A stretch of DNA of 64,000 nt, taken from positions 15,534 to 79,533 of the forward strand of contig CAZALI010000003.1 of NCBI GenBank assembly GCA_964486215.1, read 5' to 3'. Below, one piece after another: positions 1 through 64,000 of this stretch (positions within the stretch are counted from its first letter, which is position 1; each line of letters opens with the position of its first letter). A program made the position numbers and the translations under genes. The notes below the pieces were generated by a model. That model was not told where the DNA came from. It worked only from the letters and a program-made list of their open reading frames with translations, and did not search any database. This DNA comes from an uncultured Muribaculaceae bacterium (GTDB lineage Bacteria > Bacillota_I > Bacilli_A > RF39 > UBA660).

Positions 1-1113
<1,113 letters not shown>

Positions 1114-1126
1114 TCATCTCTCCTTT

Positions 1127-1711
1127 TTAATTTATATTTACTTTTACACTTGCAGGACGAATTACTTTGTCATGCAATTTATATCCTTTTAATAATACTT
1201 CTAGTACTTCTTCATTCTTATGCCCTTCTACTTTATCAGTAATTAATGCTTCTTCTTGTTTAGGATCAAATATCTCACCAACTCTATTTATTTCTTCAAT
1301 ACCATATTTATTTAGTATTCCAACTAGAGTTGCATACATCAATTTAAATCCCTCTAAGAACTTAGATAACTCATCATTTAAATTATTATCATCTAACTTA
1401 ATAGCTCTTTCAAAGTTATCTGTAACACCTATTAATTCTCTTAAGATATCTTCATTGGCATACTTTAACATTCCAGATACTTCTTCATCTTTTCTCTTAC
1501 GATAGTTAATTAATTCCGCTTGCGCAAGTTTTACTTTATTTACTAATTCATTATTATTTTTATTAGCTGTTTCTAAATCATTAGTTAATTTAGTTACTTG
1601 AGCTTTTAGTTCATTTAATTCTTTAACTAATTTCTTGTTCTCTTCTACTAAATTTTTGCCTTTATTTTTAGGTTGTATTTTTTGTTTAATATTCTTATTT
1701 TCTTCTTTCAT
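1127..1711 (-). CDS. grpE: Nucleotide exchange factor GrpE
   Basis: 194 aa with an N-terminal coiled coil, NYRKRKDEE and a C-terminal beta domain. Position between hrcA and dnaK is canonical. Confidence 0.9.
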   Translation of the reverse strand: MKEENKNIKQKIQPKNKGKNLVEENKKLVKELNELKAQVTKLTNDLETANKNNNELVNKVKLAQAELINYRKRKDEEVSGMLKYANEDILRELIGVTDNFERAIKLDDNNLNDELSKFLEGFKLMYATLVGILNKYGIEEINRVGEIFDPKQEEALITDKVEGHKNEEVLEVLLKGYKLHDKVIRPASVKVNIN

Positions 1712-1720
1712 ATATACCTC

Positions 1721-2713
1721 TTAGTCATTCTCTATATTTTCTTTCATATACTCTAACATACTTAATACACGGTCGTAGTCCATTCTCTTAGGACCAATTA
1801 TAGCAATAGTACCTTCTTCGTTACCTTTTTTGAATGTAGACTTGATAACAGTAACATCATCTTCTATACCAGTTTCATCTCCGATATAGACTTTAATATT
1901 ATTATCTTCATCTTCTTCGATTTTTTGTAAGAAGTCTGGACTATCTAGACGATTATATACTTCCTTAATTCTTTTAACATTAGTAGTAAACTCTGGTTGC
2001 TCTAGAATCTTTTCTCTACCAACAATATTTACTTCTTCTTTATTAAAGTCATTAAATACTGAATAGAAAGCATTATATAGTTTTTCATGTTGTACTACGT
2101 ACTTGGCTATAATAGGCTTTATTTCAAACTCTAACTTTTTATTTACTTCATCTATTGGTGTACCTACTATTAAGGTATTTATCAAGTTAACAGTTTTCTT
2201 AATATCACTAGTATCAACATTTTCTAGTTTGATATTTTTGTGTTCAACGTAGCCTCTATCAGTTACTATTAGTACTATTAGTGAACTATTATCTATTGGA
2301 ACTACTTCTATTTGTTTTAATAAGTTATCATGTGATTTAGCTCCTAAAGCAATAGTTGTATAGTTAGTCATATCTGATATTACTTGAAGAGATTTAGATA
2401 TTACATCTGATAAAGCTAATTGCTTATTTTGAAGAACAATTTGTAATTTCATCATGTCTTCAGAATCCATCTTTTTCTCTTCCATTAAATTATCTACGTA
2501 ATAACGATAACCTGCTTCACTAGGTACTCTTCCACTAGATGTATGAGTTTTTTCAATTAGTTTTTTATTTTCTAATTCTACCATGTCATTTCTAATAGTA
2601 GCACTTGAACAATTTAACATTTTAGATAACATCTTAGATCCTACTGGTACAGGATTCTTAATATACTTATCTACTATTATTTTTAGTATTTGTTCTTGTC
2701 TATTAGTTAGCAT
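1721..2713 (-). CDS. hrcA: Heat-inducible transcription repressor HrcA
   Basis: 330 aa with an N-terminal winged-helix region (VGSKMLSKML..SSATIRNDMVELE). CIRCE operators lie directly upstream. Confidence 0.9.
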   Translation of the reverse strand: MLTNRQEQILKIIVDKYIKNPVPVGSKMLSKMLNCSSATIRNDMVELENKKLIEKTHTSSGRVPSEAGYRYYVDNLMEEKKMDSEDMMKLQIVLQNKQLALSDVISKSLQVISDMTNYTTIALGAKSHDNLLKQIEVVPIDNSSLIVLIVTDRGYVEHKNIKLENVDTSDIKKTVNLINTLIVGTPIDEVNKKLEFEIKPIIAKYVVQHEKLYNAFYSVFNDFNKEEVNIVGREKILEQPEFTTNVKRIKEVYNRLDSPDFLQKIEEDEDNNIKVYIGDETGIEDDVTVIKSTFKKGNEEGTIAIIGPKRMDYDRVLSMLEYMKENIEND

Positions 2714-2726
2714 AAGATCACCTATT

Positions 2727-2753
2727 CTAGCACTAGTATTTTTGAAGTGCTAA
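2727..2753 (-). promoter_or_regulatory. CIRCE operator 1 (HrcA binding site)
   Basis: CTAGCACTA-N9-AAGTGCTAA against the consensus TTAGCACTC-N9-GAGTGCTAA. It lies 14 nt upstream of the hrcA start. Confidence 0.85.
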
Positions 2754-2772
2754 TTGTATTGTAGAGTATATT

Positions 2773-2799
2773 TTAGCACTTGTCAATACTTTGTGCTAA
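2773..2799 (-). promoter_or_regulatory. CIRCE operator 2 (second, more degenerate copy)
   Basis: TTAGCACTT-N9-TTGTGCTAA inverted repeat, 19 nt upstream of CIRCE 1. Confidence 0.7.
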
Positions 2800-2811
2800 C
2801 TTTTTCAAAAT

Positions 2812-2839
2812 AAAAAATAGTAACCGTAAAGTTACTATT
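2812..2839 (-). terminator. Rho-independent terminator after the 598-aa gene
   Basis: Stem AATAGTAAC/GTTACTATT (2816-2824 / 2831-2839) with a 6-nt loop, followed on the minus strand by a T-run. Confidence 0.7.
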
Positions 2840-2845
2840 TATTTA

Positions 2846-4642
2846 TTATCTACAATCACTGGCTCCATGACAATCACGATCGTTAGAGTATTCTCTTTCA
2901 CCAGATGAAGAACTACTTGATGAACTACTTGATGATGATGAAGAACTACTTGATGATGACCAATAAGATGCTCCATGATCTGATAGAACTCTATGACTCC
3001 AAGCATTTGTCCAAGCATTATAGTAAGCATTACTTGATGGTGGAGTTACTCCATTACTACCATCGCAACTTGATCCAGTATCACTATATACGCTTGTCCA
3101 ACCACTTCCATTCCATTCATACAATCTGTAGCCACTATGATCTTCATCACATACTCTATCACCTTCTGGGTGTAGACTATAATCAATACTATCAGCATAA
3201 TAATACTTACCATTATATTTTCCTAATCCATAAGCTGTAGTCTTTGTGTCTGCAGCTGCGGCTTCCCTATTTACATATGGTAATGAACTAATAGCGGCAC
3301 TAGGTACTGTAGATGATGTTGAACCACTTGATGAACCGCTAGATCCTGATGAAGTAGTTGATCCTGAAATTGCTGGCCAGTAAGATGCACCTTTATCTGG
3401 TAGTGTTCTATGAGACCAGGCATCAGCAAATGCTGAACTCATTTGATTTATAACTTCTTTTTCTTCTTTTAGAATCCAAGCACTTCCATTCCAGATATAT
3501 CTTCTATAATATGTAGTATCTACTTGTGTTGTTGCCCACTCATATTTTTCAGCATAATTGTATGTTCCATCATAGTATCCTAATCCATAGTCAGCTGTAT
3601 AACTTAGGTTACCATCTTTATATGGTAGAGAATCTTTACTAGTTGATGGTTTAGTTACTTGTCCTGTTGGATTTGTCGATGGAGTTGTTCCTGTTATAGT
3701 TGATGCACCATGATCTTCTTTAGTTGAATTTTTCCATACTGTTGTCCAAGCATCATAGTATGGACTATAGGAAATATTCCCTTGAGTATTACTTGGTGGA
3801 TATCCATCTCCTCCACCAGCACTACCACTACTGTAGATTTGAACCCATTCACTTCCATTATATTTGAATAGTCTATATCCTACCCAATCATCATGATCTA
3901 AATTTCCAGTATATTCACGATAGATTCTATCGGCATAATAATATTCAGAATTATATACTCCTAAGGCATATTCTTGTGTTCCATACTTTCCTGTTTTTTC
4001 AATATAAGGTAATTGACGCAAACTTACATCAGGCTTATTACTTGGTGTACTTGATGTTACCTTTGCAAATGTATGCTTGCTATCTGCATCTGAAACCAAT
4101 TTTATTGAAGCACGTGCTGTTGATGGGCCTTTTGCACATTCAAACCTTTGAAGATCATTAGTCATAATATTACTTACTCCAGAATCAGTTAAACTAGTGC
4201 CCTCTACTTTTCCTGATTCTGAACTAAATTTATCACATGCAAGAGCAGAATCTACAATTACAGTATTTCTATCTTGAGTACTTTCACAACTAACATCTGT
4301 ACACACTTTAAAATTACCACTGGTTGGAGTGCTTTCTGTTAATTTAAAATATAATTGAACTGTTGCGTCTAAGTAAACCAAGAAGGATTTATTATAACTT
4401 CCATTTACTTCGATTCTATACCACCCATTTTGTTTTGTTTCAAATGATCCAGAATTTGTAAATATAGCAGAATTACTTGAATGCCTATTTAAATTATCTT
4501 CTATTTCTTTTATTAATCCTTTTGTATTTACCCTAGTATTTGCCATAATACCCATCAATACAGCTACTGTTAATATTCCCATTATTGATAAGCCATATAA
4601 CATAGTTGTTATAGCAAAACCTTTATTATTTCTCATATACAT
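2846..4642 (-). CDS. Prepilin-like N-terminus fused to a triple-repeat, poly-Ser-tailed extracellular protein of unknown family
   Basis: RBS GGAGAG favours the second ATG (4634-4636), giving MRNNKG|FAITTMLYGLSIMGILTVAVLMGIM. This is a short basic leader, then Gly-Phe, then a hydrophobic helix. No Glu at +5, as in ComGG-type minor pseudopilins. Three ~100-aa modules follow (aa 208-316, 338-422, 452-561), then 19 Ser. Confidence 0.6.
   Translation of the reverse strand: MYMRNNKGFAITTMLYGLSIMGILTVAVLMGIMANTRVNTKGLIKEIEDNLNRHSSNSAIFTNSGSFETKQNGWYRIEVNGSYNKSFLVYLDATVQLYFKLTESTPTSGNFKVCTDVSCESTQDRNTVIVDSALACDKFSSESGKVEGTSLTDSGVSNIMTNDLQRFECAKGPSTARASIKLVSDADSKHTFAKVTSSTPSNKPDVSLRQLPYIEKTGKYGTQEYALGVYNSEYYYADRIYREYTGNLDHDDWVGYRLFKYNGSEWVQIYSSGSAGGGDGYPPSNTQGNISYSPYYDAWTTVWKNSTKEDHGASTITGTTPSTNPTGQVTKPSTSKDSLPYKDGNLSYTADYGLGYYDGTYNYAEKYEWATTQVDTTYYRRYIWNGSAWILKEEKEVINQMSSAFADAWSHRTLPDKGASYWPAISGSTTSSGSSGSSSGSTSSTVPSAAISSLPYVNREAAAADTKTTAYGLGKYNGKYYYADSIDYSLHPEGDRVCDEDHSGYRLYEWNGSGWTSVYSDTGSSCDGSNGVTPPSSNAYYNAWTNAWSHRVLSDHGASYWSSSSSSSSSSSSSSSSSSSGEREYSNDRDCHGASDCR
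2903..2959 (-). repeat. Poly-serine coding tract (19 Ser) containing two perfect 20-nt direct repeats
   Basis: GATGAAGAACTACTTGATGA occurs at 2904-2923 and 2937-2956, a 33-nt in-frame period. Ser codons are mixed (TCA/AGT/TCT). Confidence 0.9.
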
Positions 4643-4663
4643 CTCTCCTCTAGTATAATTTTA

Positions 4664-5209
4664 TCATAATACCTTTAGAATTTGTATATGCTTGTCACTA
4701 TATTTCTTGTCTACTTTACAAGTATATACATCTGGGTAGATAATCTTATCTAAATCATTACTTTCACATATAATTAGTCCATCTTTGCTTAATAGATTAT
4801 ATTCATCAATTAACTTTATACTTTCTTCTATATAATTTGTTTTATACGGAGGATCTAAGAAGATTATATCTAGCTTTATATCATTATCTTTTAGATATTT
4901 TAAAGCTTGTTTATAATCTTTTTTTATTACTTGAGCATTACTAATATCTAAATTATTAATATTTTTCTTTATAATATCTATGGCTTTAGGATTATTATCT
5001 ACTAAGTATGAGTATTTAGCTCCTCTACTTAATGCTTCTATTCCTAGATTACCTGATCCTGAGAATAAATCTAATACTACTTTATCTGGTAAATCAAAAT
5101 TAATTATATTAAATAGATTTTCTTTTACTCTATCTTGAGTAGGTCTAGTACCAGATATATCATAGCCTAAAATATTTCTTCCTTTATATATACCGCTAAT
5201 TATTTTCAT
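4664..5209 (-). CDS. rsmD: 16S rRNA (guanine966-N2)-methyltransferase RsmD
   Basis: 181 aa with the SAM-binding LDLFSGSGNLGIEALSRGA and the DPPY motif. Confidence 0.85.
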   Translation of the reverse strand: MKIISGIYKGRNILGYDISGTRPTQDRVKENLFNIINFDLPDKVVLDLFSGSGNLGIEALSRGAKYSYLVDNNPKAIDIIKKNINNLDISNAQVIKKDYKQALKYLKDNDIKLDIIFLDPPYKTNYIEESIKLIDEYNLLSKDGLIICESNDLDKIIYPDVYTCKVDKKYSDKHIQILKVL

Positions 5210-5490
5210 AAGTTACAACTCTTATCTCCTTTTATTTTTTTTAATTCTTTATTTATGGACATAATTAAAATATTAAGATTAATTTCTTTATCTTTATATT
5301 TGTTAAATAATTCATTAGATAATATTTCTTCTTTTATTTTTTCATCTTTAGTTAGATTATACTTTTCTATTAAAGATAATAAATGATCATCTCTTTCTAC
5401 TTCTTTTTGTATTTCTTTAATTTCTTTTACTTCTTTAGTATTATCTAATTCTTTTTTTAAGTCATCTACTAAATCCATTAATTCATTCAT
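5206..5490 (-). CDS. YlbF/YmcA-like small helical protein
   Basis: About 94 aa, coiled-coil rich with a C-terminal Cys. The true start is probably MNELMDLV (ATG 5488-5490), because the upstream ATGAGGTG is the RBS. Family assignment is tentative. Confidence 0.4.
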   Translation of the reverse strand: MNELMDLVDDLKKELDNTKEVKEIKEIQKEVERDDHLLSLIEKYNLTKDEKIKEEILSNELFNKYKDKEINLNILIMSINKELKKIKGDKSCNL

Positions 5491-5528
5491 ATGACACCTC
5501 ATAATTATTTTAACATAAAAAAGATGAC

Positions 5529-8057
5529 TTATTTTAGAAAGTCATCTATTGTCATTAGTCTATCATCTATTTCTTCTAGATTTACTTGTTCTTTCATAGG
5601 TGTCTTTTCTTCTTCTACTTCTTCTTTTTTATCTTTACCTTTCTTTTCTAAATCTTTTACGATGAAGGCTGATATTATTTTATGTTTACTTATGTTTGTT
5701 CCAGTAGAATATCTATCAGAAATAGGAAGCTCTGTTACTTTTATTTCATTAATATCATTATTCTTTAAACCGATAGTTACTTTATTATCTGTTGTGAAAG
5801 AATTTATTACTTTATATGGAGATGCTTTTACTTCTCTTATTATTTGTAATCCTCTACGTGCTCTAGACATCTCACTAAATTCAGTTAGTCTTACTCTTTT
5901 ACCTGTTCCTCTATCAGTTATAACACTTAAGAATTCTTCTTCTGTATATGAGAAGTTGTTTATAGATACAACATTATCATCTTTTAGTTTAATAGCTTTA
6001 ACGCCACTAGTCTTTGGACCTACTAGAGGTATTTCTTCAGATTTAAATGTTAGACCATAACCAGAATCTGTAGAGATAAAGATATGAGACTTTTCTTCTT
6101 TTATGGCAGCTATTACTTCATCATTATCTTTTAGTTTCATACATAGAGCTGGTTTATTATATCTAGTTAATTTTAGACTATTTAATTCAGTCTTTTTAAT
6201 CATACCATCTTTAGTACCAATAATTATATTGAAGTTATCTTTAAAGTCATAAGCAGGAATTGATGAGATTACTTCTTCTCCTGGAGCTAGTGGAATAACA
6301 TTACTTACATGTTTTGGCATATCTTTCCATTTTAAATCAGGTATTAAATGTACTGGCAAGTATAAGTAATTACCTTGATTTGTGAATATAAGAAGTGTAT
6401 CTGTTGTGTTCATCTCATACATACCTATGATATAGTCGTTATCTTTTAGAGTTAGATCATCACTATTTGATGAAGAATAACTTCTAGTAGATGTACGTTT
6501 AATATAACCATCTTTAGTTACTAGTACAATGACATCTTCTTTATTAATCATTTCTTTTTCATCTATTTTTATTTCTGTTATTTCATCTACAATATTAGTT
6601 AAACGTGGAGTAACATACTCTTTATTTATTTCTTTTAAGTCACGCTTCATTACAGACTTTAATACTTTTTCATTACCTAGAATTTCTTTTAGTTTTTCAA
6701 TAATAGTCTTCAGTCTTTCCATTTCTTCTTCTAATTCAGTTACATCTGTATTAGATAGACGATATAATTGCAATGTTATAATAGCTTCTGCTTGTTTATC
6801 AGAAAAGCCAAATTTAATTATTAAGTTTTCTTTAGCATCAGCTCTATTTTTAGATGATCTAATTACTTTTATTACTTCATCTAGAATAGATATACATTTA
6901 ATTAGACCTTCTACGATATGGAATCTTTCTTCAGCATGAGCTAAGTCAAATTCTGTTCTACGACGTACTACTTCCCTTTGATGAGCTATAAAAGCATCTA
7001 ATGCTTCTCGTAAGCCCAAATACTTTGGTCTTCTATTTACAATAGCTACAGTATTAAAACTATAACTTATCTGCATATCAGTATTCTTTAGTAAGTAATT
7101 TACTATTAAATCAGTATTAGCTGTTTTCTTTAATTCAATTACGATTCTTACGTCTGTTGTGGACTCATCTCTTACTTCTGTTATACCATCTAGTTTTTTA
7201 TCTAGACGAATATCATCTATCTTTTTAACTAGTAACGATTTATTTACTTCAAATGGTATTTCGGTAATAATTATTTGCTTGTTAGGTTTATCATTTATTT
7301 CATACTTAGACTTTAAGATGATTCTGCCTTTTCCAGTAGTATAAGCATCTTTCAAGCCAGCTTTTCCTTCGATAGTTCCACCTGTTGGGAAGTCTGGTCC
7401 TTTTACTATTTCCATTAATTCTTCTAAAGTAGAGTTTGGATGATCTATTCTATAAATTGTTGCGTCTACTACTTCATTTAAGTTATGAGGTGGAATATTA
7501 GTAGCATATCCAGCAGATATTCCTTGAGCTCCATATACTAGAAGTGCTGGGAAACGAGCTGGTAAGACAGTTGGTTCCATTACAGTGTCATCAAAGTTAG
7601 GAGCAAATTCAACTGTATCTTTACCAATATCTCGTAACATTTCATTGGCTATCTTAGATAGACGAGCTTCAGTATAACGATAAGCTGCAGGAGAGTCACC
7701 ATCAATTGATCCATTATTACCATGCATATCGATATATGGAAGTCTTGTCTTCCAAGGTTGACTCATTCTGACCATAGCATCATAGATGGATGTATCTCCA
7801 TGTGGATGGTAATTACCTATAACATCTCCGACTGTTTTAGCAGATTTTCTATAGCCGTGATCATAAGTATTCTTTTCTTTATGCATAGAATAAAGTATTC
7901 TTCTTTGAACTGGCTTTAGTCCATCTCTGGCATCAGGAATAGCACGATCTTGGATAATATACTTAGAGTATGATCCAAAACGCTCTCCCATAATGTCTTC
8001 TAGAGTATAGTCAAATATTTTTTCTATTACTTCTTGTACTGTTTTCTTTTTTGGCAT
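5529..8057 (-). CDS. parC: DNA topoisomerase IV subunit A
   Basis: 842 aa with RFGSYSKYIIQDRAIPDARDGLKPVQRRILYSM and the catalytic-Tyr region AAYRYTEARL. Very close to Bacillus ParC and paired with parE. Confidence 0.9.
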   Translation of the reverse strand: MPKKKTVQEVIEKIFDYTLEDIMGERFGSYSKYIIQDRAIPDARDGLKPVQRRILYSMHKEKNTYDHGYRKSAKTVGDVIGNYHPHGDTSIYDAMVRMSQPWKTRLPYIDMHGNNGSIDGDSPAAYRYTEARLSKIANEMLRDIGKDTVEFAPNFDDTVMEPTVLPARFPALLVYGAQGISAGYATNIPPHNLNEVVDATIYRIDHPNSTLEELMEIVKGPDFPTGGTIEGKAGLKDAYTTGKGRIILKSKYEINDKPNKQIIITEIPFEVNKSLLVKKIDDIRLDKKLDGITEVRDESTTDVRIVIELKKTANTDLIVNYLLKNTDMQISYSFNTVAIVNRRPKYLGLREALDAFIAHQREVVRRRTEFDLAHAEERFHIVEGLIKCISILDEVIKVIRSSKNRADAKENLIIKFGFSDKQAEAIITLQLYRLSNTDVTELEEEMERLKTIIEKLKEILGNEKVLKSVMKRDLKEINKEYVTPRLTNIVDEITEIKIDEKEMINKEDVIVLVTKDGYIKRTSTRSYSSSNSDDLTLKDNDYIIGMYEMNTTDTLLIFTNQGNYLYLPVHLIPDLKWKDMPKHVSNVIPLAPGEEVISSIPAYDFKDNFNIIIGTKDGMIKKTELNSLKLTRYNKPALCMKLKDNDEVIAAIKEEKSHIFISTDSGYGLTFKSEEIPLVGPKTSGVKAIKLKDDNVVSINNFSYTEEEFLSVITDRGTGKRVRLTEFSEMSRARRGLQIIREVKASPYKVINSFTTDNKVTIGLKNNDINEIKVTELPISDRYSTGTNISKHKIISAFIVKDLEKKGKDKKEEVEEEKTPMKEQVNLEEIDDRLMTIDDFLK

Positions 8058-8061
8058 TTTA

Positions 8062-8904
8062 TCACTGCTTTCTATCTTCTATATATTTCATATTTAAATT
8101 GTTACTTTCATTAACAATATTCTTTCCTAATTTTCTTTCTAAATCTTTTTTTGTATTATTAGCTATATTTCCACCAACCTCTGATATTAATTTATTCTGT
8201 TCTAAACCAATCGGATTATGGACTTTAGTTAATTCCCTCGTAGCAGTCTCACCTATACTAGTTAATAATACTTCTAGGTCTGACATATTATCTCGTAATG
8301 ATTCTTTGCGTATTCCTTTATACTTTTTGTATTCTATGGCTGTCATACCAGACCAACTTTTATATATTTCATTAGTTAATATGGCATATTCATTAGAATC
8401 ACTTATACCATGATTTTCCCAGGTCTTTGTCAACTTTTTTCTTTCAATAATAGATATTGTTCTTTTTAATACCCATTCTAATGTATAACCACGTGCTTGA
8501 TAGTAATCTATCATTTTATCTATACCAATTGATGGATCAAATATTGAATCAATTTCTCTTTTTCCTAGGGAAGCTAACCATAGTTTGAATGGTTCTGCTT
8601 TTGGAGATGGAATTGATTCAATTAATCTTAATATACCTTCTGTATTTAAAGTATCTGTTTTATAGTATTTTCCATCTTTTGATGATTTAATTTTTAGTTG
8701 TACGATATTTTCGTACAACTGGCTTCCTTCTAATTCTAGCTTTTTCTTTAGATCTGACCAATATCTTCTGGGAATTTTACTTTCTGTTAGTGCACTCACT
8801 ACATCTATGATACTAAAATAGTAGTCACTTTTTTCACTATTCCAAACACTTCTTATTTCTTTTTCTTCGAATAAATTTGAAATTACTTGTAACTTGTTAT
8901 TCAT
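8062..8904 (-). CDS. Bro-N domain protein, DinD (DNA-damage-inducible protein D)-like
   Basis: 280 aa with an N-terminal Bro-N-like region (IRSVWNSEKSDYYFSIIDVVSALTES). The C-terminal half parallels E. coli DinD as I recall it. The TGA stop lies 4 nt before the parC ATG. Confidence 0.6.
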   Translation of the reverse strand: MNNKLQVISNLFEEKEIRSVWNSEKSDYYFSIIDVVSALTESKIPRRYWSDLKKKLELEGSQLYENIVQLKIKSSKDGKYYKTDTLNTEGILRLIESIPSPKAEPFKLWLASLGKREIDSIFDPSIGIDKMIDYYQARGYTLEWVLKRTISIIERKKLTKTWENHGISDSNEYAILTNEIYKSWSGMTAIEYKKYKGIRKESLRDNMSDLEVLLTSIGETATRELTKVHNPIGLEQNKLISEVGGNIANNTKKDLERKLGKNIVNESNNLNMKYIEDRKQ

Positions 8905-8982
8905 CTGTCCTCCTATGTATGACTCTTTTTAATTTACTCTATCACACATAGTTTCGATAAACAATCGAACAGACTGATTATT

Positions 8983-10881
8983 TTAAGAAATTTTATAATT
9001 GTCTTCTAATGAGAATTCTACATTCTCTTCAATCCATTCTTTACGAGGTGGAACATCATCACCCATTAGAATAGATACACGTTTTTCAGCAAGTTGAGCA
9101 TCTTCTATATTTACTCTTATTAGAGTTCTAGTACCTGGTTGCATTGTTGTTTCACATAACTGATCAGCATTCATTTCACCAAGACCTTTATATCTTTGAA
9201 TATCACATTTCTTACCAGCTGACTTTTCTTTCATTTCTTCTACTGTATAAGCATACTGTATATCTTTACCACTTTGTATTTTAAATAATGGTGGTAAAGC
9301 TACAAATAATCTTCCATCTTCTATTAATGGTTTCATATAACGGTAGAAGAATGTTAGTAATAAGCACTGAATATGGCCACCATCTTCATCAGCATCAGAC
9401 ATGATAATTACTTTGGCATATTCACAATCTTTTATATCGAAGTTTGATCCATATCCAGCACCTATTGTATAGATAATTGTATTAATTTCTTCATTCTTTA
9501 GAATATCTTCTTCTTTTGTCTTTTCGGTATTTAGAACTTTACCTCTTAGAGGAAGAATAGCTTGTGTCATTCTATCTCTTCCTTGTTTAGCTGAACCTCC
9601 GGCAGAATCACCCTCTACTAAGAATAACTCTTTTACAGTTTTATCTTTTGATCCAGCAGGAGCAAGTTTACCAGATAAGTTTCTCTCTTTAGCTTTTCCT
9701 TTAGTTCCTTGACGAGCTGCCTCTCTAGCTTTCTTGGCGGCTTCTCTTGCATCTTTACTCTTAAGAGACTTCTCTATTATTTCTGTAGCGATAAGTTTGT
9801 TTTCTTCTAAATATATTTTTAAATTATCACTAGTTAGAGTATCTACTATTACTCTAGCACTTGGTGTACCTAATTTACCTTTTGTCTGTCCTTCAAATTG
9901 TAGTAAGTCTTCTGGAATCTTTAGACTAATAACAGCTGTTAGGCCTTCTCTTACGTCACTACCTTCAAAAGTATTAGATCCTTTAAATAGGCCATTAGAC
10001 TTAGCATAGTCATTAAATACTCTAGTTAAGGCTGTTTTAAAACCTACTTCATGAGTACCACCATCTATTGTCTTAACGTTATTTACGAAGCTTACAATAT
10101 TTTCATTATAAGAGTCAGTATACTGCATAGCTATATCTACTTCTATTTTGTCTTTTTCTCCTGTGAATGAGAACACTTGATTTATTGGAGTCTTACCTTT
10201 ATCTAACTCTTCTACAAATTCTTCTATACCTCTTTCATAATGGAATATTTGATGTCTATCATCTTCTTCATCTATTACTTCAATAGTTATTCCTTTTATT
10301 AGAAAAGCAGATTCTTGCATTCTTTCACATATTGTCGTATATGAGAAGTTTGTTGTGGAGAAGATTTCATCATCAGGCATAAATCTAATAGTAGTACCTG
10401 TTCTATTAGTAGTAGATATCTTTTTTAGTGGGATATCTACTTTTCCTCCATCTTTAAACTTTATATAGTATTCTTCTTTATCTCTTTTAATAGTTACTTC
10501 CATCCATTTAGATAAAGCATTAACGACACTAGCTCCGACACCATGTAAGCCACCTGATACTTTATAACCATCAGTTTCAAATTTACCACCAGCATGAAGC
10601 ACGGTAAAAATAACTTCAGGAGTAGTCTTACCAGATGGATGCATACCTGTTGGTATACCTCTACCATGATCTTCTACTGAAAGTGATTTATCTTTATGAA
10701 TTGTAATAGTTATTTTATCTCCATAACCATTAATAGCTTCATCTATAGAGTTATCCACTATCTCCCATACTAGGTGATGGAGACCTCTTTTATCCGTTGA
10801 ACCAATATACATGCCAGGACGTTTTCTAACTGCTTCTAAGCCCTCTAATATCTTAATTGTTGATTCATCATACTTTGGCAT
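8983..10881 (-). CDS. parE: DNA topoisomerase IV subunit B
   Basis: ILEGLEAVRKRPGMYIGSTDKRGLHHLVWEIVDNSIDEA, a TOPRIM region with EGDSAGGSAKQGRDR, and PLRGKVLN. The track's GTG start is part of RBS GAGGTGA, so the ATG at 10879-10881 is preferred. Confidence 0.9.
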   Translation of the reverse strand: MPKYDESTIKILEGLEAVRKRPGMYIGSTDKRGLHHLVWEIVDNSIDEAINGYGDKITITIHKDKSLSVEDHGRGIPTGMHPSGKTTPEVIFTVLHAGGKFETDGYKVSGGLHGVGASVVNALSKWMEVTIKRDKEEYYIKFKDGGKVDIPLKKISTTNRTGTTIRFMPDDEIFSTTNFSYTTICERMQESAFLIKGITIEVIDEEDDRHQIFHYERGIEEFVEELDKGKTPINQVFSFTGEKDKIEVDIAMQYTDSYNENIVSFVNNVKTIDGGTHEVGFKTALTRVFNDYAKSNGLFKGSNTFEGSDVREGLTAVISLKIPEDLLQFEGQTKGKLGTPSARVIVDTLTSDNLKIYLEENKLIATEIIEKSLKSKDAREAAKKAREAARQGTKGKAKERNLSGKLAPAGSKDKTVKELFLVEGDSAGGSAKQGRDRMTQAILPLRGKVLNTEKTKEEDILKNEEINTIIYTIGAGYGSNFDIKDCEYAKVIIMSDADEDGGHIQCLLLTFFYRYMKPLIEDGRLFVALPPLFKIQSGKDIQYAYTVEEMKEKSAGKKCDIQRYKGLGEMNADQLCETTMQPGTRTLIRVNIEDAQLAEKRVSILMGDDVPPRKEWIEENVEFSLEDNYKIS

Positions 10882-10969
10882 ATAATTCACCTCATCTTAA
10901 CATTTATCATTATAAGTAAAATTTCTTTATATTTCAACAATTTTTACTTTTTTTGACAATGAAAAAGTA

Positions 10970-13147
10970 CTATTCTTCATTAAAAAACTCAATAGTACTT
11001 GTTCTTCTTTCAGCTTCATTATTGTTTTTTATAGCAAATTCTAAAGACTTATCATTTCCTATTATATAGAGAGCTTTCTTACATCTAGTAACAGCTGTAT
11101 AGATAAGCTTTTTATACAACATTTTATTATATGATGGAATAATAGGTATTACGACATAATCAAATTCTGATCCTTGAGATTTATGAATACTTATAGAATA
11201 AGCTAATCTAAAGTTATTAAAGTTACTTGGAGTATATTTAACTATATTATCATCATAGTTAATATATATTTCTTTCTTTGGAGAAGTTACTATTCTATCA
11301 ATTATTCCAATATCTCCATTATAGACATTATCATCTGGTTGATTAATTAATTGTATTACTTTATCTTGTTCAGTAAAAGTAATATCTCCTACTACTAAAC
11401 TCTTTTTATCTTTAGTTTTAGGATTAAAGATAGAAGCTATTTCTTTATTAATATTATCTATTCCATTAACACCTTTATACATAGGTACTAGTATTTGAAA
11501 TTCTTTATATGAAACATCTTTATAAGTATTAGATAATTCTTTTATATTTTTAATAATATCTTTTTCTTCTGATTTTATAAAAGTTAAATCACTTTCTTTA
11601 TTAAAGATACTCATATCTAGGTAATTATCTCTTATGTTATAAGCTAGAGATAAAATATTAGAGTCAGTTGCTTGTCTATATAATTCATTTAAGTAACATA
11701 CTTTTATCTTTTTAGAATTAATTAAATCATATAAGACATTTCCTGATCCTACTGAAGGTAATTGATGATCATCTCCTATTACTATTATTTTAGTATGTAC
11801 GGATATCCCTTTTAATAGAGAAGACATTAAAAGAGTATCTATCATACTAGCTTCATCAATAATCACAAATTCTGTTTTACTTTTATTATATTCATTTACT
11901 TGGAAAGTATTAGTCTCTTTTTGCCATTTTAAGAATCTATGAATAGTATAAGCTGGAAAGTTAGTCTTTTCACTCATACGTTTAGCAGCTCTACCTGTTG
12001 GAGCGAGTAATGTTACTCTAGTTAGAAGATCAGAATAAGATAATTTATTAAGTGATTTATATAACTCTATTATTCCTTTTAGAATAGTAGTTTTACCTGT
12101 ACCTGGACCTCCTGTTATAACTAGAGTAGATTCTTCCATACATTTTTTTATAGCTTCTTCTTGATCAGAATTATAGTCTATCTCTAGAGTCTCTTCTACT
12201 TCTTTTAATCTATCATTAATATTTTTAATCTTATCTTTCTTATGAGATAGTAATTTAAATCTATTAGCTATTAGTCTTTCTCCTTCATAGATGTCTTTTA
12301 GATAGTATTTATCGTCTTTCTTAATAATTAATAAATCTTTAGATAGAGAACTAAGAGCTTTATTATACTTTTCTTCTGATATAGGTACTTTTAAGACTCT
12401 AGTTAGATAGTTTACTAATTCTTCAGAGAAGTAATATTCATGACCAAAAGTATTACTTATTTCTCTCATTATATAAAGAATAGCTCCACGTATACGAATA
12501 ATACTATCTTTTTCTATGCCACTTTCTAAAGCTATATAATCTATCTTTTTAAAAGTTAAATTATTTATATCTAGAAGTAATTCATAGATATCTTCTTCTA
12601 CTTGTTTTTTAGTTCTTTCTTTATAAAAATTATATATTTCTATAGAGTCTTTAGTACTAAAACCTAAATTAGTTAAATAGATAACTGTTTCATATGATGC
12701 TGAATACTCTTCTAATTTATTATGAAGAGTTGTGATATTTTTTTCTGTTATACCTGGAACTAGTATAAGATTAGAGGGATTATTTAGAATAACATCTAGT
12801 GTATCGTCTCCTAAAGTATCTACTAAAGTACGAGCTTTCTTTTCTCCTATACCTTTAAATAGTCCACTAGTTAAGAATTCATATATAGCATTCTTACCAG
12901 TAGGTTTTACTCTTTCAAATGAGGTAGCATTAAATTGTTCTCCATACTTTTCATGATGTTTCATACTACCATATAGTTTATATGTATCTATTTCATTTAA
13001 TTCAGTAAAATAACCAGTAAAAGTAATAGTTTTATTAAGATAGTTAGCTAACTCTTCAGAATCAGTATCTTCTACTCTAAATAAACCTACTAAATAACCA
13101 GTATTAGATGAAAAGATTTCTCTTTTAAATTTACCAGTAATATACAT
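10970..13147 (-). CDS. recD2: ATP-dependent RecD2-like DNA helicase
   Basis: 725 aa with Walker A GGPGTGKTT, DEASMID, and a C-terminal SIHKSQGSEF..YTAVTRCKK. The start overlaps the mtaB stop by 1 nt (TAATG). Confidence 0.85.
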   Translation of the reverse strand: MYITGKFKREIFSSNTGYLVGLFRVEDTDSEELANYLNKTITFTGYFTELNEIDTYKLYGSMKHHEKYGEQFNATSFERVKPTGKNAIYEFLTSGLFKGIGEKKARTLVDTLGDDTLDVILNNPSNLILVPGITEKNITTLHNKLEEYSASYETVIYLTNLGFSTKDSIEIYNFYKERTKKQVEEDIYELLLDINNLTFKKIDYIALESGIEKDSIIRIRGAILYIMREISNTFGHEYYFSEELVNYLTRVLKVPISEEKYNKALSSLSKDLLIIKKDDKYYLKDIYEGERLIANRFKLLSHKKDKIKNINDRLKEVEETLEIDYNSDQEEAIKKCMEESTLVITGGPGTGKTTILKGIIELYKSLNKLSYSDLLTRVTLLAPTGRAAKRMSEKTNFPAYTIHRFLKWQKETNTFQVNEYNKSKTEFVIIDEASMIDTLLMSSLLKGISVHTKIIVIGDDHQLPSVGSGNVLYDLINSKKIKVCYLNELYRQATDSNILSLAYNIRDNYLDMSIFNKESDLTFIKSEEKDIIKNIKELSNTYKDVSYKEFQILVPMYKGVNGIDNINKEIASIFNPKTKDKKSLVVGDITFTEQDKVIQLINQPDDNVYNGDIGIIDRIVTSPKKEIYINYDDNIVKYTPSNFNNFRLAYSISIHKSQGSEFDYVVIPIIPSYNKMLYKKLIYTAVTRCKKALYIIGNDKSLEFAIKNNNEAERRTSTIEFFNEE

Positions 13148-14421
13148 TATATTTCTCCTATAACGTATGGATAAGATACTTCTACTAGTTTTACTTTTAC
13201 TAGAGTATTATGTTCTAACTTCTTATTTATTTTTACATATAAGTAATTACCAGTATGTCCATATGAAATATTATCTTCTACTGTTTCAATTAATACTTCT
13301 ACTTCTTTACCAATAAATTTATTAAAGTAATTTACTTCTAATTCTTTTGATACTTCTATTAATCTTCTAGCTCTATCTTTTGATATATTTCCTGGTACTT
13401 TATCTTTCATACGAGAAGAAGCTGTTCCTTTTCTTTCACTATATGGAAAGACATGTATCTTAGAAAAAGCAATTCTTTTTACTGTTTCAATTGTATCTTT
13501 AAAGTCTTCCTCTGTTTCTCCTGGGAAACCTACTATTAAGTCTGTAGTAATAGAAATATCTTTTCTAATAGAACGTATTTCAGCTATTTTATTTTCAAAA
13601 TAGTCTAAATCATATTTTCTATTCATTAATTTTAAGATCTTATTAGAACCAGATTGTATTGGAATATGTAAGTGATCTACTATTACTCTACTCTCTCTTA
13701 GTACGTCTAAAACATCTTCCGTTAACTCTGTTGCCTCTATTGAAGATATCCTTAATCTCTCTAGTCCTTTTATCTCTACTATTCTTTTTAATAATTCAGA
13801 AAATTTATAATCTAGATCAGATCCATAATTACCAGTATGAATACCGGTTAATACTACTTCTTTATAACCATTTTTTACTAATGTTTTTATTTCTTCTATT
13901 ACTTTATCTGGATCTTTAGAACGACATTTCCCTCTTACGAATGGAATAATACAATAAGAACAGAAGTTATCACAACCATCTTGTATTTTAACAAAAGCTC
14001 TTGTTCTACCTGGAAAAGACTCAATAAACATATCATCAAATAATTTATCTCTAGTATTATATAGTCTTACAATTTGTTTTTTATTTTTAAAATATTCATC
14101 TAAGAGTTCTAATATTTTATTCTTATCTTTATTACCTATTACTATGTCTACTCCATCTATTAAATTATTAGAATTAGCCTCAATAAAACAACCCATAGCA
14201 ACTATACAAGCTTGTGGATTTTCTCTAATAGCTTTTCTTATCATCTTACGACTTTTAGCATCTGAATTATTAGTAACTGTACATGTATTTATAATATAAA
14301 TATCGCATTTATCATCGAAATCTTTAATCTCATAATTATTCTTTTTTAAGAGAGTTCTAATATATTCAGTTTCATATGTATTAACTTTACAACCTAATGA
14401 TAATAAACCTACTGTATGCAT
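13147..14421 (-). CDS. mtaB: tRNA (t6A37) methylthiotransferase MtaB
   Basis: Radical-SAM motif CDNFCSYC, an N-terminal MTTase domain (LGCKVNTYE) and a C-terminal TRAM domain. Start reassigned to MHTVGLLSLGC (ATG 14419-14421) behind RBS AGAGGTGA. Confidence 0.85.
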   Translation of the reverse strand: MHTVGLLSLGCKVNTYETEYIRTLLKKNNYEIKDFDDKCDIYIINTCTVTNNSDAKSRKMIRKAIRENPQACIVAMGCFIEANSNNLIDGVDIVIGNKDKNKILELLDEYFKNKKQIVRLYNTRDKLFDDMFIESFPGRTRAFVKIQDGCDNFCSYCIIPFVRGKCRSKDPDKVIEEIKTLVKNGYKEVVLTGIHTGNYGSDLDYKFSELLKRIVEIKGLERLRISSIEATELTEDVLDVLRESRVIVDHLHIPIQSGSNKILKLMNRKYDLDYFENKIAEIRSIRKDISITTDLIVGFPGETEEDFKDTIETVKRIAFSKIHVFPYSERKGTASSRMKDKVPGNISKDRARRLIEVSKELEVNYFNKFIGKEVEVLIETVEDNISYGHTGNYLYVKINKKLEHNTLVKVKLVEVSYPYVIGEI

Positions 14422-14422
14422 A

Positions 14423-15073
14423 TTAGTCACCTCTTTTGAATTCTTCATACCAACTTGATACTTTGTCTTTAGCACTACTAGCTTTTTCTTTTACAGCTTC
14501 TTTAGTACTTTCTACTGTATCAACTTGTTTATTATATCTTTCTTCTCCTACTTTTTCTTTATATGTTTCAACTATTTTATCTTTTAGACTCTTAGCTTTT
14601 TCTTTAATAGTATTATAGCTACGAGTAGTATCACTTTTTACTTCTTCATAAGTAGTTGGATACTTAGTTTTAATTTTATTATCAAGTTTATACCATAAAT
14701 CTAATAATTTTTCTTTAGTAGAGTCTCTTAAGTCTTTAAAAGTTATACCATTTATTGAACCACCATAAAAGATAAAATCAGTTAGATCAATAAATGATTT
14801 CTTTATTTTTGATTCACTTTTCTCATTCTCTACTACCTTTTCAGTTTCAGTAATATAGTTATTAATAGTATTAGATTCTCTTTCTTTATTAATTACTTCT
14901 TTATTGCTTTCTACTTCATTATTATCTATTTCTTCTATATCATTTACTTTGTCTTCTTCTACTGTTTTAGCTTTTTCTATTTCTTTTTCATTATTATAAG
15001 TCTCAGTTAAAGCTATTATTCCAAAGCAAATTAATACAGCTGTGAAGATAGCTAATGGGATAAATTTTTTCAT
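14423..15073 (-). CDS. Hypothetical N-terminally membrane-anchored, Lys/Glu-rich protein
   Basis: 216 aa with one N-terminal TM (IPLAIFTAVLICFGIIALT). The remainder is charged and helical. No family recognised. Confidence 0.5.
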   Translation of the reverse strand: MKKFIPLAIFTAVLICFGIIALTETYNNEKEIEKAKTVEEDKVNDIEEIDNNEVESNKEVINKERESNTINNYITETEKVVENEKSESKIKKSFIDLTDFIFYGGSINGITFKDLRDSTKEKLLDLWYKLDNKIKTKYPTTYEEVKSDTTRSYNTIKEKAKSLKDKIVETYKEKVGEERYNKQVDTVESTKEAVKEKASSAKDKVSSWYEEFKRGD

Positions 15074-15142
15074 AGTATCACCTACTCGCGTATATTATAA
15101 CATAAATTCCTACAAATAAAAAAACTCAAAGTAAACTTTGAG

Positions 15143-16153
15143 TTATTCTCCTAATTTTTTCTGCAATTCTTTGAGAGTAGATAAGAATTCATTTGTTTTC
15201 TTAATTTCAGCATCTAACTTCTCGTAGTTAGCAGTATTTTCTAGAGCTATACTTTCATTAGTTACCTCTTTAGCTTCTATACCAAATATTGGTGAGATAA
15301 CTGGAGTAGATTGAAATCTAATAGCTGCATCTCTCTTATATACTTCAGAAAGTGGTTTACTTGTTTCATAATCGCTAATTTCTTTATTATCTAATTCTTC
15401 TACTATTACTGGATCACTAGCTTTTTCTATTGTCTCAGTAAGCTCAGAAGATTCAGGTTCTACTGAATTCATACTCATAGTCTTTTCTATTTCTTCTATA
15501 GATATTGGAGCTGTTTCCTCGTTATATTCTTCTTCTTTAATAGCCGACATTTGTTTAGTTCTTTCATATAACTCATCCATAGATATAATAGCATCTTTTT
15601 CTTGAGCATCTTCGTAATCTCTGATTCTTTCTTCTAATAATTCTTCTTCATCAGCTGAAGCTTTTTCTAATTCTTCAGTAATTTCAGCTAATTCATTTAG
15701 AGCTTCTTCTTTAGTTGGTTCTATACTAGTATATTTTAATTCTTCTACAGCTGGTTCTAATACCTCTGGTTCGTCTTCTTTTAACTCTTCTAAAGACATA
15801 GTTACTTGTTCTGGAATTTCTAATACTTCTGGTTCTTCTTTTACTTCTTCTGTTGGCACTACTTCAACAGCAGGTTCAACCATAACTGGCTCATTAGAAG
15901 GAGTAATTACTTCCACTGGTTTAGGAGCTTCTACTATAGGTGTAGTCTCTACTACTTCTTCTTTCTCTTCTTCTAAACGTTCTTGTACTTCTTCTACTAA
16001 CTTATTTAATTCCTTAGTATTATGTCTTTGCTTTCTCTTATCATAATTCTTATCTACTAAATAAATAATAAAACATAGTAGTATAGCTATTAAAGCTACT
16101 ACATATACTACTATTATTTCTGTTGATGTTAAAAAACTTACTATATTATTCAT
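15143..16153 (-). CDS. Hypothetical membrane-anchored acidic protein with ZipA-like architecture
   Basis: N-terminal TM, a basic patch, a long E/P/V-rich linker and a conserved-looking C-terminal segment (RFQSTPVISPIFGIE). Start taken at the second ATG after RBS GAGGTG. Confidence 0.5.
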   Translation of the reverse strand: MNNIVSFLTSTEIIVVYVVALIAILLCFIIYLVDKNYDKRKQRHNTKELNKLVEEVQERLEEEKEEVVETTPIVEAPKPVEVITPSNEPVMVEPAVEVVPTEEVKEEPEVLEIPEQVTMSLEELKEDEPEVLEPAVEELKYTSIEPTKEEALNELAEITEELEKASADEEELLEERIRDYEDAQEKDAIISMDELYERTKQMSAIKEEEYNEETAPISIEEIEKTMSMNSVEPESSELTETIEKASDPVIVEELDNKEISDYETSKPLSEVYKRDAAIRFQSTPVISPIFGIEAKEVTNESIALENTANYEKLDAEIKKTNEFLSTLKELQKKLGE

Positions 16154-16311
16154 AATACACCTCATTTTTAGATTATCATAAGAATTAATTTAATTAAATA
16201 AGTTAGAAGTCAAAAATTTCTTTTGACATAATTTTTGACACTAAACTATCATCTTATAAGTCAAGTTTATCATACTATTATTTCTTTGTGTAGAATTTTT
16301 ATATAAATTTT

Positions 16312-16340
16312 AAAAAAAACTATTAAGTTTTCTTAATAGT
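16312..16340 (-). terminator. Rho-independent terminator
   Basis: Stem ACTATTAAG/CTTAATAGT (16319-16327 / 16332-16340) with a 4-nt loop and a 7-8 nt T-run on the minus strand. It lies 2 nt after the stop of the 275-aa gene. Confidence 0.8.
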
Positions 16341-16342
16341 TT

Positions 16343-17170
16343 TTATTTTATTAATATAGCTATTAAACAGATAATAATACCAAATATAGTAAGTATTAAT
16401 CCTAGAGATATAGTTTTAGTATAACCTAACTGTTTTGTATTAACTTTCTTTTTATAAAGTGATTTACTTAATAACTCATTTACTTCATAACTAGATTTGT
16501 CTTTTAGACGAGTTAGAGCTTCTCCTAGTTTATAATCATTTATCTTTTTACCTCTACTACTATTTATATAAGAATATCTAATTAGAGAATTCTTTAACAT
16601 TTCACTCTTAGAAATATTATTCATATCAGTAATATGTCTTTCATTAATAGTTATAAAATTAGTATTTTCATCTACTAAATTATTCTCTGTACTTTTAATA
16701 GTAAAAGTATTAGTATTTTTATTCCATTCATATAAATATATTTTATCTTTAGACTTTAAGATTGGAGTAAAATTAATATTTGTTTTATAATCAGTAGTTA
16801 TTTGTAGACCATAATCATTACCATCTTTAGAGAAGGTCATACTATCAGTATTAGAATCATAATACTTAGTACTTTTTAGATTAGTTCTTAAATCATCCAT
16901 ATCTTTTAGATCTATAGCTGCTTCTACTTCATTATCTTTTTGATTAATAATCTTTGTATTAAGGCCTATATTAGTTAGAATATCAGTATTACTAGATAAG
17001 TTATTAGAATTAGTTAATTCATTGTATTTAGCATCTATACTATTCTTTATCTCTTGAGGAGATTTAGGAGAATTTAAATATTCTTCTAGAATAGCAGCTT
17101 TTTCATTTACATCTATATCAGTATCAGAAAACTTTTCTTCAATATACTTTATTATTTCTGTATTATTCAT
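16343..17170 (-). CDS. Hypothetical tail-anchored membrane protein
   Basis: 275 aa, Asn/Lys-rich, with a single C-terminal TM (ISLGLILTIFGIIICLIAILI). No family recognised. Confidence 0.5.
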   Translation of the reverse strand: MNNTEIIKYIEEKFSDTDIDVNEKAAILEEYLNSPKSPQEIKNSIDAKYNELTNSNNLSSNTDILTNIGLNTKIINQKDNEVEAAIDLKDMDDLRTNLKSTKYYDSNTDSMTFSKDGNDYGLQITTDYKTNINFTPILKSKDKIYLYEWNKNTNTFTIKSTENNLVDENTNFITINERHITDMNNISKSEMLKNSLIRYSYINSSRGKKINDYKLGEALTRLKDKSSYEVNELLSKSLYKKKVNTKQLGYTKTISLGLILTIFGIIICLIAILIK

Positions 17171-17425
17171 TTAAAATACCAAGTAAGCTATATAACTTAG
17201 AATAAAACCAAGCATTGTCAAGACTGAAATAGTTAATCCTAAAAATAATGGTGATATAAAACCACTAGTATCTTTAGTTTTAACTAGTTGTTTAGCTTGC
17301 TTCCTTTCTTCTGCTTTACGAATAATCTTTTCTTCTTCTATTGCTTCATATGTTGGATTTTCAAATAAATTAGCATATTTTCTGTTACTAGTATTTTCAA
17401 TACTATCTAGATTAAACTTATTCAT
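17171..17425 (-). CDS. Hypothetical small tail-anchored membrane protein
   Basis: 84 aa with a charged N-terminal half and a C-terminal TM. Its stop abuts the start of the next gene. Confidence 0.45.
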   Translation of the reverse strand: MNKFNLDSIENTSNRKYANLFENPTYEAIEEEKIIRKAEERKQAKQLVKTKDTSGFISPLFLGLTISVLTMLGFILSYIAYLVF

Positions 17426-17462
17426 AACTATACCTACCTTATATTTACATTATAACATATTT

Positions 17463-19481
17463 TTAATTGTATATATATAAAATATGTTGAGCTCTGGTAC
17501 AAGCTACATATAATAGATTTTTTTCATTCTTACGATATGAATTATCTCTATTATTATAGACAATTACTGCATCAAACTCTAATCCTTTAGCTAAGTATGC
17601 TGGGATTATTATTAACTTTTTATTATAATTTTTAGTATTTAATTCTACTAATGAAATATCTATATCTTTTTCTAAAAGACTATGTAATTTACTAGCTTCT
17701 TTATCATCTTTAGTAATTATCGCAATAGATGAGTAATCTTTCTTTAAATTATTTATATCATTAATAAGAGCTTTTTTTAATTCAACATTATGTCTTACTA
17801 CTACTGGTTTATTATTAGTACGTCTAATAGCTGAAACATGATTTAAATTTAATATTTTATTCGTATAATCTATTATTTCTGGTGAAGAACGATATGTCTT
17901 TAATAATTCTATATACTTAGTACTTCCAGAGAATAGTTTTTCTAAAATACTTAAATTCTTATAATGATAATATGGATTAATATTTTGATTAATATCTCCT
18001 AGAATAGTAAAATTAGCCTTTCTAAAGATTCTAGATATTATTAAATATTGAAGTAAATTATAATCTTGAGCTTCATCTATTACTACTTCTTTAATATTAC
18101 CTTCGTATGGGAATCCTTCTAAACAACCTTTTACATAAGTATAAATTAAAGCATCTTCATACTTTATAATACCTTCTTTCTTATCTAGTACTTTTTCTTT
18201 CTTTATTTTGGAATATTTACTAGTAAAGAAATCATTAATAATATCAGATATTGGTTGGTAGAAATTACTTGATTTCTTTAATAACTTTTTAAAAGTATTT
18301 TCATGTTTAGAAGAACCTTTATAGAAATTAGAAGATAACTTTTCAGCTATTAAATTTATTCTTTCGAATAGAGGCGCTTTATTATATCTCTTTTGAAGAT
18401 AATTATTTAATTCATATACTTCTACTCTATTATTCTTACCTTCAACTATATGCTCTGTAAAAGATGCTTTAGATATATAATCTGTTAAGTAATTATTAAT
18501 ATCTTTTATAATGTCATTACTCTGTTTATAAGTAACTAATTCTGGATTTAATTCTTTATATGAATAATATCTAGCTACAAAGTCAGTATACGGTTCTATT
18601 TCTTTAAATTCATCTATATTATAAGATAGGTAATCATCAAAAGTAGTTTCTAGAGTATTAGCTTCTCCTAAAGATGGTAAAACTTCTGATATATAGTCTG
18701 TAAAAATATTATTAGGTGAAAATATCAAAATGTTTTGAGAAGTTAGTTTAGGTATACGATATAGTAAGAAAGCTATTCTATGAAGAGCTACTGTTGTCTT
18801 ACCAGATCCAGCTATACCATTTACTATTAAGTGATTATCTTCAGTATTTCTAATTACTTGGTTTTGTTCTTTTTGAATAGTATTAACGACATTTTTCATA
18901 TGATCAGTTGATTCTTCAGCTAAGACATCTTGAAGAAATTCATCATCTATATTTAGAGAGTTATCAAATACTCCTAGTAATTTATCTCTTTCTATTTTAT
19001 ATTGTCTTTTTCTTTTTAATGTACCAGTAAATGTTCCACCTGGAGCTTCGTAAGAAGCTGGTCCTGTTTCATAGTCATAGAAAAGAGAACAGATAGGACT
19101 TCTCCAATCATATAAAATATTATTACCATGTTTATCTTTTAAGTATGTTAAAGACAAATAGATATTATCTATCTCACCATCATCTGCTTTAAAGACAATA
19201 GATGCAAAATAAGGCTTCTTTTCTATTTGATTTAGCTTTTTTAAATACTCTATCTTGGAATTAGTCTCTGATACTTGTCTAGTACTTTCTTCACGTAACT
19301 GAGCTATATCTCCAGCATCATATGAAGATATTTCTTGCCAAGATAAGCGTTTAAATTCTTTTAAATCTTCTACTTTAACATTAATCTTATTAGATAATTC
19401 ATCAATATTCTTTTTAATAAGATTATGAGATTTCTTTAATATTTTCTTTTCTTTTAATATTTCTTCTTCACTAATAGCCAT
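17463..19481 (-). CDS. helD: HelD-type UvrD-family helicase (helicase IV, RNA polymerase recycling factor)
   Basis: 672 aa with an N-terminal coiled-coil arm, Walker A GIAGSGKTTVALHRIAFLLY, DEAQDY and a C-terminal LLYVACTRAQH. Confidence 0.8.
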   Translation of the reverse strand: MAISEEEILKEKKILKKSHNLIKKNIDELSNKINVKVEDLKEFKRLSWQEISSYDAGDIAQLREESTRQVSETNSKIEYLKKLNQIEKKPYFASIVFKADDGEIDNIYLSLTYLKDKHGNNILYDWRSPICSLFYDYETGPASYEAPGGTFTGTLKRKRQYKIERDKLLGVFDNSLNIDDEFLQDVLAEESTDHMKNVVNTIQKEQNQVIRNTEDNHLIVNGIAGSGKTTVALHRIAFLLYRIPKLTSQNILIFSPNNIFTDYISEVLPSLGEANTLETTFDDYLSYNIDEFKEIEPYTDFVARYYSYKELNPELVTYKQSNDIIKDINNYLTDYISKASFTEHIVEGKNNRVEVYELNNYLQKRYNKAPLFERINLIAEKLSSNFYKGSSKHENTFKKLLKKSSNFYQPISDIINDFFTSKYSKIKKEKVLDKKEGIIKYEDALIYTYVKGCLEGFPYEGNIKEVVIDEAQDYNLLQYLIISRIFRKANFTILGDINQNINPYYHYKNLSILEKLFSGSTKYIELLKTYRSSPEIIDYTNKILNLNHVSAIRRTNNKPVVVRHNVELKKALINDINNLKKDYSSIAIITKDDKEASKLHSLLEKDIDISLVELNTKNYNKKLIIIPAYLAKGLEFDAVIVYNNRDNSYRKNEKNLLYVACTRAQHILYIYN

Positions 19482-19581
19482 ATATCCTCCAGATTACACT
19501 ATAGTTTTATAATACCATATACTAATAAATTATTCTCTTTATTACTAAAACTTTACAGTAAAGAAAAAAGAAGCTAAGCTT

Positions 19582-20256
19582 CTATATTATTGTACTTATT
19601 AATGTGAATACTATAAGTATAATTATTATATATATAGATATTCTAGATATAGTAAATTTAGGTACTTTGTTTTTAAAGATAAAATCTTTTTTATTATATT
19701 CTTTTTTATTTACTATTTTAAAGAATATATTTTTTCTTTTACTTAAATCTTTATCTGTGATTAAGACAAATTCATCACAGGCATCTGTTTCAGAATAATG
19801 AACTTTATTTATACTAGCTATATAGATAAACATAACTAAATCCATAGTAGCTCCAGCTAGATTACAAATTGATAATAAAACTAAGAATTTTAATTCTAAA
19901 ATAGCTCCAATAATATAAGTTATTACTCCTATTACTAAGAAAGGCATACATAGTGATATAAGTATGTTCTTCTTAGTTATCTCTTCTCTACATAGCGTAT
20001 ATAGTATTCCTCGTTCTAGCGCTACTCCATATTTTATATTTTTACTTTTAGCTCCTCCTAGGACATATCCTAGTCCATGAAGAAGTTCATGGATACTAAA
20101 ATATATAATAATACCAGTAATTACTAATACAGGTGACCAATTATTATCATAAAATTCTACATCTAATAAAACACTAATAATAAATAAAGAGATATAGATA
20201 AAGAGACACAGAATATTAGCTGGAAGCATTTTCATTTTGAAAGTGTATGATTTCAT
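19582..20256 (-). CDS. DUF3267-type putative membrane zincin peptidase
   Basis: 224 aa, polytopic, with an HExxH motif (SIHELLHGLGY) in a membrane context. Confidence 0.5.
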   Translation of the reverse strand: MKSYTFKMKMLPANILCLFIYISLFIISVLLDVEFYDNNWSPVLVITGIIIYFSIHELLHGLGYVLGGAKSKNIKYGVALERGILYTLCREEITKKNILISLCMPFLVIGVITYIIGAILELKFLVLLSICNLAGATMDLVMFIYIASINKVHYSETDACDEFVLITDKDLSKRKNIFFKIVNKKEYNKKDFIFKNKVPKFTISRISIYIIIILIVFTLISTII

Positions 20257-21629
20257 TTATTGTATTCCTCAATTAACTTAGTATATTCTTCTTGAAGTTC
20301 AGCTAATCTTTCTTTACTACTAGCTTCAAAACGAGCAGTAATGTTAGGTCCAGTATTACTAGCTCTAACTAAAGCCCATCCATCGTCAAATAAAACTTTA
20401 ACTCCATCAATATCTAGGTAGTTATAACCTTTTTCTTTAGCATATTCTTTTATTTTATCTACGACATTAAATTTAATGGTATCAGGAGAAGCAAATTTAA
20501 TTTCTTCGGTAGCATAATACTTATTTATACCATCAAGTAATTCATCGACAGTTTTATCAGTGTTAGATAAAATTTCTAAAATACGAAGTCCAGCATAAAG
20601 TCCTGAATCAAATCCTGGCCAACGATCTCTATAGTATACATGACCAGATAATTCTCCACCGAATGGCAAGTCTTGCTGTCTAATAGCTGCTTTAGTATAG
20701 GAGTTACCTGTACGATAACAGATACCTTTAGCTCCTAATTTTTCTATTTCATCACTTAGCGATTTAGAACATTTAACATCGTATAAGAATTCTTTCTTTT
20801 CTACTTTGTTTATAATATCTCTAATAATTATAATCATATAATAATCAGTTGGAAGAAAAGTACTAGTATTTGTTACTATACCGAGTCTATCTCCATCACC
20901 ATCAAATGAAATACCAATATCAGCATTCAATTCTTGTACTTTTTCTTTTAACTGCTCTAGATTTGACTCAATGCAAGGATCAGGATGATGATTTGGAAAA
21001 TGGCCATCTGATTCTTCATTAATAATAGTTAAATCCATAGGAAACATCTCATATATCTTTCTGGCTATAATTGATGTTGTTCCATTCGCAGGATCTAAGA
21101 CTACTTTTAGTTTTCTATTTCCAAAATGAAGATTATTTCTATATAATTCAATATAGTCATTAGTAATATCATAAGTCTTGACTTTACCATTACCACTAGC
21201 AAATTTGCCAGCTAAAATATAATCTAAGAAGTCTTGTATCTCTTGACCTTTACAATTTCCATTCTCATCAAAAGCAAACTTAAAACCATTATCATCTTTT
21301 GGATTATGAGAAGCAGTAACCATTACTCCACTATATACTTCTAGTTTTATACAAGCATAATAATACATTGGTGTTGTGCATAAACCTAGATAAATAATAT
21401 CTATTCCTGTTTCTTTTATACCTGTGATCAAAGCATTAGTTAAATCTGGAGAAGATAGTCTATTATCGTGTCCAATTACACATGTTGTCTTGCCCATCTC
21501 TTTAATTTTACTACCAAATCCTAGACCAAAAGTATAAGCAGTATCTTCATCTAATTCAGTTGGATATATACCCCTAACATCATAACCACGAAATATATTT
21601 TTATTAATATTTTCTTTTATTTGATACAT
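20253..21629 (-). CDS. Phosphomannomutase/phosphoglucomutase family enzyme
   Basis: IFRGYDVRGIYP, active-site GVMVTASHNP and Mg site FDGDGDR. Start moved to MYQIKEN (ATG 21627-21629) behind RBS GGAGGGAA. Confidence 0.85.
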   Translation of the reverse strand: MYQIKENINKNIFRGYDVRGIYPTELDEDTAYTFGLGFGSKIKEMGKTTCVIGHDNRLSSPDLTNALITGIKETGIDIIYLGLCTTPMYYYACIKLEVYSGVMVTASHNPKDDNGFKFAFDENGNCKGQEIQDFLDYILAGKFASGNGKVKTYDITNDYIELYRNNLHFGNRKLKVVLDPANGTTSIIARKIYEMFPMDLTIINEESDGHFPNHHPDPCIESNLEQLKEKVQELNADIGISFDGDGDRLGIVTNTSTFLPTDYYMIIIIRDIINKVEKKEFLYDVKCSKSLSDEIEKLGAKGICYRTGNSYTKAAIRQQDLPFGGELSGHVYYRDRWPGFDSGLYAGLRILEILSNTDKTVDELLDGINKYYATEEIKFASPDTIKFNVVDKIKEYAKEKGYNYLDIDGVKVLFDDGWALVRASNTGPNITARFEASSKERLAELQEEYTKLIEEYNK

Positions 21630-21637
21630 ATTCCCTC

Positions 21638-22357
21638 CTATTTCTTTTTCCAAAAAGGAAATCTTTTACGTCCAAATATTAAATCTTCGACAGCTTCTAA
21701 ATTTAAATTTTTATTTAACTTAGGCATATCTGGGAAAGCATTCATTAGACGTTTAGTAAGAATTGAAGCACTTGATAAACGACGGCGCACTTCTTTTTTT
21801 ATTTTGTGTGTTACATCTTTATTAGTTAAACGATGAATATTGATACGTAAACTCATTACTATGTTTGTTGAAACAATGAAGTCTATTAAGAATAATACAA
21901 ATAAAATAGCAGCTATAATATAGATAGTTTTTGAATCAAACGAATATAGAAAATTACTTATAAGTGGTTGGACATACTTTATAATTATGACCCCACCTAG
22001 TCCAAAACATAAAGCAAATTTCAAACATACACGTCCGTCTAAATTTAGTTTTTCATCTGAATAATCCCACCAACGCATTCTAAATATTTTTTCCATTAAA
22101 AGAGAAGTGAAATATTCTAAACCAGTACATATAGCGGTTGATAAAACATATAAAGCGATAATATCATTCTCATATTTTTGTAGTAATAGGCACATCAAAA
22201 CTGCTCCCAAACCAAAGACGGGTATCACTGGTCCAATTAAATAGCCACGTGAAAGATTTAGTTTCTTTTCATTTATAGATACGAAACTAACTTCGACTAT
22301 ATAGCCTATAACTGAATAAATTATGAACATTATAAATAAAGTTGATAAATAATACAT
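21638..22357 (-). CDS. Putative ABC-transporter type IV (CmpB/PF06541-like) membrane protein
   Basis: Polytopic, with GYIVE...SRGYLIGPVIPVFGLG. Start taken at MYYLSTLF after RBS AGGAG, which removes the overlap with the ZIP gene. Confidence 0.5.
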   Translation of the reverse strand: MYYLSTLFIMFIIYSVIGYIVEVSFVSINEKKLNLSRGYLIGPVIPVFGLGAVLMCLLLQKYENDIIALYVLSTAICTGLEYFTSLLMEKIFRMRWWDYSDEKLNLDGRVCLKFALCFGLGGVIIIKYVQPLISNFLYSFDSKTIYIIAAILFVLFLIDFIVSTNIVMSLRINIHRLTNKDVTHKIKKEVRRRLSSASILTKRLMNAFPDMPKLNKNLNLEAVEDLIFGRKRFPFWKKK

Positions 22358-22364
22358 AAAGCTC

Positions 22365-23102
22365 CTAAAATAGCATTGATATACTAAGTAAAACAATACC
22401 TAGTATTATGCCAGTTATCATATATTTGTTTTTAATATTTTTAATGACACGAGGAAATAATTCATCTATCAAGATAAACATAAGCATACCTAATGTGCAT
22501 GATAATAAGATTCCATCAACTAAGCTATTTAATTCGCTTGTGTTAGCAAAATACATAACTAAGCCACCTGCAAAGGTTGAAAGTGTTACTAAGAGGATAT
22601 AGATTATTGTTTTATACTTATCTTCTTTAGCTTGATGTAGTGTTCCTCCTATTACCATACCTAATGGTATATTATGAAAACCTACTCCTATAGTTAAAGC
22701 TAAGCCTAGTTTAGCATCACTTATAACACTACTATAGATAGCCATTCCTTCTATAACATTATGAATACCTAAAGCAAGAGATGTCATTACACCTATATGA
22801 ATTAAATTATCTTCATTATCACTATCATTATGATCAGGAATAAAATGATCTAATACTCTTAAAATATAAAAACCTAAAGCAGTACATATAATAAATATAT
22901 ATATTTTAGATAATTCTATTTCTTCCATAATTTCTGGTAAAAGATCTGTTACTATTAACATTATTATTACTGAGAAAGCTAAACCTATAGAGAAATTAAC
23001 TATATTATTTTTCTTATTAAAAATATATGTTATTAATATACCTATAAGTATAAATATTCCTAGTAATAATGTCGTTAATAGAGCTATTTGATTCTTGTCC
23101 AT
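22365..23102 (-). CDS. ZIP family divalent metal transporter
   Basis: 245 aa with about 8 TMs, motifs GIHNVIEGMAIY and GFHNIPLGMVIG, and an Asp/His-rich loop. Confidence 0.8.
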   Translation of the reverse strand: MDKNQIALLTTLLLGIFILIGILITYIFNKKNNIVNFSIGLAFSVIIMLIVTDLLPEIMEEIELSKIYIFIICTALGFYILRVLDHFIPDHNDSDNEDNLIHIGVMTSLALGIHNVIEGMAIYSSVISDAKLGLALTIGVGFHNIPLGMVIGGTLHQAKEDKYKTIIYILLVTLSTFAGGLVMYFANTSELNSLVDGILLSCTLGMLMFILIDELFPRVIKNIKNKYMITGIILGIVLLSISMLF

Positions 23103-23103
23103 A

Positions 23104-23922
23104 CTATTTACCTCCTAATAAGATAATAATAACGATAATAGCTAATATTATACGATATATCATAAATATCTTAAAGTTATGATTATCAAGATATTTTAGT
23201 AAGAATTTAATACATAATAAACCTATTATAAATGATGTTAATATACCTACTGCAAAGTAAGATAAATTAGCTCCTATCATTGTCCATGTAGATTTATGTA
23301 ATAATTCTAAAACAACAGCTCCAGCTACTATTGGAGCACTTAAATAGAATGAAAATTTAGCAGATGATGTTCTATCTACTCCTAGAGTTCTTGCAGCTGC
23401 TATAGTTGTTCCAGAACGAGAAAAGCCAGGTATTAGTGCTAGTATTTGACTAGTACCAATAATTAGAGAATCTTTTAAGGTTAGTTTATGAATATCTTTT
23501 TTCTCTTCACTTTTAATATCGCATAGATAGATAACTATTCCCATAAAAGCTAAGGCTATAGCTATTAAATAATAACTATTTCTAAAGAAGTCTTCTACTA
23601 CATCTTCAAATAATACTCCGGCTAAGGCTGCTGGTATAGTAGCGGCAATTAAGTACCAAAGAAGTTTTCCATCTTTATCTTTTACTCCTTTTGTTAAGCC
23701 GTTTGTTATTATCTTTATAAAGTCTTTATAGAAGAATACTAATATAGCTAGTAATGTACCTAAATGTAAGGCTATATCAAATGACATAGCAATATTATCA
23801 CTAATATTACTTCCTATACCAAAGATATCTCTAAAGATGATTAAATGGGCTGATGAAGATATTGGTAAAAACTCAGCTATTCCTTGTACTATTCCTAATA
23901 TTATTACTGATAAGATATCCAT
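23104..23922 (-). CDS. uppP: Undecaprenyl-diphosphate phosphatase
   Basis: 272 aa with GIAEFLPISSSAHL and PGFSRSGTTI, the BacA/UppP signatures. Confidence 0.9.
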   Translation of the reverse strand: MDILSVIILGIVQGIAEFLPISSSAHLIIFRDIFGIGSNISDNIAMSFDIALHLGTLLAILVFFYKDFIKIITNGLTKGVKDKDGKLLWYLIAATIPAALAGVLFEDVVEDFFRNSYYLIAIALAFMGIVIYLCDIKSEEKKDIHKLTLKDSLIIGTSQILALIPGFSRSGTTIAAARTLGVDRTSSAKFSFYLSAPIVAGAVVLELLHKSTWTMIGANLSYFAVGILTSFIIGLLCIKFLLKYLDNHNFKIFMIYRIILAIIVIIILLGGK

Positions 23923-24768
23923 CTAATCATCTCCTAATTTATATCCTATTACAAGGCCTATTACTAATAGTATAATACCTACTAATAATTCAGGTATACT
24001 ATGAGTAAAATCTACTTTCATTAATAAAGTAACAACACTAGCTATTAAGAATCCAAATATAGCATAATACGTAAGTGTTTTATATTTACTAAATAAGTAT
24101 TCTAATAATTTAGCTATGAAGATAATACCAAATACTACTCCTAAACCAAATGGTATTAATACTAATAAATTATGTGCTAAATTATCAAAATTAGTTAAGT
24201 CTGCTACTACTTTTATTATTGGTTTATAAAAACCTAATAACATTAACATAAATGATCCTGATATACCAGGAATAACCATAGATGCAGCAGCAACTACTCC
24301 TACTAAGAATAATAGTATATAACTAAGTATATTTAAATTACTTAGATTAACACTACTAGTATTACTACCTATAATAGCAAGTATTATTACGATAGAAAAT
24401 GTTATTATACTTAGAATTATATTAATAGACTTTTGTCTCTTTACTTTTAATTTCTTAAATATTAATGGTATTCCTCCTAGTATTAATCCTACAAAGAATA
24501 ATATAGTAGCTGTAGGATATTTATCTAGAGTAAAATTAATTACTTTACTCATAGATAAAATAGCTAGAGCTGCTCCTAGACCAAATGGTATTAAGATAGA
24601 CATAGAATTTTTAAATTCTTTTAAGATATTGGATATTGCTTTTATTAAGTATTCATATATACCCATAGTAAGAGCAATAGTACCTCCACTTACTCCAGGT
24701 ATTATATTAGCTAATCCAAATATAAAGCCTTTTAAAGTTAAAAATAATTTATCTTTCATATTAATCAT
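23923..24768 (-). CDS. DUF368 family membrane protein (PopT-type candidate undecaprenyl-phosphate translocase)
   Basis: 281 aa, polytopic, with two copies of the PGVSGGT/PGISGSF motif typical of DUF368. It directly abuts uppP. Confidence 0.75.
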   Translation of the reverse strand: MINMKDKLFLTLKGFIFGLANIIPGVSGGTIALTMGIYEYLIKAISNILKEFKNSMSILIPFGLGAALAILSMSKVINFTLDKYPTATILFFVGLILGGIPLIFKKLKVKRQKSINIILSIITFSIVIILAIIGSNTSSVNLSNLNILSYILLFLVGVVAAASMVIPGISGSFMLMLLGFYKPIIKVVADLTNFDNLAHNLLVLIPFGLGVVFGIIFIAKLLEYLFSKYKTLTYYAIFGFLIASVVTLLMKVDFTHSIPELLVGIILLVIGLVIGYKLGDD

Positions 24769-26377
24769 TATCTATAGCATCTATAATAAGTGGAACAATA
24801 TCTTGTTTACGAGATAAGCATTTATCTATAAATGTTCCTTCTTCTATTTCTTTATTATATATAGATGACATTAGATTTTTTCCTTTCTCATTAAATATAA
24901 CATAAGAACCATTCTTTATTATATCAGTAATATATAGACAAGCTAGTATATAATTATTAGCTTCAGCTAATTTATTTAGAGCTTCTATATATGAAGTGAT
25001 ATCTTTTCTTATATCTTCAAAGTTCATAGTAAAGAACTGTCCTATAGCAAATGTCTTATTTGATACAGTAAATAATTTATAGTCATTGAAGATTACATCT
25101 TCTACTTTCATACCTTTTAGAGAAGTACCTGCTTTTAATAATTCTAGTCCATATTCTTCATAGTTTACTTTAGCTAATTTAGATAGACTAGTTACTGCTT
25201 CTCGATCTTTATCTGTTGTAGTTGGACTTTTCAATATCAAAGTATCAGATAAAATACCTGATAATAACATACCAGCTATATTTTCAGGAATAGCTAATTT
25301 TTTTTCAATAAACAAAGTATAAATAATAGTAGAAGTAGATCCAACTGCCATACCTCTAAAATTAATTGGTTTAGCTGTAGTTAAAGTACTTAAATTATGA
25401 TGATCTATTACTTCTTCTACAATAGCTTCATCTAGACCATCAGCACTTTGCATAGGTTCATTATGATCTACTAAGACTACCCTCTTAGGATTAATATCAT
25501 TTAAATCAGTAATTCTAAGAAGTCCTGTACATTTACCAGCTTTATTAATAACAGGATAATTAGTATGTCTTAGTTTAGAATTTATCTCTTTAACATTAGA
25601 TATATAGTCTGTTGTATAAAACTTAATTGGATTACTATTAGATATTAAAGTTCTTATGTAGTTAGTAAGTGGTACAATACGAGATAAATGATAAGTATCA
25701 TATGGACTTCTAATTATATTTACTTTATTCTTTTTAGCTAACTTAATGTGTTTATTATGTATTTCACTACCACCAGTTAAAATAATTAATTTTACTTTAC
25801 TTTTAATAGCATAATCTATAATAGAATGTCTATCTCCTAATATTAGAATATTAGTATTATCTAGATTAACGTTTCCTAATATTCTACTTGATTTATAAGA
25901 AGCTATTAGTATTTTACCTCTTATTTCATCATCAAAGTGTAATAATTCTTCTCCTCCTAAATCTTTTAATAAATTATCATAAGAAGTATCTAGTTTATCA
26001 TAATTATTACTTACAATATTCATAGCTAGATCTTTAATAGTAATTAGAGATAAGAAATCGTTATCTCCTTTTACAATAGGAATACCAGTAATATTATGAT
26101 TAATCATATATTTATAAGCAGAATAAATAGACTCTGTTTCCTTCATAAATAGATTTTTACTATAGTTAACATCTCTTACTTGAAGTTTAACATCATTTAA
26201 ATACTCAGGCTTTTTTACTTTAAAATATTTGAGAGCAAATTCTGTTTCTCTATTTAAATTTCCTAGTACTCTTGGCTCTGTTTCTTCCCCCAAAGTATTC
26301 TTTAAATACGAAAGAGCTATTGCGGAAACAACAGAATCAGTATCAGGATTTTTATGTCCAAAGATTAGTTTCTTCAT
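24761..26377 (-). CDS. ppaC: Family II (DHH) inorganic pyrophosphatase with a CBS/DRTGG insert
   Basis: N-terminal FGHKNPDTDS, a DHH motif (VVLVDHNE), a DHHA2 C-terminus, and CBS-like inserts between them. The ATG at 26375-26377 is preferred, 5 nt after AGGAGAG. Confidence 0.8.
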   Translation of the reverse strand: MKKLIFGHKNPDTDSVVSAIALSYLKNTLGEETEPRVLGNLNRETEFALKYFKVKKPEYLNDVKLQVRDVNYSKNLFMKETESIYSAYKYMINHNITGIPIVKGDNDFLSLITIKDLAMNIVSNNYDKLDTSYDNLLKDLGGEELLHFDDEIRGKILIASYKSSRILGNVNLDNTNILILGDRHSIIDYAIKSKVKLIILTGGSEIHNKHIKLAKKNKVNIIRSPYDTYHLSRIVPLTNYIRTLISNSNPIKFYTTDYISNVKEINSKLRHTNYPVINKAGKCTGLLRITDLNDINPKRVVLVDHNEPMQSADGLDEAIVEEVIDHHNLSTLTTAKPINFRGMAVGSTSTIIYTLFIEKKLAIPENIAGMLLSGILSDTLILKSPTTTDKDREAVTSLSKLAKVNYEEYGLELLKAGTSLKGMKVEDVIFNDYKLFTVSNKTFAIGQFFTMNFEDIRKDITSYIEALNKLAEANNYILACLYITDIIKNGSYVIFNEKGKNLMSSIYNKEIEEGTFIDKCLSRKQDIVPLIIDAIDND

Positions 26378-26434
26378 ATACACTCTCCTACTATGGAAAT
26401 TATAACAAAAATAAGAGAATAAGTAAATATTCTC

Positions 26435-27733
26435 TTAAACTAATTCATTTAATATTTCATCCATCTCTTGTTCATTTTCTTTAGAGACAGTTGTTTCTTT
26501 AACTTCATTATTAAACCATACTGGTAGAGATTCTTTAGAATCTTTTTTCTCTTTACTTGGAGTTTTCTTTACTAAGTTCTTTAATTTCTTATGTTCTTTT
26601 TCTGTTATCTTCATAGCTTCTTCTACAGTTTCAATATTTAGTCTTTTCCATTGACCTGCTATGGTTTCAATATAAGATTTCTTTAACTTTTCATTATTTA
26701 ATTTTAATGTATAAGCTATAAGTACATTGACTACTCCTGGATTTAGATTCTGATCTATTAGAAGAGATTCTACTAGTCTTTTATCATGATCAGTTGGTTC
26801 TGCTCCTTTATATTTTGCTTTTAGAAATTCATATGGAGTTAAAGTTTCAAAAGTATAAACCATTTTAGCCCACTTTGAATTATCTCCACTAGGTTTCTTT
26901 AAATAATCTGGTTGATGTTTATATATAAATGTAGGAAGTGATCCATTATTTTCAAACTGATAATAATTACGAGTAGCTTTTCTTAACTTTTCTTTATCTA
27001 TTAAACCTTTTTCATTAATAGAGTCTCTAATTAAACCACTCATTTCATAAGTCTTAATATTATAAGTAAAAGATAGTGAATTAATTAACTTCTTAGTATC
27101 ATTTGTGAAAGCTTTTTCGTTTAACTCATCTTTTGGAATTGATGAAATTACTTCATCAAAATCTATTCCTTTAGATATTTCAATATTATTAGATTCTTTT
27201 TTACTTATATCAGGAATACTATCAATAGAAGTTTTTTCCACTGATGAGAATACATTATCAAAAGACTTAGTTATATCTGTATAATTCTTTAAATCTATCT
27301 TTGGTATTTTAAAATAATTTAGTAGTTTATTATACTCAGTCTTTCCTAAATTATTATATAAAACAATATTTAATACTGGATGTGAAAAAACATCACTAGC
27401 ACTTAGTGGTGAATATAATAGATAAACATAATTATTAGTAGTTTCTTCTTTAACATAAGTCTTTAATAGACCTATGGCTTCTAACTTTTCTCTAGCTATT
27501 ACAATGTCATTTAAATTTAATTGCATAGTAGACATTAAATGATGATGAGTTAATTCATCACTCATTACTTGAAGTTTATCTAAATCATCTTTTAATGTTT
27601 CATATAAAGATACTGCTGTATGACCTATAATTGGTTGATACAACATAGTTATTATCTTATAATCTTCTTCATTAAGAATAGTTTTATTAATAACTGTATA
27701 AGTATCTGCTGGTAAAATAGTAATATTTCTCAT
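26435..27733 (-). CDS. dnaB: Replication initiation/membrane attachment protein (Firmicutes DnaB/DnaD family)
   Basis: About 432 aa. The N-terminal DnaB_2-like region (TMLYQPIIGHTAVSLYETL) and the C-terminal repeat domain resemble B. subtilis DnaB. Confidence 0.65.
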   Translation of the reverse strand: MRNITILPADTYTVINKTILNEEDYKIITMLYQPIIGHTAVSLYETLKDDLDKLQVMSDELTHHHLMSTMQLNLNDIVIAREKLEAIGLLKTYVKEETTNNYVYLLYSPLSASDVFSHPVLNIVLYNNLGKTEYNKLLNYFKIPKIDLKNYTDITKSFDNVFSSVEKTSIDSIPDISKKESNNIEISKGIDFDEVISSIPKDELNEKAFTNDTKKLINSLSFTYNIKTYEMSGLIRDSINEKGLIDKEKLRKATRNYYQFENNGSLPTFIYKHQPDYLKKPSGDNSKWAKMVYTFETLTPYEFLKAKYKGAEPTDHDKRLVESLLIDQNLNPGVVNVLIAYTLKLNNEKLKKSYIETIAGQWKRLNIETVEEAMKITEKEHKKLKNLVKKTPSKEKKDSKESLPVWFNNEVKETTVSKENEQEMDEILNELV

Positions 27734-27786
27734 GATTATCACCACAAATATATATTAACATAAATAATACTTTTTTTAAGTATTTT

Positions 27787-28551
27787 TTACCATCTTAAGA
27801 AATTTAATATTGTTTCACTATTAATACCAGTAAAATACATTAAAGTTAAAGCTATAAGTAAGAATGGGCCAAATGGAATTACGTGTTCTTTTTCTTTTAC
27901 TAAGAACATAATAGATATTGGTAAAGCTATAATACTACCTAAAAAGATAGAGAATATTCCGGCTAATATACCTAGAATATGTCCAAAGATAAACATCATC
28001 TTTATATCTCCTCCACCTAGAGATTCTTTCTTAAAGATAAAGTTACCTATTAACATAATAAAGTACATTATTAAGAAAAGAATAATTCCATCACCTATAG
28101 CTTTTAAAGTACCAAAAATACCTATATTTAATAAATCAAATATAGTGAAGTACAAAGACATAAATATTAGTAATTCATCTGGTATGATGAGACTAGATAC
28201 ATCTGTGATTATTACTATTAATAATAGAGATATAATACCTAAAGCCATAAATAATTCATAAGTTGGTCCAAAGACATAGTATGCTGTAGTGAATAATATA
28301 CCAGAGAATATTTCCATATAAGTAGACAATGGATCTATTTTAGTATGACAATAACGGCATTTTCCACGTAAAAAGATATATGATAGTATTGGTATCATAT
28401 CTAGTAGTGATAATGGATGTGAGCAGTTATCACACTTTGATCTAGTAGTTAAAAATGGTTCATCTTTTACTAAGTGTGTAGCAACTACTGTATAAAAAGA
28501 ACCAAAGCATGTACCTAAAATAAAGAAGATACATAGCATTGTTATACTCAT
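27787..28551 (-). CDS. pilD: Prepilin peptidase (A24 family, PilD/ComC)
   Basis: 254 aa with an N-terminal CxxC...CxxC (CDNCSH...CRYCHTKI) and catalytic Asp motifs IIPDEL and GGGDIKM. Confidence 0.85.
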   Translation of the reverse strand: MSITMLCIFFILGTCFGSFYTVVATHLVKDEPFLTTRSKCDNCSHPLSLLDMIPILSYIFLRGKCRYCHTKIDPLSTYMEIFSGILFTTAYYVFGPTYELFMALGIISLLLIVIITDVSSLIIPDELLIFMSLYFTIFDLLNIGIFGTLKAIGDGIILFLIMYFIMLIGNFIFKKESLGGGDIKMMFIFGHILGILAGIFSIFLGSIIALPISIMFLVKEKEHVIPFGPFLLIALTLMYFTGINSETILNFLRW

Positions 28552-28561
28552 AATTTCCTCC

Positions 28562-30031
28562 TTATTTTACGGTATCATATATAGCAAACATTGGTTGAAT
28601 TATAGATAGTAAGATTATACCAACAATAACAGCTAAGACTACTATTAACATTGGTTCTACCATACTCTTCATTTGATCAATAATGTTTTTATGCAACATT
28701 TGGAAGTGATCAGCGACTTTTTCCATCATAGGACCTAATTGACCAGTTCTTTCACCTGTTACTATCATTTCATAGGCTACTACTGGGAAAGCCCATTGAC
28801 CTTTAAAGGCTGTTGATACTGATTCACCTTTTGCTAAGTTAGTTAAACAATTATTAATAATACCTTTATATATTTCATTATTAGTTATTTTAGATAGTAT
28901 TTCCATAGAATCAGTAATAAATACACCATGATTTATCAATGAAGCAAATGTCTTAGTAAAGTTAGCTACTTCATTATAAATAATAATATCTTTAATTACT
29001 GGGATATGCATTAAAGTAATTTGTACTCCTCTTTTAAAACTAATAACTTTTTTCATTAATACTATGAATATAACTACTAAAGTAATAACTGCTAATAATA
29101 ATATAATCCAGTTACCAGTAATAAATTTACTTACACTTAAAATTGTTTGAGTTAGTACAGGTAACTCTGCTCCATTATCTTGGAACATACTAGAGAATTG
29201 TGGTACTAAGTAAGTAAGCATGAATATTAAAACACCAAAAGCAATTATTAATACTACTATTGGGTATGTCATAGCTGATTTCATTTGCTTTTTAGTTTGA
29301 TCAATAGCTGTATAATAATCAGCCATATCATCTAATATAGATGGTAAATCTCCTGTCATTTCAGCTGTTTTTACCATATTTATTAATAAAGATGGATATA
29401 ACTTAGATTGAGATGTCATAGCATCTGACAAGTTTTCTCCTTTTAATAATTCAAATACTAATTGATTAAAGCTAGTTCTTAGATGTGGTTTTGTAGCTTG
29501 TTTAGCAAGAATAGTTACAGAATCAGCTAATGGAATACCTGACTTAATATATGTTGATAACTGAGTTAGTGAGAAAGCTAAATCTTGAGCACTTATCTTA
29601 CCAAAAGTAATTTCTATATCAGTAGCTTTACGTAGTTCAACATTAACAATACGATAATGTTGTGATACTAAGAAGTTTCTTACTTCTTCTTCTGTTTCGG
29701 CTACTAAACTACTCTTTTCTTTTTTATTCATATCGTTAAGAATAGTATATGAATATGTTTTAGTAGGTTTTTTAGCTCTACCTTTAGAATCATATTCTGT
29801 CTTAACTTCTAAATCTTCTTTATTAGATGTAGAGGCATTTGGATTAGCAGCTTTATTTAGATTTTGAGTAAATCTTTTATTTACATCTTCTTTAGATGAA
29901 TCAATATTACTACTTATTAATTGACCATTACTAAATTGATTATTATTCTGAGCTGTTGTAGTATTAGCTGGTGTCGTTGTAGTATTTTGTTGCATAGTAT
30001 TATTAGTTTTATTGTTAAAGAATCCTGCCAT
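28562..30031 (-). CDS. pilC: Type IV pilus/T2SS platform protein (GspF/PilC family) with an Asn/Thr-rich N-terminal extension
   Basis: 489 aa with two GspF repeats (AFSLTQLSTYIKSGIPLADS... and FTKTFASLINHGVFITDS...) and three TMs. About 90 low-complexity residues precede the usual PilC N-domain. Confidence 0.85.
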   Translation of the reverse strand: MAGFFNNKTNNTMQQNTTTTPANTTTAQNNNQFSNGQLISSNIDSSKEDVNKRFTQNLNKAANPNASTSNKEDLEVKTEYDSKGRAKKPTKTYSYTILNDMNKKEKSSLVAETEEEVRNFLVSQHYRIVNVELRKATDIEITFGKISAQDLAFSLTQLSTYIKSGIPLADSVTILAKQATKPHLRTSFNQLVFELLKGENLSDAMTSQSKLYPSLLINMVKTAEMTGDLPSILDDMADYYTAIDQTKKQMKSAMTYPIVVLIIAFGVLIFMLTYLVPQFSSMFQDNGAELPVLTQTILSVSKFITGNWIILLLAVITLVVIFIVLMKKVISFKRGVQITLMHIPVIKDIIIYNEVANFTKTFASLINHGVFITDSMEILSKITNNEIYKGIINNCLTNLAKGESVSTAFKGQWAFPVVAYEMIVTGERTGQLGPMMEKVADHFQMLHKNIIDQMKSMVEPMLIVVLAVIVGIILLSIIQPMFAIYDTVK

Positions 30032-30058
30032 CTTTACACCTTCTATTCTTTCTACTTT

Positions 30059-30087
30059 AGTATATTATATAGAAGCAAATTTATCAA
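30059..30087 (-). promoter_or_regulatory. Putative sigma-A promoter for pilC-pilD
   Basis: On the minus strand, TTGATA-17 nt-TATACT. It lies downstream of the giant-gene terminator and upstream of RBS GAAGGTG. Confidence 0.4.
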
Positions 30088-30114
30088 TATTAAATATTAT
30101 TGTTTACATAAGAA

Positions 30115-30139
30115 AAAGAATTATATTTAATAATTCTTT
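30115..30139 (-). terminator. Terminator hairpin T1 (family AAAGAATTAT...ATAATTCTTT)
   Basis: 10-bp perfect stem (30115-30124 / 30130-30139) and a T-run on the minus strand. It starts 1 nt after the stop of the 1523-aa gene. Confidence 0.8.
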
Positions 30140-30140
30140 T

Positions 30141-33100
30141 TTATATATCTCTAAATCTATTTACTACTACCATACTTCCCACACTACTTAGTAATAATAA
30201 TATATATGGAAATATATCAAATAATAAACCTGTTGGTGTAGTACTACTTAATGTATCAGTAAATGTAGAAGTAATATCTGTACCACTAAATGTACCAGAA
30301 TCATTTGTCTTAGTTAGAGTATAACTTCCATTATCTTGGGTAATTGTATAAGTATAACCTGTTGGGAAGTATATATCTATATACTGATTATGATGTAGAG
30401 TAAATGTTGCATTTCCAGAACTGAATGTTAAGTTACCAGACTTAGATCCTGTATAAGCATATGTTCCAGATATACCTGTACCACTATTTTTAACATTTAT
30501 CGTAAAAGTAAATTCCTTTAAAGCATCTGCTTGATTACCTTTTACAGTTTCAGTAATAGTTAGTTTTGTTCTCAACCAGTGGGCATATAAAGTACCATTA
30601 GCTGTGAAGTTAGTATTGGAAGCAGATGAGGTTAATTTACCTGATGAATTAATGTACTGAGTACCTCCAGTTGCGCTAGTATAATATCCTCCAAATGCAT
30701 AACCTGTTTTAGTTGGAATTGTTATACCATTCGCACTAGTAGTCATTTGATTTGTACAACTACTCTCTAAATAATATCCTGTAGCATATTTTTCGTAGAT
30801 AGCTGTACTACCTGCTGTTGTTGCCGACTGATTATCTAAGCTTATAGTATATATATTTGGCGTCCATTTAGCATACAAGGTAGCATTTTGTCCTGTCATT
30901 GTCCAACTATTATATGTAGTTGATGGTGTTAAAGTACTAGTATTTTTAACAATTACATTTCCTACGTATCCTGGGAAGACAGATCCACTATCATAGCTAG
31001 TAGCATTTGCTTCAGCTCCTACATAAAGGTTAGCTGTAGAGTGATAATTTATAGTATCAGTTTTTGAGCTTGTTCCTACAACTGAGCCATCATAATAAGC
31101 AGTTACCGTACTTCCATTATAAACTAAGTCAAAGTCATGCCATCCTGGACTAATATTATTAACTCCCCAGTTTTGGCCTGTGCTTATTATAACATAACTT
31201 GTTCCTACCATAAGATAATAGGAAAGGGTTTTGGCAGTTCCACCTTCAAAGACTATTTCATAGCCTCCACTTTCAGTACTTGAAAGTATGGCAATTGATG
31301 AACTTGTATTATTAAGTGTTGACCAATCTGGCATATAAGCAGAGGCATGGATGGATATAACATCTGTATAATTATATTCTCTACCCATATTAATAACATT
31401 AGATCCTGTTCCATTAATATTGGCATACCAACCTTTAAAACTATAGCCAGTTCTTGTTGGAGTCGGTAAATCTGTTAGCGTCTGTCCATAAGTTTTAGTC
31501 ATAGATGTTGGACTAACAGTTCCGCCATTAGCATTAAATGTCAAAGTATAATCAGTATTTTCATATTGAGCATATAATGTTTGATTAGTTGTAGTTGCCC
31601 ATGCGGAAGTTGTAGTATAGCCTGATACTGCTGTTCCAGTGAATGATCCATCGGCATTTAGTACTTTTGTTCCTCCAGAAGAGGCAGTATACCAACCTTC
31701 TAATTGTTTTTGACTTGGAGGAGTTACTGTAGGAATTGATCCAACCGTTGTGTTACGTATTCCTGTATATACTCCTGTAGAGCCAGTTTTTGTATATACT
31801 GTTCCTCCTCCACTTCCTCCATTAGCATTAAAAGTAAGTGTGGCATTGTTTATATAAAAGTTAACTGTCGTTGAGCCACTATAATAGGAATTCGTTGTAT
31901 TGTTATAAGCATTAGTATTTGTAATAGTTATGGAAGCAGTACCTATATTTGTGTTGGACGAACATGAATATGTATATTCTGTATTATTCGTTAAAGTAGT
32001 TGATCCATCTTTTACTGTTGGTGTTGGACAATGAGAGTTTCCATCGTATACATAGCTTGTTGGAGATAGTGTTATTGCCAAAGACGAAGCTGCCTTTGTC
32101 CAATGTGCATATAAAGTAACATTAGATGTGCCTAAATATACTTGATTGTTTCCTGACCAATATGATGCGCCGTGATCTGATGCTGTTCTGTGAGCCCAAG
32201 CATCATTAAAAGCTGGGTAATAATATAAACTAGTATCTGGAAAACTGTCTGTGCTAGACATAACACTTTTCCAGCCTGATCCTGTATATCTATCCAAGCT
32301 ATAGTAAAACTCAGAGTTACCATCACCCCACTCACGAGTATAGAGCTCAGCATAGTAATATGAACCGTTATAGTATCCCAAGCCATATTCTTCTGTTCCA
32401 GTACAATTATCATATACTCCACCACAACTCATTGTAGTATATGGCAAATCAGCAGTACTAGTAGAAGGATGGGCTGTATTAGACCAATATGAATTGTTGG
32501 ATGTAGGAGCTCCTGTATTAGTGAAAACTTGTGTACCACTTGGTAATGAATCATACCAACCACCAAAAGTATATCCATCTCTAGTTGCTGTTGGAATAGC
32601 ACCTTGAGTATCGTTCCTAATGCCAGTAAATGAAAGATTAGTTCCCTGTCTTAAATATTGGGGACTAGTCCCACTTATTGTTCCACTATTAGCGTTAAAA
32701 GTTGCTGTAACATTATTTACTGTTACTTCGATATCCGCGGTAGTTGACGATGTTATAGTAGACGATGTCCCCCCACCAGAACTTGACACATACACTCGAC
32801 ATGAGTACCACCTTTGGCCAATATATGACGAAGTATTTATTGTTTTTGTAGCTGTGGATGTTGGTTCTGTCCAATTTGATGGTGTTCCACCATCACTCGT
32901 AGCATATCCAAATGAATAGTATTTGACAACTTCTGTATATGATGTCGTTGTAGCACATGTAAGTGTTGGATTGGCTTCACCAAATATTTTGTTAGTTGCT
33001 CCAGTTATTGTAGGTGTGGCTGGGTTGTTCACAGTCCAATGTGCATAAAGAGTTAAATTAGATGTTCCTTTCCAGACACTTGTTCCAGTATGTTCTTGAG

Positions 33101-34712
33101 CATATGAATATGATGGCAACGATGAAGATAATTCATTACTAATAGTTGCTGTCGTACCAGAAATAGATATAGAGAATATCCAAGATGATGCTCTACCATA
33201 TAGAGTATTATTATATACTGTGAGTATTCCATCTTTAAGTGTATCTCCAGTAGATGTTAATTTTGTCCAAGTACCGCCACTATACCTAAATAAGTCTCTT
33301 CTAGTCAACGTATTATCTCCACTATCATAATCATATGATGCTAAAGCATATACATAATTGTCATGATATACCATACTTATTACTTCATCATATGTTGAAT
33401 GTTGAACTAATAATGAGTTCCCTAGTGCTGTATATGCTGGCCCATTACCATTGCCATCCCAATAGCTACTACTATTAACTGCTCTGCCATATTCATCAAA
33501 AACTTGGGTGCCACCAGATGAAGACGTATACCAACCATCAAAAGTATGGCCAGTTCTTGTAGGTATTCCTGGCATATTATTTAAAAGCGAATCATATGTT
33601 ACTGTTTTGGTGCTTGTGCTTGTTGTATTTTGAAATGTTCCATACCGTGGATTAAATGTTATTGTATAATCATTTGGTTCATAATCAGCATAAAGTGTTA
33701 CGGAATTATCAGCACCTGCTATACTTTTACCAACTGCGGCTGCAAAGCTTTGACCTGTATGTGAAACAGTAGCATCTATAAGCGTTCCTGTGGCACTATC
33801 TATATGCCATTTATTATTTCCGTGATATCCTGTCTTTTGAAGTCCATACGTTCCATTACCTGATGGGTTAGTATCAGCTACTCCATCAGAATATGTGGTG
33901 AAATAATTAAGCGTTGAAGAACCTAAACTTTGATTAGTAACTGCTGCTCCTGCTTGAGTATCATATGTTGCTCCATTACCATTATAGTTTACTGTTATTT
34001 TTGTTTGGGCATACGTCATATTAAAAGACTGAGAGCCATTAGCATATACCTCTAAATTATTAGTTTTTAGTCTAATTGCTGCTATATTCATTGAAAAATA
34101 ACAGTTCTTTGTAGCTCCACCTTGGGCATAGTTAGCTAGAGTTTTATCTCCACCTGTGCCAGATGCCGTGTAGCAGACGTAGTGTGGAACTTCATCATAT
34201 GAAGATGAATGCGCACGAGACGTTAATTTTTGACCTGCTGCGACTGTAATACTAACTGGTATATTTTTTAAATAAATATAGTGAGTTTCGTTTGTTGTAC
34301 CATCTCCCCTAACTTTACTTGTGGCATAACTTGTAGCTGATTTATCCGCTACTGTGACATTTGTTCCACTACCAGTTTCTTTGGCAATACTTATTTTTAC
34401 GTTTTTGCTATTATCAGTGTAGCTATCCCATACAGCAGTGGTTGTACTAGCTCCCGTACTAGACGGAGCTGTTGCCCAAGTTCCTGTTAGTCTATATTTA
34501 TTGGTAGTTCCAGCATAATCAGTTACTTGAATCCAACCATATCCTGTTTCGTATAATCTATTAGAGGAGACAGTTGGTACTGAGGCAGCATATGCAGGAT
34601 TTGCTATGGTATATGTGAAGGCAGAAATTGAAGCAACTAAAAACATAGCTAAAAATAATTTTAACTTTGTTAGTTCTTTATAAATAAATTTTTGACTATA
34701 TCTAGTCTTCAA
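30141..34712 (-). CDS. Giant surface protein 1 (1523 aa): signal peptide, Listeria-Bacteroides (InlB B-repeat/flg_new-type) repeats, pilin-isopeptide/Cna-B-like C-domain, PTG-type sorting-signal-like tail
   Basis: TTG start with RBS GAAGGTAG. Signal peptide ends ANPAYA|AS. Many units of the form TFNANGG...PTRTGYTFxGWYT..GGTxV. The C-terminus is KEFTFTINV...TFTLHHNQYIDIYFPTGYTYTITQ then TTPTGLLFD, a TM and NRFRDI. Confidence 0.8.
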   Translation of the reverse strand: MKTRYSQKFIYKELTKLKLFLAMFLVASISAFTYTIANPAYAASVPTVSSNRLYETGYGWIQVTDYAGTTNKYRLTGTWATAPSSTGASTTTAVWDSYTDNSKNVKISIAKETGSGTNVTVADKSATSYATSKVRGDGTTNETHYIYLKNIPVSITVAAGQKLTSRAHSSSYDEVPHYVCYTASGTGGDKTLANYAQGGATKNCYFSMNIAAIRLKTNNLEVYANGSQSFNMTYAQTKITVNYNGNGATYDTQAGAAVTNQSLGSSTLNYFTTYSDGVADTNPSGNGTYGLQKTGYHGNNKWHIDSATGTLIDATVSHTGQSFAAAVGKSIAGADNSVTLYADYEPNDYTITFNPRYGTFQNTTSTSTKTVTYDSLLNNMPGIPTRTGHTFDGWYTSSSGGTQVFDEYGRAVNSSSYWDGNGNGPAYTALGNSLLVQHSTYDEVISMVYHDNYVYALASYDYDSGDNTLTRRDLFRYSGGTWTKLTSTGDTLKDGILTVYNNTLYGRASSWIFSISISGTTATISNELSSSLPSYSYAQEHTGTSVWKGTSNLTLYAHWTVNNPATPTITGATNKIFGEANPTLTCATTTSYTEVVKYYSFGYATSDGGTPSNWTEPTSTATKTINTSSYIGQRWYSCRVYVSSSGGGTSSTITSSTTADIEVTVNNVTATFNANSGTISGTSPQYLRQGTNLSFTGIRNDTQGAIPTATRDGYTFGGWYDSLPSGTQVFTNTGAPTSNNSYWSNTAHPSTSTADLPYTTMSCGGVYDNCTGTEEYGLGYYNGSYYYAELYTREWGDGNSEFYYSLDRYTGSGWKSVMSSTDSFPDTSLYYYPAFNDAWAHRTASDHGASYWSGNNQVYLGTSNVTLYAHWTKAASSLAITLSPTSYVYDGNSHCPTPTVKDGSTTLTNNTEYTYSCSSNTNIGTASITITNTNAYNNTTNSYYSGSTTVNFYINNATLTFNANGGSGGGTVYTKTGSTGVYTGIRNTTVGSIPTVTPPSQKQLEGWYTASSGGTKVLNADGSFTGTAVSGYTTTSAWATTTNQTLYAQYENTDYTLTFNANGGTVSPTSMTKTYGQTLTDLPTPTRTGYSFKGWYANINGTGSNVINMGREYNYTDVISIHASAYMPDWSTLNNTSSSIAILSSTESGGYEIVFEGGTAKTLSYYLMVGTSYVIISTGQNWGVNNISPGWHDFDLVYNGSTVTAYYDGSVVGTSSKTDTINYHSTANLYVGAEANATSYDSGSVFPGYVGNVIVKNTSTLTPSTTYNSWTMTGQNATLYAKWTPNIYTISLDNQSATTAGSTAIYEKYATGYYLESSCTNQMTTSANGITIPTKTGYAFGGYYTSATGGTQYINSSGKLTSSASNTNFTANGTLYAHWLRTKLTITETVKGNQADALKEFTFTINVKNSGTGISGTYAYTGSKSGNLTFSSGNATFTLHHNQYIDIYFPTGYTYTITQDNGSYTLTKTNDSGTFSGTDITSTFTDTLSSTTPTGLLFDIFPYILLLLSSVGSMVVVNRFRDI

Positions 34713-34747
34713 TTTATCTACCTTCTATCCTATAATATTCCAATTTT

Positions 34748-34776
34748 ATTATATTAAAATTTTTCTTGTCTTTCAA
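34748..34776 (-). promoter_or_regulatory. Sigma-A promoter of giant gene 1
   Basis: On the minus strand, TTGAAA (34771-34776), a 17-nt spacer, then TATAAT (34748-34753). Confidence 0.6.
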
Positions 34777-34783
34777 TAGAAAA

Positions 34784-34809
34784 AAAGAATTATATTTCTA
34801 TAATTCTTT
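34784..34809 (-). terminator. Terminator hairpin T2 (same family as T1)
   Basis: Stem AAAGAATTAT/ATAATTCTTT (34784-34793 / 34800-34809) with a T-run, downstream of the 194-aa gene. Confidence 0.8.
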
Positions 34810-34828
34810 TTATATTTAATAGATTTTA

Positions 34829-35413
34829 TTACTCATTTTGAACATAGTTTAAATTAGTAGTTAATGTTATAGTAGCATCTTCTTCTGGTAAGAATTCTTG
34901 TTCTACATCTTCTTTGTATTCTACTTTTACATTTAATCTTGCTGTTACATTAGTTGCTAATAATATTGGAGGATTTAGAGTAATATTACCATTACCAAAA
35001 TCTTCATATGCTACATTATTTTTATTAGGATTGTAAGTCATTTCAATATCCATATATTTTGATTGAGCTTCTGTTAATACTGTTGTTGTTACTGTATTTA
35101 ATTGTGCTGGCAATGTACCATCATTAATTATATCTACATAGTATTCATATTTATCTCCTGGCTCTTGTAGTGTTACAGAGTATGTCAACATTGTATTATT
35201 TAAACTTACACTGTCTGCTGTTACACTATTTTCTCTTATATGATATGAGTCTTGAACAAAATGAACACTCCACTTACTTCCTTTAAATGTAGCTGCTCCA
35301 TTAATATTTAATGTTCTAGAATAAACAGCAAATCCTATAGACATAAGTAATATAACTATTATTAAAGCTACAATTACTACATTTTGTTTATCAAATTTTT
35401 CTTGGGTTTTCAT
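34829..35413 (-). CDS. Hypothetical signal-anchored beta-rich extracellular protein
   Basis: 194 aa with an N-terminal TM (VVIVALIIVILLMSIGFAVY), then TLNINGAATFKGSKWSVHF and LQEPGDKYEYYVDIINDGTLPA, a beta-sandwich-like pattern. No family named. Confidence 0.5.
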   Translation of the reverse strand: MKTQEKFDKQNVVIVALIIVILLMSIGFAVYSRTLNINGAATFKGSKWSVHFVQDSYHIRENSVTADSVSLNNTMLTYSVTLQEPGDKYEYYVDIINDGTLPAQLNTVTTTVLTEAQSKYMDIEMTYNPNKNNVAYEDFGNGNITLNPPILLATNVTARLNVKVEYKEDVEQEFLPEEDATITLTTNLNYVQNE

Positions 35414-35482
35414 ATGACCACTTCTTTCTATCTTATAAATTCATTATAACATTTATTTTATTTTTGTAAATTAAAAAAGGCA

Positions 35483-37635
<2,153 letters not shown>

Positions 37636-37689
37636 AGTATCACTTCCAAACGCTATAATTATAACAAAAAAGAAATAGTTTTTAAAGTA

Positions 37690-38547
37690 CTATTTCTTTT
37701 TTACTTTAGTTAAGATTTCATCATTTATAGTATTTGCTCCATTTTGAACTTTTAGTTTATTATCAGTTATACTAGCTCCTGATAATAAAACTTTTTTAGC
37801 ATAATTTAATGACTCTTTATATTTTTCTATACGTTTCTCATCACTTAAATTATCATAACCATCTTTTTGAACAGCATATAAATAATCAACAGCATTATAT
37901 AACATATCACCACTGAAAACATACTTTTTAGGCTCGCCATCTTCATCTTTAACAATTACTCCAGGAGCTGCGTCAACGCGTCTTCCATCACTTGTAATTC
38001 TGATATCTTGTGTAGTAATATCTAACTCGTCAGCAACGGCTCCTTTTATAGCGTCTAGTATCATTGTTTCAGATATTTCTCCACCATTTTCAATTATGTT
38101 ATCATAGTGTTTACTAATAGCATATAATTTTTTCTTAGCTTCTAGTCTTTTTTCTATTAATAAATCTTCATTAGTGTTACTATTACTTTCTTTTACTAAC
38201 TTTTCTATTTCTTCTATACCTAATTTTAATGTTTCTTTTTCTTCTTCTTTAGTTAATTGATTTTTTAGTAATGGTATTTGATTTAAATCTACGTCTTTTA
38301 TTAATTCTTGTACTTGTATAGCTTTTTCTAATTCAATAGCTTGTTCTATTTCTATTTTACGTAGATTATCTTGTTTTACTTCTGTATCTAGTGTAGTAAT
38401 CTTCTTTACTTTAGAATTTTTTAATATACTTTGAAGTGATGCACCATCTAATTCTATTTCTTTACTACAACCACAAAGTAAAGCAGAACCAGTAATCATA
38501 CCACTTATAGTTAAAATACTAATAGCTTGTTTTAATTTCTTGTTCAT
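37690..38547 (-). CDS. Hypothetical lipoprotein
   Basis: Start taken at MNKKLKQAISILTISGMITGSALLCGC, a lipobox-like LLCGC. The rest is helical and charged. Confidence 0.5.
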   Translation of the reverse strand: MNKKLKQAISILTISGMITGSALLCGCSKEIELDGASLQSILKNSKVKKITTLDTEVKQDNLRKIEIEQAIELEKAIQVQELIKDVDLNQIPLLKNQLTKEEEKETLKLGIEEIEKLVKESNSNTNEDLLIEKRLEAKKKLYAISKHYDNIIENGGEISETMILDAIKGAVADELDITTQDIRITSDGRRVDAAPGVIVKDEDGEPKKYVFSGDMLYNAVDYLYAVQKDGYDNLSDEKRIEKYKESLNYAKKVLLSGASITDNKLKVQNGANTINDEILTKVKKK

Positions 38548-38653
38548 ACTTCCATACCCCCTCGGATTAAAGTTATTAATCCATTCCATGAACGCGTATA
38601 ATTATAACATAAAATGGCTAAAAAATCAAGTTATAGTTGAATTTAAAAAGACA

Positions 38654-39652
38654 TTAAGACTTCTTAATGCCTAATACTTCATATGCATATGGTGTTACTA
38701 CTCGTCCTCTAGCAGTTCTTTTTAATAGTCCTTTTTGTAGTAAATATGGTTCATATACGTCTTCTATTGTCGTTACTTCTTCACCAATTGAAGATGATAA
38801 AGCTTCTATTCCTACTGGTCCACCATTAAATCTATTTATAATAGCAAGTAATAGTTCATGGTCTGTATTATCTAGTCCTAAATCATCTACTTTTAATTTT
38901 TGTAGAGCTTTTAGAGTAGTCTTTTTATCTATCTTTTTTAATCCTTCTACTTGAGCAAAATCTCTTACTCTTTTGAATAATCTATTAGCTACACGAGGAG
39001 TACCTCTACTTCTAAGAGCTAACTCATGAGCAGCATCTTCATCTATTTTAACATCTAATACTCGAGCTGTTCTTTTTACTATTTCTTCTAATTCATCTTC
39101 TGAATAATACTCAAGTTTTGCAGTTATACCAAATCTATCTCTTAGTGGAGAAGATAAGTCTCCAGCACGAGTCGTTGCACCTACTAAGGTAAATGGTGGA
39201 AGATCTATTTTTATATTACGAGAGTTTTCATCACTACCAACAATTATATCTAATGAATAATCTTCCATAGCTGGATATAATATTTCTTCAATATATCTTG
39301 GCATTCTATGTATCTCATCAATAAACAAGACATCGCCTGGTTCTAAGGATGATAAAATAGCTGCTAAGTCTCCTGCTTTTTCGATAGATGGACCAGAAGC
39401 TGTCTTAATATTTACTCCTAGTTCTCTAGCTATAATAAAAGATAGAGTTGTTTTACCTAGTCCTGGAGGTCCATACAATAAGACATGATCTAGTGCTTCA
39501 TTTCTCATTTTAGCTGCTTCTATAAATACTTTAATATTATCTTTAACAGCACTTTGACCAATATATTCAGAAATAGTTTCTGGTCTTATAGTATTATCTT
39601 CTATCTTATCATCTTCAGTTGTATAGTTTGTAATAATACTTTCTTCTTTCAT
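38654..39652 (-). CDS. ruvB: Holliday junction branch migration ATPase RuvB
   Basis: 332 aa with Walker [15 protein letters not shown] and the RuvB winged-helix C-terminus. Confidence 0.95.
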
Positions 39653-39661
39653 ATTAACCTC

Positions 39662-40225
39662 CTATTTTAATAGTAATTTTAGTGCATCTTTTACTTGATC
39701 TTCTATTGTGAGTGACGTATCTACTCTAGCTAAAACTGGTTTTATTTCTTTCTCTTTATAACCTAGACCTAATAGAACTTCTTCTAATTCTCTTTCTGTT
39801 TCTACTGTTTCATCAGATACACCAATACCAATAAATTCTAGTTTTCCTTTTAAGTCTAATACTATCTGTCTAGCTAGTTTTTCTCCTATTTTTGGGAACT
39901 TCTTTAAATACAAGATATTTTCTCTTTCGATAGCATCCATTATTCCTTCTATAGATCCTGTTGCGAGTATAGGTAGTGTCATCTTTGGCCCTAGTCCTTT
40001 AACAGAAATTAGCTTTAAGAATAATTCTTTTTCTTCTAATGTTTTAAATCCATATAAAACATCTTCATTCTCAGTAATATGTTCATATATATATACTTTT
40101 ATTTTCTCTTTTTCAGAAAAAGAATATGGATTAGCTACGTATACTAAGTAACCTATACCATTATTATCTATTACAATAGCATTATTCTTATAATCAGTTA
40201 TTGTACCTATAATATAATCATACAT
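39662..40225 (-). CDS. ruvA: Holliday junction DNA helicase subunit RuvA
   Basis: 187 aa with an OB N-domain (MYDYIIGTI) and the HhH region LISVKGLGPKM...FPKIGEKLARQI. Confidence 0.9.
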   Translation of the reverse strand: MYDYIIGTITDYKNNAIVIDNNGIGYLVYVANPYSFSEKEKIKVYIYEHITENEDVLYGFKTLEEKELFLKLISVKGLGPKMTLPILATGSIEGIMDAIERENILYLKKFPKIGEKLARQIVLDLKGKLEFIGIGVSDETVETERELEEVLLGLGYKEKEIKPVLARVDTSLTIEDQVKDALKLLLK

Positions 40226-40303
40226 TATATCAACTCCATTGTTATTATAAAATAATTTTATATTTATATCTACTTTATTATTTATATATAAATATTAATA
40301 ATA

Positions 40304-42100
40304 TTATTTTTTATTTATTTTATCTATTAATTTATCACTATTAGATTCATCTTCTACTTGTTCTAATAATTCTTCACTTTCTTGTACTTTAATATTTTTA
40401 TTTTTAGCTTCTTCTTCATGTATTAAGACATTATAAGCTACTTTACCTACTAATGTTTTTGGAAGTTCATCTCTAAATTCATACTCATATGGCCATGAGA
40501 AACGAGCTAAATTCTTTCTTACTAAAGCTTTAATAGAGGCTAGAACATCTTCTGATGGTCTAATATTATTCTTTAAGACAATAAAAGCTTTAGCTACTGT
40601 TACTTTATATGGATGAGGTATTCCTATAACACATGATGTTTTTACATCAGGATGTGTATTTATGACATTTTCTATATTATTTGGATATACACAGTAACCT
40701 GATGTGATAATCATTCTTTTTAGACGACCTTTAAAGTAGACATAGCCATCTTTATCCATAATACCTTCATCACCAGTATGAAGCCATATTCTACCATCTT
40801 TATGTTTTTTTAGAGCTTCATTTGTTTCTTTTTTATTTCTTATATAACCAGCCATAACAGTAGGACCAGTTATTACTATTTCTCCTACTTCTCCGTAAGG
40901 TAGCTCTTTTTCAGTACCTACTTCTACTATTTTAAAATACATATCAGGAAGTGGAATACCAATACTATTTTCACGATAGTAATTAAGTGGAGTTAGACAA
41001 CTAGCTGAACAACACTCAGTAAGTCCATATCCTTCACGTAATGTAGCAGGAGATGAATGTTTCTTTAACCAGCTATCAAAGTCTTTCTTTAATTCAGGAG
41101 TTAGACTATCTCCACCAGAAATTACACATTTTAAGTAATCTAGTTTCATATGTTTAAAACTTTTACTATTTAGAATAGCTTCATATAAAGTAGGAACTCC
41201 TATAATGGCATTAGGTTCATACTTCTTCATAATCTTATCAAATGTTTTAGCATTAAATTGAGGAATTAAAATACTAGTACAACCTAGGTACTGAGCACAG
41301 TGAATACATACACTTAGTCCAAAGCCATGAAAGATTGGCATAATAGCTAGAGCTGTATCACCTTCATTAATACAGGCAACATGCTCAAAACATTGCATAG
41401 CTGAAGCATTAAGATTTAAGTTAGTAAGTTTTACTCCTTTTGGAACTCCACTAGTACCTCCAGAATATAGAATAGTAACAATATCTTTAGCTCTTCCCTC
41501 TTCTACTATATCTTTTTTATAATCTTTACTTAACTTAATAAATTCTTTCCAATTTAGTTGTTTATCACATTTATCTATTCTTATCTTATAACCTTGTGTA
41601 GCAATATATAAAGGTACCATATACATAGGCATAGATTCAGCTACACTTACAGTTATTACTTTTTTTACTTTAGTATTTTTTAGTATTTTATTTATTTTAT
41701 TAAAAGCAAAATCAATAGTAATTAACCATTCTGATTTAGATAATTTTAAATATCTTTCTATTTCATTTTCAGCTGATAATGGGTGGATCATTGATGAGAT
41801 AGCTCCTATTTTATTTATGGCATAAAAAGCTATTATACCTTCTGGTATATTAGGTACACATATACTAACAACATCTCTTTTTTTAACACCAAGTGCTTTT
41901 AGAGATTTAGCTACGGTATCTATTTGTTCTAAAAACTCTTTATAAGTTTTCTTATTACCATAATAGTTATAACTAATATTATTAATGTGTTTACCAGATG
42001 TATATTCTACTAATTTATAAGCTGAAAAGTCAGGATATTCTAGGTGATATTTTTCTTTATCATAAAATTTACGCCATGGGGCTTTTATTTCTTTACTCAT
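40304..42100 (-). CDS. AMP-dependent synthetase/ligase (long-chain fatty acid-CoA ligase-like)
   Basis: AMP-binding motif YSGGTSGVPKGV, plus GYGLTE and TGDEG...DGYVYFKGRLKRMI. The ATG at 42098-42100 is preferred because the TTG in the track lies within RBS GGTGAG. Confidence 0.8.
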   Translation of the reverse strand: MSKEIKAPWRKFYDKEKYHLEYPDFSAYKLVEYTSGKHINNISYNYYGNKKTYKEFLEQIDTVAKSLKALGVKKRDVVSICVPNIPEGIIAFYAINKIGAISSMIHPLSAENEIERYLKLSKSEWLITIDFAFNKINKILKNTKVKKVITVSVAESMPMYMVPLYIATQGYKIRIDKCDKQLNWKEFIKLSKDYKKDIVEEGRAKDIVTILYSGGTSGVPKGVKLTNLNLNASAMQCFEHVACINEGDTALAIMPIFHGFGLSVCIHCAQYLGCTSILIPQFNAKTFDKIMKKYEPNAIIGVPTLYEAILNSKSFKHMKLDYLKCVISGGDSLTPELKKDFDSWLKKHSSPATLREGYGLTECCSASCLTPLNYYRENSIGIPLPDMYFKIVEVGTEKELPYGEVGEIVITGPTVMAGYIRNKKETNEALKKHKDGRIWLHTGDEGIMDKDGYVYFKGRLKRMIITSGYCVYPNNIENVINTHPDVKTSCVIGIPHPYKVTVAKAFIVLKNNIRPSEDVLASIKALVRKNLARFSWPYEYEFRDELPKTLVGKVAYNVLIHEEEAKNKNIKVQESEELLEQVEDESNSDKLIDKINKK

Positions 42101-42129
42101 TATACTCACCAATTAAATTATAGCATAAA

Positions 42130-42155
42130 AAAGAACTATCTTTCGATAATTCTTT
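42130..42155 (-). terminator. Terminator hairpin T3 (same family)
   Basis: Stem AAAGAACTATC/GATAATTCTTT. The single mismatch becomes a G-U pair only on the minus-strand RNA. It abuts the giant gene 2 stop. Confidence 0.75.
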
Positions 42156-45100
42156 TTATATGTTTCTAAATTTGCTTACTAAGAATATACTTCCCATACT
42201 ACTTACTAATAGTATTATATATGGTAATATATCAAAGAATAATCCTGTAGGAGCTACTTCACTCAAAGTATCAGTAAATGTTGCGGTAGTATCAGAGTTT
42301 AGCGTACCCGAGTCATTTGTCTTTTCTAGACTATATCCATCACTGTCTTGAGTAATTGTATATGTTGAGCCTGTTGGAAAGTATATATCTATATACTGCC
42401 CATGATGTAGTGTGAATGTAGCATTTCCTCCACTAAATGATAGGTTACCAGATTTAGATCCAGTATATGCATATGTACCAGATATAGCATCCTCATTATT
42501 ATCTTTAACATTTATAGTAAATGAGAATTCTTTAGAAGTATCAGCTTGATTTCCTTTTACTGATTCAGTTATTCTTAATTTTGTTCTTGACCAGTACGCA
42601 TAAAGTGTTCCATTTGATGTGAAGTGAGTATTAGAAGCACTAGATGTTAATTTACCAGATGCATCAATATACTTTGTTCCTCCTCCATTTGTCTCTGTAT
42701 AATATCCCATAAATGCATAGCCAGTTTTTGTTGGTACAGTTATACCATTACTAGATGTAGTCATTTGGTTTGTACAAGCTGCTTCTTTATAGTAGCCAAC
42801 TCCATACTTTTCATAAATACTTGCCGTTCCTGCAGTTGTTGCCGACTGATTATTTAAAGTTATGGTATATATATTTACTGAATACTGAGCATAAAGTGTC
42901 CTATCAGCTGTAGTTGCCCATATTATTTCTCCAGTTTCTGAATCTATTGTATAGCCACTAACTATTGGGCTAGCAAATGAACCATTGGCATTTAAAACTT
43001 TAGAGCCTCCACTTTCTGCAGTATACCAGCCATTAAGAGTATATCCTGTCTTACTAACTGATGGTATAGATGTTTCATCTGAATTTCTTATACCACTATA
43101 TACAACTTCAGAACCATATCTAGTATATACTGTTCCTCCGCCTGTTCCTGCATTCGCATTAAAAGTTAGTGTTGCATTATTTATATTAAAGTTAATTGTC
43201 GTTGTACCAGTGTAATAAGCTTTCGTTGTACTATTATATACATTCTTTCCTGTAATAGTTAAAGTGGCTGTACCTACATTTGTATTATTGTTACATGCAT
43301 ACGTATAGTCTGTATTATTAGTTAAAGTAGTTGAGCCATCTTTTACTATTGGAGTTGGACAGTGACTATTTCCATCATAAATATAACTTGTTGTAATAGT
43401 ATTAGATAGTGATGAAACAGCCTTAGACCAATGAGCATATAATGTACCCTCTGATGTAAAGTTAGTGTATGATGCAGATGACGTTAATTTACCAGATGAA
43501 TCTATGTACTTTGTTCCACCACTTGCGCTAGTATAATATCCTCCAAAAGTATAACCTGTTTTAGTTGGGATTGTTATACCATTCGCACTAGTAGTCATTT
43601 GATTTGTACAACTACTCTCTAAATAATATCCTGTAGCATATTTCTCATAGATTGTTGTCGTACCAGCTGTTGTGGCAGACTGATTATCTAGTGTTATTGT
43701 TAATACTTTTGGTGTTGCTCCTCCACTTGTTATAGCCTCATTTACACTTACAGTGAAGGTGCTTCCACTAGCTGTCATTGTCGTAGTACCATGTTTTAAT
43801 GTAGCTGTTCCTTCATATCCCGTATTTATTGTAGATGATGCATATATTGTTACTACATTATTTCCTAATACTACTGGGTTATTTGTAAAGGCTGTGCCAC
43901 TTGATGAGTCCCACTTTGTTGTTAGAGTTGTTCCTGATCCTTGAGACCTTGTTATCGTATAGTAATTTACATCTTTAGTTTGACTTAATCCTGCACCTAT
44001 TGTGTATCCTGTATATACCATTGTTGTTTTGGCTGCGTCACTCTTACCTGCAAATATGTAATATGTCGTTGCTAGTCCACTAAAAGTTGCGGTTGAACCA
44101 CTACTTACTGTTTGAGTATATGAATCAGTTGTTGCAGTTGAACTGGTCCTTAAACTTATTTTTATTCCACTTGCAGACCATGCACTTCCATCTTTCTTTA
44201 TGGTAATGGTTGCAGAGTTCTGTGTTGACGTTCCTGTTAGAGTTGTTGCGGCTCCGACATTCATTGTTGTGGAAGCAGAACTTGTAGAAGCTATGGCACT
44301 TGATGTAGTTGAACTTGACCAACTACTAAATGTATATCCACTACTTGGTGTTCCTACTATTGCATGTATCTTGCTTCCGGTTCCTGTACCTAATGCTACT
44401 ACTGTTCCGCCGTTTGTTACTGAAGTTCCATTGAATGTCATTGTTGTATTTGAAAGTGACATTGTTACTACGTAAAAGTTTATCGTTCCTGTCGCGGCTG
44501 CGGCTCCTGTGAATGACACTCCACTATAAGCCATTGTTGATTTGTGATTTGAGTCTTTTCCTACCCATACGTAATAGGTACTACTTGTACTCATTGCTCC
44601 ACTTATAGCAAGTGTTGATGCTGTTGTCGTTGTTCCAGACCAAGAATTAGAATCTGTTGTTGATGAATTACTTATATGTACTGTATATCCACTACAATCT
44701 GTACATGCTGCACCATTCTTATTTATTGTTAAAGTTACTTTATTCACAGTTGCAGTAGTTGAAAATGTTGTATCACCACCATTACTAGTATTTATAACTT
44801 GATTACTTGTATTTGTTATTGTTGTGCTTCCTCTTTTAACAACTAATGTATTATATCCGGCACTTAATGCTCCTGTTGGATAAACTGATGTACCATCTAA
44901 TACATATGATCCACTAGTTACATTAGCTCCCGTTGTGGAATCTGCTTTAGCTGTTAATGTCGTTCCTGTACCAGCAGATAAAGTTACTTTATAATTTGTT
45001 ATACTTTTACTTGTTGTACTAACATTGCCATCAGAGTCTTTTGCCCAAACATACCAAGTTTCTTTAGCACTTGTACTTACGTCTTTACTTGTAGATGTTG

Positions 45101-47510
45101 TCCATCCTGATGCAGATGCATCTGGAGTTGTTGATGATGTACTTACGTAATATGCTGCTGCACCACTAGCAGAATACGTAAATGTATTATAGTCACTTCG
45201 TGTTAACGTAAATGTGGATGGAGTATAGTTCCATTGTGCATAAACAGTTAAATTGGATGCTCCAATCCATACTGGTAAATTGCCATATGCTGCTGTTGTT
45301 TCGGTAAAAGTATTTGACGTAACATAGCTATAAGTAAAAGGTATTGTTGATACACTTGTCCAACCATTTCCATTCCAGCGATAACAAGAACTTAAACTAT
45401 TATTGTATACATAAACAATATATAATTCTCCATTATATGATACTGGCCTATGTAACGAACTATACGCGCTATCTCTTTCGTCCCATATATTGGTCCACGA
45501 TGAACCATTCCAATAGTCTATTCCAAAATAATCATGTTCACCACTAGCTGTATCATAATAGTATCCATAGTAGTAAGTTCCATTGTGTATTGTCACATCT
45601 CCTCCAGAACCACTACCAGTGTGTACTGTTGGAACAGTTCCACTACTACTCCAATATGTCCCTGTTATAGCTGTGCCCGAGGAATTAAATACCTGTGTCC
45701 CACCACTAGTTGCTGTCCACCAGCCATTGAATGTATGATTATTATCCATGGTAGCAACACCTGGGTTATTATTAATATTTATATTATATGCAACACCTTT
45801 GGTACTTGTGCTTGTTGTATTTTGAAATGTGCCACCATTTGGATTAAATGTTACTGTGTATTGATTAGGTATCCATCTAGCTGTTACTGTCAAATTGCTT
45901 GTATATTTCCACGCAGTGTCTCCACTTTCATACAAAAACGTTAAATCACGTTGATTTTGTCCACTTTGTCCACCTTCAGTAGAATAGAAAACTAGAGCAT
46001 AGTAACGGCCATTAACCATAGTTGTAAATGTTTGCTGATCATAATATGTACATGGGTTGCTTCCATTTGGTGAAGTCGTTGTTGTTGTAGATTCTACTTC
46101 TGTCAAAAAATCACTACTAACTAATAAACTACTCCAGCCTGATCCTTGCCATTGGTATGCTTGGCTTTGTCCTGGCTTATATGCTACCAAGTGATTGGTA
46201 TTTGTGGATCCTTCGTGATACCAGCCAATTTTATATCCCTCTACAACTGAGTCCTCTACATCATATATTAGATTCCAACCTGATGTTGCTGTAGTATTCC
46301 AAAATGTTCCGTTTACAGCAACTCCAGATGCATCAAATACTTGGTATTTACTGTAGTACCATCCTTGGAAAGTATATCCTGTACGTGTTGGTACACCTGG
46401 TGCGCTATTTGTTCCTGAATCATACGTTACTGTTTTTGTACTAGTACTTGTTGTACCTTGAAATGTTCCACCATTTGGATTAAATGTTACTGTGTAATCA
46501 TTTGGATCATAATCAGCATAAAGTGTTACTGAGGCATCTGCACTATCTATATTTGTACTTGTAGCAGTTGCTAATGTTTTGCCAGTGTAAGAAGTAGTAG
46601 ATGATAGTAATGTTCCTGTTGCACTTCCTACATGCCACTTGTTATTACCGTGATATCCTGTTTTTGTAAGTCCATTATTCTCTGCTAATCCTGAGGAATA
46701 CGTATCACTATAATTAAAAGTATCTGAGCTTGGAGTTGTTCCACTACCACCATTAGCATTATAATTTACTGTTAAGGCTGTTTGTGCATATGTCATATTC
46801 CAATGTTGAGAACCATTGCCAACATTATAGATTGGAGATGATCCTGTTGAACGTATATGTAATGAAGCATTATTTACTGATAAATAGCATTTTTTAGTTT
46901 GACCACCTTGAGCATAATTTGTTAAAGTATTATCTCCTCCTGTACCTGTTGCTGTATAACAGTACATATGTGGATTTGTATCACAATCGCTTGAGTGTGC
47001 TCTTGCTGTAAGTTTTTGTCCAGCTGGGATAACTAATTCTACTGGAATATTTTTTAAGTATATATATGAACTATTTGTCTCACCATCACCACGGGTTTTA
47101 TTAGTAGAATAACCTGTTGAAGATAAGGCAGTTATTGTTCCAGCTGCTATACTTCCACTGCCGCCACTACTATTTAGTGATATTGCTACATTAACTGTCT
47201 TAGAATTATTAGTAACAAAATTGCTCCAGTAAGTCGTGTTTGTGGTACTACTACCACTCCATGATGGAGAAGCCCAAGTACCTTGTACTTTATATTCATT
47301 ATAATTACCATCTGGTCCTGTTACTCTTATAAGAGCATATCCCGTAGTATAAAGTGTATTTGATGATATTGAAGTACATGTTCCAGCTGAAGCTGGATTT
47401 GCCATTGAGTATGCTACTAAAGAAATTGAAGCAACCAAAAACATAGCTAAAAATAATTTTAACTTGGTTAATTCTTTATATATAAATTTAGAACTATAAT
47501 TATGTTTCAA
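42156..47510 (-). CDS. Giant surface protein 2 (1784 aa), paralog of giant 1 with an extra central repeat block
   Basis: TTG start with RBS AGGAAGGA. The N-terminal ~90 aa and C-terminal ~140 aa are clearly homologous to giant 1. The same GYTFxGWY repeat units occur. A giant-2-specific Thr/Ser-rich Ig-like block lies at about nt 43900-45200. The C-terminus is VAPTGLFFD, a TM and SKFRNI. Confidence 0.8.
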   Translation of the reverse strand: MKHNYSSKFIYKELTKLKLFLAMFLVASISLVAYSMANPASAGTCTSISSNTLYTTGYALIRVTGPDGNYNEYKVQGTWASPSWSGSSTTNTTYWSNFVTNNSKTVNVAISLNSSGGSGSIAAGTITALSSTGYSTNKTRGDGETNSSYIYLKNIPVELVIPAGQKLTARAHSSDCDTNPHMYCYTATGTGGDNTLTNYAQGGQTKKCYLSVNNASLHIRSTGSSPIYNVGNGSQHWNMTYAQTALTVNYNANGGSGTTPSSDTFNYSDTYSSGLAENNGLTKTGYHGNNKWHVGSATGTLLSSTTSYTGKTLATATSTNIDSADASVTLYADYDPNDYTVTFNPNGGTFQGTTSTSTKTVTYDSGTNSAPGVPTRTGYTFQGWYYSKYQVFDASGVAVNGTFWNTTATSGWNLIYDVEDSVVEGYKIGWYHEGSTNTNHLVAYKPGQSQAYQWQGSGWSSLLVSSDFLTEVESTTTTTSPNGSNPCTYYDQQTFTTMVNGRYYALVFYSTEGGQSGQNQRDLTFLYESGDTAWKYTSNLTVTARWIPNQYTVTFNPNGGTFQNTTSTSTKGVAYNININNNPGVATMDNNHTFNGWWTATSGGTQVFNSSGTAITGTYWSSSGTVPTVHTGSGSGGDVTIHNGTYYYGYYYDTASGEHDYFGIDYWNGSSWTNIWDERDSAYSSLHRPVSYNGELYIVYVYNNSLSSCYRWNGNGWTSVSTIPFTYSYVTSNTFTETTAAYGNLPVWIGASNLTVYAQWNYTPSTFTLTRSDYNTFTYSASGAAAYYVSTSSTTPDASASGWTTSTSKDVSTSAKETWYVWAKDSDGNVSTTSKSITNYKVTLSAGTGTTLTAKADSTTGANVTSGSYVLDGTSVYPTGALSAGYNTLVVKRGSTTITNTSNQVINTSNGGDTTFSTTATVNKVTLTINKNGAACTDCSGYTVHISNSSTTDSNSWSGTTTTASTLAISGAMSTSSTYYVWVGKDSNHKSTMAYSGVSFTGAAAATGTINFYVVTMSLSNTTMTFNGTSVTNGGTVVALGTGTGSKIHAIVGTPSSGYTFSSWSSSTTSSAIASTSSASTTMNVGAATTLTGTSTQNSATITIKKDGSAWSASGIKISLRTSSTATTDSYTQTVSSGSTATFSGLATTYYIFAGKSDAAKTTMVYTGYTIGAGLSQTKDVNYYTITRSQGSGTTLTTKWDSSSGTAFTNNPVVLGNNVVTIYASSTINTGYEGTATLKHGTTTMTASGSTFTVSVNEAITSGGATPKVLTITLDNQSATTAGTTTIYEKYATGYYLESSCTNQMTTSANGITIPTKTGYTFGGYYTSASGGTKYIDSSGKLTSSASYTNFTSEGTLYAHWSKAVSSLSNTITTSYIYDGNSHCPTPIVKDGSTTLTNNTDYTYACNNNTNVGTATLTITGKNVYNSTTKAYYTGTTTINFNINNATLTFNANAGTGGGTVYTRYGSEVVYSGIRNSDETSIPSVSKTGYTLNGWYTAESGGSKVLNANGSFASPIVSGYTIDSETGEIIWATTADRTLYAQYSVNIYTITLNNQSATTAGTASIYEKYGVGYYKEAACTNQMTTSSNGITVPTKTGYAFMGYYTETNGGGTKYIDASGKLTSSASNTHFTSNGTLYAYWSRTKLRITESVKGNQADTSKEFSFTINVKDNNEDAISGTYAYTGSKSGNLSFSGGNATFTLHHGQYIDIYFPTGSTYTITQDSDGYSLEKTNDSGTLNSDTTATFTDTLSEVAPTGLFFDILPYIILLVSSMGSIFLVSKFRNI

Positions 47511-47580
47511 TTTACTTATCTATCCTTCCTATCTTCTCAATTTTATTATAACAGAATTCAATATGAATTTGAACATAAAA

Positions 47581-47606
47581 AAAGAATTATCTTTCGATAA
47601 TTCTCT
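47581..47606 (-). terminator. Terminator hairpin T4 (same family)
   Basis: Stem AAAGAATTATC/GATAATTCTCT with loop TTTC identical to T3. The one mismatch is a G-U pair only on the minus strand. It lies just after the 176-aa gene stop. Confidence 0.75.
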
Positions 47607-47607
47607 T

Positions 47608-48138
47608 TTATTTTTTAAATAGATTTTTTATAAATATATAAGCTGTTTGTATCCTACTTCTAAGATTATTACTTATACTTGGAATAATCCAGATAAATAC
47701 TACAAATAGTAACCATATTAGACTTTGGAGATCTCCTCTTAAGAGAGATTTTATTCCATATATTACTAGTAATATTGTGATTATAAAGACTATTAATAAT
47801 ACTAGAATATTTAATATATTTGAACCTATTTTTTTATTTTCAAAAGATATGTTTTTCTTCTTTAAAAAGTTATCTGCTCTTAATTTAAATTTATTATATC
47901 TCTCTTCTATTTCTTCTATATTCATATCTTTATTTGGAGAATATTCATCTCCTCTCATAATGATATGTCCATCTTCTTTTATAGTAACATCTATTGTTTT
48001 ATAGTTGTCTAGAGAAAACTTTATACCAAATTCTTCTCCTAACATGGCTATTACTTTATTACGACATTTATTAGAAATAAAAGCAGATTCATTTATATAG
48101 TCTTTTAATTCATTATTAATATCATCTAATTTACTCAT
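47608..48138 (-). CDS. Hypothetical membrane protein
   Basis: 176 aa with a soluble N-terminal ~100 aa followed by two TMs. No family recognised. Confidence 0.5.
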   Translation of the reverse strand: MSKLDDINNELKDYINESAFISNKCRNKVIAMLGEEFGIKFSLDNYKTIDVTIKEDGHIIMRGDEYSPNKDMNIEEIEERYNKFKLRADNFLKKKNISFENKKIGSNILNILVLLIVFIITILLVIYGIKSLLRGDLQSLIWLLFVVFIWIIPSISNNLRSRIQTAYIFIKNLFKK

Positions 48139-48149
48139 ATTACACCTAA

Positions 48150-48872
48150 TTATTCTTCTTTTAAATTATAATAAACGTCTTGTACATCATCTAGGTCTTC
48201 TAATGTATCTACTAGTTTATGAATCTTTTCTACTCCTTCTTCATCTAGTTCTACTTCTGTATTTGGTACATAAGTTAAAGTACAGTTTTCAAATTCTTTT
48301 ACTCCCGCTGCTTCTAGAGCATCTCTTACTTTAGTAAATGATTCTTGATCAGTAGTTATTTCATAGGTATTATCTATATGCTCAAAGTCATCAGCGCCTG
48401 CATCAAGAGCTGTCATCATCATTTCATCTTCATCGTAAGCATCAGCTATAACAATTGATCCTTTTCTTTCAAACATATATGATACGGAACCAGCTGTACC
48501 TAGATTACCTCCGGCTCTTTGGAATGCATTTCTTACCATAGGAGCTGTTCTATTACGATTATCTGTTAAACAATCAACCATGAAAGCTACTCCATCACAT
48601 CCATAACCTTCATATCTTATTTGTTCATAGTTTGCTCCATCTGCTGCGCCACTGGCTTTCTTAATAGCATTTTCTATATTATCTTTAGGCATATTAGCAC
48701 TTTTAGCTTTATCTACAGCTAAACGAAGTGATGCATTTTCATTAGGATCTGGACTTCCTCCTCTTGCAGCTACCATTATTTCTTTAGCTAACTTTTGAAA
48801 AACTTTTCCTCTTTGAGCATCAATTAATCCTTTTTTTCTATGGATTGTAGCCCATTTAGAATGTCCACTCAT
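48150..48872 (-). CDS. yebC: YebC/PmpR family DNA-binding transcriptional regulator
   Basis: MSGHSKWATIHRKKG... and the full YebC fold pattern. Start at ATG 48870-48872 behind AGGAG; the track's upstream extension is spurious. Confidence 0.9.
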   Translation of the reverse strand: MSGHSKWATIHRKKGLIDAQRGKVFQKLAKEIMVAARGGSPDPNENASLRLAVDKAKSANMPKDNIENAIKKASGAADGANYEQIRYEGYGCDGVAFMVDCLTDNRNRTAPMVRNAFQRAGGNLGTAGSVSYMFERKGSIVIADAYDEDEMMMTALDAGADDFEHIDNTYEITTDQESFTKVRDALEAAGVKEFENCTLTYVPNTEVELDEEGVEKIHKLVDTLEDLDDVQDVYYNLKEE

Positions 48873-48965
48873 TATAATCACTCCTTTTCTCTTATATATA
48901 TTAACATAAAATGGTCTCATATTAAACTTTTATTTATAATATGTTATAATTATTTTGGTGATTTT

Positions 48966-49289
48966 ATGTATATAAAAGTTAATAATAAGAAATTAAACTT
49001 AGTTGAACTTAAAACTTTTAAAGAAAGATTTAAGAGTTTAAAGTTTAATTTTGAAACTTTAAATTATGCCATTAAGTTTCCTAATAAGAGAATTCTTAAT
49101 ACCATATTCTTTGTTCAAAAAGTAGATGTTATGATTACTGATAAAGATGATAAAATAATATATTTAAAAAAGAATGTTAGGTCTGAGAAATACTTTATTC
49201 ATAAGCGTGGTGGTAAAGATATTTATATATTACCTCTTGGCACAATTGATAAATTAAATATAGGCAAAAAAATAAATAGCTATGATTAG
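48966..49289 (+). CDS. DUF192 domain protein
   Basis: 107 aa from the internal ATG (MYIKVNNKK...). The pattern FKSLKF..ILNTIFFVQKVDVMITDKDDKIIY...IYILPLG fits DUF192. This is the only conventional plus-strand gene in the window. Confidence 0.5.
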   Translation: MYIKVNNKKLNLVELKTFKERFKSLKFNFETLNYAIKFPNKRILNTIFFVQKVDVMITDKDDKIIYLKKNVRSEKYFIHKRGGKDIYILPLGTIDKLNIGKKINSYD

Positions 49290-50099
49290 CTATTTATTTT
49301 TATTCATATCTCTATAGTACAAATTCTTTTCTACTACTCTTTTTACATCTTCAGCATTAAATGGTTTAGTTAGCATATCTACAATACCATAAGTAAAAGC
49401 TCTATCAATAGTTTCTTTTGATGAATCTCCAGTTATAATTGATACTGGTGATTTTTTAAGCAAGTCTTTTTCTTTCATATAATCTAGTACTTTAAAGCCA
49501 CTTACTTTTGGCATATTTAAGTCTAATAGTATAGTTACTATTTTGTCATTTTCACTATTGGCTTTTAGTATATTAATTGCTTCTTCTCCATTTTCAGCTA
49601 TACCGATAGAATACTTATCACTAAATATTCTACTAACGAAATTTCTAACAATATTAGAATCATCTACTACTAGTATTGTTTCTTTTTTGTATATAGGTGC
49701 ATTTATGGTCATCTCTTCTTTTGGAGTAGATGTTTTATTATCATCTGATAAATATTCTTTTACTAAATTCTTAGATTTTGATACTAGAGTTTCTAATTCA
49801 TTAAAATGTTCAGTAATGTAGTAAGCATCATTAGATTTAGCTTTTAATTCTTGAGCATAGGCTACATCTGCTAAAGCAGTAAAACCAAAATATTTAGCAT
49901 CACTTTTTAGTGAATGAACAAAGATGGCATAGTTTTGCATGTCATTATTGTTTTTATACTTAGCTAATTTCTTTATTTTAGAATCTATACCAGTTAGAAA
50001 TTCTCCTATGGTATCGTTATAAGTATTAATATCTCCAAATATTTCTAAACTCTTGTCTATGTCAACCCCATTGGATTTTAAAAACTCTATATCCTTCAT
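49290..50099 (-). CDS. Hpt-receiver fusion protein (histidine phosphotransfer domain plus CheY-like REC, no output domain)
   Basis: The N-terminal four-helix region has the Hpt motif VHSLKSDAKYFGF. The C-terminal REC has ILVVDDS...LLDLNMPKVSG...TKP. Start at MKDIEF after RBS GAGGTG. Confidence 0.7.
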   Translation of the reverse strand: MKDIEFLKSNGVDIDKSLEIFGDINTYNDTIGEFLTGIDSKIKKLAKYKNNNDMQNYAIFVHSLKSDAKYFGFTALADVAYAQELKAKSNDAYYITEHFNELETLVSKSKNLVKEYLSDDNKTSTPKEEMTINAPIYKKETILVVDDSNIVRNFVSRIFSDKYSIGIAENGEEAINILKANSENDKIVTILLDLNMPKVSGFKVLDYMKEKDLLKKSPVSIITGDSSKETIDRAFTYGIVDMLTKPFNAEDVKRVVEKNLYYRDMNKNK

Positions 50100-50148
50100 A
50101 TCACACCTCAACTATTATAATTATATCATAATTATTTAAAATTTATAA

Positions 50149-51411
50149 CTAATCTTTAAAATCAAAGTAAAAATCTAAAATACGTACTTTATCTCCTTCT
50201 TCAGCACCAAGTTCTCTTAATTTATCATCTACTCCCATTTTAGATAATCTATGAGCAAATCTATAAATATCTTCATCACTTTCAAACTTGGTCATTTTAA
50301 ACATTTCTTCTACTTTATCTCCATATAAGTGCCAACAATCATCTTCTTTTTCTATATAGAATGGTTCTTCTTTGACGTATGTATATTCTTTGTGAGTAGT
50401 TTCAGTTGTATTTTTAACTGTAGGTATTTCATCTAACATAGATGATAGTTTATCTACTACTTTGTCTAAGCCTTCTCCTTTAATGGCACTTACTTCAAAG
50501 ATTGGAATATCTTTTACTTTAGTCTTAAACTCTTTTAAGTTAGTTTCAAACTCTGGCATATCACTTTTATTCGCAATTATTATTTGTGGTTTATCTAGTA
50601 GTTTTTTATCAAATTCTTCTAACTCTTTGTTGATTAAGACATAGTCTTCATATGGATTTCTTCCTTCAGTAGATGCCATATCAATTACATGAGCTATGAT
50701 TTTAGTTCTTTCAATATGTTTTAAGAATTTATCTCCTAATCCTTGACCAGTACTGGCACCTTCTATAAGTCCTGGTAAATCAGCCATTACAAATGATTTA
50801 TCTTTGGCTTTTACTACTCCTAAGTTAGGAGTCATAGTAGTAAAGTGATAAGCGGCTATCTTTGGGTGAGATGCAGATAACTTAGATATAATAGTACTCT
50901 TACCTACACTTGGTAATCCTACTAATCCAACATCAGCTAGTAGTTTTAGTTCTACTTTTATCTTTTTATGTTCTCCTTCTTCACCATTTTCAGAATAGTC
51001 TGGAGCAGTATTAGTTTTTGTCTTTAGAGAAGTATTTCCTCTTCCTCCTCTTCCTCCTTTAGCAATTACTTTACTTTCACCATTATTTACGATATCAGCA
51101 ATTACACTATTGTCTTTTAAGTCTGTTACGACTGTTCCTAGAGGTACTTTTACAATTAAGTCTTTTGCACTTGCTCCATCTTTATTCTTACCTTCACCAT
51201 TAGCACCTTTATCAGCTTTATATATTTTTTGATAACGTAGATCAAGTAATGTATTTAGGCCAGAGTCACCAACAAAGATGATATCTCCACCTTTGCCACC
51301 ATCTCCACCGAATGGTCCTCCCATAGGTACAAATTTTTCACGACGAAAAGCGGTACATCCATTACCACCATTTCCAGCAATTACTTCTATTTCTACTTCA
51401 TCTACAAACAT
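50149..51411 (-). CDS. obg: GTPase Obg/CgtA
   Basis: 420 aa with the Gly-rich Obg fold (GNGGNGCTAFRREKF), G-domain motifs GLPSVGKST, DLPGLIEGA and NKSD, and a TGS-like C-terminus. Confidence 0.95.
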   Translation of the reverse strand: MFVDEVEIEVIAGNGGNGCTAFRREKFVPMGGPFGGDGGKGGDIIFVGDSGLNTLLDLRYQKIYKADKGANGEGKNKDGASAKDLIVKVPLGTVVTDLKDNSVIADIVNNGESKVIAKGGRGGRGNTSLKTKTNTAPDYSENGEEGEHKKIKVELKLLADVGLVGLPSVGKSTIISKLSASHPKIAAYHFTTMTPNLGVVKAKDKSFVMADLPGLIEGASTGQGLGDKFLKHIERTKIIAHVIDMASTEGRNPYEDYVLINKELEEFDKKLLDKPQIIIANKSDMPEFETNLKEFKTKVKDIPIFEVSAIKGEGLDKVVDKLSSMLDEIPTVKNTTETTHKEYTYVKEEPFYIEKEDDCWHLYGDKVEEMFKMTKFESDEDIYRFAHRLSKMGVDDKLRELGAEEGDKVRILDFYFDFKD

Positions 51412-51429
51412 GTTATCACTCCTAGTTTT

Positions 51430-51438
51430 ATTATACCA
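51430..51438 (-). promoter_or_regulatory. Extended -10 element for obg
   Basis: On the minus strand, TGgTATAAT about 20 nt upstream of the obg RBS AGGAG. The -35 is weak. Confidence 0.45.
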
Positions 51439-51503
51439 AAAAAATAAAAAATATAAAGTTATATTTTTTATAATTTATTTATTGAAATAATTAATAAATA
51501 TTA

Positions 51504-51532
51504 TTGTTTATCAAACATACTTTTGTTATAAT
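51504..51532 (+). promoter_or_regulatory. Plus-strand promoter for the hydrophobic mini-ORF
   Basis: TTGTTT (51504-51509), a 17-nt spacer, then extended -10 TGtTATAAT (51524-51532). Confidence 0.55.
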
Positions 51533-51592
51533 CAATTTGGAACACTTAACAGTGGGTGGTGCCTTCAGCATTATAAGACTGGAGGTGATATT

Positions 51593-51676
51593 ATGAGTAA
51601 AAAAGATTCTTTAATCTTTTCACTACTTTTTATCATAATCCTACTTATAATATTACTATTTGTAATATTTATGTAA
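51593..51676 (+). CDS. 27-aa hydrophobic peptide, candidate type I toxin or small membrane protein
   Basis: MSKKDSLIFSLLFIIILLIILLFVIFM*. Consensus RBS GGAGGTGA lies 5 nt upstream of the ATG. There is a dedicated promoter and opposing sRNA-like units. The ORF is below the track's length cutoff. Confidence 0.5.
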   Translation: MSKKDSLIFSLLFIIILLIILLFVIFM

Positions 51677-51776
51677 GAAAAACCACCTAACTCAGCATTG
51701 AATTAGGTGGCCACCATTAATTTGGCACCACTCAACATTGCAAATCAAGTGTTCATTTTGTAATTAAATTACATAC
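51677..51776 (-). ncRNA. Candidate antisense sRNA, copy 1
   Basis: Minus-strand unit containing a palindrome (51759-51773), a hairpin CACUUGA...UUGAGUG that closes with G-U pairs only on the minus strand, and a terminator stem CCACCTAA/TTAGGTGG (51683-51710) plus UUUUU. The terminator tail ends 1 nt past the mini-ORF stop codon (51674-51676). Confidence 0.5.
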
Positions 51777-51778
51777 TT

Positions 51779-51807
51779 ATATTAGCATATATCTAACTAT
51801 TTTTCAA
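51779..51807 (-). promoter_or_regulatory. Promoter of sRNA copy 1
   Basis: On the minus strand, TTGAAA (51802-51807), a 17-nt spacer, then TGcTAATAT (51779-51787). Confidence 0.55.
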
Positions 51808-51829
51808 TATTTGCATAATATTTAATACT

Positions 51830-51931
51830 AAAATAAATGAAGCACCTAACTCAACATTGAATTAGGTGCAAACCCATATGGTAGCACTTAACATGCGAAT
51901 ATTAAGTGTTCCTTTTGTAATTAAATTACAT
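51830..51931 (-). ncRNA. Candidate sRNA, copy 2 (tandem paralog; could also serve as the rpmA operon terminator)
   Basis: Same architecture as copy 1: TGcTATTAT -10 element at 51936-51944, palindrome at 51916-51930, hairpin CACTTAA/TTAAGTG, and terminator stem GCACCTAA/TTAGGTGC (51842-51869). The terminal pair of that stem is swapped C-G to G-C relative to copy 1. Confidence 0.45.
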
Positions 51932-51965
51932 TTTTATAATAGCATTTATATTACTATTTTTTAAG

Positions 51966-52256
51966 TTACTTTTCTTTTGGATATACTGATACTTTCTTAC
52001 TACTTCTATCTATATGTTCAAATTTTACTACTCCATCGATTGTAGCATATAAAGTATCATCATTACCACGTCTTACGTTAGTACCTGGGAATATCTTAGT
52101 ACCACGTTGACGATATATAATAGATCCAGCAGTTACAAACTCGCCATCAGCAGCTTTAGCGCCTAATCTACGTCCAGCAGAATCACGTCCATTAGATGTA
52201 GATCCTTGTCCTTTGTGATGGGCAAATAATTGGATATTTAATTCTAATAATTTCAT
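51966..52256 (-). CDS. rpmA: 50S ribosomal protein L27 with N-terminal pro-sequence
   Basis: [11 protein letters not shown]|[24 protein letters not shown]... This is the Firmicutes-type cleavable extension upstream of the conserved (A)xxKG..GS..NGRDS core. Confidence 0.95.
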
Positions 52257-52267
52257 AATTTACCTCC

Positions 52268-52570
52268 TTATTTTACACATATGTTTTTAGGATAATCTTT
52301 TTCTAGTTTTTTTAGTAAACTAACCATATTTCCTAATAATATTTGAGCTTCATGGTTATCAGATTTAACGTTTATAGTTAAACCTTTCTTTCCTACCATA
52401 TAACTAATACTATCTTTATCAATAGACAAAATACCATTAACAGTAGTAGTTACTATAGATGATGTAGCAGCACAGACTATGTCTTTACCAAAATCATCAT
52501 ACATAGCATGTCCTAGTACTGAAATCTTTTTATATTTTGTCTTTTCTTTTGTTACTTCTACAGTTATCAT
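52268..52570 (-). CDS. prp: Ribosomal-processing cysteine protease Prp (YsxB family)
   Basis: 100 aa located between rplU and rpmA, with the His/Cys dyad context VLGHAMYDDFGKDIVCAATSS. Confidence 0.85.
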   Translation of the reverse strand: MITVEVTKEKTKYKKISVLGHAMYDDFGKDIVCAATSSIVTTTVNGILSIDKDSISYMVGKKGLTINVKSDNHEAQILLGNMVSLLKKLEKDYPKNICVK

Positions 52571-52869
52571 TAAGCAATCTTAGTTATTTTTACTTTAGTA
52601 TATGGTTGTCTATGACCATGAGTTCTACGGTTAGCACGAGATTTTTGTTTATACTTATAAACTATTATCTTCTTATTCTTACCATTCTTTAGTACTTCTC
52701 CTTCAACAGTAGCACCTGTAAGATAAGGATTTCCAACTTTTTTATCAAGCATTAATACTTGATCAAACTTTACTTTGTCACCTTTGGCAGCATCTAACTT
52801 TTCTACGAATATTTCGCTTCCTTCAGAAACTAAATATTGTTTGCCACCAACTTTAATTACTGCGTTCAT
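52570..52869 (-). CDS. rplU: 50S ribosomal protein L21
   Basis: MNAVIKVGGKQYLVSEGSEIFVEKL...HGHRQPYTKVKI. Confidence 0.95.
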   Translation of the reverse strand: MNAVIKVGGKQYLVSEGSEIFVEKLDAAKGDKVKFDQVLMLDKKVGNPYLTGATVEGEVLKNGKNKKIIVYKYKQKSRANRRTHGHRQPYTKVKITKIA

Positions 52870-52971
52870 AATTTACCTCCTTTTTTTCATCTTAAGACTC
52901 GCTTTTAAGGTAGAATAATTTAGTTATTCTTTAAAACCTCTTCAATGCGGTTTGAGCTAGAGGCTTCAAAC
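52870..52971 (-). promoter_or_regulatory. Structured 5' leader of the rplU operon (candidate L21 leader)
   Basis: About 100-nt leader with three hairpins on the minus strand: AAGCCTCT...AGAGGTTT, GAATAA...TTATTC and CTTAA...TTAAG. Position matches the Firmicutes L21 leader. Not verified by a covariance model. Confidence 0.4.
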
Positions 52972-52977
52972 GTAGAT

Positions 52978-53007
52978 ATTGTATCATATATAACTATTAT
53001 ATGTCAA
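52978..53007 (-). promoter_or_regulatory. Sigma-A promoter of rplU-prp-rpmA
   Basis: On the minus strand, TTGACA (53002-53007), an 18-nt spacer, then TGaTACAAT (-10 at 52978-52983). Confidence 0.6.
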
Positions 53008-53008
53008 T

Positions 53009-56000
53009 TTATTTTGCTTCTACCTTGCGATACTTTTCGTCAATTATAGAATATAGGTAACATTCTACTTCTTTATCTGTTTTGGACTTAATGTATTTTC
53101 TATATCCATTTAATTGATCATCATAATGAGAATCATCAATATTCTTTAACTTGTAGTCTACTATTATGTATTTATCTTTTCCTTCTATTAATAAATCTAT
53201 AATACCATGTAAATCAGTATTATTATCTTCATCAATAAATTCATATTCTTTATACATAGTATTATTAATATTAGCTTTAATTAAATCTGTGTTTAAGAAA
53301 GCTTTTATTTTACTCTTAATATTGTCTGAAATATCATAGTCATCAATATTATCATTCTTAAAGTCTAAATACTCTAATACCTCATGTACTTTAGTACCAA
53401 ATTCTAATACTTCTTTTTCTTCTTTATTTACTTCATGTATATTTTCTTTAGAGAAGTGTTTTTCTTCTACTAATTCTTTTTCTAGAGATAATTCATTTAC
53501 TTTTAAATTATCACTTGGAAGTATTAAATTCTTAGTATTTCTTTCTTTATTCTTATGATAATTCTTATCTACTTGTACTTCTCGCTTTTCTATTTCTTTA
53601 GAAAAGTTAGATAGAATAGATTTCATAATAGATGAAAAGCTATAATACTTTTCTTTTATATAATCTGGAATTTCATCATAATAGACTTCTTCCTCTTCAG
53701 GCATTACGATAATCATTTTTTCTTCTGCTCTAGTTAAAGCTACATATAATAGTCTTATTCTCTCACTTATTTCTTCTTTTGTCGTTAATTTCTTAGATAA
53801 AGTTCTAGTAATAGTATCTTTATAAAAGTCATTAATACTAGGTATTATTATGCCATATTTATTATCATAAAATATTCTATCTTTTATATCAGACAAGTTA
53901 AATTTAGAATATAGGCCACTATAATAACATACTGGGTATTCTAGTCCTTTTGATGCATGAATAGTCATTATCTTAACACTATTAGTATTACTTTTATTAG
54001 GTTTAAATTTAATATCAAATTCATTATCATATATTTCATTTAAATACTCAGTAAAATTATAAATAGTATTACCTGTCTTTTGATAATCTTCTAATAGATT
54101 ATGAATATATTCTTTTTTTACTATGTAATTATTAATATTACCTATAGTAATTAATTTAGTATCATATGAGAATTCATTTAAAATATAATCATAATACTCT
54201 ATTGGATTCATTGTATCTATATAGTTAGTTAATTCTAAACATTTTTTGTATAACTCTGTATCTTTATAACTATTACTTATATAAATATTATAAATATCAT
54301 TATCATTCATTCTAAATAGATATGATCTAGCTATAGATATATATGAATATATAAAGTCTTTATCTAGATTATTTTCTTTAATATGAATTATTAAATTTAA
54401 TAGATTCTTTATTACTAGTAAATCATAGTCTTTACCTAAGTCTTCTTCTTTTTCTATACTTAGAGGTATTTCTAAGTAAGTAAATATTTCTTTATATAAA
54501 TCAAAGTTAGTAGATTTATCCATTAGAATAACAAAGTCACTGTAGTTAGCATCATGAAATACTTTGTTATCTTTATCAAATATTTGATATTTGCTTTCTA
54601 CTTTGTTTTTAATATCATTCGCAATTATAAAAGCTTCTTCCTCTTCTTTAGTTATCTTTTTATCGTTTAACTCATAAGTTAAAATATCTAAATCATAATT
54701 TTCTTTTGTCTTACCTTCTTCATTATAAGAGTTATTTCCAAAGATCATTTTATGAGTACTTTTATAATCTGCTCCTCCTATATTATTATTCATAATTTTA
54801 TCAAAGATATTATTAATACTATTTAGTACTTCACTTCTAGATCTAAAGTTCTTTAATAAATCTATTTTTAGACCATTATGTCCTTTGGAATAGTCATCAT
54901 ATTTAGATTTAAATAAATATGGGTTAGCATTTCTAAAACGATAGATAGACTGTTTTATATCTCCTACCATATAGACATTATTATTTGAAATTAGATTTAT
55001 AAATTCTTCTTGGAGATCAGATGTATCTTGATACTCATCTATTAATATTTCTTTAAATGAATTAGTTAATTCTTCTTGTACTTCAGTATTATCTCTTACT
55101 ACTTTTATAGCTAGATGAGCTATATCATTAAAGTTATATATTTCATTAATACTTTTATAGTTAGATAATTCTTCATCTAATAATACTAGTATATTTACTA
55201 TCTCTTCTATATTATCTTTAGTAGATAGTATTTCATTTTTCATTTCATTAGTATCTTTATAAATACATAGTTTTTCCAATTCATCTAATTCATTTTTCAT
55301 AGCTTGTTTATTACTCTTCTCTTCTGGAGTAGACTTTTGTAGTCTCTTTAGAGTAATATGACATCTACTTTTAATATCTTCATAAGTAGTTGATTCTATT
55401 AACTTAGATACATCTATTAAACTATCGATATATTTAGATTCAAAGATACTTAATGCTTCATTATATAAATATTTTAAATTATTTATATGTTTATTTATTT
55501 CATTTAAATAGTCTTCTATAAATAAATTTATTTTTTTATCATTAAAATAACTAGATAGATATTCTTCTAAATACTTTTTCTTATCAGACTTTAATTCTAT
55601 TTTAGAATAGACTTTTAAAATATTATCTTTTAAGTCTTTATCATCTTTTAGACAAAATGAATCTATTAACTTCATAAATTTATCAGTAGGATTTTGATAC
55701 TTTTCTTCAAAGATTTTATCTAATATTTTTCTCTTTTCTATTTCGATAATAACATTATCTGTTACTTTAATATTATTTGATACATTTAAGTATGTATGAT
55801 ACTTCTTTACGATAGATAGAGAGAAAGAATCAAATGTACAGATATAAGATCCATCTAATAGTTCTTTTTGTTTATTAAGATCTTTATACTTATATATTTT
55901 CTTTCTAATTTTCTTTTTCATAGAGTTAGCTGCGGCATTAGTAAATGTTAATATTAAGAGTTCATTTATATTTATACCTTGTTCTAACTTCTTTAGTACT

Positions 56001-56104
56001 CTTTCTGTTAAAACAGCTGTTTTTCCTGAACCTGCTCCTGCAGAGACGATTATGTTTTTACCACTTTCAGTGATTGCTTGTAGTTGTTCTTCTGTCCAGT
56101 TCAT
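53009..56104 (-). CDS. addA: ATP-dependent helicase/nuclease subunit A (AddA/RexA)
   Basis: UvrD-type motifs (WTEEQLQAI, GAGSGKTAVLTER, DEYQDTS) and a C-terminal PD-(D/E)XK nuclease (GIIDLLIE...VDYK). Start at MNWTEEQ, 9 nt after GGAG. Confidence 0.85.
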   Translation of the reverse strand: MNWTEEQLQAITESGKNIIVSAGAGSGKTAVLTERVLKKLEQGININELLILTFTNAAANSMKKKIRKKIYKYKDLNKQKELLDGSYICTFDSFSLSIVKKYHTYLNVSNNIKVTDNVIIEIEKRKILDKIFEEKYQNPTDKFMKLIDSFCLKDDKDLKDNILKVYSKIELKSDKKKYLEEYLSSYFNDKKINLFIEDYLNEINKHINNLKYLYNEALSIFESKYIDSLIDVSKLIESTTYEDIKSRCHITLKRLQKSTPEEKSNKQAMKNELDELEKLCIYKDTNEMKNEILSTKDNIEEIVNILVLLDEELSNYKSINEIYNFNDIAHLAIKVVRDNTEVQEELTNSFKEILIDEYQDTSDLQEEFINLISNNNVYMVGDIKQSIYRFRNANPYLFKSKYDDYSKGHNGLKIDLLKNFRSRSEVLNSINNIFDKIMNNNIGGADYKSTHKMIFGNNSYNEEGKTKENYDLDILTYELNDKKITKEEEEAFIIANDIKNKVESKYQIFDKDNKVFHDANYSDFVILMDKSTNFDLYKEIFTYLEIPLSIEKEEDLGKDYDLLVIKNLLNLIIHIKENNLDKDFIYSYISIARSYLFRMNDNDIYNIYISNSYKDTELYKKCLELTNYIDTMNPIEYYDYILNEFSYDTKLITIGNINNYIVKKEYIHNLLEDYQKTGNTIYNFTEYLNEIYDNEFDIKFKPNKSNTNSVKIMTIHASKGLEYPVCYYSGLYSKFNLSDIKDRIFYDNKYGIIIPSINDFYKDTITRTLSKKLTTKEEISERIRLLYVALTRAEEKMIIVMPEEEEVYYDEIPDYIKEKYYSFSSIMKSILSNFSKEIEKREVQVDKNYHKNKERNTKNLILPSDNLKVNELSLEKELVEEKHFSKENIHEVNKEEKEVLEFGTKVHEVLEYLDFKNDNIDDYDISDNIKSKIKAFLNTDLIKANINNTMYKEYEFIDEDNNTDLHGIIDLLIEGKDKYIIVDYKLKNIDDSHYDDQLNGYRKYIKSKTDKEVECYLYSIIDEKYRKVEAK

Positions 56105-56105
56105 A

Positions 56106-58376
56106 TTAATCATCTCCTTCTATGAAGCTCATATCTTCTACTTTGTCTAGATATACTAAATTAGAATTATTCTTATAACAGATATCTTTAAATGTACAGA
56201 ATTTACAAGAAATATTTTCTTTGTTATAAACTTTTGGATTAATACTAAAATCATTTTCTTTTATACTATTAATTCCTTCTTTTATTTGTCTTTCTGTATA
56301 CTTAACTAGATTATCTACATCACTATCTTCTAATACTTTAGTGTATGCTCCAAAGTGATCATCATAAGTCATTGATTTTATAATATTAGAATTATTATAT
56401 GATGGGTCAAATTCTTCTAAACGTTCTATATTATTTGTAGAATAACCTATATATTTATGATTATCATTAGTAATCTTTTTAATATTATTATCTTTTAGAG
56501 ACCATGTTGGTCTATCAAACAAGATTCTTTGATAGAATAAACCCGTAAATTTCAAATTATTAAATTCTTTACTATTAGTTATTAAATATAAATAACTAGG
56601 TAATTGCATATTTAAGCCATATTTAGTTAGTTTTATATCAGTACTAGGATTACCTGTCTTATAGTCTAAAATAGCGTATTTAAAGCTATTATTAGTCTCT
56701 AAATACATAATACGATCAATATATCCTTCAAAGATATTATCATTTATTGGAACAGTAAATTTTCTTTCATAAAAAGAAGATTTATAACCAATAGAATTTA
56801 AGTAATTTCTTTCTACTTCTAATAATAATTCTAAATTTCTTTTTATTTTTACTAATAGTAATTTTTCCATAGAAGTTAATTCTCTAGTACTTAGATATTT
56901 ATTATATTGATCTTCTAAATTAAAATTATTAGTAAACATTAAAGATAATATTTCATGATACATAGAACCTATAAATGAAGCAAAAGTATCCTCATAAGTA
57001 TCTAGTTTTAAAATATAATTTAAATAATATTTAAAGTGACATTCATTATACATATTTAGAGATGTATAAGATAGTTTTAAATTATTCTTTTCTACATTTA
57101 TCTTATCTACTTCATTAGAATAAGTTTTATACTTAGTATCATAATGAGTATATAGTTCATTTAAGAAGTCTTTCTTTTCATTATATAAATAATAATTATC
57201 TAGTTTTTCTCCTAGTCTTATTTCATTATATAAATTAGAATATTCATAATTATCAGTAATATCTTTTAGTACTTTGAAATTATTTTCTTCTATTAGAGGG
57301 GATGGGTAATAATTATTAAATGGAGATACTAATTTATAAGATATATATAAATTCTTAATACTATATAGGATGTGTAATAAAGTATTCTTTTCACGTATAT
57401 TTTTATAATTACTAGTATATAGATCTACTTCTTCTTTTTCTTTATCAGAAATATAATCTATATCTTTATAAGTCTTAGGAAGAATATCATTATTAAAACC
57501 TAATACAAATAAATACTCATCATCAGATATTTCTTGTCTATAGATATTAATCATATTAATAGCTTTTTTATGCTTATTAGGTTTAATATTAGTATTCTTT
57601 AGTTTAGATATTAATATTTCTCTATATTCAGGTGTATTAGAATCTATATCTAATAAACTTTCTTTTATACTTAATAGTTTAGGTAATATATCACTTTCTT
57701 CATTAATCTTTCCAGTATTTAAATAATCTTGTATTACTTTAGTACTATAAATAGAATACTTATAGTCTATATTTATAGGTATTTTATAATAGTTAAATAA
57801 TCTATCAATAGTATATAGATATTCTTTATCTGCAGATATATATATTTTATTTATATCAATACCATTTTTTAATAACTTAATTATTTCTAAACAAACATTA
57901 TTTACTTCTTCTTCTAAAGTATTAAATTCATGTACTTCTAATTCTTTATTTTCATTATTAAAATTACTATGATAATTTAGAATATCTTTTTCATACTTTT
58001 CTAAATCATAATAGTTTAGTACTTTTATTTCTTTATTACTTAAAAATTTATTAAAGTTATTATTTACTATTAAGAGATTATTATCTAATAATTCTTGTTT
58101 TAATTCTTTTAAAAAATTTAGTTTTTTAGACTTGTACTTTTTATTTAAATCTATAATATATAAGTAATTTAAATATACTTTTATAGTATCTATATTATAG
58201 TGATATTTATTTAATAAATAATAAATAGTTTTTTCATCATATGAGAAATAATAATTATTAAAGAATTCTTCTTTAGTCATAAATTTAACATTATGAAGAG
58301 TTTTATCCTTATTAAATTTATTTAGTATATTTAATTTTTCACTATTAGGACAAATATATAGAGTGGTTTTATTCAT
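56106..58376 (-). CDS. addB: ATP-dependent helicase/nuclease subunit B (AddB/RexB)
   Basis: About 756 aa with a degenerate helicase-like N-terminus and a C-terminal RecB-type nuclease carrying Fe-S cysteines (C...CKFCTFKDIC). The ATG at 58374-58376 is preferred over the track's TTG. Confidence 0.75.
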   Translation of the reverse strand: MNKTTLYICPNSEKLNILNKFNKDKTLHNVKFMTKEEFFNNYYFSYDEKTIYYLLNKYHYNIDTIKVYLNYLYIIDLNKKYKSKKLNFLKELKQELLDNNLLIVNNNFNKFLSNKEIKVLNYYDLEKYEKDILNYHSNFNNENKELEVHEFNTLEEEVNNVCLEIIKLLKNGIDINKIYISADKEYLYTIDRLFNYYKIPINIDYKYSIYSTKVIQDYLNTGKINEESDILPKLLSIKESLLDIDSNTPEYREILISKLKNTNIKPNKHKKAINMINIYRQEISDDEYLFVLGFNNDILPKTYKDIDYISDKEKEEVDLYTSNYKNIREKNTLLHILYSIKNLYISYKLVSPFNNYYPSPLIEENNFKVLKDITDNYEYSNLYNEIRLGEKLDNYYLYNEKKDFLNELYTHYDTKYKTYSNEVDKINVEKNNLKLSYTSLNMYNECHFKYYLNYILKLDTYEDTFASFIGSMYHEILSLMFTNNFNLEDQYNKYLSTRELTSMEKLLLVKIKRNLELLLEVERNYLNSIGYKSSFYERKFTVPINDNIFEGYIDRIMYLETNNSFKYAILDYKTGNPSTDIKLTKYGLNMQLPSYLYLITNSKEFNNLKFTGLFYQRILFDRPTWSLKDNNIKKITNDNHKYIGYSTNNIERLEEFDPSYNNSNIIKSMTYDDHFGAYTKVLEDSDVDNLVKYTERQIKEGINSIKENDFSINPKVYNKENISCKFCTFKDICYKNNSNLVYLDKVEDMSFIEGDD

Positions 58377-58397
58377 ACTATCACCAGTTTTATTATA

Positions 58398-58431
58398 CAA
58401 AAAAAAATAATGTAGTACAATCTACATTATT
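58398..58431 (-). terminator. Rho-independent terminator of yceD-rpmF
   Basis: Stem AATAATGTAG/CTACATTATT (58406-58415 / 58422-58431) followed by an 8-nt T-run on the minus strand. It overlaps the rpmF stop. Confidence 0.8.
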
Positions 58432-58636
58432 ATTTCTCTTCTTTGTCTAATTCGTTAGCACCTTTATAGTAGCCACATTTAGGACATACACGATGAGGTT
58501 TAATCATTTCTCCACAATTAGGACATTTAGTCATACCTGGAGTCTCTAGTGCCATATGAGATCTTCTTTTTCTCTTTCTAGTCTTTGATACTTTGTGATC
58601 TGGTACAGCAAAAAGTTGAATATCTAATTCCATCAT
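58430..58636 (-). CDS. rpmF: 50S ribosomal protein L32 with an unusual 9-aa N-terminal extension
   Basis: [27 protein letters not shown]...[18 protein letters not shown] (zinc ribbon). RBS AGGAG lies 7 nt before ATGATG. No alternative start codon exists before AVP. Confidence 0.9.
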
Positions 58637-58656
58637 TTTATCACTCCTTTTTGTTT

Positions 58657-59085
58657 CTATTTATCTAATTCATCTTCACTTATTAATTTCCAGTTATTAC
58701 CAGAGAATTTAGTTAAGTCTTCTTCTCTTGTATATCTGATGGGAATTTCCAATTCAATATTTTCCCACAAAAATGCGAATATATCAAGCTTATTTTCATT
58801 ATTTTTATAATTTTCATCTAAATAATCGTCATATTTTATATTTATTTCATAATTAATAGGTTTTAAAGATATAGAATCTTCTAAAGTAACATTAGTCTTT
58901 ATAGAAGCATCTATATATATTGATTCTTCATTTTCTTCTAATATTAGTTTTATATTTCCTTCAACATTTATTTTATCAATACTTTTAATACGAGTATCAG
59001 TTATATATTCTTCTGGTAGTACATATTCTCCACTAATATCTAATCTTTCTACATCGCGATTATATAATCTGTTTAAGTCTATCAT
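58657..59085 (-). CDS. yceD: YceD family (DUF177) protein
   Basis: 142 aa, acidic, in the conserved position immediately upstream of rpmF. The C-terminal W..IELEIP pattern fits the family. Confidence 0.7.
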
Positions 59086-59086
59086 G

Positions 59087-59647
59087 TTATCTCCTATTCA
59101 TCGCTAATAAATTATCATTTTCTATTACTTGTAGCTCACCATGGTAATGAAGATTAGTATCTGTAGAATCAAAATCTTGAGTAGTCCAAATACGTACTGT
59201 ATAATTATTATTCTTTAAAGCTTTAATATTAGTATCTAGTAATACTTCATCTTTTAATTCAGTTACTAGATGCATTACATTCTTTTTATTATTCTCTTTA
59301 ATAGATACTTTTAAGTACTTAGCAGGTATTTCTTTACATTTATCTTCTTCAAAAGCAACTTTATCTCTTACTAATTTTATTTTTAATGGAACATCTTCTG
59401 TTAAATTATTAGTTACAGAAAAAGTATAAGAATTACTTGCTAAACCTAGATTATCTGTCAATGGAACAGCTTTATCTAGTGTAATCTTATTTCCATTTTC
59501 TTCATGAAAGACTACTTCAAGAGATTTAGATGAATAATCTACTCCTCTATTTTCATGAAATTTATAATATATAGCATGTGTTGCGAGTGAAGCAAGTAAT
59601 ATTATTATACCTATTATTAAACAATTCTTTATTAATTTTCTTTTCAT
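59087..59647 (-). CDS. Hypothetical signal-anchored beta-rich protein
   Basis: 186 aa with an N-terminal TM (CLIIGIIILLASLATHAIYY), then a beta-sandwich-like pattern (SYTFSVTNNLTEDVPLKIKL). Architecture resembles the 194-aa protein at 34829-35413. Confidence 0.45.
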   Translation of the reverse strand: MKRKLIKNCLIIGIIILLASLATHAIYYKFHENRGVDYSSKSLEVVFHEENGNKITLDKAVPLTDNLGLASNSYTFSVTNNLTEDVPLKIKLVRDKVAFEEDKCKEIPAKYLKVSIKENNKKNVMHLVTELKDEVLLDTNIKALKNNNYTVRIWTTQDFDSTDTNLHYHGELQVIENDNLLAMNRR

Positions 59648-59648
59648 G

Positions 59649-60560
59649 TTACTGATCCTCGTTTTCTTTTATAATCTTTTTTACAACAGCAATAGCTGTT
59701 TCTTTATCTTTACATGTAGCAATAAATAAATTACTATGACAGAATGTTAAACCTGGTATACCAGATACTTCTTCTAACTCATTGTCAGACAAACCAGACC
59801 ATTCTTTAGGAAATGGTAATCTACTTGAATGATCTTTAGAAGATACTGGAACTGTTTTTATAGCATAACCACCTCTAGTAGATGGATATATTACATATAG
59901 TATTCTTTCTCCTCTTGGAGAAGATAAAATAAATTCTTCATATGGTAAATACTCATCTAGAATAAGATATCTATCATTACTGTTTTCTAAGTATGATTCT
60001 ATTAATTTTTTAGTTTTTATTTTAGTAATACAACTATTTATTTCTTCTTTTATAATTGTTTTAGCTATATCTTCTGCTTTTATAAATTGTTTATTACTTT
60101 CATCACTAGAAGTAATATTATTATTAAATAATTTTATTATATCTGATAGAGTTTTAACTCTATAGTTAGCTTCTATTCTAGGAAAAGTACCATTATCTAT
60201 AGCATCTATACCTTCTACTAAGTCTTTATCAAAGTAATTAAATACTTCATCAGTATCAGATATTCCTAATCCAGATAAAAAATCTTTTCCAAACTCTCTC
60301 CATAATAAGCCAAATGATGAATACTTAATACCATTTTCTCTTACAGGAGCATAGTTCATATGATGATCAAATTTACCTCTACCAATATCATATATTAATA
60401 AATCAGGATAATCATCAGCATTTATACTAGAAGTACGTAACAAATCTATATCATGCTTATATAGTTCTAGAAAAGCTGTAGCAAAAACTTCATCAGCATG
60501 CATTGTACCAGAATGTGTTACATACTTAGCATCTTGGATATCTTTTACTATATTTAGCAT
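59649..60560 (-). CDS. MYG1 family (UPF0160) metal-dependent hydrolase
   Basis: THSGTMHADEVFATAFL and DIGRGKFDHH motifs. Confidence 0.75.
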   Translation of the reverse strand: MLNIVKDIQDAKYVTHSGTMHADEVFATAFLELYKHDIDLLRTSSINADDYPDLLIYDIGRGKFDHHMNYAPVRENGIKYSSFGLLWREFGKDFLSGLGISDTDEVFNYFDKDLVEGIDAIDNGTFPRIEANYRVKTLSDIIKLFNNNITSSDESNKQFIKAEDIAKTIIKEEINSCITKIKTKKLIESYLENSNDRYLILDEYLPYEEFILSSPRGERILYVIYPSTRGGYAIKTVPVSSKDHSSRLPFPKEWSGLSDNELEEVSGIPGLTFCHSNLFIATCKDKETAIAVVKKIIKENEDQ

Positions 60561-61237
60561 TAACGTCTATCACCTGCAGCCATTAAAACTAATCTTAAAA
60601 TTTGTACTAACGTAGCTGCTACACTAGCAACGTATGTTAAGGCAGCAGAAGTTAACATCTTAGTCGCATAGTGATGTTCTTCATCATTAACTATTTTATA
60701 TTCTTCTATTTTCTTTAGAGCTCTACTAGAAGCATTAAATTCTACTGGTAGAGTTATTAATTGGAAAGCTAAGATTACAAATTCCATAACAATACCTATT
60801 CTAAATAAACCTAAAAAGCCAAAAATAAGTCCTACTACAATAGCTATGTAACCTAGTGTTGAAGCTATATTTACTATTGGAACTATAGCACTTCTAAGTC
60901 TTAAGAAGAAATATCCATCTTTATCTTGAATAGCATGGCCACACTCGTGAGAAGCTACTGATATAGCAGCAATTGATTCAGATTCATAAATATCTGAAGA
61001 TAAATTAACTGTTTTAGTACGTGGGTCATAATGATCAGTTAAATTACCGGCTACTTCTTTTACATCTACACTTTTTAAACCATTTTTATCAAGAATTTCT
61101 CTAGCTACTTCTCTTCCAGTAATTCCTTTCTTATTTTTCATTTTTCTAGTCTTAGAATACCATCTATTAATATATCCTTGAGAAGCTAAAGATATAATAA
61201 CTGAGACAGCTAATAGTCCATAATCCATTAAATACAT
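60560..61237 (-). CDS. YugP-type membrane zinc metallopeptidase
   Basis: 225 aa with HECGHAIQ and flanking TMs, the PF04298-like layout. Confidence 0.75.
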   Translation of the reverse strand: MYLMDYGLLAVSVIISLASQGYINRWYSKTRKMKNKKGITGREVAREILDKNGLKSVDVKEVAGNLTDHYDPRTKTVNLSSDIYESESIAAISVASHECGHAIQDKDGYFFLRLRSAIVPIVNIASTLGYIAIVVGLIFGFLGLFRIGIVMEFVILAFQLITLPVEFNASSRALKKIEEYKIVNDEEHHYATKMLTSAALTYVASVAATLVQILRLVLMAAGDRR

Positions 61238-61268
61238 TTAATCATCTTCTTTCACATAAATTATATCA

Positions 61269-61784
61269 TTACTTAAGTATTAATTCAAAATCATAATAAC
61301 TATCTATATATTTGATAGTTTTACAATCACTACTAATATCATAAGTATTAATTTCTTCTTCTACATCATCTGGAGCAAGTGGAGGTCTATGAGTTAGAGA
61401 TATCTTATTATTAGATATTTCATATGTACCTCTTTCTCCTTCAGAATTTTTAATTTCTTTTAGATATGTTCCATTACTATTAAGAGTTATAGTCATTTCT
61501 AATGGAATATTATTTTTAGTAGATTTTCCATAGTAGATAGCATTTCTTAACCCACTACATGTACTTTCTTCTTCTACTTGTTTTTCTTGTATTTCTTTTT
61601 CTTTCTTTAATCTCTTATTAATTTTATTAGCTTTATTTAGCTTTTCTTCTGTTTTATCTAGTCTTTTATTAAGAGTATTTATTTCTTTCTTAGTACTTAA
61701 ATATAAATATGTAGTTTCAGCAAGTAAAATTATAACAATAATAATTAGTGTAATAATAATTCCTTTATTCTTCATATTTTTCAC
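61269..61784 (-). CDS. Hypothetical membrane-anchored coiled-coil protein
   Basis: 171 aa with an N-terminal TM, a Lys/Glu coiled coil and a small C-terminal domain. No family recognised. Confidence 0.45.
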   Translation of the reverse strand: MKNMKNKGIIITLIIIVIILLAETTYLYLSTKKEINTLNKRLDKTEEKLNKANKINKRLKKEKEIQEKQVEEESTCSGLRNAIYYGKSTKNNIPLEMTITLNSNGTYLKEIKNSEGERGTYEISNNKISLTHRPPLAPDDVEEEINTYDISSDCKTIKYIDSYYDFELILK

Positions 61785-61786
61785 CT

Positions 61787-63340
61787 CTATTTATTCTTAT
61801 ATTTTTTCATAAAATTTTCAGCTTGCTTAATACCATCTACAGCAGAAGAGATAATTCCTCCAGCATATCCAGCTCCTTCTCCTGTAGGATAGATTCCATT
61901 AATATTACTTAGTCCTTCTTCATCTCTTTTAATTCTTATAGGAGAAGATGTACGTGTCTCTACTCCATATAAAACTGTATCTTTGTCAGTAAAGCCTTTT
62001 ATCTTATAAGAAAAGTGCTCCATACCTTCAATAAAATCTTTATTTAGTGACTCTGGTAATAGATGTCTAATATTAGTTAATTTATATTTACCTTTAGTAT
62101 TTATACTAGGAAGATCACTCAATCTATCTTTTTTAAAATCAATATATCTTTGTGTTGGGATAAATCCATTTCCTAGTGCATAAGCTTTCTTTTCTAGTTC
62201 TTCTTGAAACCTCATACCTGAAGTAATTCCAGTACCAAAATCTTTTGGAGTAACAGTTACAACTATTGCAGAATTAGCTGTACTAGTATCTCTTTTATAA
62301 TTACTCATACCGTTCACAACTAATCTTTTTTCTTCACTAGAAGCATTTACTACATATCCTCCAGGACACATACAGAAGGAATATACTCCTCTCTTATCCT
62401 TAGTAGTATATGTAAGTTTATAACTAGCTGGAGGAAGATACTTATAGTCTTCTCCATACATAGCGCGAGATATCTTTTCTTGAGAATGAGATACACGTAG
62501 GCCTACAGCAAAATTCTTAGCTTCCATATCTATCTTTTTATCTATTAACATTCTTACTGTATCACGAGCAGAATGACCAATACAGAGAAAGATATTATTA
62601 CAAGCAATTTTTTCTTTATCATTCACAGTAATAGATTCTAAACTATTATCTTTTATTTCAATATCAGTAAGCTTAGTATTATATCTAAACTCTCCACCTA
62701 AAGAAATAATTTTATTTCTTAGATTTATGATTACTTTTCTTAAAATATCTGTACCAATATGAGGCTTATTCAAATACATTATCTCTTCTGGAGCTCCGCA
62801 TTCTACAAATAATTCTAAAACTTTTTTAATACGATTATTCTTATCTTTAATACCAGTTGTCAGTTTACCATCAGAGAAAGTTCCAGCTCCTCCCTCACCA
62901 AACTGAATATTAGTATTTAGATCTAGTTTGTTAGTAGAAAAGAATTCTTCTACTTTTTCAATACGTTCTTCTACTTTAGCTCCTCTTTCTATAATTAGAG
63001 GTTTATAGTTATTTAAAGCTAAGAAATAAGCTACAAATAAACCAGCTGGTCCACTACCTACTACAATAGGTCTATTTTTAAGTAACTTTGTTCCCGTTAC
63101 TTTAAAAATATATTCTTCTTTTGGAGCTAAAAAAATATTTTTATTATTGATAAACTTCTTTTCGTCTTTTACTTTTACATCAATAGTATAAACATACATA
63201 ATATTATCTTTATGACGTGCATCTATAGATTTCTTAATAATTTTATACTCTTTTATCTCTTCATTATTTAATAGATGAGAAGCTTTTTCTAAATAATTAT
63301 CTCTTTTAAAATTTACTTTAATATTATTAATTCTAAGCAT
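61787..63340 (-). CDS. FAD-dependent oxidoreductase (COG2509-type)
   Basis: 517 aa with the Rossmann motif VVGSGPAGLFVAYFLA and C-terminal GIYPTGEGAGYAGGI. Confidence 0.7.
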   Translation of the reverse strand: MLRINNIKVNFKRDNYLEKASHLLNNEEIKEYKIIKKSIDARHKDNIMYVYTIDVKVKDEKKFINNKNIFLAPKEEYIFKVTGTKLLKNRPIVVGSGPAGLFVAYFLALNNYKPLIIERGAKVEERIEKVEEFFSTNKLDLNTNIQFGEGGAGTFSDGKLTTGIKDKNNRIKKVLELFVECGAPEEIMYLNKPHIGTDILRKVIINLRNKIISLGGEFRYNTKLTDIEIKDNSLESITVNDKEKIACNNIFLCIGHSARDTVRMLIDKKIDMEAKNFAVGLRVSHSQEKISRAMYGEDYKYLPPASYKLTYTTKDKRGVYSFCMCPGGYVVNASSEEKRLVVNGMSNYKRDTSTANSAIVVTVTPKDFGTGITSGMRFQEELEKKAYALGNGFIPTQRYIDFKKDRLSDLPSINTKGKYKLTNIRHLLPESLNKDFIEGMEHFSYKIKGFTDKDTVLYGVETRTSSPIRIKRDEEGLSNINGIYPTGEGAGYAGGIISSAVDGIKQAENFMKKYKNK

Positions 63341-64000
63341 TTTTACATCTTCTTTTAATACTTTCTCCAGCTACTAGTCCAGAGATAGTTGCGAATGTAA
63401 TATTATAACCACCGCAGTCTCCATCTATATCAACTAATTCACCTACTATGTATACTCTATCATGACTTAGTAATGAATAATCGGTATTTAATTCACTTAG
63501 AGGTACTCCTCCAGCAGTTACTTGTGAATTATTAAAGCCTCTAGTAGATTCAATTTTAATAGTAAACTCCTTTAGTAGTTTTAATAACACATTAATTTCT
63601 CTTTTATTTATTTCATCAATAGATTTATTAGTCAAAGCACATTTCTTTAAAATAACATCTACTACTTTTTTATTTAAAATAGTACTTAATGTTTTCTCTA
63701 AAGTATTATTATGTTTATTTAAATAATCTATTAATTCATTGTCTTTAAAGAATGGAACAAAGTCTATAACAACTAATTCTTCTTTTCCTAAATTAAGTCC
63801 TCGTGTTATATGAGGAGTTAAATTAAATACACAAATTCCTGATATACCATAATCAGTTAATTGTATCTCTCCTGATTCAGTCTTAATATAATGACCATTC
63901 TCAATATTAGTTACACTTACATTACATCTAACACCAGCCCATATCTTTAGATAATCTTTCTCTTTAGTATTTAATTGTACTAAAGAAGGAAGAGGCTTTA
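63333..64000 (-). CDS. HI0933/BaiN-like flavoprotein (aminoacetone oxidase family), C-terminal part; the gene continues past the window end
   Basis: The frame stays open upstream of the track's TTG to nt 64000 (KPLPSLVQL...GEIQLTDYGISGICVFNL...). The C-terminus reads RGFNNSQVTAGGVPLSE...VGELVDIDGDCGGYN. Confidence 0.75.
   Translation of the reverse strand, partial: KPLPSLVQLNTKEKDYLKIWAGVRCNVSVTNIENGHYIKTESGEIQLTDYGISGICVFNLTPHITRGLNLGKEELVVIDFVPFFKDNELIDYLNKHNNTLEKTLSTILNKKVVDVILKKCALTNKSIDEINKREINVLLKLLKEFTIKIESTRGFNNSQVTAGGVPLSELNTDYSLLSHDRVYIVGELVDIDGDCGGYNITFATISGLVAGESIKRRCKNA

Follow-up and report, generated by a model that had tools for sequence, protein, structure and literature searches.

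A putative type I toxin–antitoxin-like module and an orphan antisense-RNA gene in the rpmA–obg spacer of an RF39-type bacterium

The spacer between rpmA and obg (positions 51412–51965 of the window, the whole 64,000-nucleotide stretch of DNA analysed here) holds a small ORF and, on the minus strand, two structured units, which raises the question of whether these elements belong together and what they would do if so. The initial annotation had read them as a type I toxin–antitoxin (TA)-like module; every element that it listed is present in its place, all parts of that reading that can be checked on the sequence were upheld, and the comparative data described below strengthen it. We consider it probable that the spacer carries a chromosomal type I TA-like module of an uncatalogued RF39-type family, together with an orphan antitoxin left by a decayed module. 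Both components of a type I system are predicted here, namely a small hydrophobic, membrane-targeted peptide (<60 aa), which the 27-aa ORF would encode, and a separate antisense RNA, in the form of a convergent unit that has a promoter and a terminator to itself, both conserved. As far as can be read from the DNA, the module is a complete type I TA-like unit with one orphan antisense-RNA gene beside it (Table 1), and it most likely represents a putative new type I TA family, which would combine the 3′-overlap layout of Gram-positive systems with a hok/AapA-like 5′–3′ closure of the toxin mRNA.

Table 1 Predicted features of the rpmA–obg spacer, in window coordinates.
Feature	Position	Strand	Description
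obg promoter-like site (context only)	51430..51457	-	TTTATA, 16 nt, TG.TATAAT; 10/12 matches
Toxin-mRNA promoter, predicted	51504..51532	+	TTGTTT (51504-51509), 17-nt spacer, extended -10 TGTTATAAT (51524-51532)
Full-length toxin mRNA, predicted, ~220 nt	51539..51760	+	T5, leader, ORF, H4′, H3′, H2′, short U-run
T5, mRNA 5′-terminal element	51539..51563	+	GGAACACTTAACAGTGGGTGGTGCC; conserved in 16 modules
SD-sequestering hairpin, 8 bp	51561..51586	+	GCCUUCAG / CUGGAGGU; read from sequence, paired in MFE structures
Putative toxin ORF, 27 codons	51593..51676	+	MSKKDSLIFSLLFIIILLIILLFVIFM; homologues with SD and ATG in 17 other modules
sRNA unit 1, predicted, ~102 nt	51672..51773	-	Cognate cis-antisense RNA; CM score 86.4 bits
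H4/H4′, unit 1 terminator hairpin	51681..51712	.	Terminator scan; 10/12 pairs with compensatory changes
H3 of unit 1	51714..51725	-	CCAAAUUAAUGG; short hairpin, variable sequence
H2 of unit 1	51724..51755	-	UGAACACUUGAU...GUUGAGUGGUGCC; G·U pairs on sRNA strand
H1 of unit 1, 5′-terminal hairpin	51759..51773	-	Palindrome UGUAAU-UUA-AUUACA (TGTAATTAAATTACA)
Unit 1 promoter, predicted	51779..51807	-	TTGAAA, 17 nt, TG.TAATAT
Remnant, 3′ end of second toxin gene (...LILK*)	51814..51836	+	TAA at 51834-51836; abuts unit 2
sRNA unit 2, predicted, ~101 nt	51830..51930	-	Orphan antisense RNA; CM score 89.6 bits
H4 terminator of unit 2	51842..51869	-	First terminator downstream of rpmA
H2 of unit 2	51880..51912	-	GGAACACUUAAU...GUUAAGUGCUACC; fold and family comparison
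H1 of unit 2	51916..51930	-	Palindrome identical to that of unit 1
Unit 2 promoter-like site	51936..51964	-	TTAAAA, 17 nt, TG.TATTAT

The predicted peptide begins with a short polar KKD head, followed by ~21 hydrophobic residues that form one transmembrane-length stretch. Its Shine-Dalgarno (SD) sequence, GGAGG at 51581–51585, precedes the ATG at 51593, and in folding calculations on the window mRNA the probability that the SD is unpaired is 0.09 in the free transcript and 0.02 when the 3′ UTR is blocked. The predicted ends of the toxin mRNA were set by the promoter position and by the U-run found downstream of H2′ in family members, H2′ being the plus-strand complement of the unit 1 hairpin H2. 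At homologous loci, TGnTATAAT is located 5–7 nt upstream of a conserved GGAAYAY 5′ end. A simple terminator scan returned no terminator on the toxin strand, and the 3′ end of the mRNA is uncertain because the H2′ hairpin is imperfect and the U-run in the window is short (UUUU).

The minus strand carries a direct repeat whose two units, spaced 157–159 nt apart, match each other over 64 nt (86% identity) and 48 nt (77%). The initial annotation had described two tandem ~100-nt units, which holds for the predicted RNAs, but the repeat period, promoters included, is ~158 nt; similarly, the palindrome, internal hairpin and terminator that it assigned to each unit (H1, H2 and H4, respectively) are all there, but a short fourth hairpin, H3, had been missed. 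Terminator-like hairpins with a T-run occur at 51712–51681 and 51869–51842, two having been found against 0.3 expected by chance. sRNA unit 1 folds as H1-H2-H3-H4 at −31.3 kcal/mol, and its H2 hairpin reaches −6.6 kcal/mol on the sRNA strand versus −3.3 kcal/mol on the toxin strand. As had been proposed, this unit ends at the stop codon of the mini-ORF, and its RNA and the 3′ UTR of the toxin mRNA are fully complementary; their overlap is ~90 nt. The minus-strand U-tract of its H4 reaches the ORF stop codon and, read on the plus strand, the H4 DNA gives the toxin 3′ UTR a hairpin as well. Cofolding of sRNA unit 1 with the toxin mRNA gains −106.8 kcal/mol and predicts a complete duplex between the two RNAs, with T5 displaced.

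Unit 2 had been taken as a second sRNA opposing the same ORF. Both units are indeed present, but unit 2 is the orphan of a second module and not a copy designed for this one. Next to it lies a remnant of ~15–23 nt of a toxin gene of a different subtype, with an in-frame stop upstream and neither SD nor ATG, which was recognized by comparison with the ORF 3′ ends of loci L092, L093 and L097. Against the toxin mRNA of the window, unit 2 is predicted to form an imperfect duplex of 71 bp (−84.4 kcal/mol), with a net cofold gain of −22.5 kcal/mol, and an exact 11-nt match relates 51539–51549 to 51902–51912.

A pattern scan, which retrieved 21 metagenome loci, and a covariance model, which added four more diverged units (L036, two in L064, and L102), brought the family to 27 homologous sRNA units, all from Bacilli of the RF39 type living in gut or rumen. 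The units share one plan, consisting of their own promoter, the 5′ hairpin H1, an A-rich linker, H2, H3 and the terminator H4. Upstream promoter and terminator are conserved in every unit, and those with an intact ORF are always convergent to it and overlap its 3′ UTR. In the model alignment, which was built by the covariance model and leans towards the model's own structure, 98.8% of cells are paired, a level reached by 0 of 500 shuffles, slid controls being 30–40% paired. Compensatory changes are seen at 13 of the 22 modelled pairs (H2, H4), the real covariation in these two hairpins resting on ~5 diverged modules; their invariance in the 21 metagenome loci is partly ascertainment, because the retrieval pattern fixed parts of both. 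H1 and H3 keep their pairing with sequences that differ among loci: CAAG/CUUG, GAAG/CUUC or UAAG/CUUA stems take the position of H1 elsewhere, and a CCNN...NNGG hairpin of differing sequence occupies that of H3 in 19 of the 23 units folded. Two features that had been cited from the window copies extend to the whole family, in which the base pair that closes the terminator shows covariation (UA 10, GC 6, AU 4, CG 3, UG 2) and the internal hairpin retains its G·U pairs on the sRNA strand.

The modules occupy unrelated chromosomal contexts, some of them in tandem, and this distribution bears on a reading in which the units are either cis elements of the flanking operon, serving as terminators or attenuators after rpmA or as a leader of obg, or a generic intergenic repeat, the small ORF being a mere accident of AT-rich DNA. 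Such DNA readily yields hydrophobic ORFs, the rpmA–obg spacer is an insertion hot spot, and unit 2 begins directly after the rpmA stop codon, its H4 being the first terminator encountered after rpmA. However, the homologous units adjoin gatC, a Sir2-type deacetylase gene, tRNAs and others, none of them at rpmA/obg, and a unit was found in the rpmA–obg spacer of 0 of the 70 relatives whose spacer was measurable. Each unit has its own promoter, the ORF is conserved with SD and ATG and varies in a coding-type manner, and the core motifs of the module have 0 further copies in the 64-kb window (0.00 expected by chance). A generic intergenic repeat was what the initial annotation had named as capable of overturning it; instead, an intact partner ORF accompanies 18 of the 25 assessable units, and five of the other seven keep a remnant or a disrupted copy. 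Comparative data therefore largely refute the operon-element or generic-repeat reading, to which we give hardly any credence.

The intact convergent ORFs that face these 18 units span 24–33 codons, each with SD and ATG, and their peptides follow the consensus MxKKDFLIFSLIILIFLLVLLLFIVLI. Variable sites fall on the three codon positions as 19/9/21, position 2 being the least variable, and single-nucleotide codon differences comprise 262 synonymous versus 201 non-synonymous changes. At the sequence level, the hydrophobic mini-ORF, which is present with the promoter and ribosome-binding site originally ascribed to it, is a conserved coding sequence in the family. An RNA-only element, in which two convergent structured RNAs interact and the ORF stays untranslated, would agree with the strong RNA-level constraints and with the SD being predicted mostly sequestered, but it is difficult to reconcile with the strong SD at canonical spacing plus ATG in 18 of 18 intact modules, with second codon positions conserved so as to keep residues hydrophobic, or with a peptide length held at 24–33 codons across classes whose nucleotide sequences have diverged. 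The way in which ORFs decay, by frameshift or deletion of the start with the downstream sequence kept, also argues against such an element, which we regard as very improbable.

In seven of the 25 assessable units, the sRNA is kept and the ORF is deleted, truncated or frameshifted. L083 has an internal deletion, L090 a frameshift and L098 a truncation; SD and start are deleted in L092, the ORF is absent from L095 and L101, and window unit 2 retains only the remnant described above. Loss of the ORF with retention of the sRNA is an asymmetry typical of toxin/antitoxin pairs. It speaks against a second reading, in which the peptide is a conserved non-toxic small membrane protein, such as a transporter or envelope modulator, whose level is tuned by the cis-antisense RNA without any TA function. 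The architecture would then be identical and the same structural evidence would apply; in addition, the peptide matches no toxin family, and the modules lie on chromosomes, none having turned up in the collections of plasmids, phages and viruses that were searched. Besides the loss of ORFs, this reading is opposed by the predicted layered repression (a buried SD, 5′–3′ closure and a strongly promoted antisense RNA), by the patchy, multicopy, tandem and context-independent occurrence of the modules, and by a peptide composed almost wholly of I/L/F/V, with no conserved polar interaction motif. We therefore consider a non-toxic membrane protein unlikely and continue with the TA-like reading.

A long-range 5′–3′ closure of the toxin mRNA had been anticipated, along with the advice to fold the plus-strand transcript; upon folding, the closure helix appears in its minimum free energy (MFE) structure. 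T5 reproduces the two arms of the sRNA hairpin H2 without the loop and therefore pairs with the 3′ end of its own mRNA, where H2′ is its partner. The T5:H2′ duplex of the window has 22 bp (−29.1 kcal/mol), and those of all 16 T5-bearing modules have 19–28 bp (−21 to −37 kcal/mol), whereas the local hairpins amount to only −1.5 to −9 kcal/mol. The RNAalifold consensus closes the 5′ end onto the 3′ end through 20 bp, and the closure is found in the MFE structure of 15 of 15 full-length transcripts folded, with 18–25 bp. It also co-varies module by module: the matrix of cognate versus cross duplex energies is diagonal-dominant, with five sequence classes, and the T5:H2′ duplexes contain 370 Watson-Crick and 35 G·U pairs versus 2 C·A mismatches. 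In one module, L086, the ORF is intact and T5 is absent.

We also considered, and rejected, a mobile element of which T5 and H2 would be the terminal inverted repeats, given that the conserved promoters and H1 lie outside T5 and H2 and that the mismatch spectrum, 35 G·U versus 2 C·A, is RNA-like. Part of the match between T5 and H2 could stem from an inverted DNA repeat evolving in concert. Upon sRNA binding, folding predicts that SD accessibility falls or stays low in the window module, L087, L089 and L093 and rises to ~0.6 in L091, L094, L100 and L102. Since these predictions are inconsistent across modules, we dropped a consistent SR4-like closing of the SD by the sRNA and do not claim it.

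In the mechanism that we propose for the module, the closed full-length mRNA would persist but yield little peptide, its 5′ end being concealed and its SD sequestered. The sRNA, structured on its own strand because of the G·U pairs, would first contact the 3′ UTR of the toxin mRNA, whose antisense hairpins are less stable; the two RNAs would then zip to a duplex of ~90 bp, with displacement of T5, RNase III would cut the duplex, and the freed 5′ end of the mRNA would be exposed to 5′ decay. Through duplex cleavage and 5′ decay, the toxin would not be made as long as the sRNA is supplied; if the sRNA level dropped, the peptide would be translated and would damage the membrane. Unit 2 may act as an imperfect back-up antitoxin in trans and as a terminator after rpmA.

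A further possibility, which we advance tentatively and would not call likely, is that the antitoxin mimics the 5′ end of the mRNA, such that H2 and T5 compete for H2′ and strand displacement opens the closed mRNA to decay or silencing. If the mimic mechanism is true, specificity would be set by co-varying T5, H2 and H2′ on a conserved 5′ 'handle' (promoter, H1 and A-rich linker), and modules would be orthogonal even side by side in one genome (L102, L064). Such a system would be a natural programmable three-part RNA lock, undescribed for known type I families and the first of its kind for the reduced-genome RF39 lineage. If strand displacement is right, the five naturally orthogonal classes would offer a start for synthetic RNA switches.

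Searches for known relatives returned little. Rfam yielded nothing beyond chance level, either at gathering threshold for the window and six related loci or at E ≤ 10 for the spacer; atoC, for example, scored 18.9 bits where the threshold is 50. Pfam, NCBIfam and PADLOC gave nothing meaningful for the peptide and 13 family members, and in a collection of 5.8 billion proteins only two proteins resemble a 58-aa form, in which the ORF is artificially extended upstream to an in-frame TTG start. The plasmid collection contained no match to the module, two scans of viral contigs were empty, and phage origin was rejected, as the sole match, 40 nt of AT-rich sequence in Streptococcus phages, was judged to be due to chance. 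The literature search returned nothing relevant on the peptide motif or on type I TA in Mollicutes, and no type I TA reported for uncultured reduced-genome RF39/'Mycoplasma sp. CAG'-type gut Bacilli.

The toxin BsrG comprises 38 aa. To our knowledge, neither TxpA/RatA nor BsrG/SR4 has been described as having an mRNA whose 5′ end duplicates a stretch of the antitoxin and folds back onto the site that the antitoxin targets. TxpA is 59 aa long (PMC4147584), whereas the peptides of the module have 24–33 aa with N-terminal charged residues. In Gram-positive type I systems, the toxin mRNA and its antisense RNA overlap 3′ to 3′, with RatA acting via RNase III and SR4 additionally remodelling the ribosome-binding site (RBS) from a distance (PMC4147584). 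Like TxpA/RatA and BsrG/SR4, the module has a convergent 3′ overlap (~75 nt in txpA/RatA, ~120 nt in bsrG/SR4 and ~90 nt here) and an antisense RNA without complementarity to the translation initiation region; by analogy, RNase III action would be expected and SR4-like long-range RBS remodelling may be possible (PMC4147584). By contrast, the overlaps of TxpA/RatA, BsrG/SR4, BsrE/SR5 and YonT/SR6 enter the ORF (PMC8594479), whereas that of the module stops at the stop codon or barely enters, and neither peptide nor RNA of these systems has sequence or profile similarity to the module in Rfam, Pfam or NCBIfam.

Fst/RNA II (par of pAD1) resembles the module in its convergent promoters, in a hairpin common to both RNAs with complementary terminator loops, and in a small single-helix peptide of ~30 aa. 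Both have a helix hiding the mRNA 5′ end (5′-UH in par) and an SD stem-loop, features that are analogous without sequence homology; in par RNA I, this 5′ upstream helix stabilises the toxin mRNA (PMC7472228). The Fst signature (a transmembrane helix, a conserved Trp, a charged C-terminal tail and PXXXG; PMC7472228) is absent from the module peptides, which have no Trp, Pro or Gly motif and, in the main family, a hydrophobic C-terminus. Nor does the module share the complementarity of DRa/DRb to the toxin SD/start region, as duplexes of the sRNA 5′ part with the toxin 5′ part (RNAduplex, 13 pairs) were no better than shuffles (z −1.4 to +1.4). The overlap in Fst/RNA II is confined to the terminator, with an sRNA of ~40–65 nt, versus an overlap of ~90 nt and an sRNA of ~100 nt in the module. 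The likeness to hok-, AapA- and Fst-type closure drawn by the initial annotation thus stands insofar as an analogous hiding of the 5′ end is predicted, but membership of the Fst family fails on both the signature and DRa/DRb.

The logic of 5′–3′ locking is known from the fbi/tac elements of hok and from aapA1, and in hok/Sok and AapA1/IsoA1, as predicted here, the mRNA is locked by 5′–3′ pairing with the SD buried (PMC4147584, PMC6733600). There, 3′ processing has to precede binding of the antisense RNA, which is encoded across from the 5′ region, whereas the antisense RNA of the module faces the 3′ arm of the closing helix and mimics the 5′ arm in sequence. The module has no mok-like leader ORF, no peptide homology to Hok/Gef or AapA and no Pfam match. 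A 3′-overlap layout joined to hok/AapA-style closure, with an antisense RNA that apparently copies the mRNA 5′ end, would be an unusual wiring. Standard annotation does not see type I TA systems, which is a blind spot; the 27 sRNA units, with 18 intact and seven decayed ORFs, form a comparative set that makes function directly testable.

As to the local context, syntenic conservation was considered and set aside, as the spacer, when compared by blastn with the obg loci of relatives (80 loci), yielded AT-rich noise only, and analogous modules in the rpmA–obg spacers of relatives were likewise rejected, ordinary same-strand genes being found there instead. rpmA and obg lie 51–186 nt apart in 27 of the 70 relatives measured. 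In the window, two terminators have come to separate these genes through the insertion, so that obg must rely on its own promoter.

All of the elements that the initial annotation had described in the 554-nt rpmA-obg spacer, namely a promoter, an SD and a small ORF on the plus strand and tandem repeats with promoters and terminator hairpins on the minus strand, are present. The minus-strand units are direct repeats 157-159 nt apart, each with a promoter-like site and a terminator-like hairpin (two terminators versus 0.3 expected by chance), and their core motifs are unique within the 64-kb window. No Rfam family matches the module in the window, where the L21 leader is the sole match at gathering threshold, and no Pfam or NCBIfam family matches the 27-aa peptide.

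Features of the rpmA-obg region in the window
Feature	Position	Strand	Details
L21 leader (RF00559)	52885-52962	minus	ribosomal protein leader upstream of rplU; 37.4 bits vs gathering score 36
rplU, ysxB, rpmA	52869 down to 51966	minus	
sRNA unit 2 (predicted)	51930 down to 51830	minus	orphan
ORF remnant of unit 2	51814-51836		just ~15-23 nt of …LILK* 3' end left
sRNA unit 1 (predicted)	51773 down to 51672	minus	cognate cis-antisense RNA
Hydrophobic ORF	ATG at 51593, end 51676	plus	27 codons
SD	51581-51585	plus	GGAGG
T5	51539-51563		5' end of predicted toxin mRNA
Toxin-mRNA promoter	51504-51532	plus	TTGTTT-17-TGTTATAAT
AT-rich inverted repeat	51439-51456 / 51459-51476	minus	18 nt; overlaps obg promoter-like site
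Promoter-like site for obg	51430-51457	minus	TTTATA-16-TG.TATAAT, 10/12 matches
obg	51411 down to 50149	minus	
Receiver-domain gene	49290-50111	minus	directly downstream of obg

A degenerate pattern derived from the window's two units matched 21 stretches of rumen and gut metagenome assemblies (one a human-gut contig), all of which share one sRNA design: a promoter (TTGnnn-17-TGnTAtaAT), a 5' hairpin H1 whose stem varies by locus (CAAG/CUUG, GAAG/CUUC or UAAG/CUUA; UGUAAU/AUUACA in the window), an A-rich linker, H2 (GGAACACUUAAU…GUUGAGUGUUGCC; two G·U pairs are conserved), a short H3 hairpin that varies (CCNN…NNGG) and the H4 terminator (NCACCUAAUUCA…UGAGUUAGGUGN) followed by a U-tract. The covariance search of the ~100-nt unit suggested in the initial annotation, run with a model built from unit cores, recovered diverged units in two loci of RF39-type MAGs (one in L036, two in L064) and a second unit in locus L102. 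In the model alignment of 26 units, 98.8% of cells pair and 13 of 22 pairs show compensatory changes, values reached by none of 500 shuffles, and pairing falls to 30-40% when partner columns are slid; since segments of H2 and H4 were preset by the search pattern in the 21 loci and the model also shaped the alignment, genuine covariation is contributed chiefly by the diverged modules and the H4 closing pair. The latter, first noticed as a substitution between the window's two copies, co-varies across the family (UA 10, GC 6, AU 4, CG 3, UG 2).

In the window, 13 pattern-found loci and all four diverged modules, a convergent small ORF with a strong SD and ATG ends 21-29 nt past the 5' arm of the sRNA terminator. 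Its consensus is M[FSN]KKD[FL]LIFSLIILIFLLVLLLFIVLI, and the diverged members encode MTKREFSQFIIILLLFLVVIILLLK, MKTKTFFIKALKLITIILFLLIVMIVVIKK, MKKKDLLISFLILIIILLIVSLMILCIKK and MRKQEKYLTTIIILLIIVIMIILIKIVPTA. Among 11 distinct 27-codon sequences, variable sites number 19, 9 and 21 by codon position and single-nucleotide codon differences are 262 synonymous versus 201 non-synonymous, a pattern indicating that the small ORF is coding and under selection for hydrophobicity. Seven units whose sRNA gene appears intact have lost the ORF, through an internal deletion (L083), a frameshift in an A7 run (L090), deletion of SD and start (L092), truncation (L098), absence altogether (L095 and L101) or, in window unit 2, loss of all except a 3' remnant. 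Retention of the sRNA with loss of the peptide gene is the asymmetry expected of an antitoxin/toxin pair. The L090 toxin (~1190-1320, on the strand opposite the sRNA at 1125-1204) is out of frame via the A7 run directly after ATGAGT and would read MSKKYLLILSLLVIIFILVLK with one A fewer; the break reflects either a genuine frameshift that inactivates the gene or an assembly error in the homopolymer.

On the toxin strand there is no U-run after H4', the complement of H4, and H2' (the complement of H2) is followed by CCUUUUUUAUU, the complement of the A-rich linker; the toxin mRNA therefore probably ends past H2', with a 3' overlap of ~90 nt with the sRNA. The U-run after H2' in the window is UUUU only, and a simple terminator scan of the window called none on this strand. 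The predicted +1 coincides with the conserved T5 (GGAAYAYUURAUAGUUGGGUGNUNCC), which copies both H2 arms without the loop and hence complements H2' at the 3' end of the same mRNA. The long-range 5'-3' closure proposed initially is seen in the RNAalifold consensus of 12 full-length transcripts (20 bp, with all T5 variation wobble-compatible, CG/UG or AU/GU) and, when the full plus-strand transcript is folded as had also been proposed, in the MFE structure of each of 15 transcripts (18-25 closure bp). Across all 16 T5-bearing modules, the T5:H2' duplex reaches -21 to -37 kcal/mol over 19-28 bp; the local hairpins have -1.5 to -5.7 (T5) and -1 to -9 kcal/mol (H2'). H2 is stabler on the sRNA strand, at -6.6 (window unit 1) to -15.6 kcal/mol, because its G·U pairs turn into A·C mismatches on the toxin strand, as had been argued for the window.

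The closure is also specific to each module. T5 reads GGAUACAUUUGA… and GGGAAUAUCAG… in the two L064 modules (L064a and L064b), GGAAAUACUAAC… in L036 and GGAAUAUCUAG… in one L102 module (L102a), each fitting the H2 of its own module, and the class-level T5:H2' energy matrix is diagonal-dominant (cognate -21 to -37 versus cross -6 to -22 kcal/mol). The duplexes contain 370 Watson-Crick and 35 G·U pairs versus 2 C·A mismatches, counts that are phylogenetically non-independent and in which RNAduplex can hide mismatches in loops; this spectrum favours selection on the RNA over drift of an inverted repeat in the DNA. Long-range closure, as predicted by these folds, is the best-supported special feature of the family. 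Its sole intact member without closure is L086 (2919-3211 region), with an intact toxin ORF and SD and a 5' UTR lacking T5.

Folds of the full-length mRNA predict a mostly buried SD (P(SD unpaired) <=0.24 in 13/15 modules), in the window by an 8-bp hairpin (GCCUUCAG/CUGGAGGU). When the 3' UTR is blocked as a stand-in for sRNA binding, SD accessibility falls from 0.09 to 0.02 in the window and rises in several other members, and given these opposite shifts we claim no translational effect of the sRNA. The DRa/DRb mode of Fst/par was ruled out, as complementarity between the non-overlapping 5' part of the sRNA and the toxin initiation region is no greater than in shuffles.

L102 carries two complete tandem toxin/sRNA modules (2050-2760), ~390 nt apart, with identical H1 and A-rich linker, nearly identical promoters and unrelated H2-H4, T5 and toxins, which suggests cassette-like or mosaic evolution joining a conserved 5' handle to a variable targeting part. 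The same mosaic is found in the window, where the promoter and H1 parts of the two units are 86% identical despite 73% core identity, and units 1 and 2 each have a nearer relative among the units of other metagenomes (82% and 78%). Of the two sRNAs originally thought to oppose the ORF, unit 1 is the cognate one: its cofold with the toxin mRNA is a complete duplex (gain -106.8 kcal/mol), in keeping with its claimed complementarity to the 3' UTR, and releases T5 into a local hairpin. Unit 2 is instead an orphan that can still pair imperfectly with the toxin 3' UTR (71 bp, net gain -22.5 kcal/mol) and so may act as a back-up antitoxin; it also provides the first terminator downstream of rpmA.

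Taken from sequence, the convergent genes, ~90 nt antisense overlap, structured sRNA, closed and SD-buried mRNA and cognate T5/H2 co-variation characterize a putative module that is type I TA-like in kind, and comparative support for the family is strong. The closed toxin mRNA would be a stable, little-translated store; the sRNA would dock on the weakened 3' UTR hairpins, zip up and displace T5, whereupon RNase III would cleave the duplex and the exposed 5' end would be degraded. Loss of the sRNA would then allow a membrane-damaging peptide to be made. Precedents exist for action from the 3' end (RatA and SR4; PMC4147584), for 5'-end protection (the par 5' upstream helix; PMC7472228) and for closed, inert mRNAs (hok and aapA1; PMC4147584, PMC6733600). 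The module shares the 3'-overlap organisation of Gram-positive type I TAs (PMC8594479, PMC4147584) and belongs to none of the families tested: it lacks the Fst toxin signature and DRa/DRb, RatA, SR4 and other Rfam models and the toxin Pfam families give no match, and the antisense-gene position differs from that of Sok/IsoA. New type I families are not rare. The novelty lies first in an uncatalogued family within a lineage for which our literature searches found no described type I TA, and second in an unusual wiring, because the antisense RNA is a duplicate of the mRNA 5' end directed at the closing helix's 3' arm.

Flanking genes vary by locus (gatC, a Sir2-type gene, tRNAs and others), with window genes shared by L093 only among the family loci; the module is thus autonomous, with nothing specific to rpmA or obg. 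Searches of plasmid, phage and viral collections did not recover it. A 40-nt, 87.5% match (E = 9e-4) of window 51792-51831 to 19 Streptococcus thermophilus phage records was judged chance similarity, as this AT-rich stretch falls between the two units. tRNA genes immediately upstream of the sRNA promoter in L064 (5427-5593) and L093 (6078-6150) may hint at integration beside tRNA genes.

The window's Obg is identical on ENA metagenome scaffolds, and the nearest Obg among species-representative genomes is just 64-72% identical (uncultured 'Bacilli', 'Tenericutes' and 'Mycoplasma sp. CAG:877' MAGs, taken to be the RF39-type lineage of gut bacteria). We surveyed the region upstream of obg in relatives (L003-L082; obg start at ~4001 in most loci). 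In the 70 measurable for it, the rpmA-obg spacer ranges from 51 nt to ~3 kb and contains assorted same-strand genes, marking it as an insertion hot spot; the present element occurs in none of these 70 spacers. Inserted genes include a conserved ~155-172-aa ORF (L006, L013, L037 and L048) and a zinc-ribbon membrane protein (MKLIEKTCPKCGANLEF...; L009, L050 and L060). Given the two terminators inserted downstream of rpmA, obg probably relies on its own promoter-like site, within 51430-51476. The gene following obg has a 273-aa product with a match to the response-regulator receiver domain PF00072 (Pfam) in its C-terminal half, and is also conserved in the identical metagenome scaffolds.
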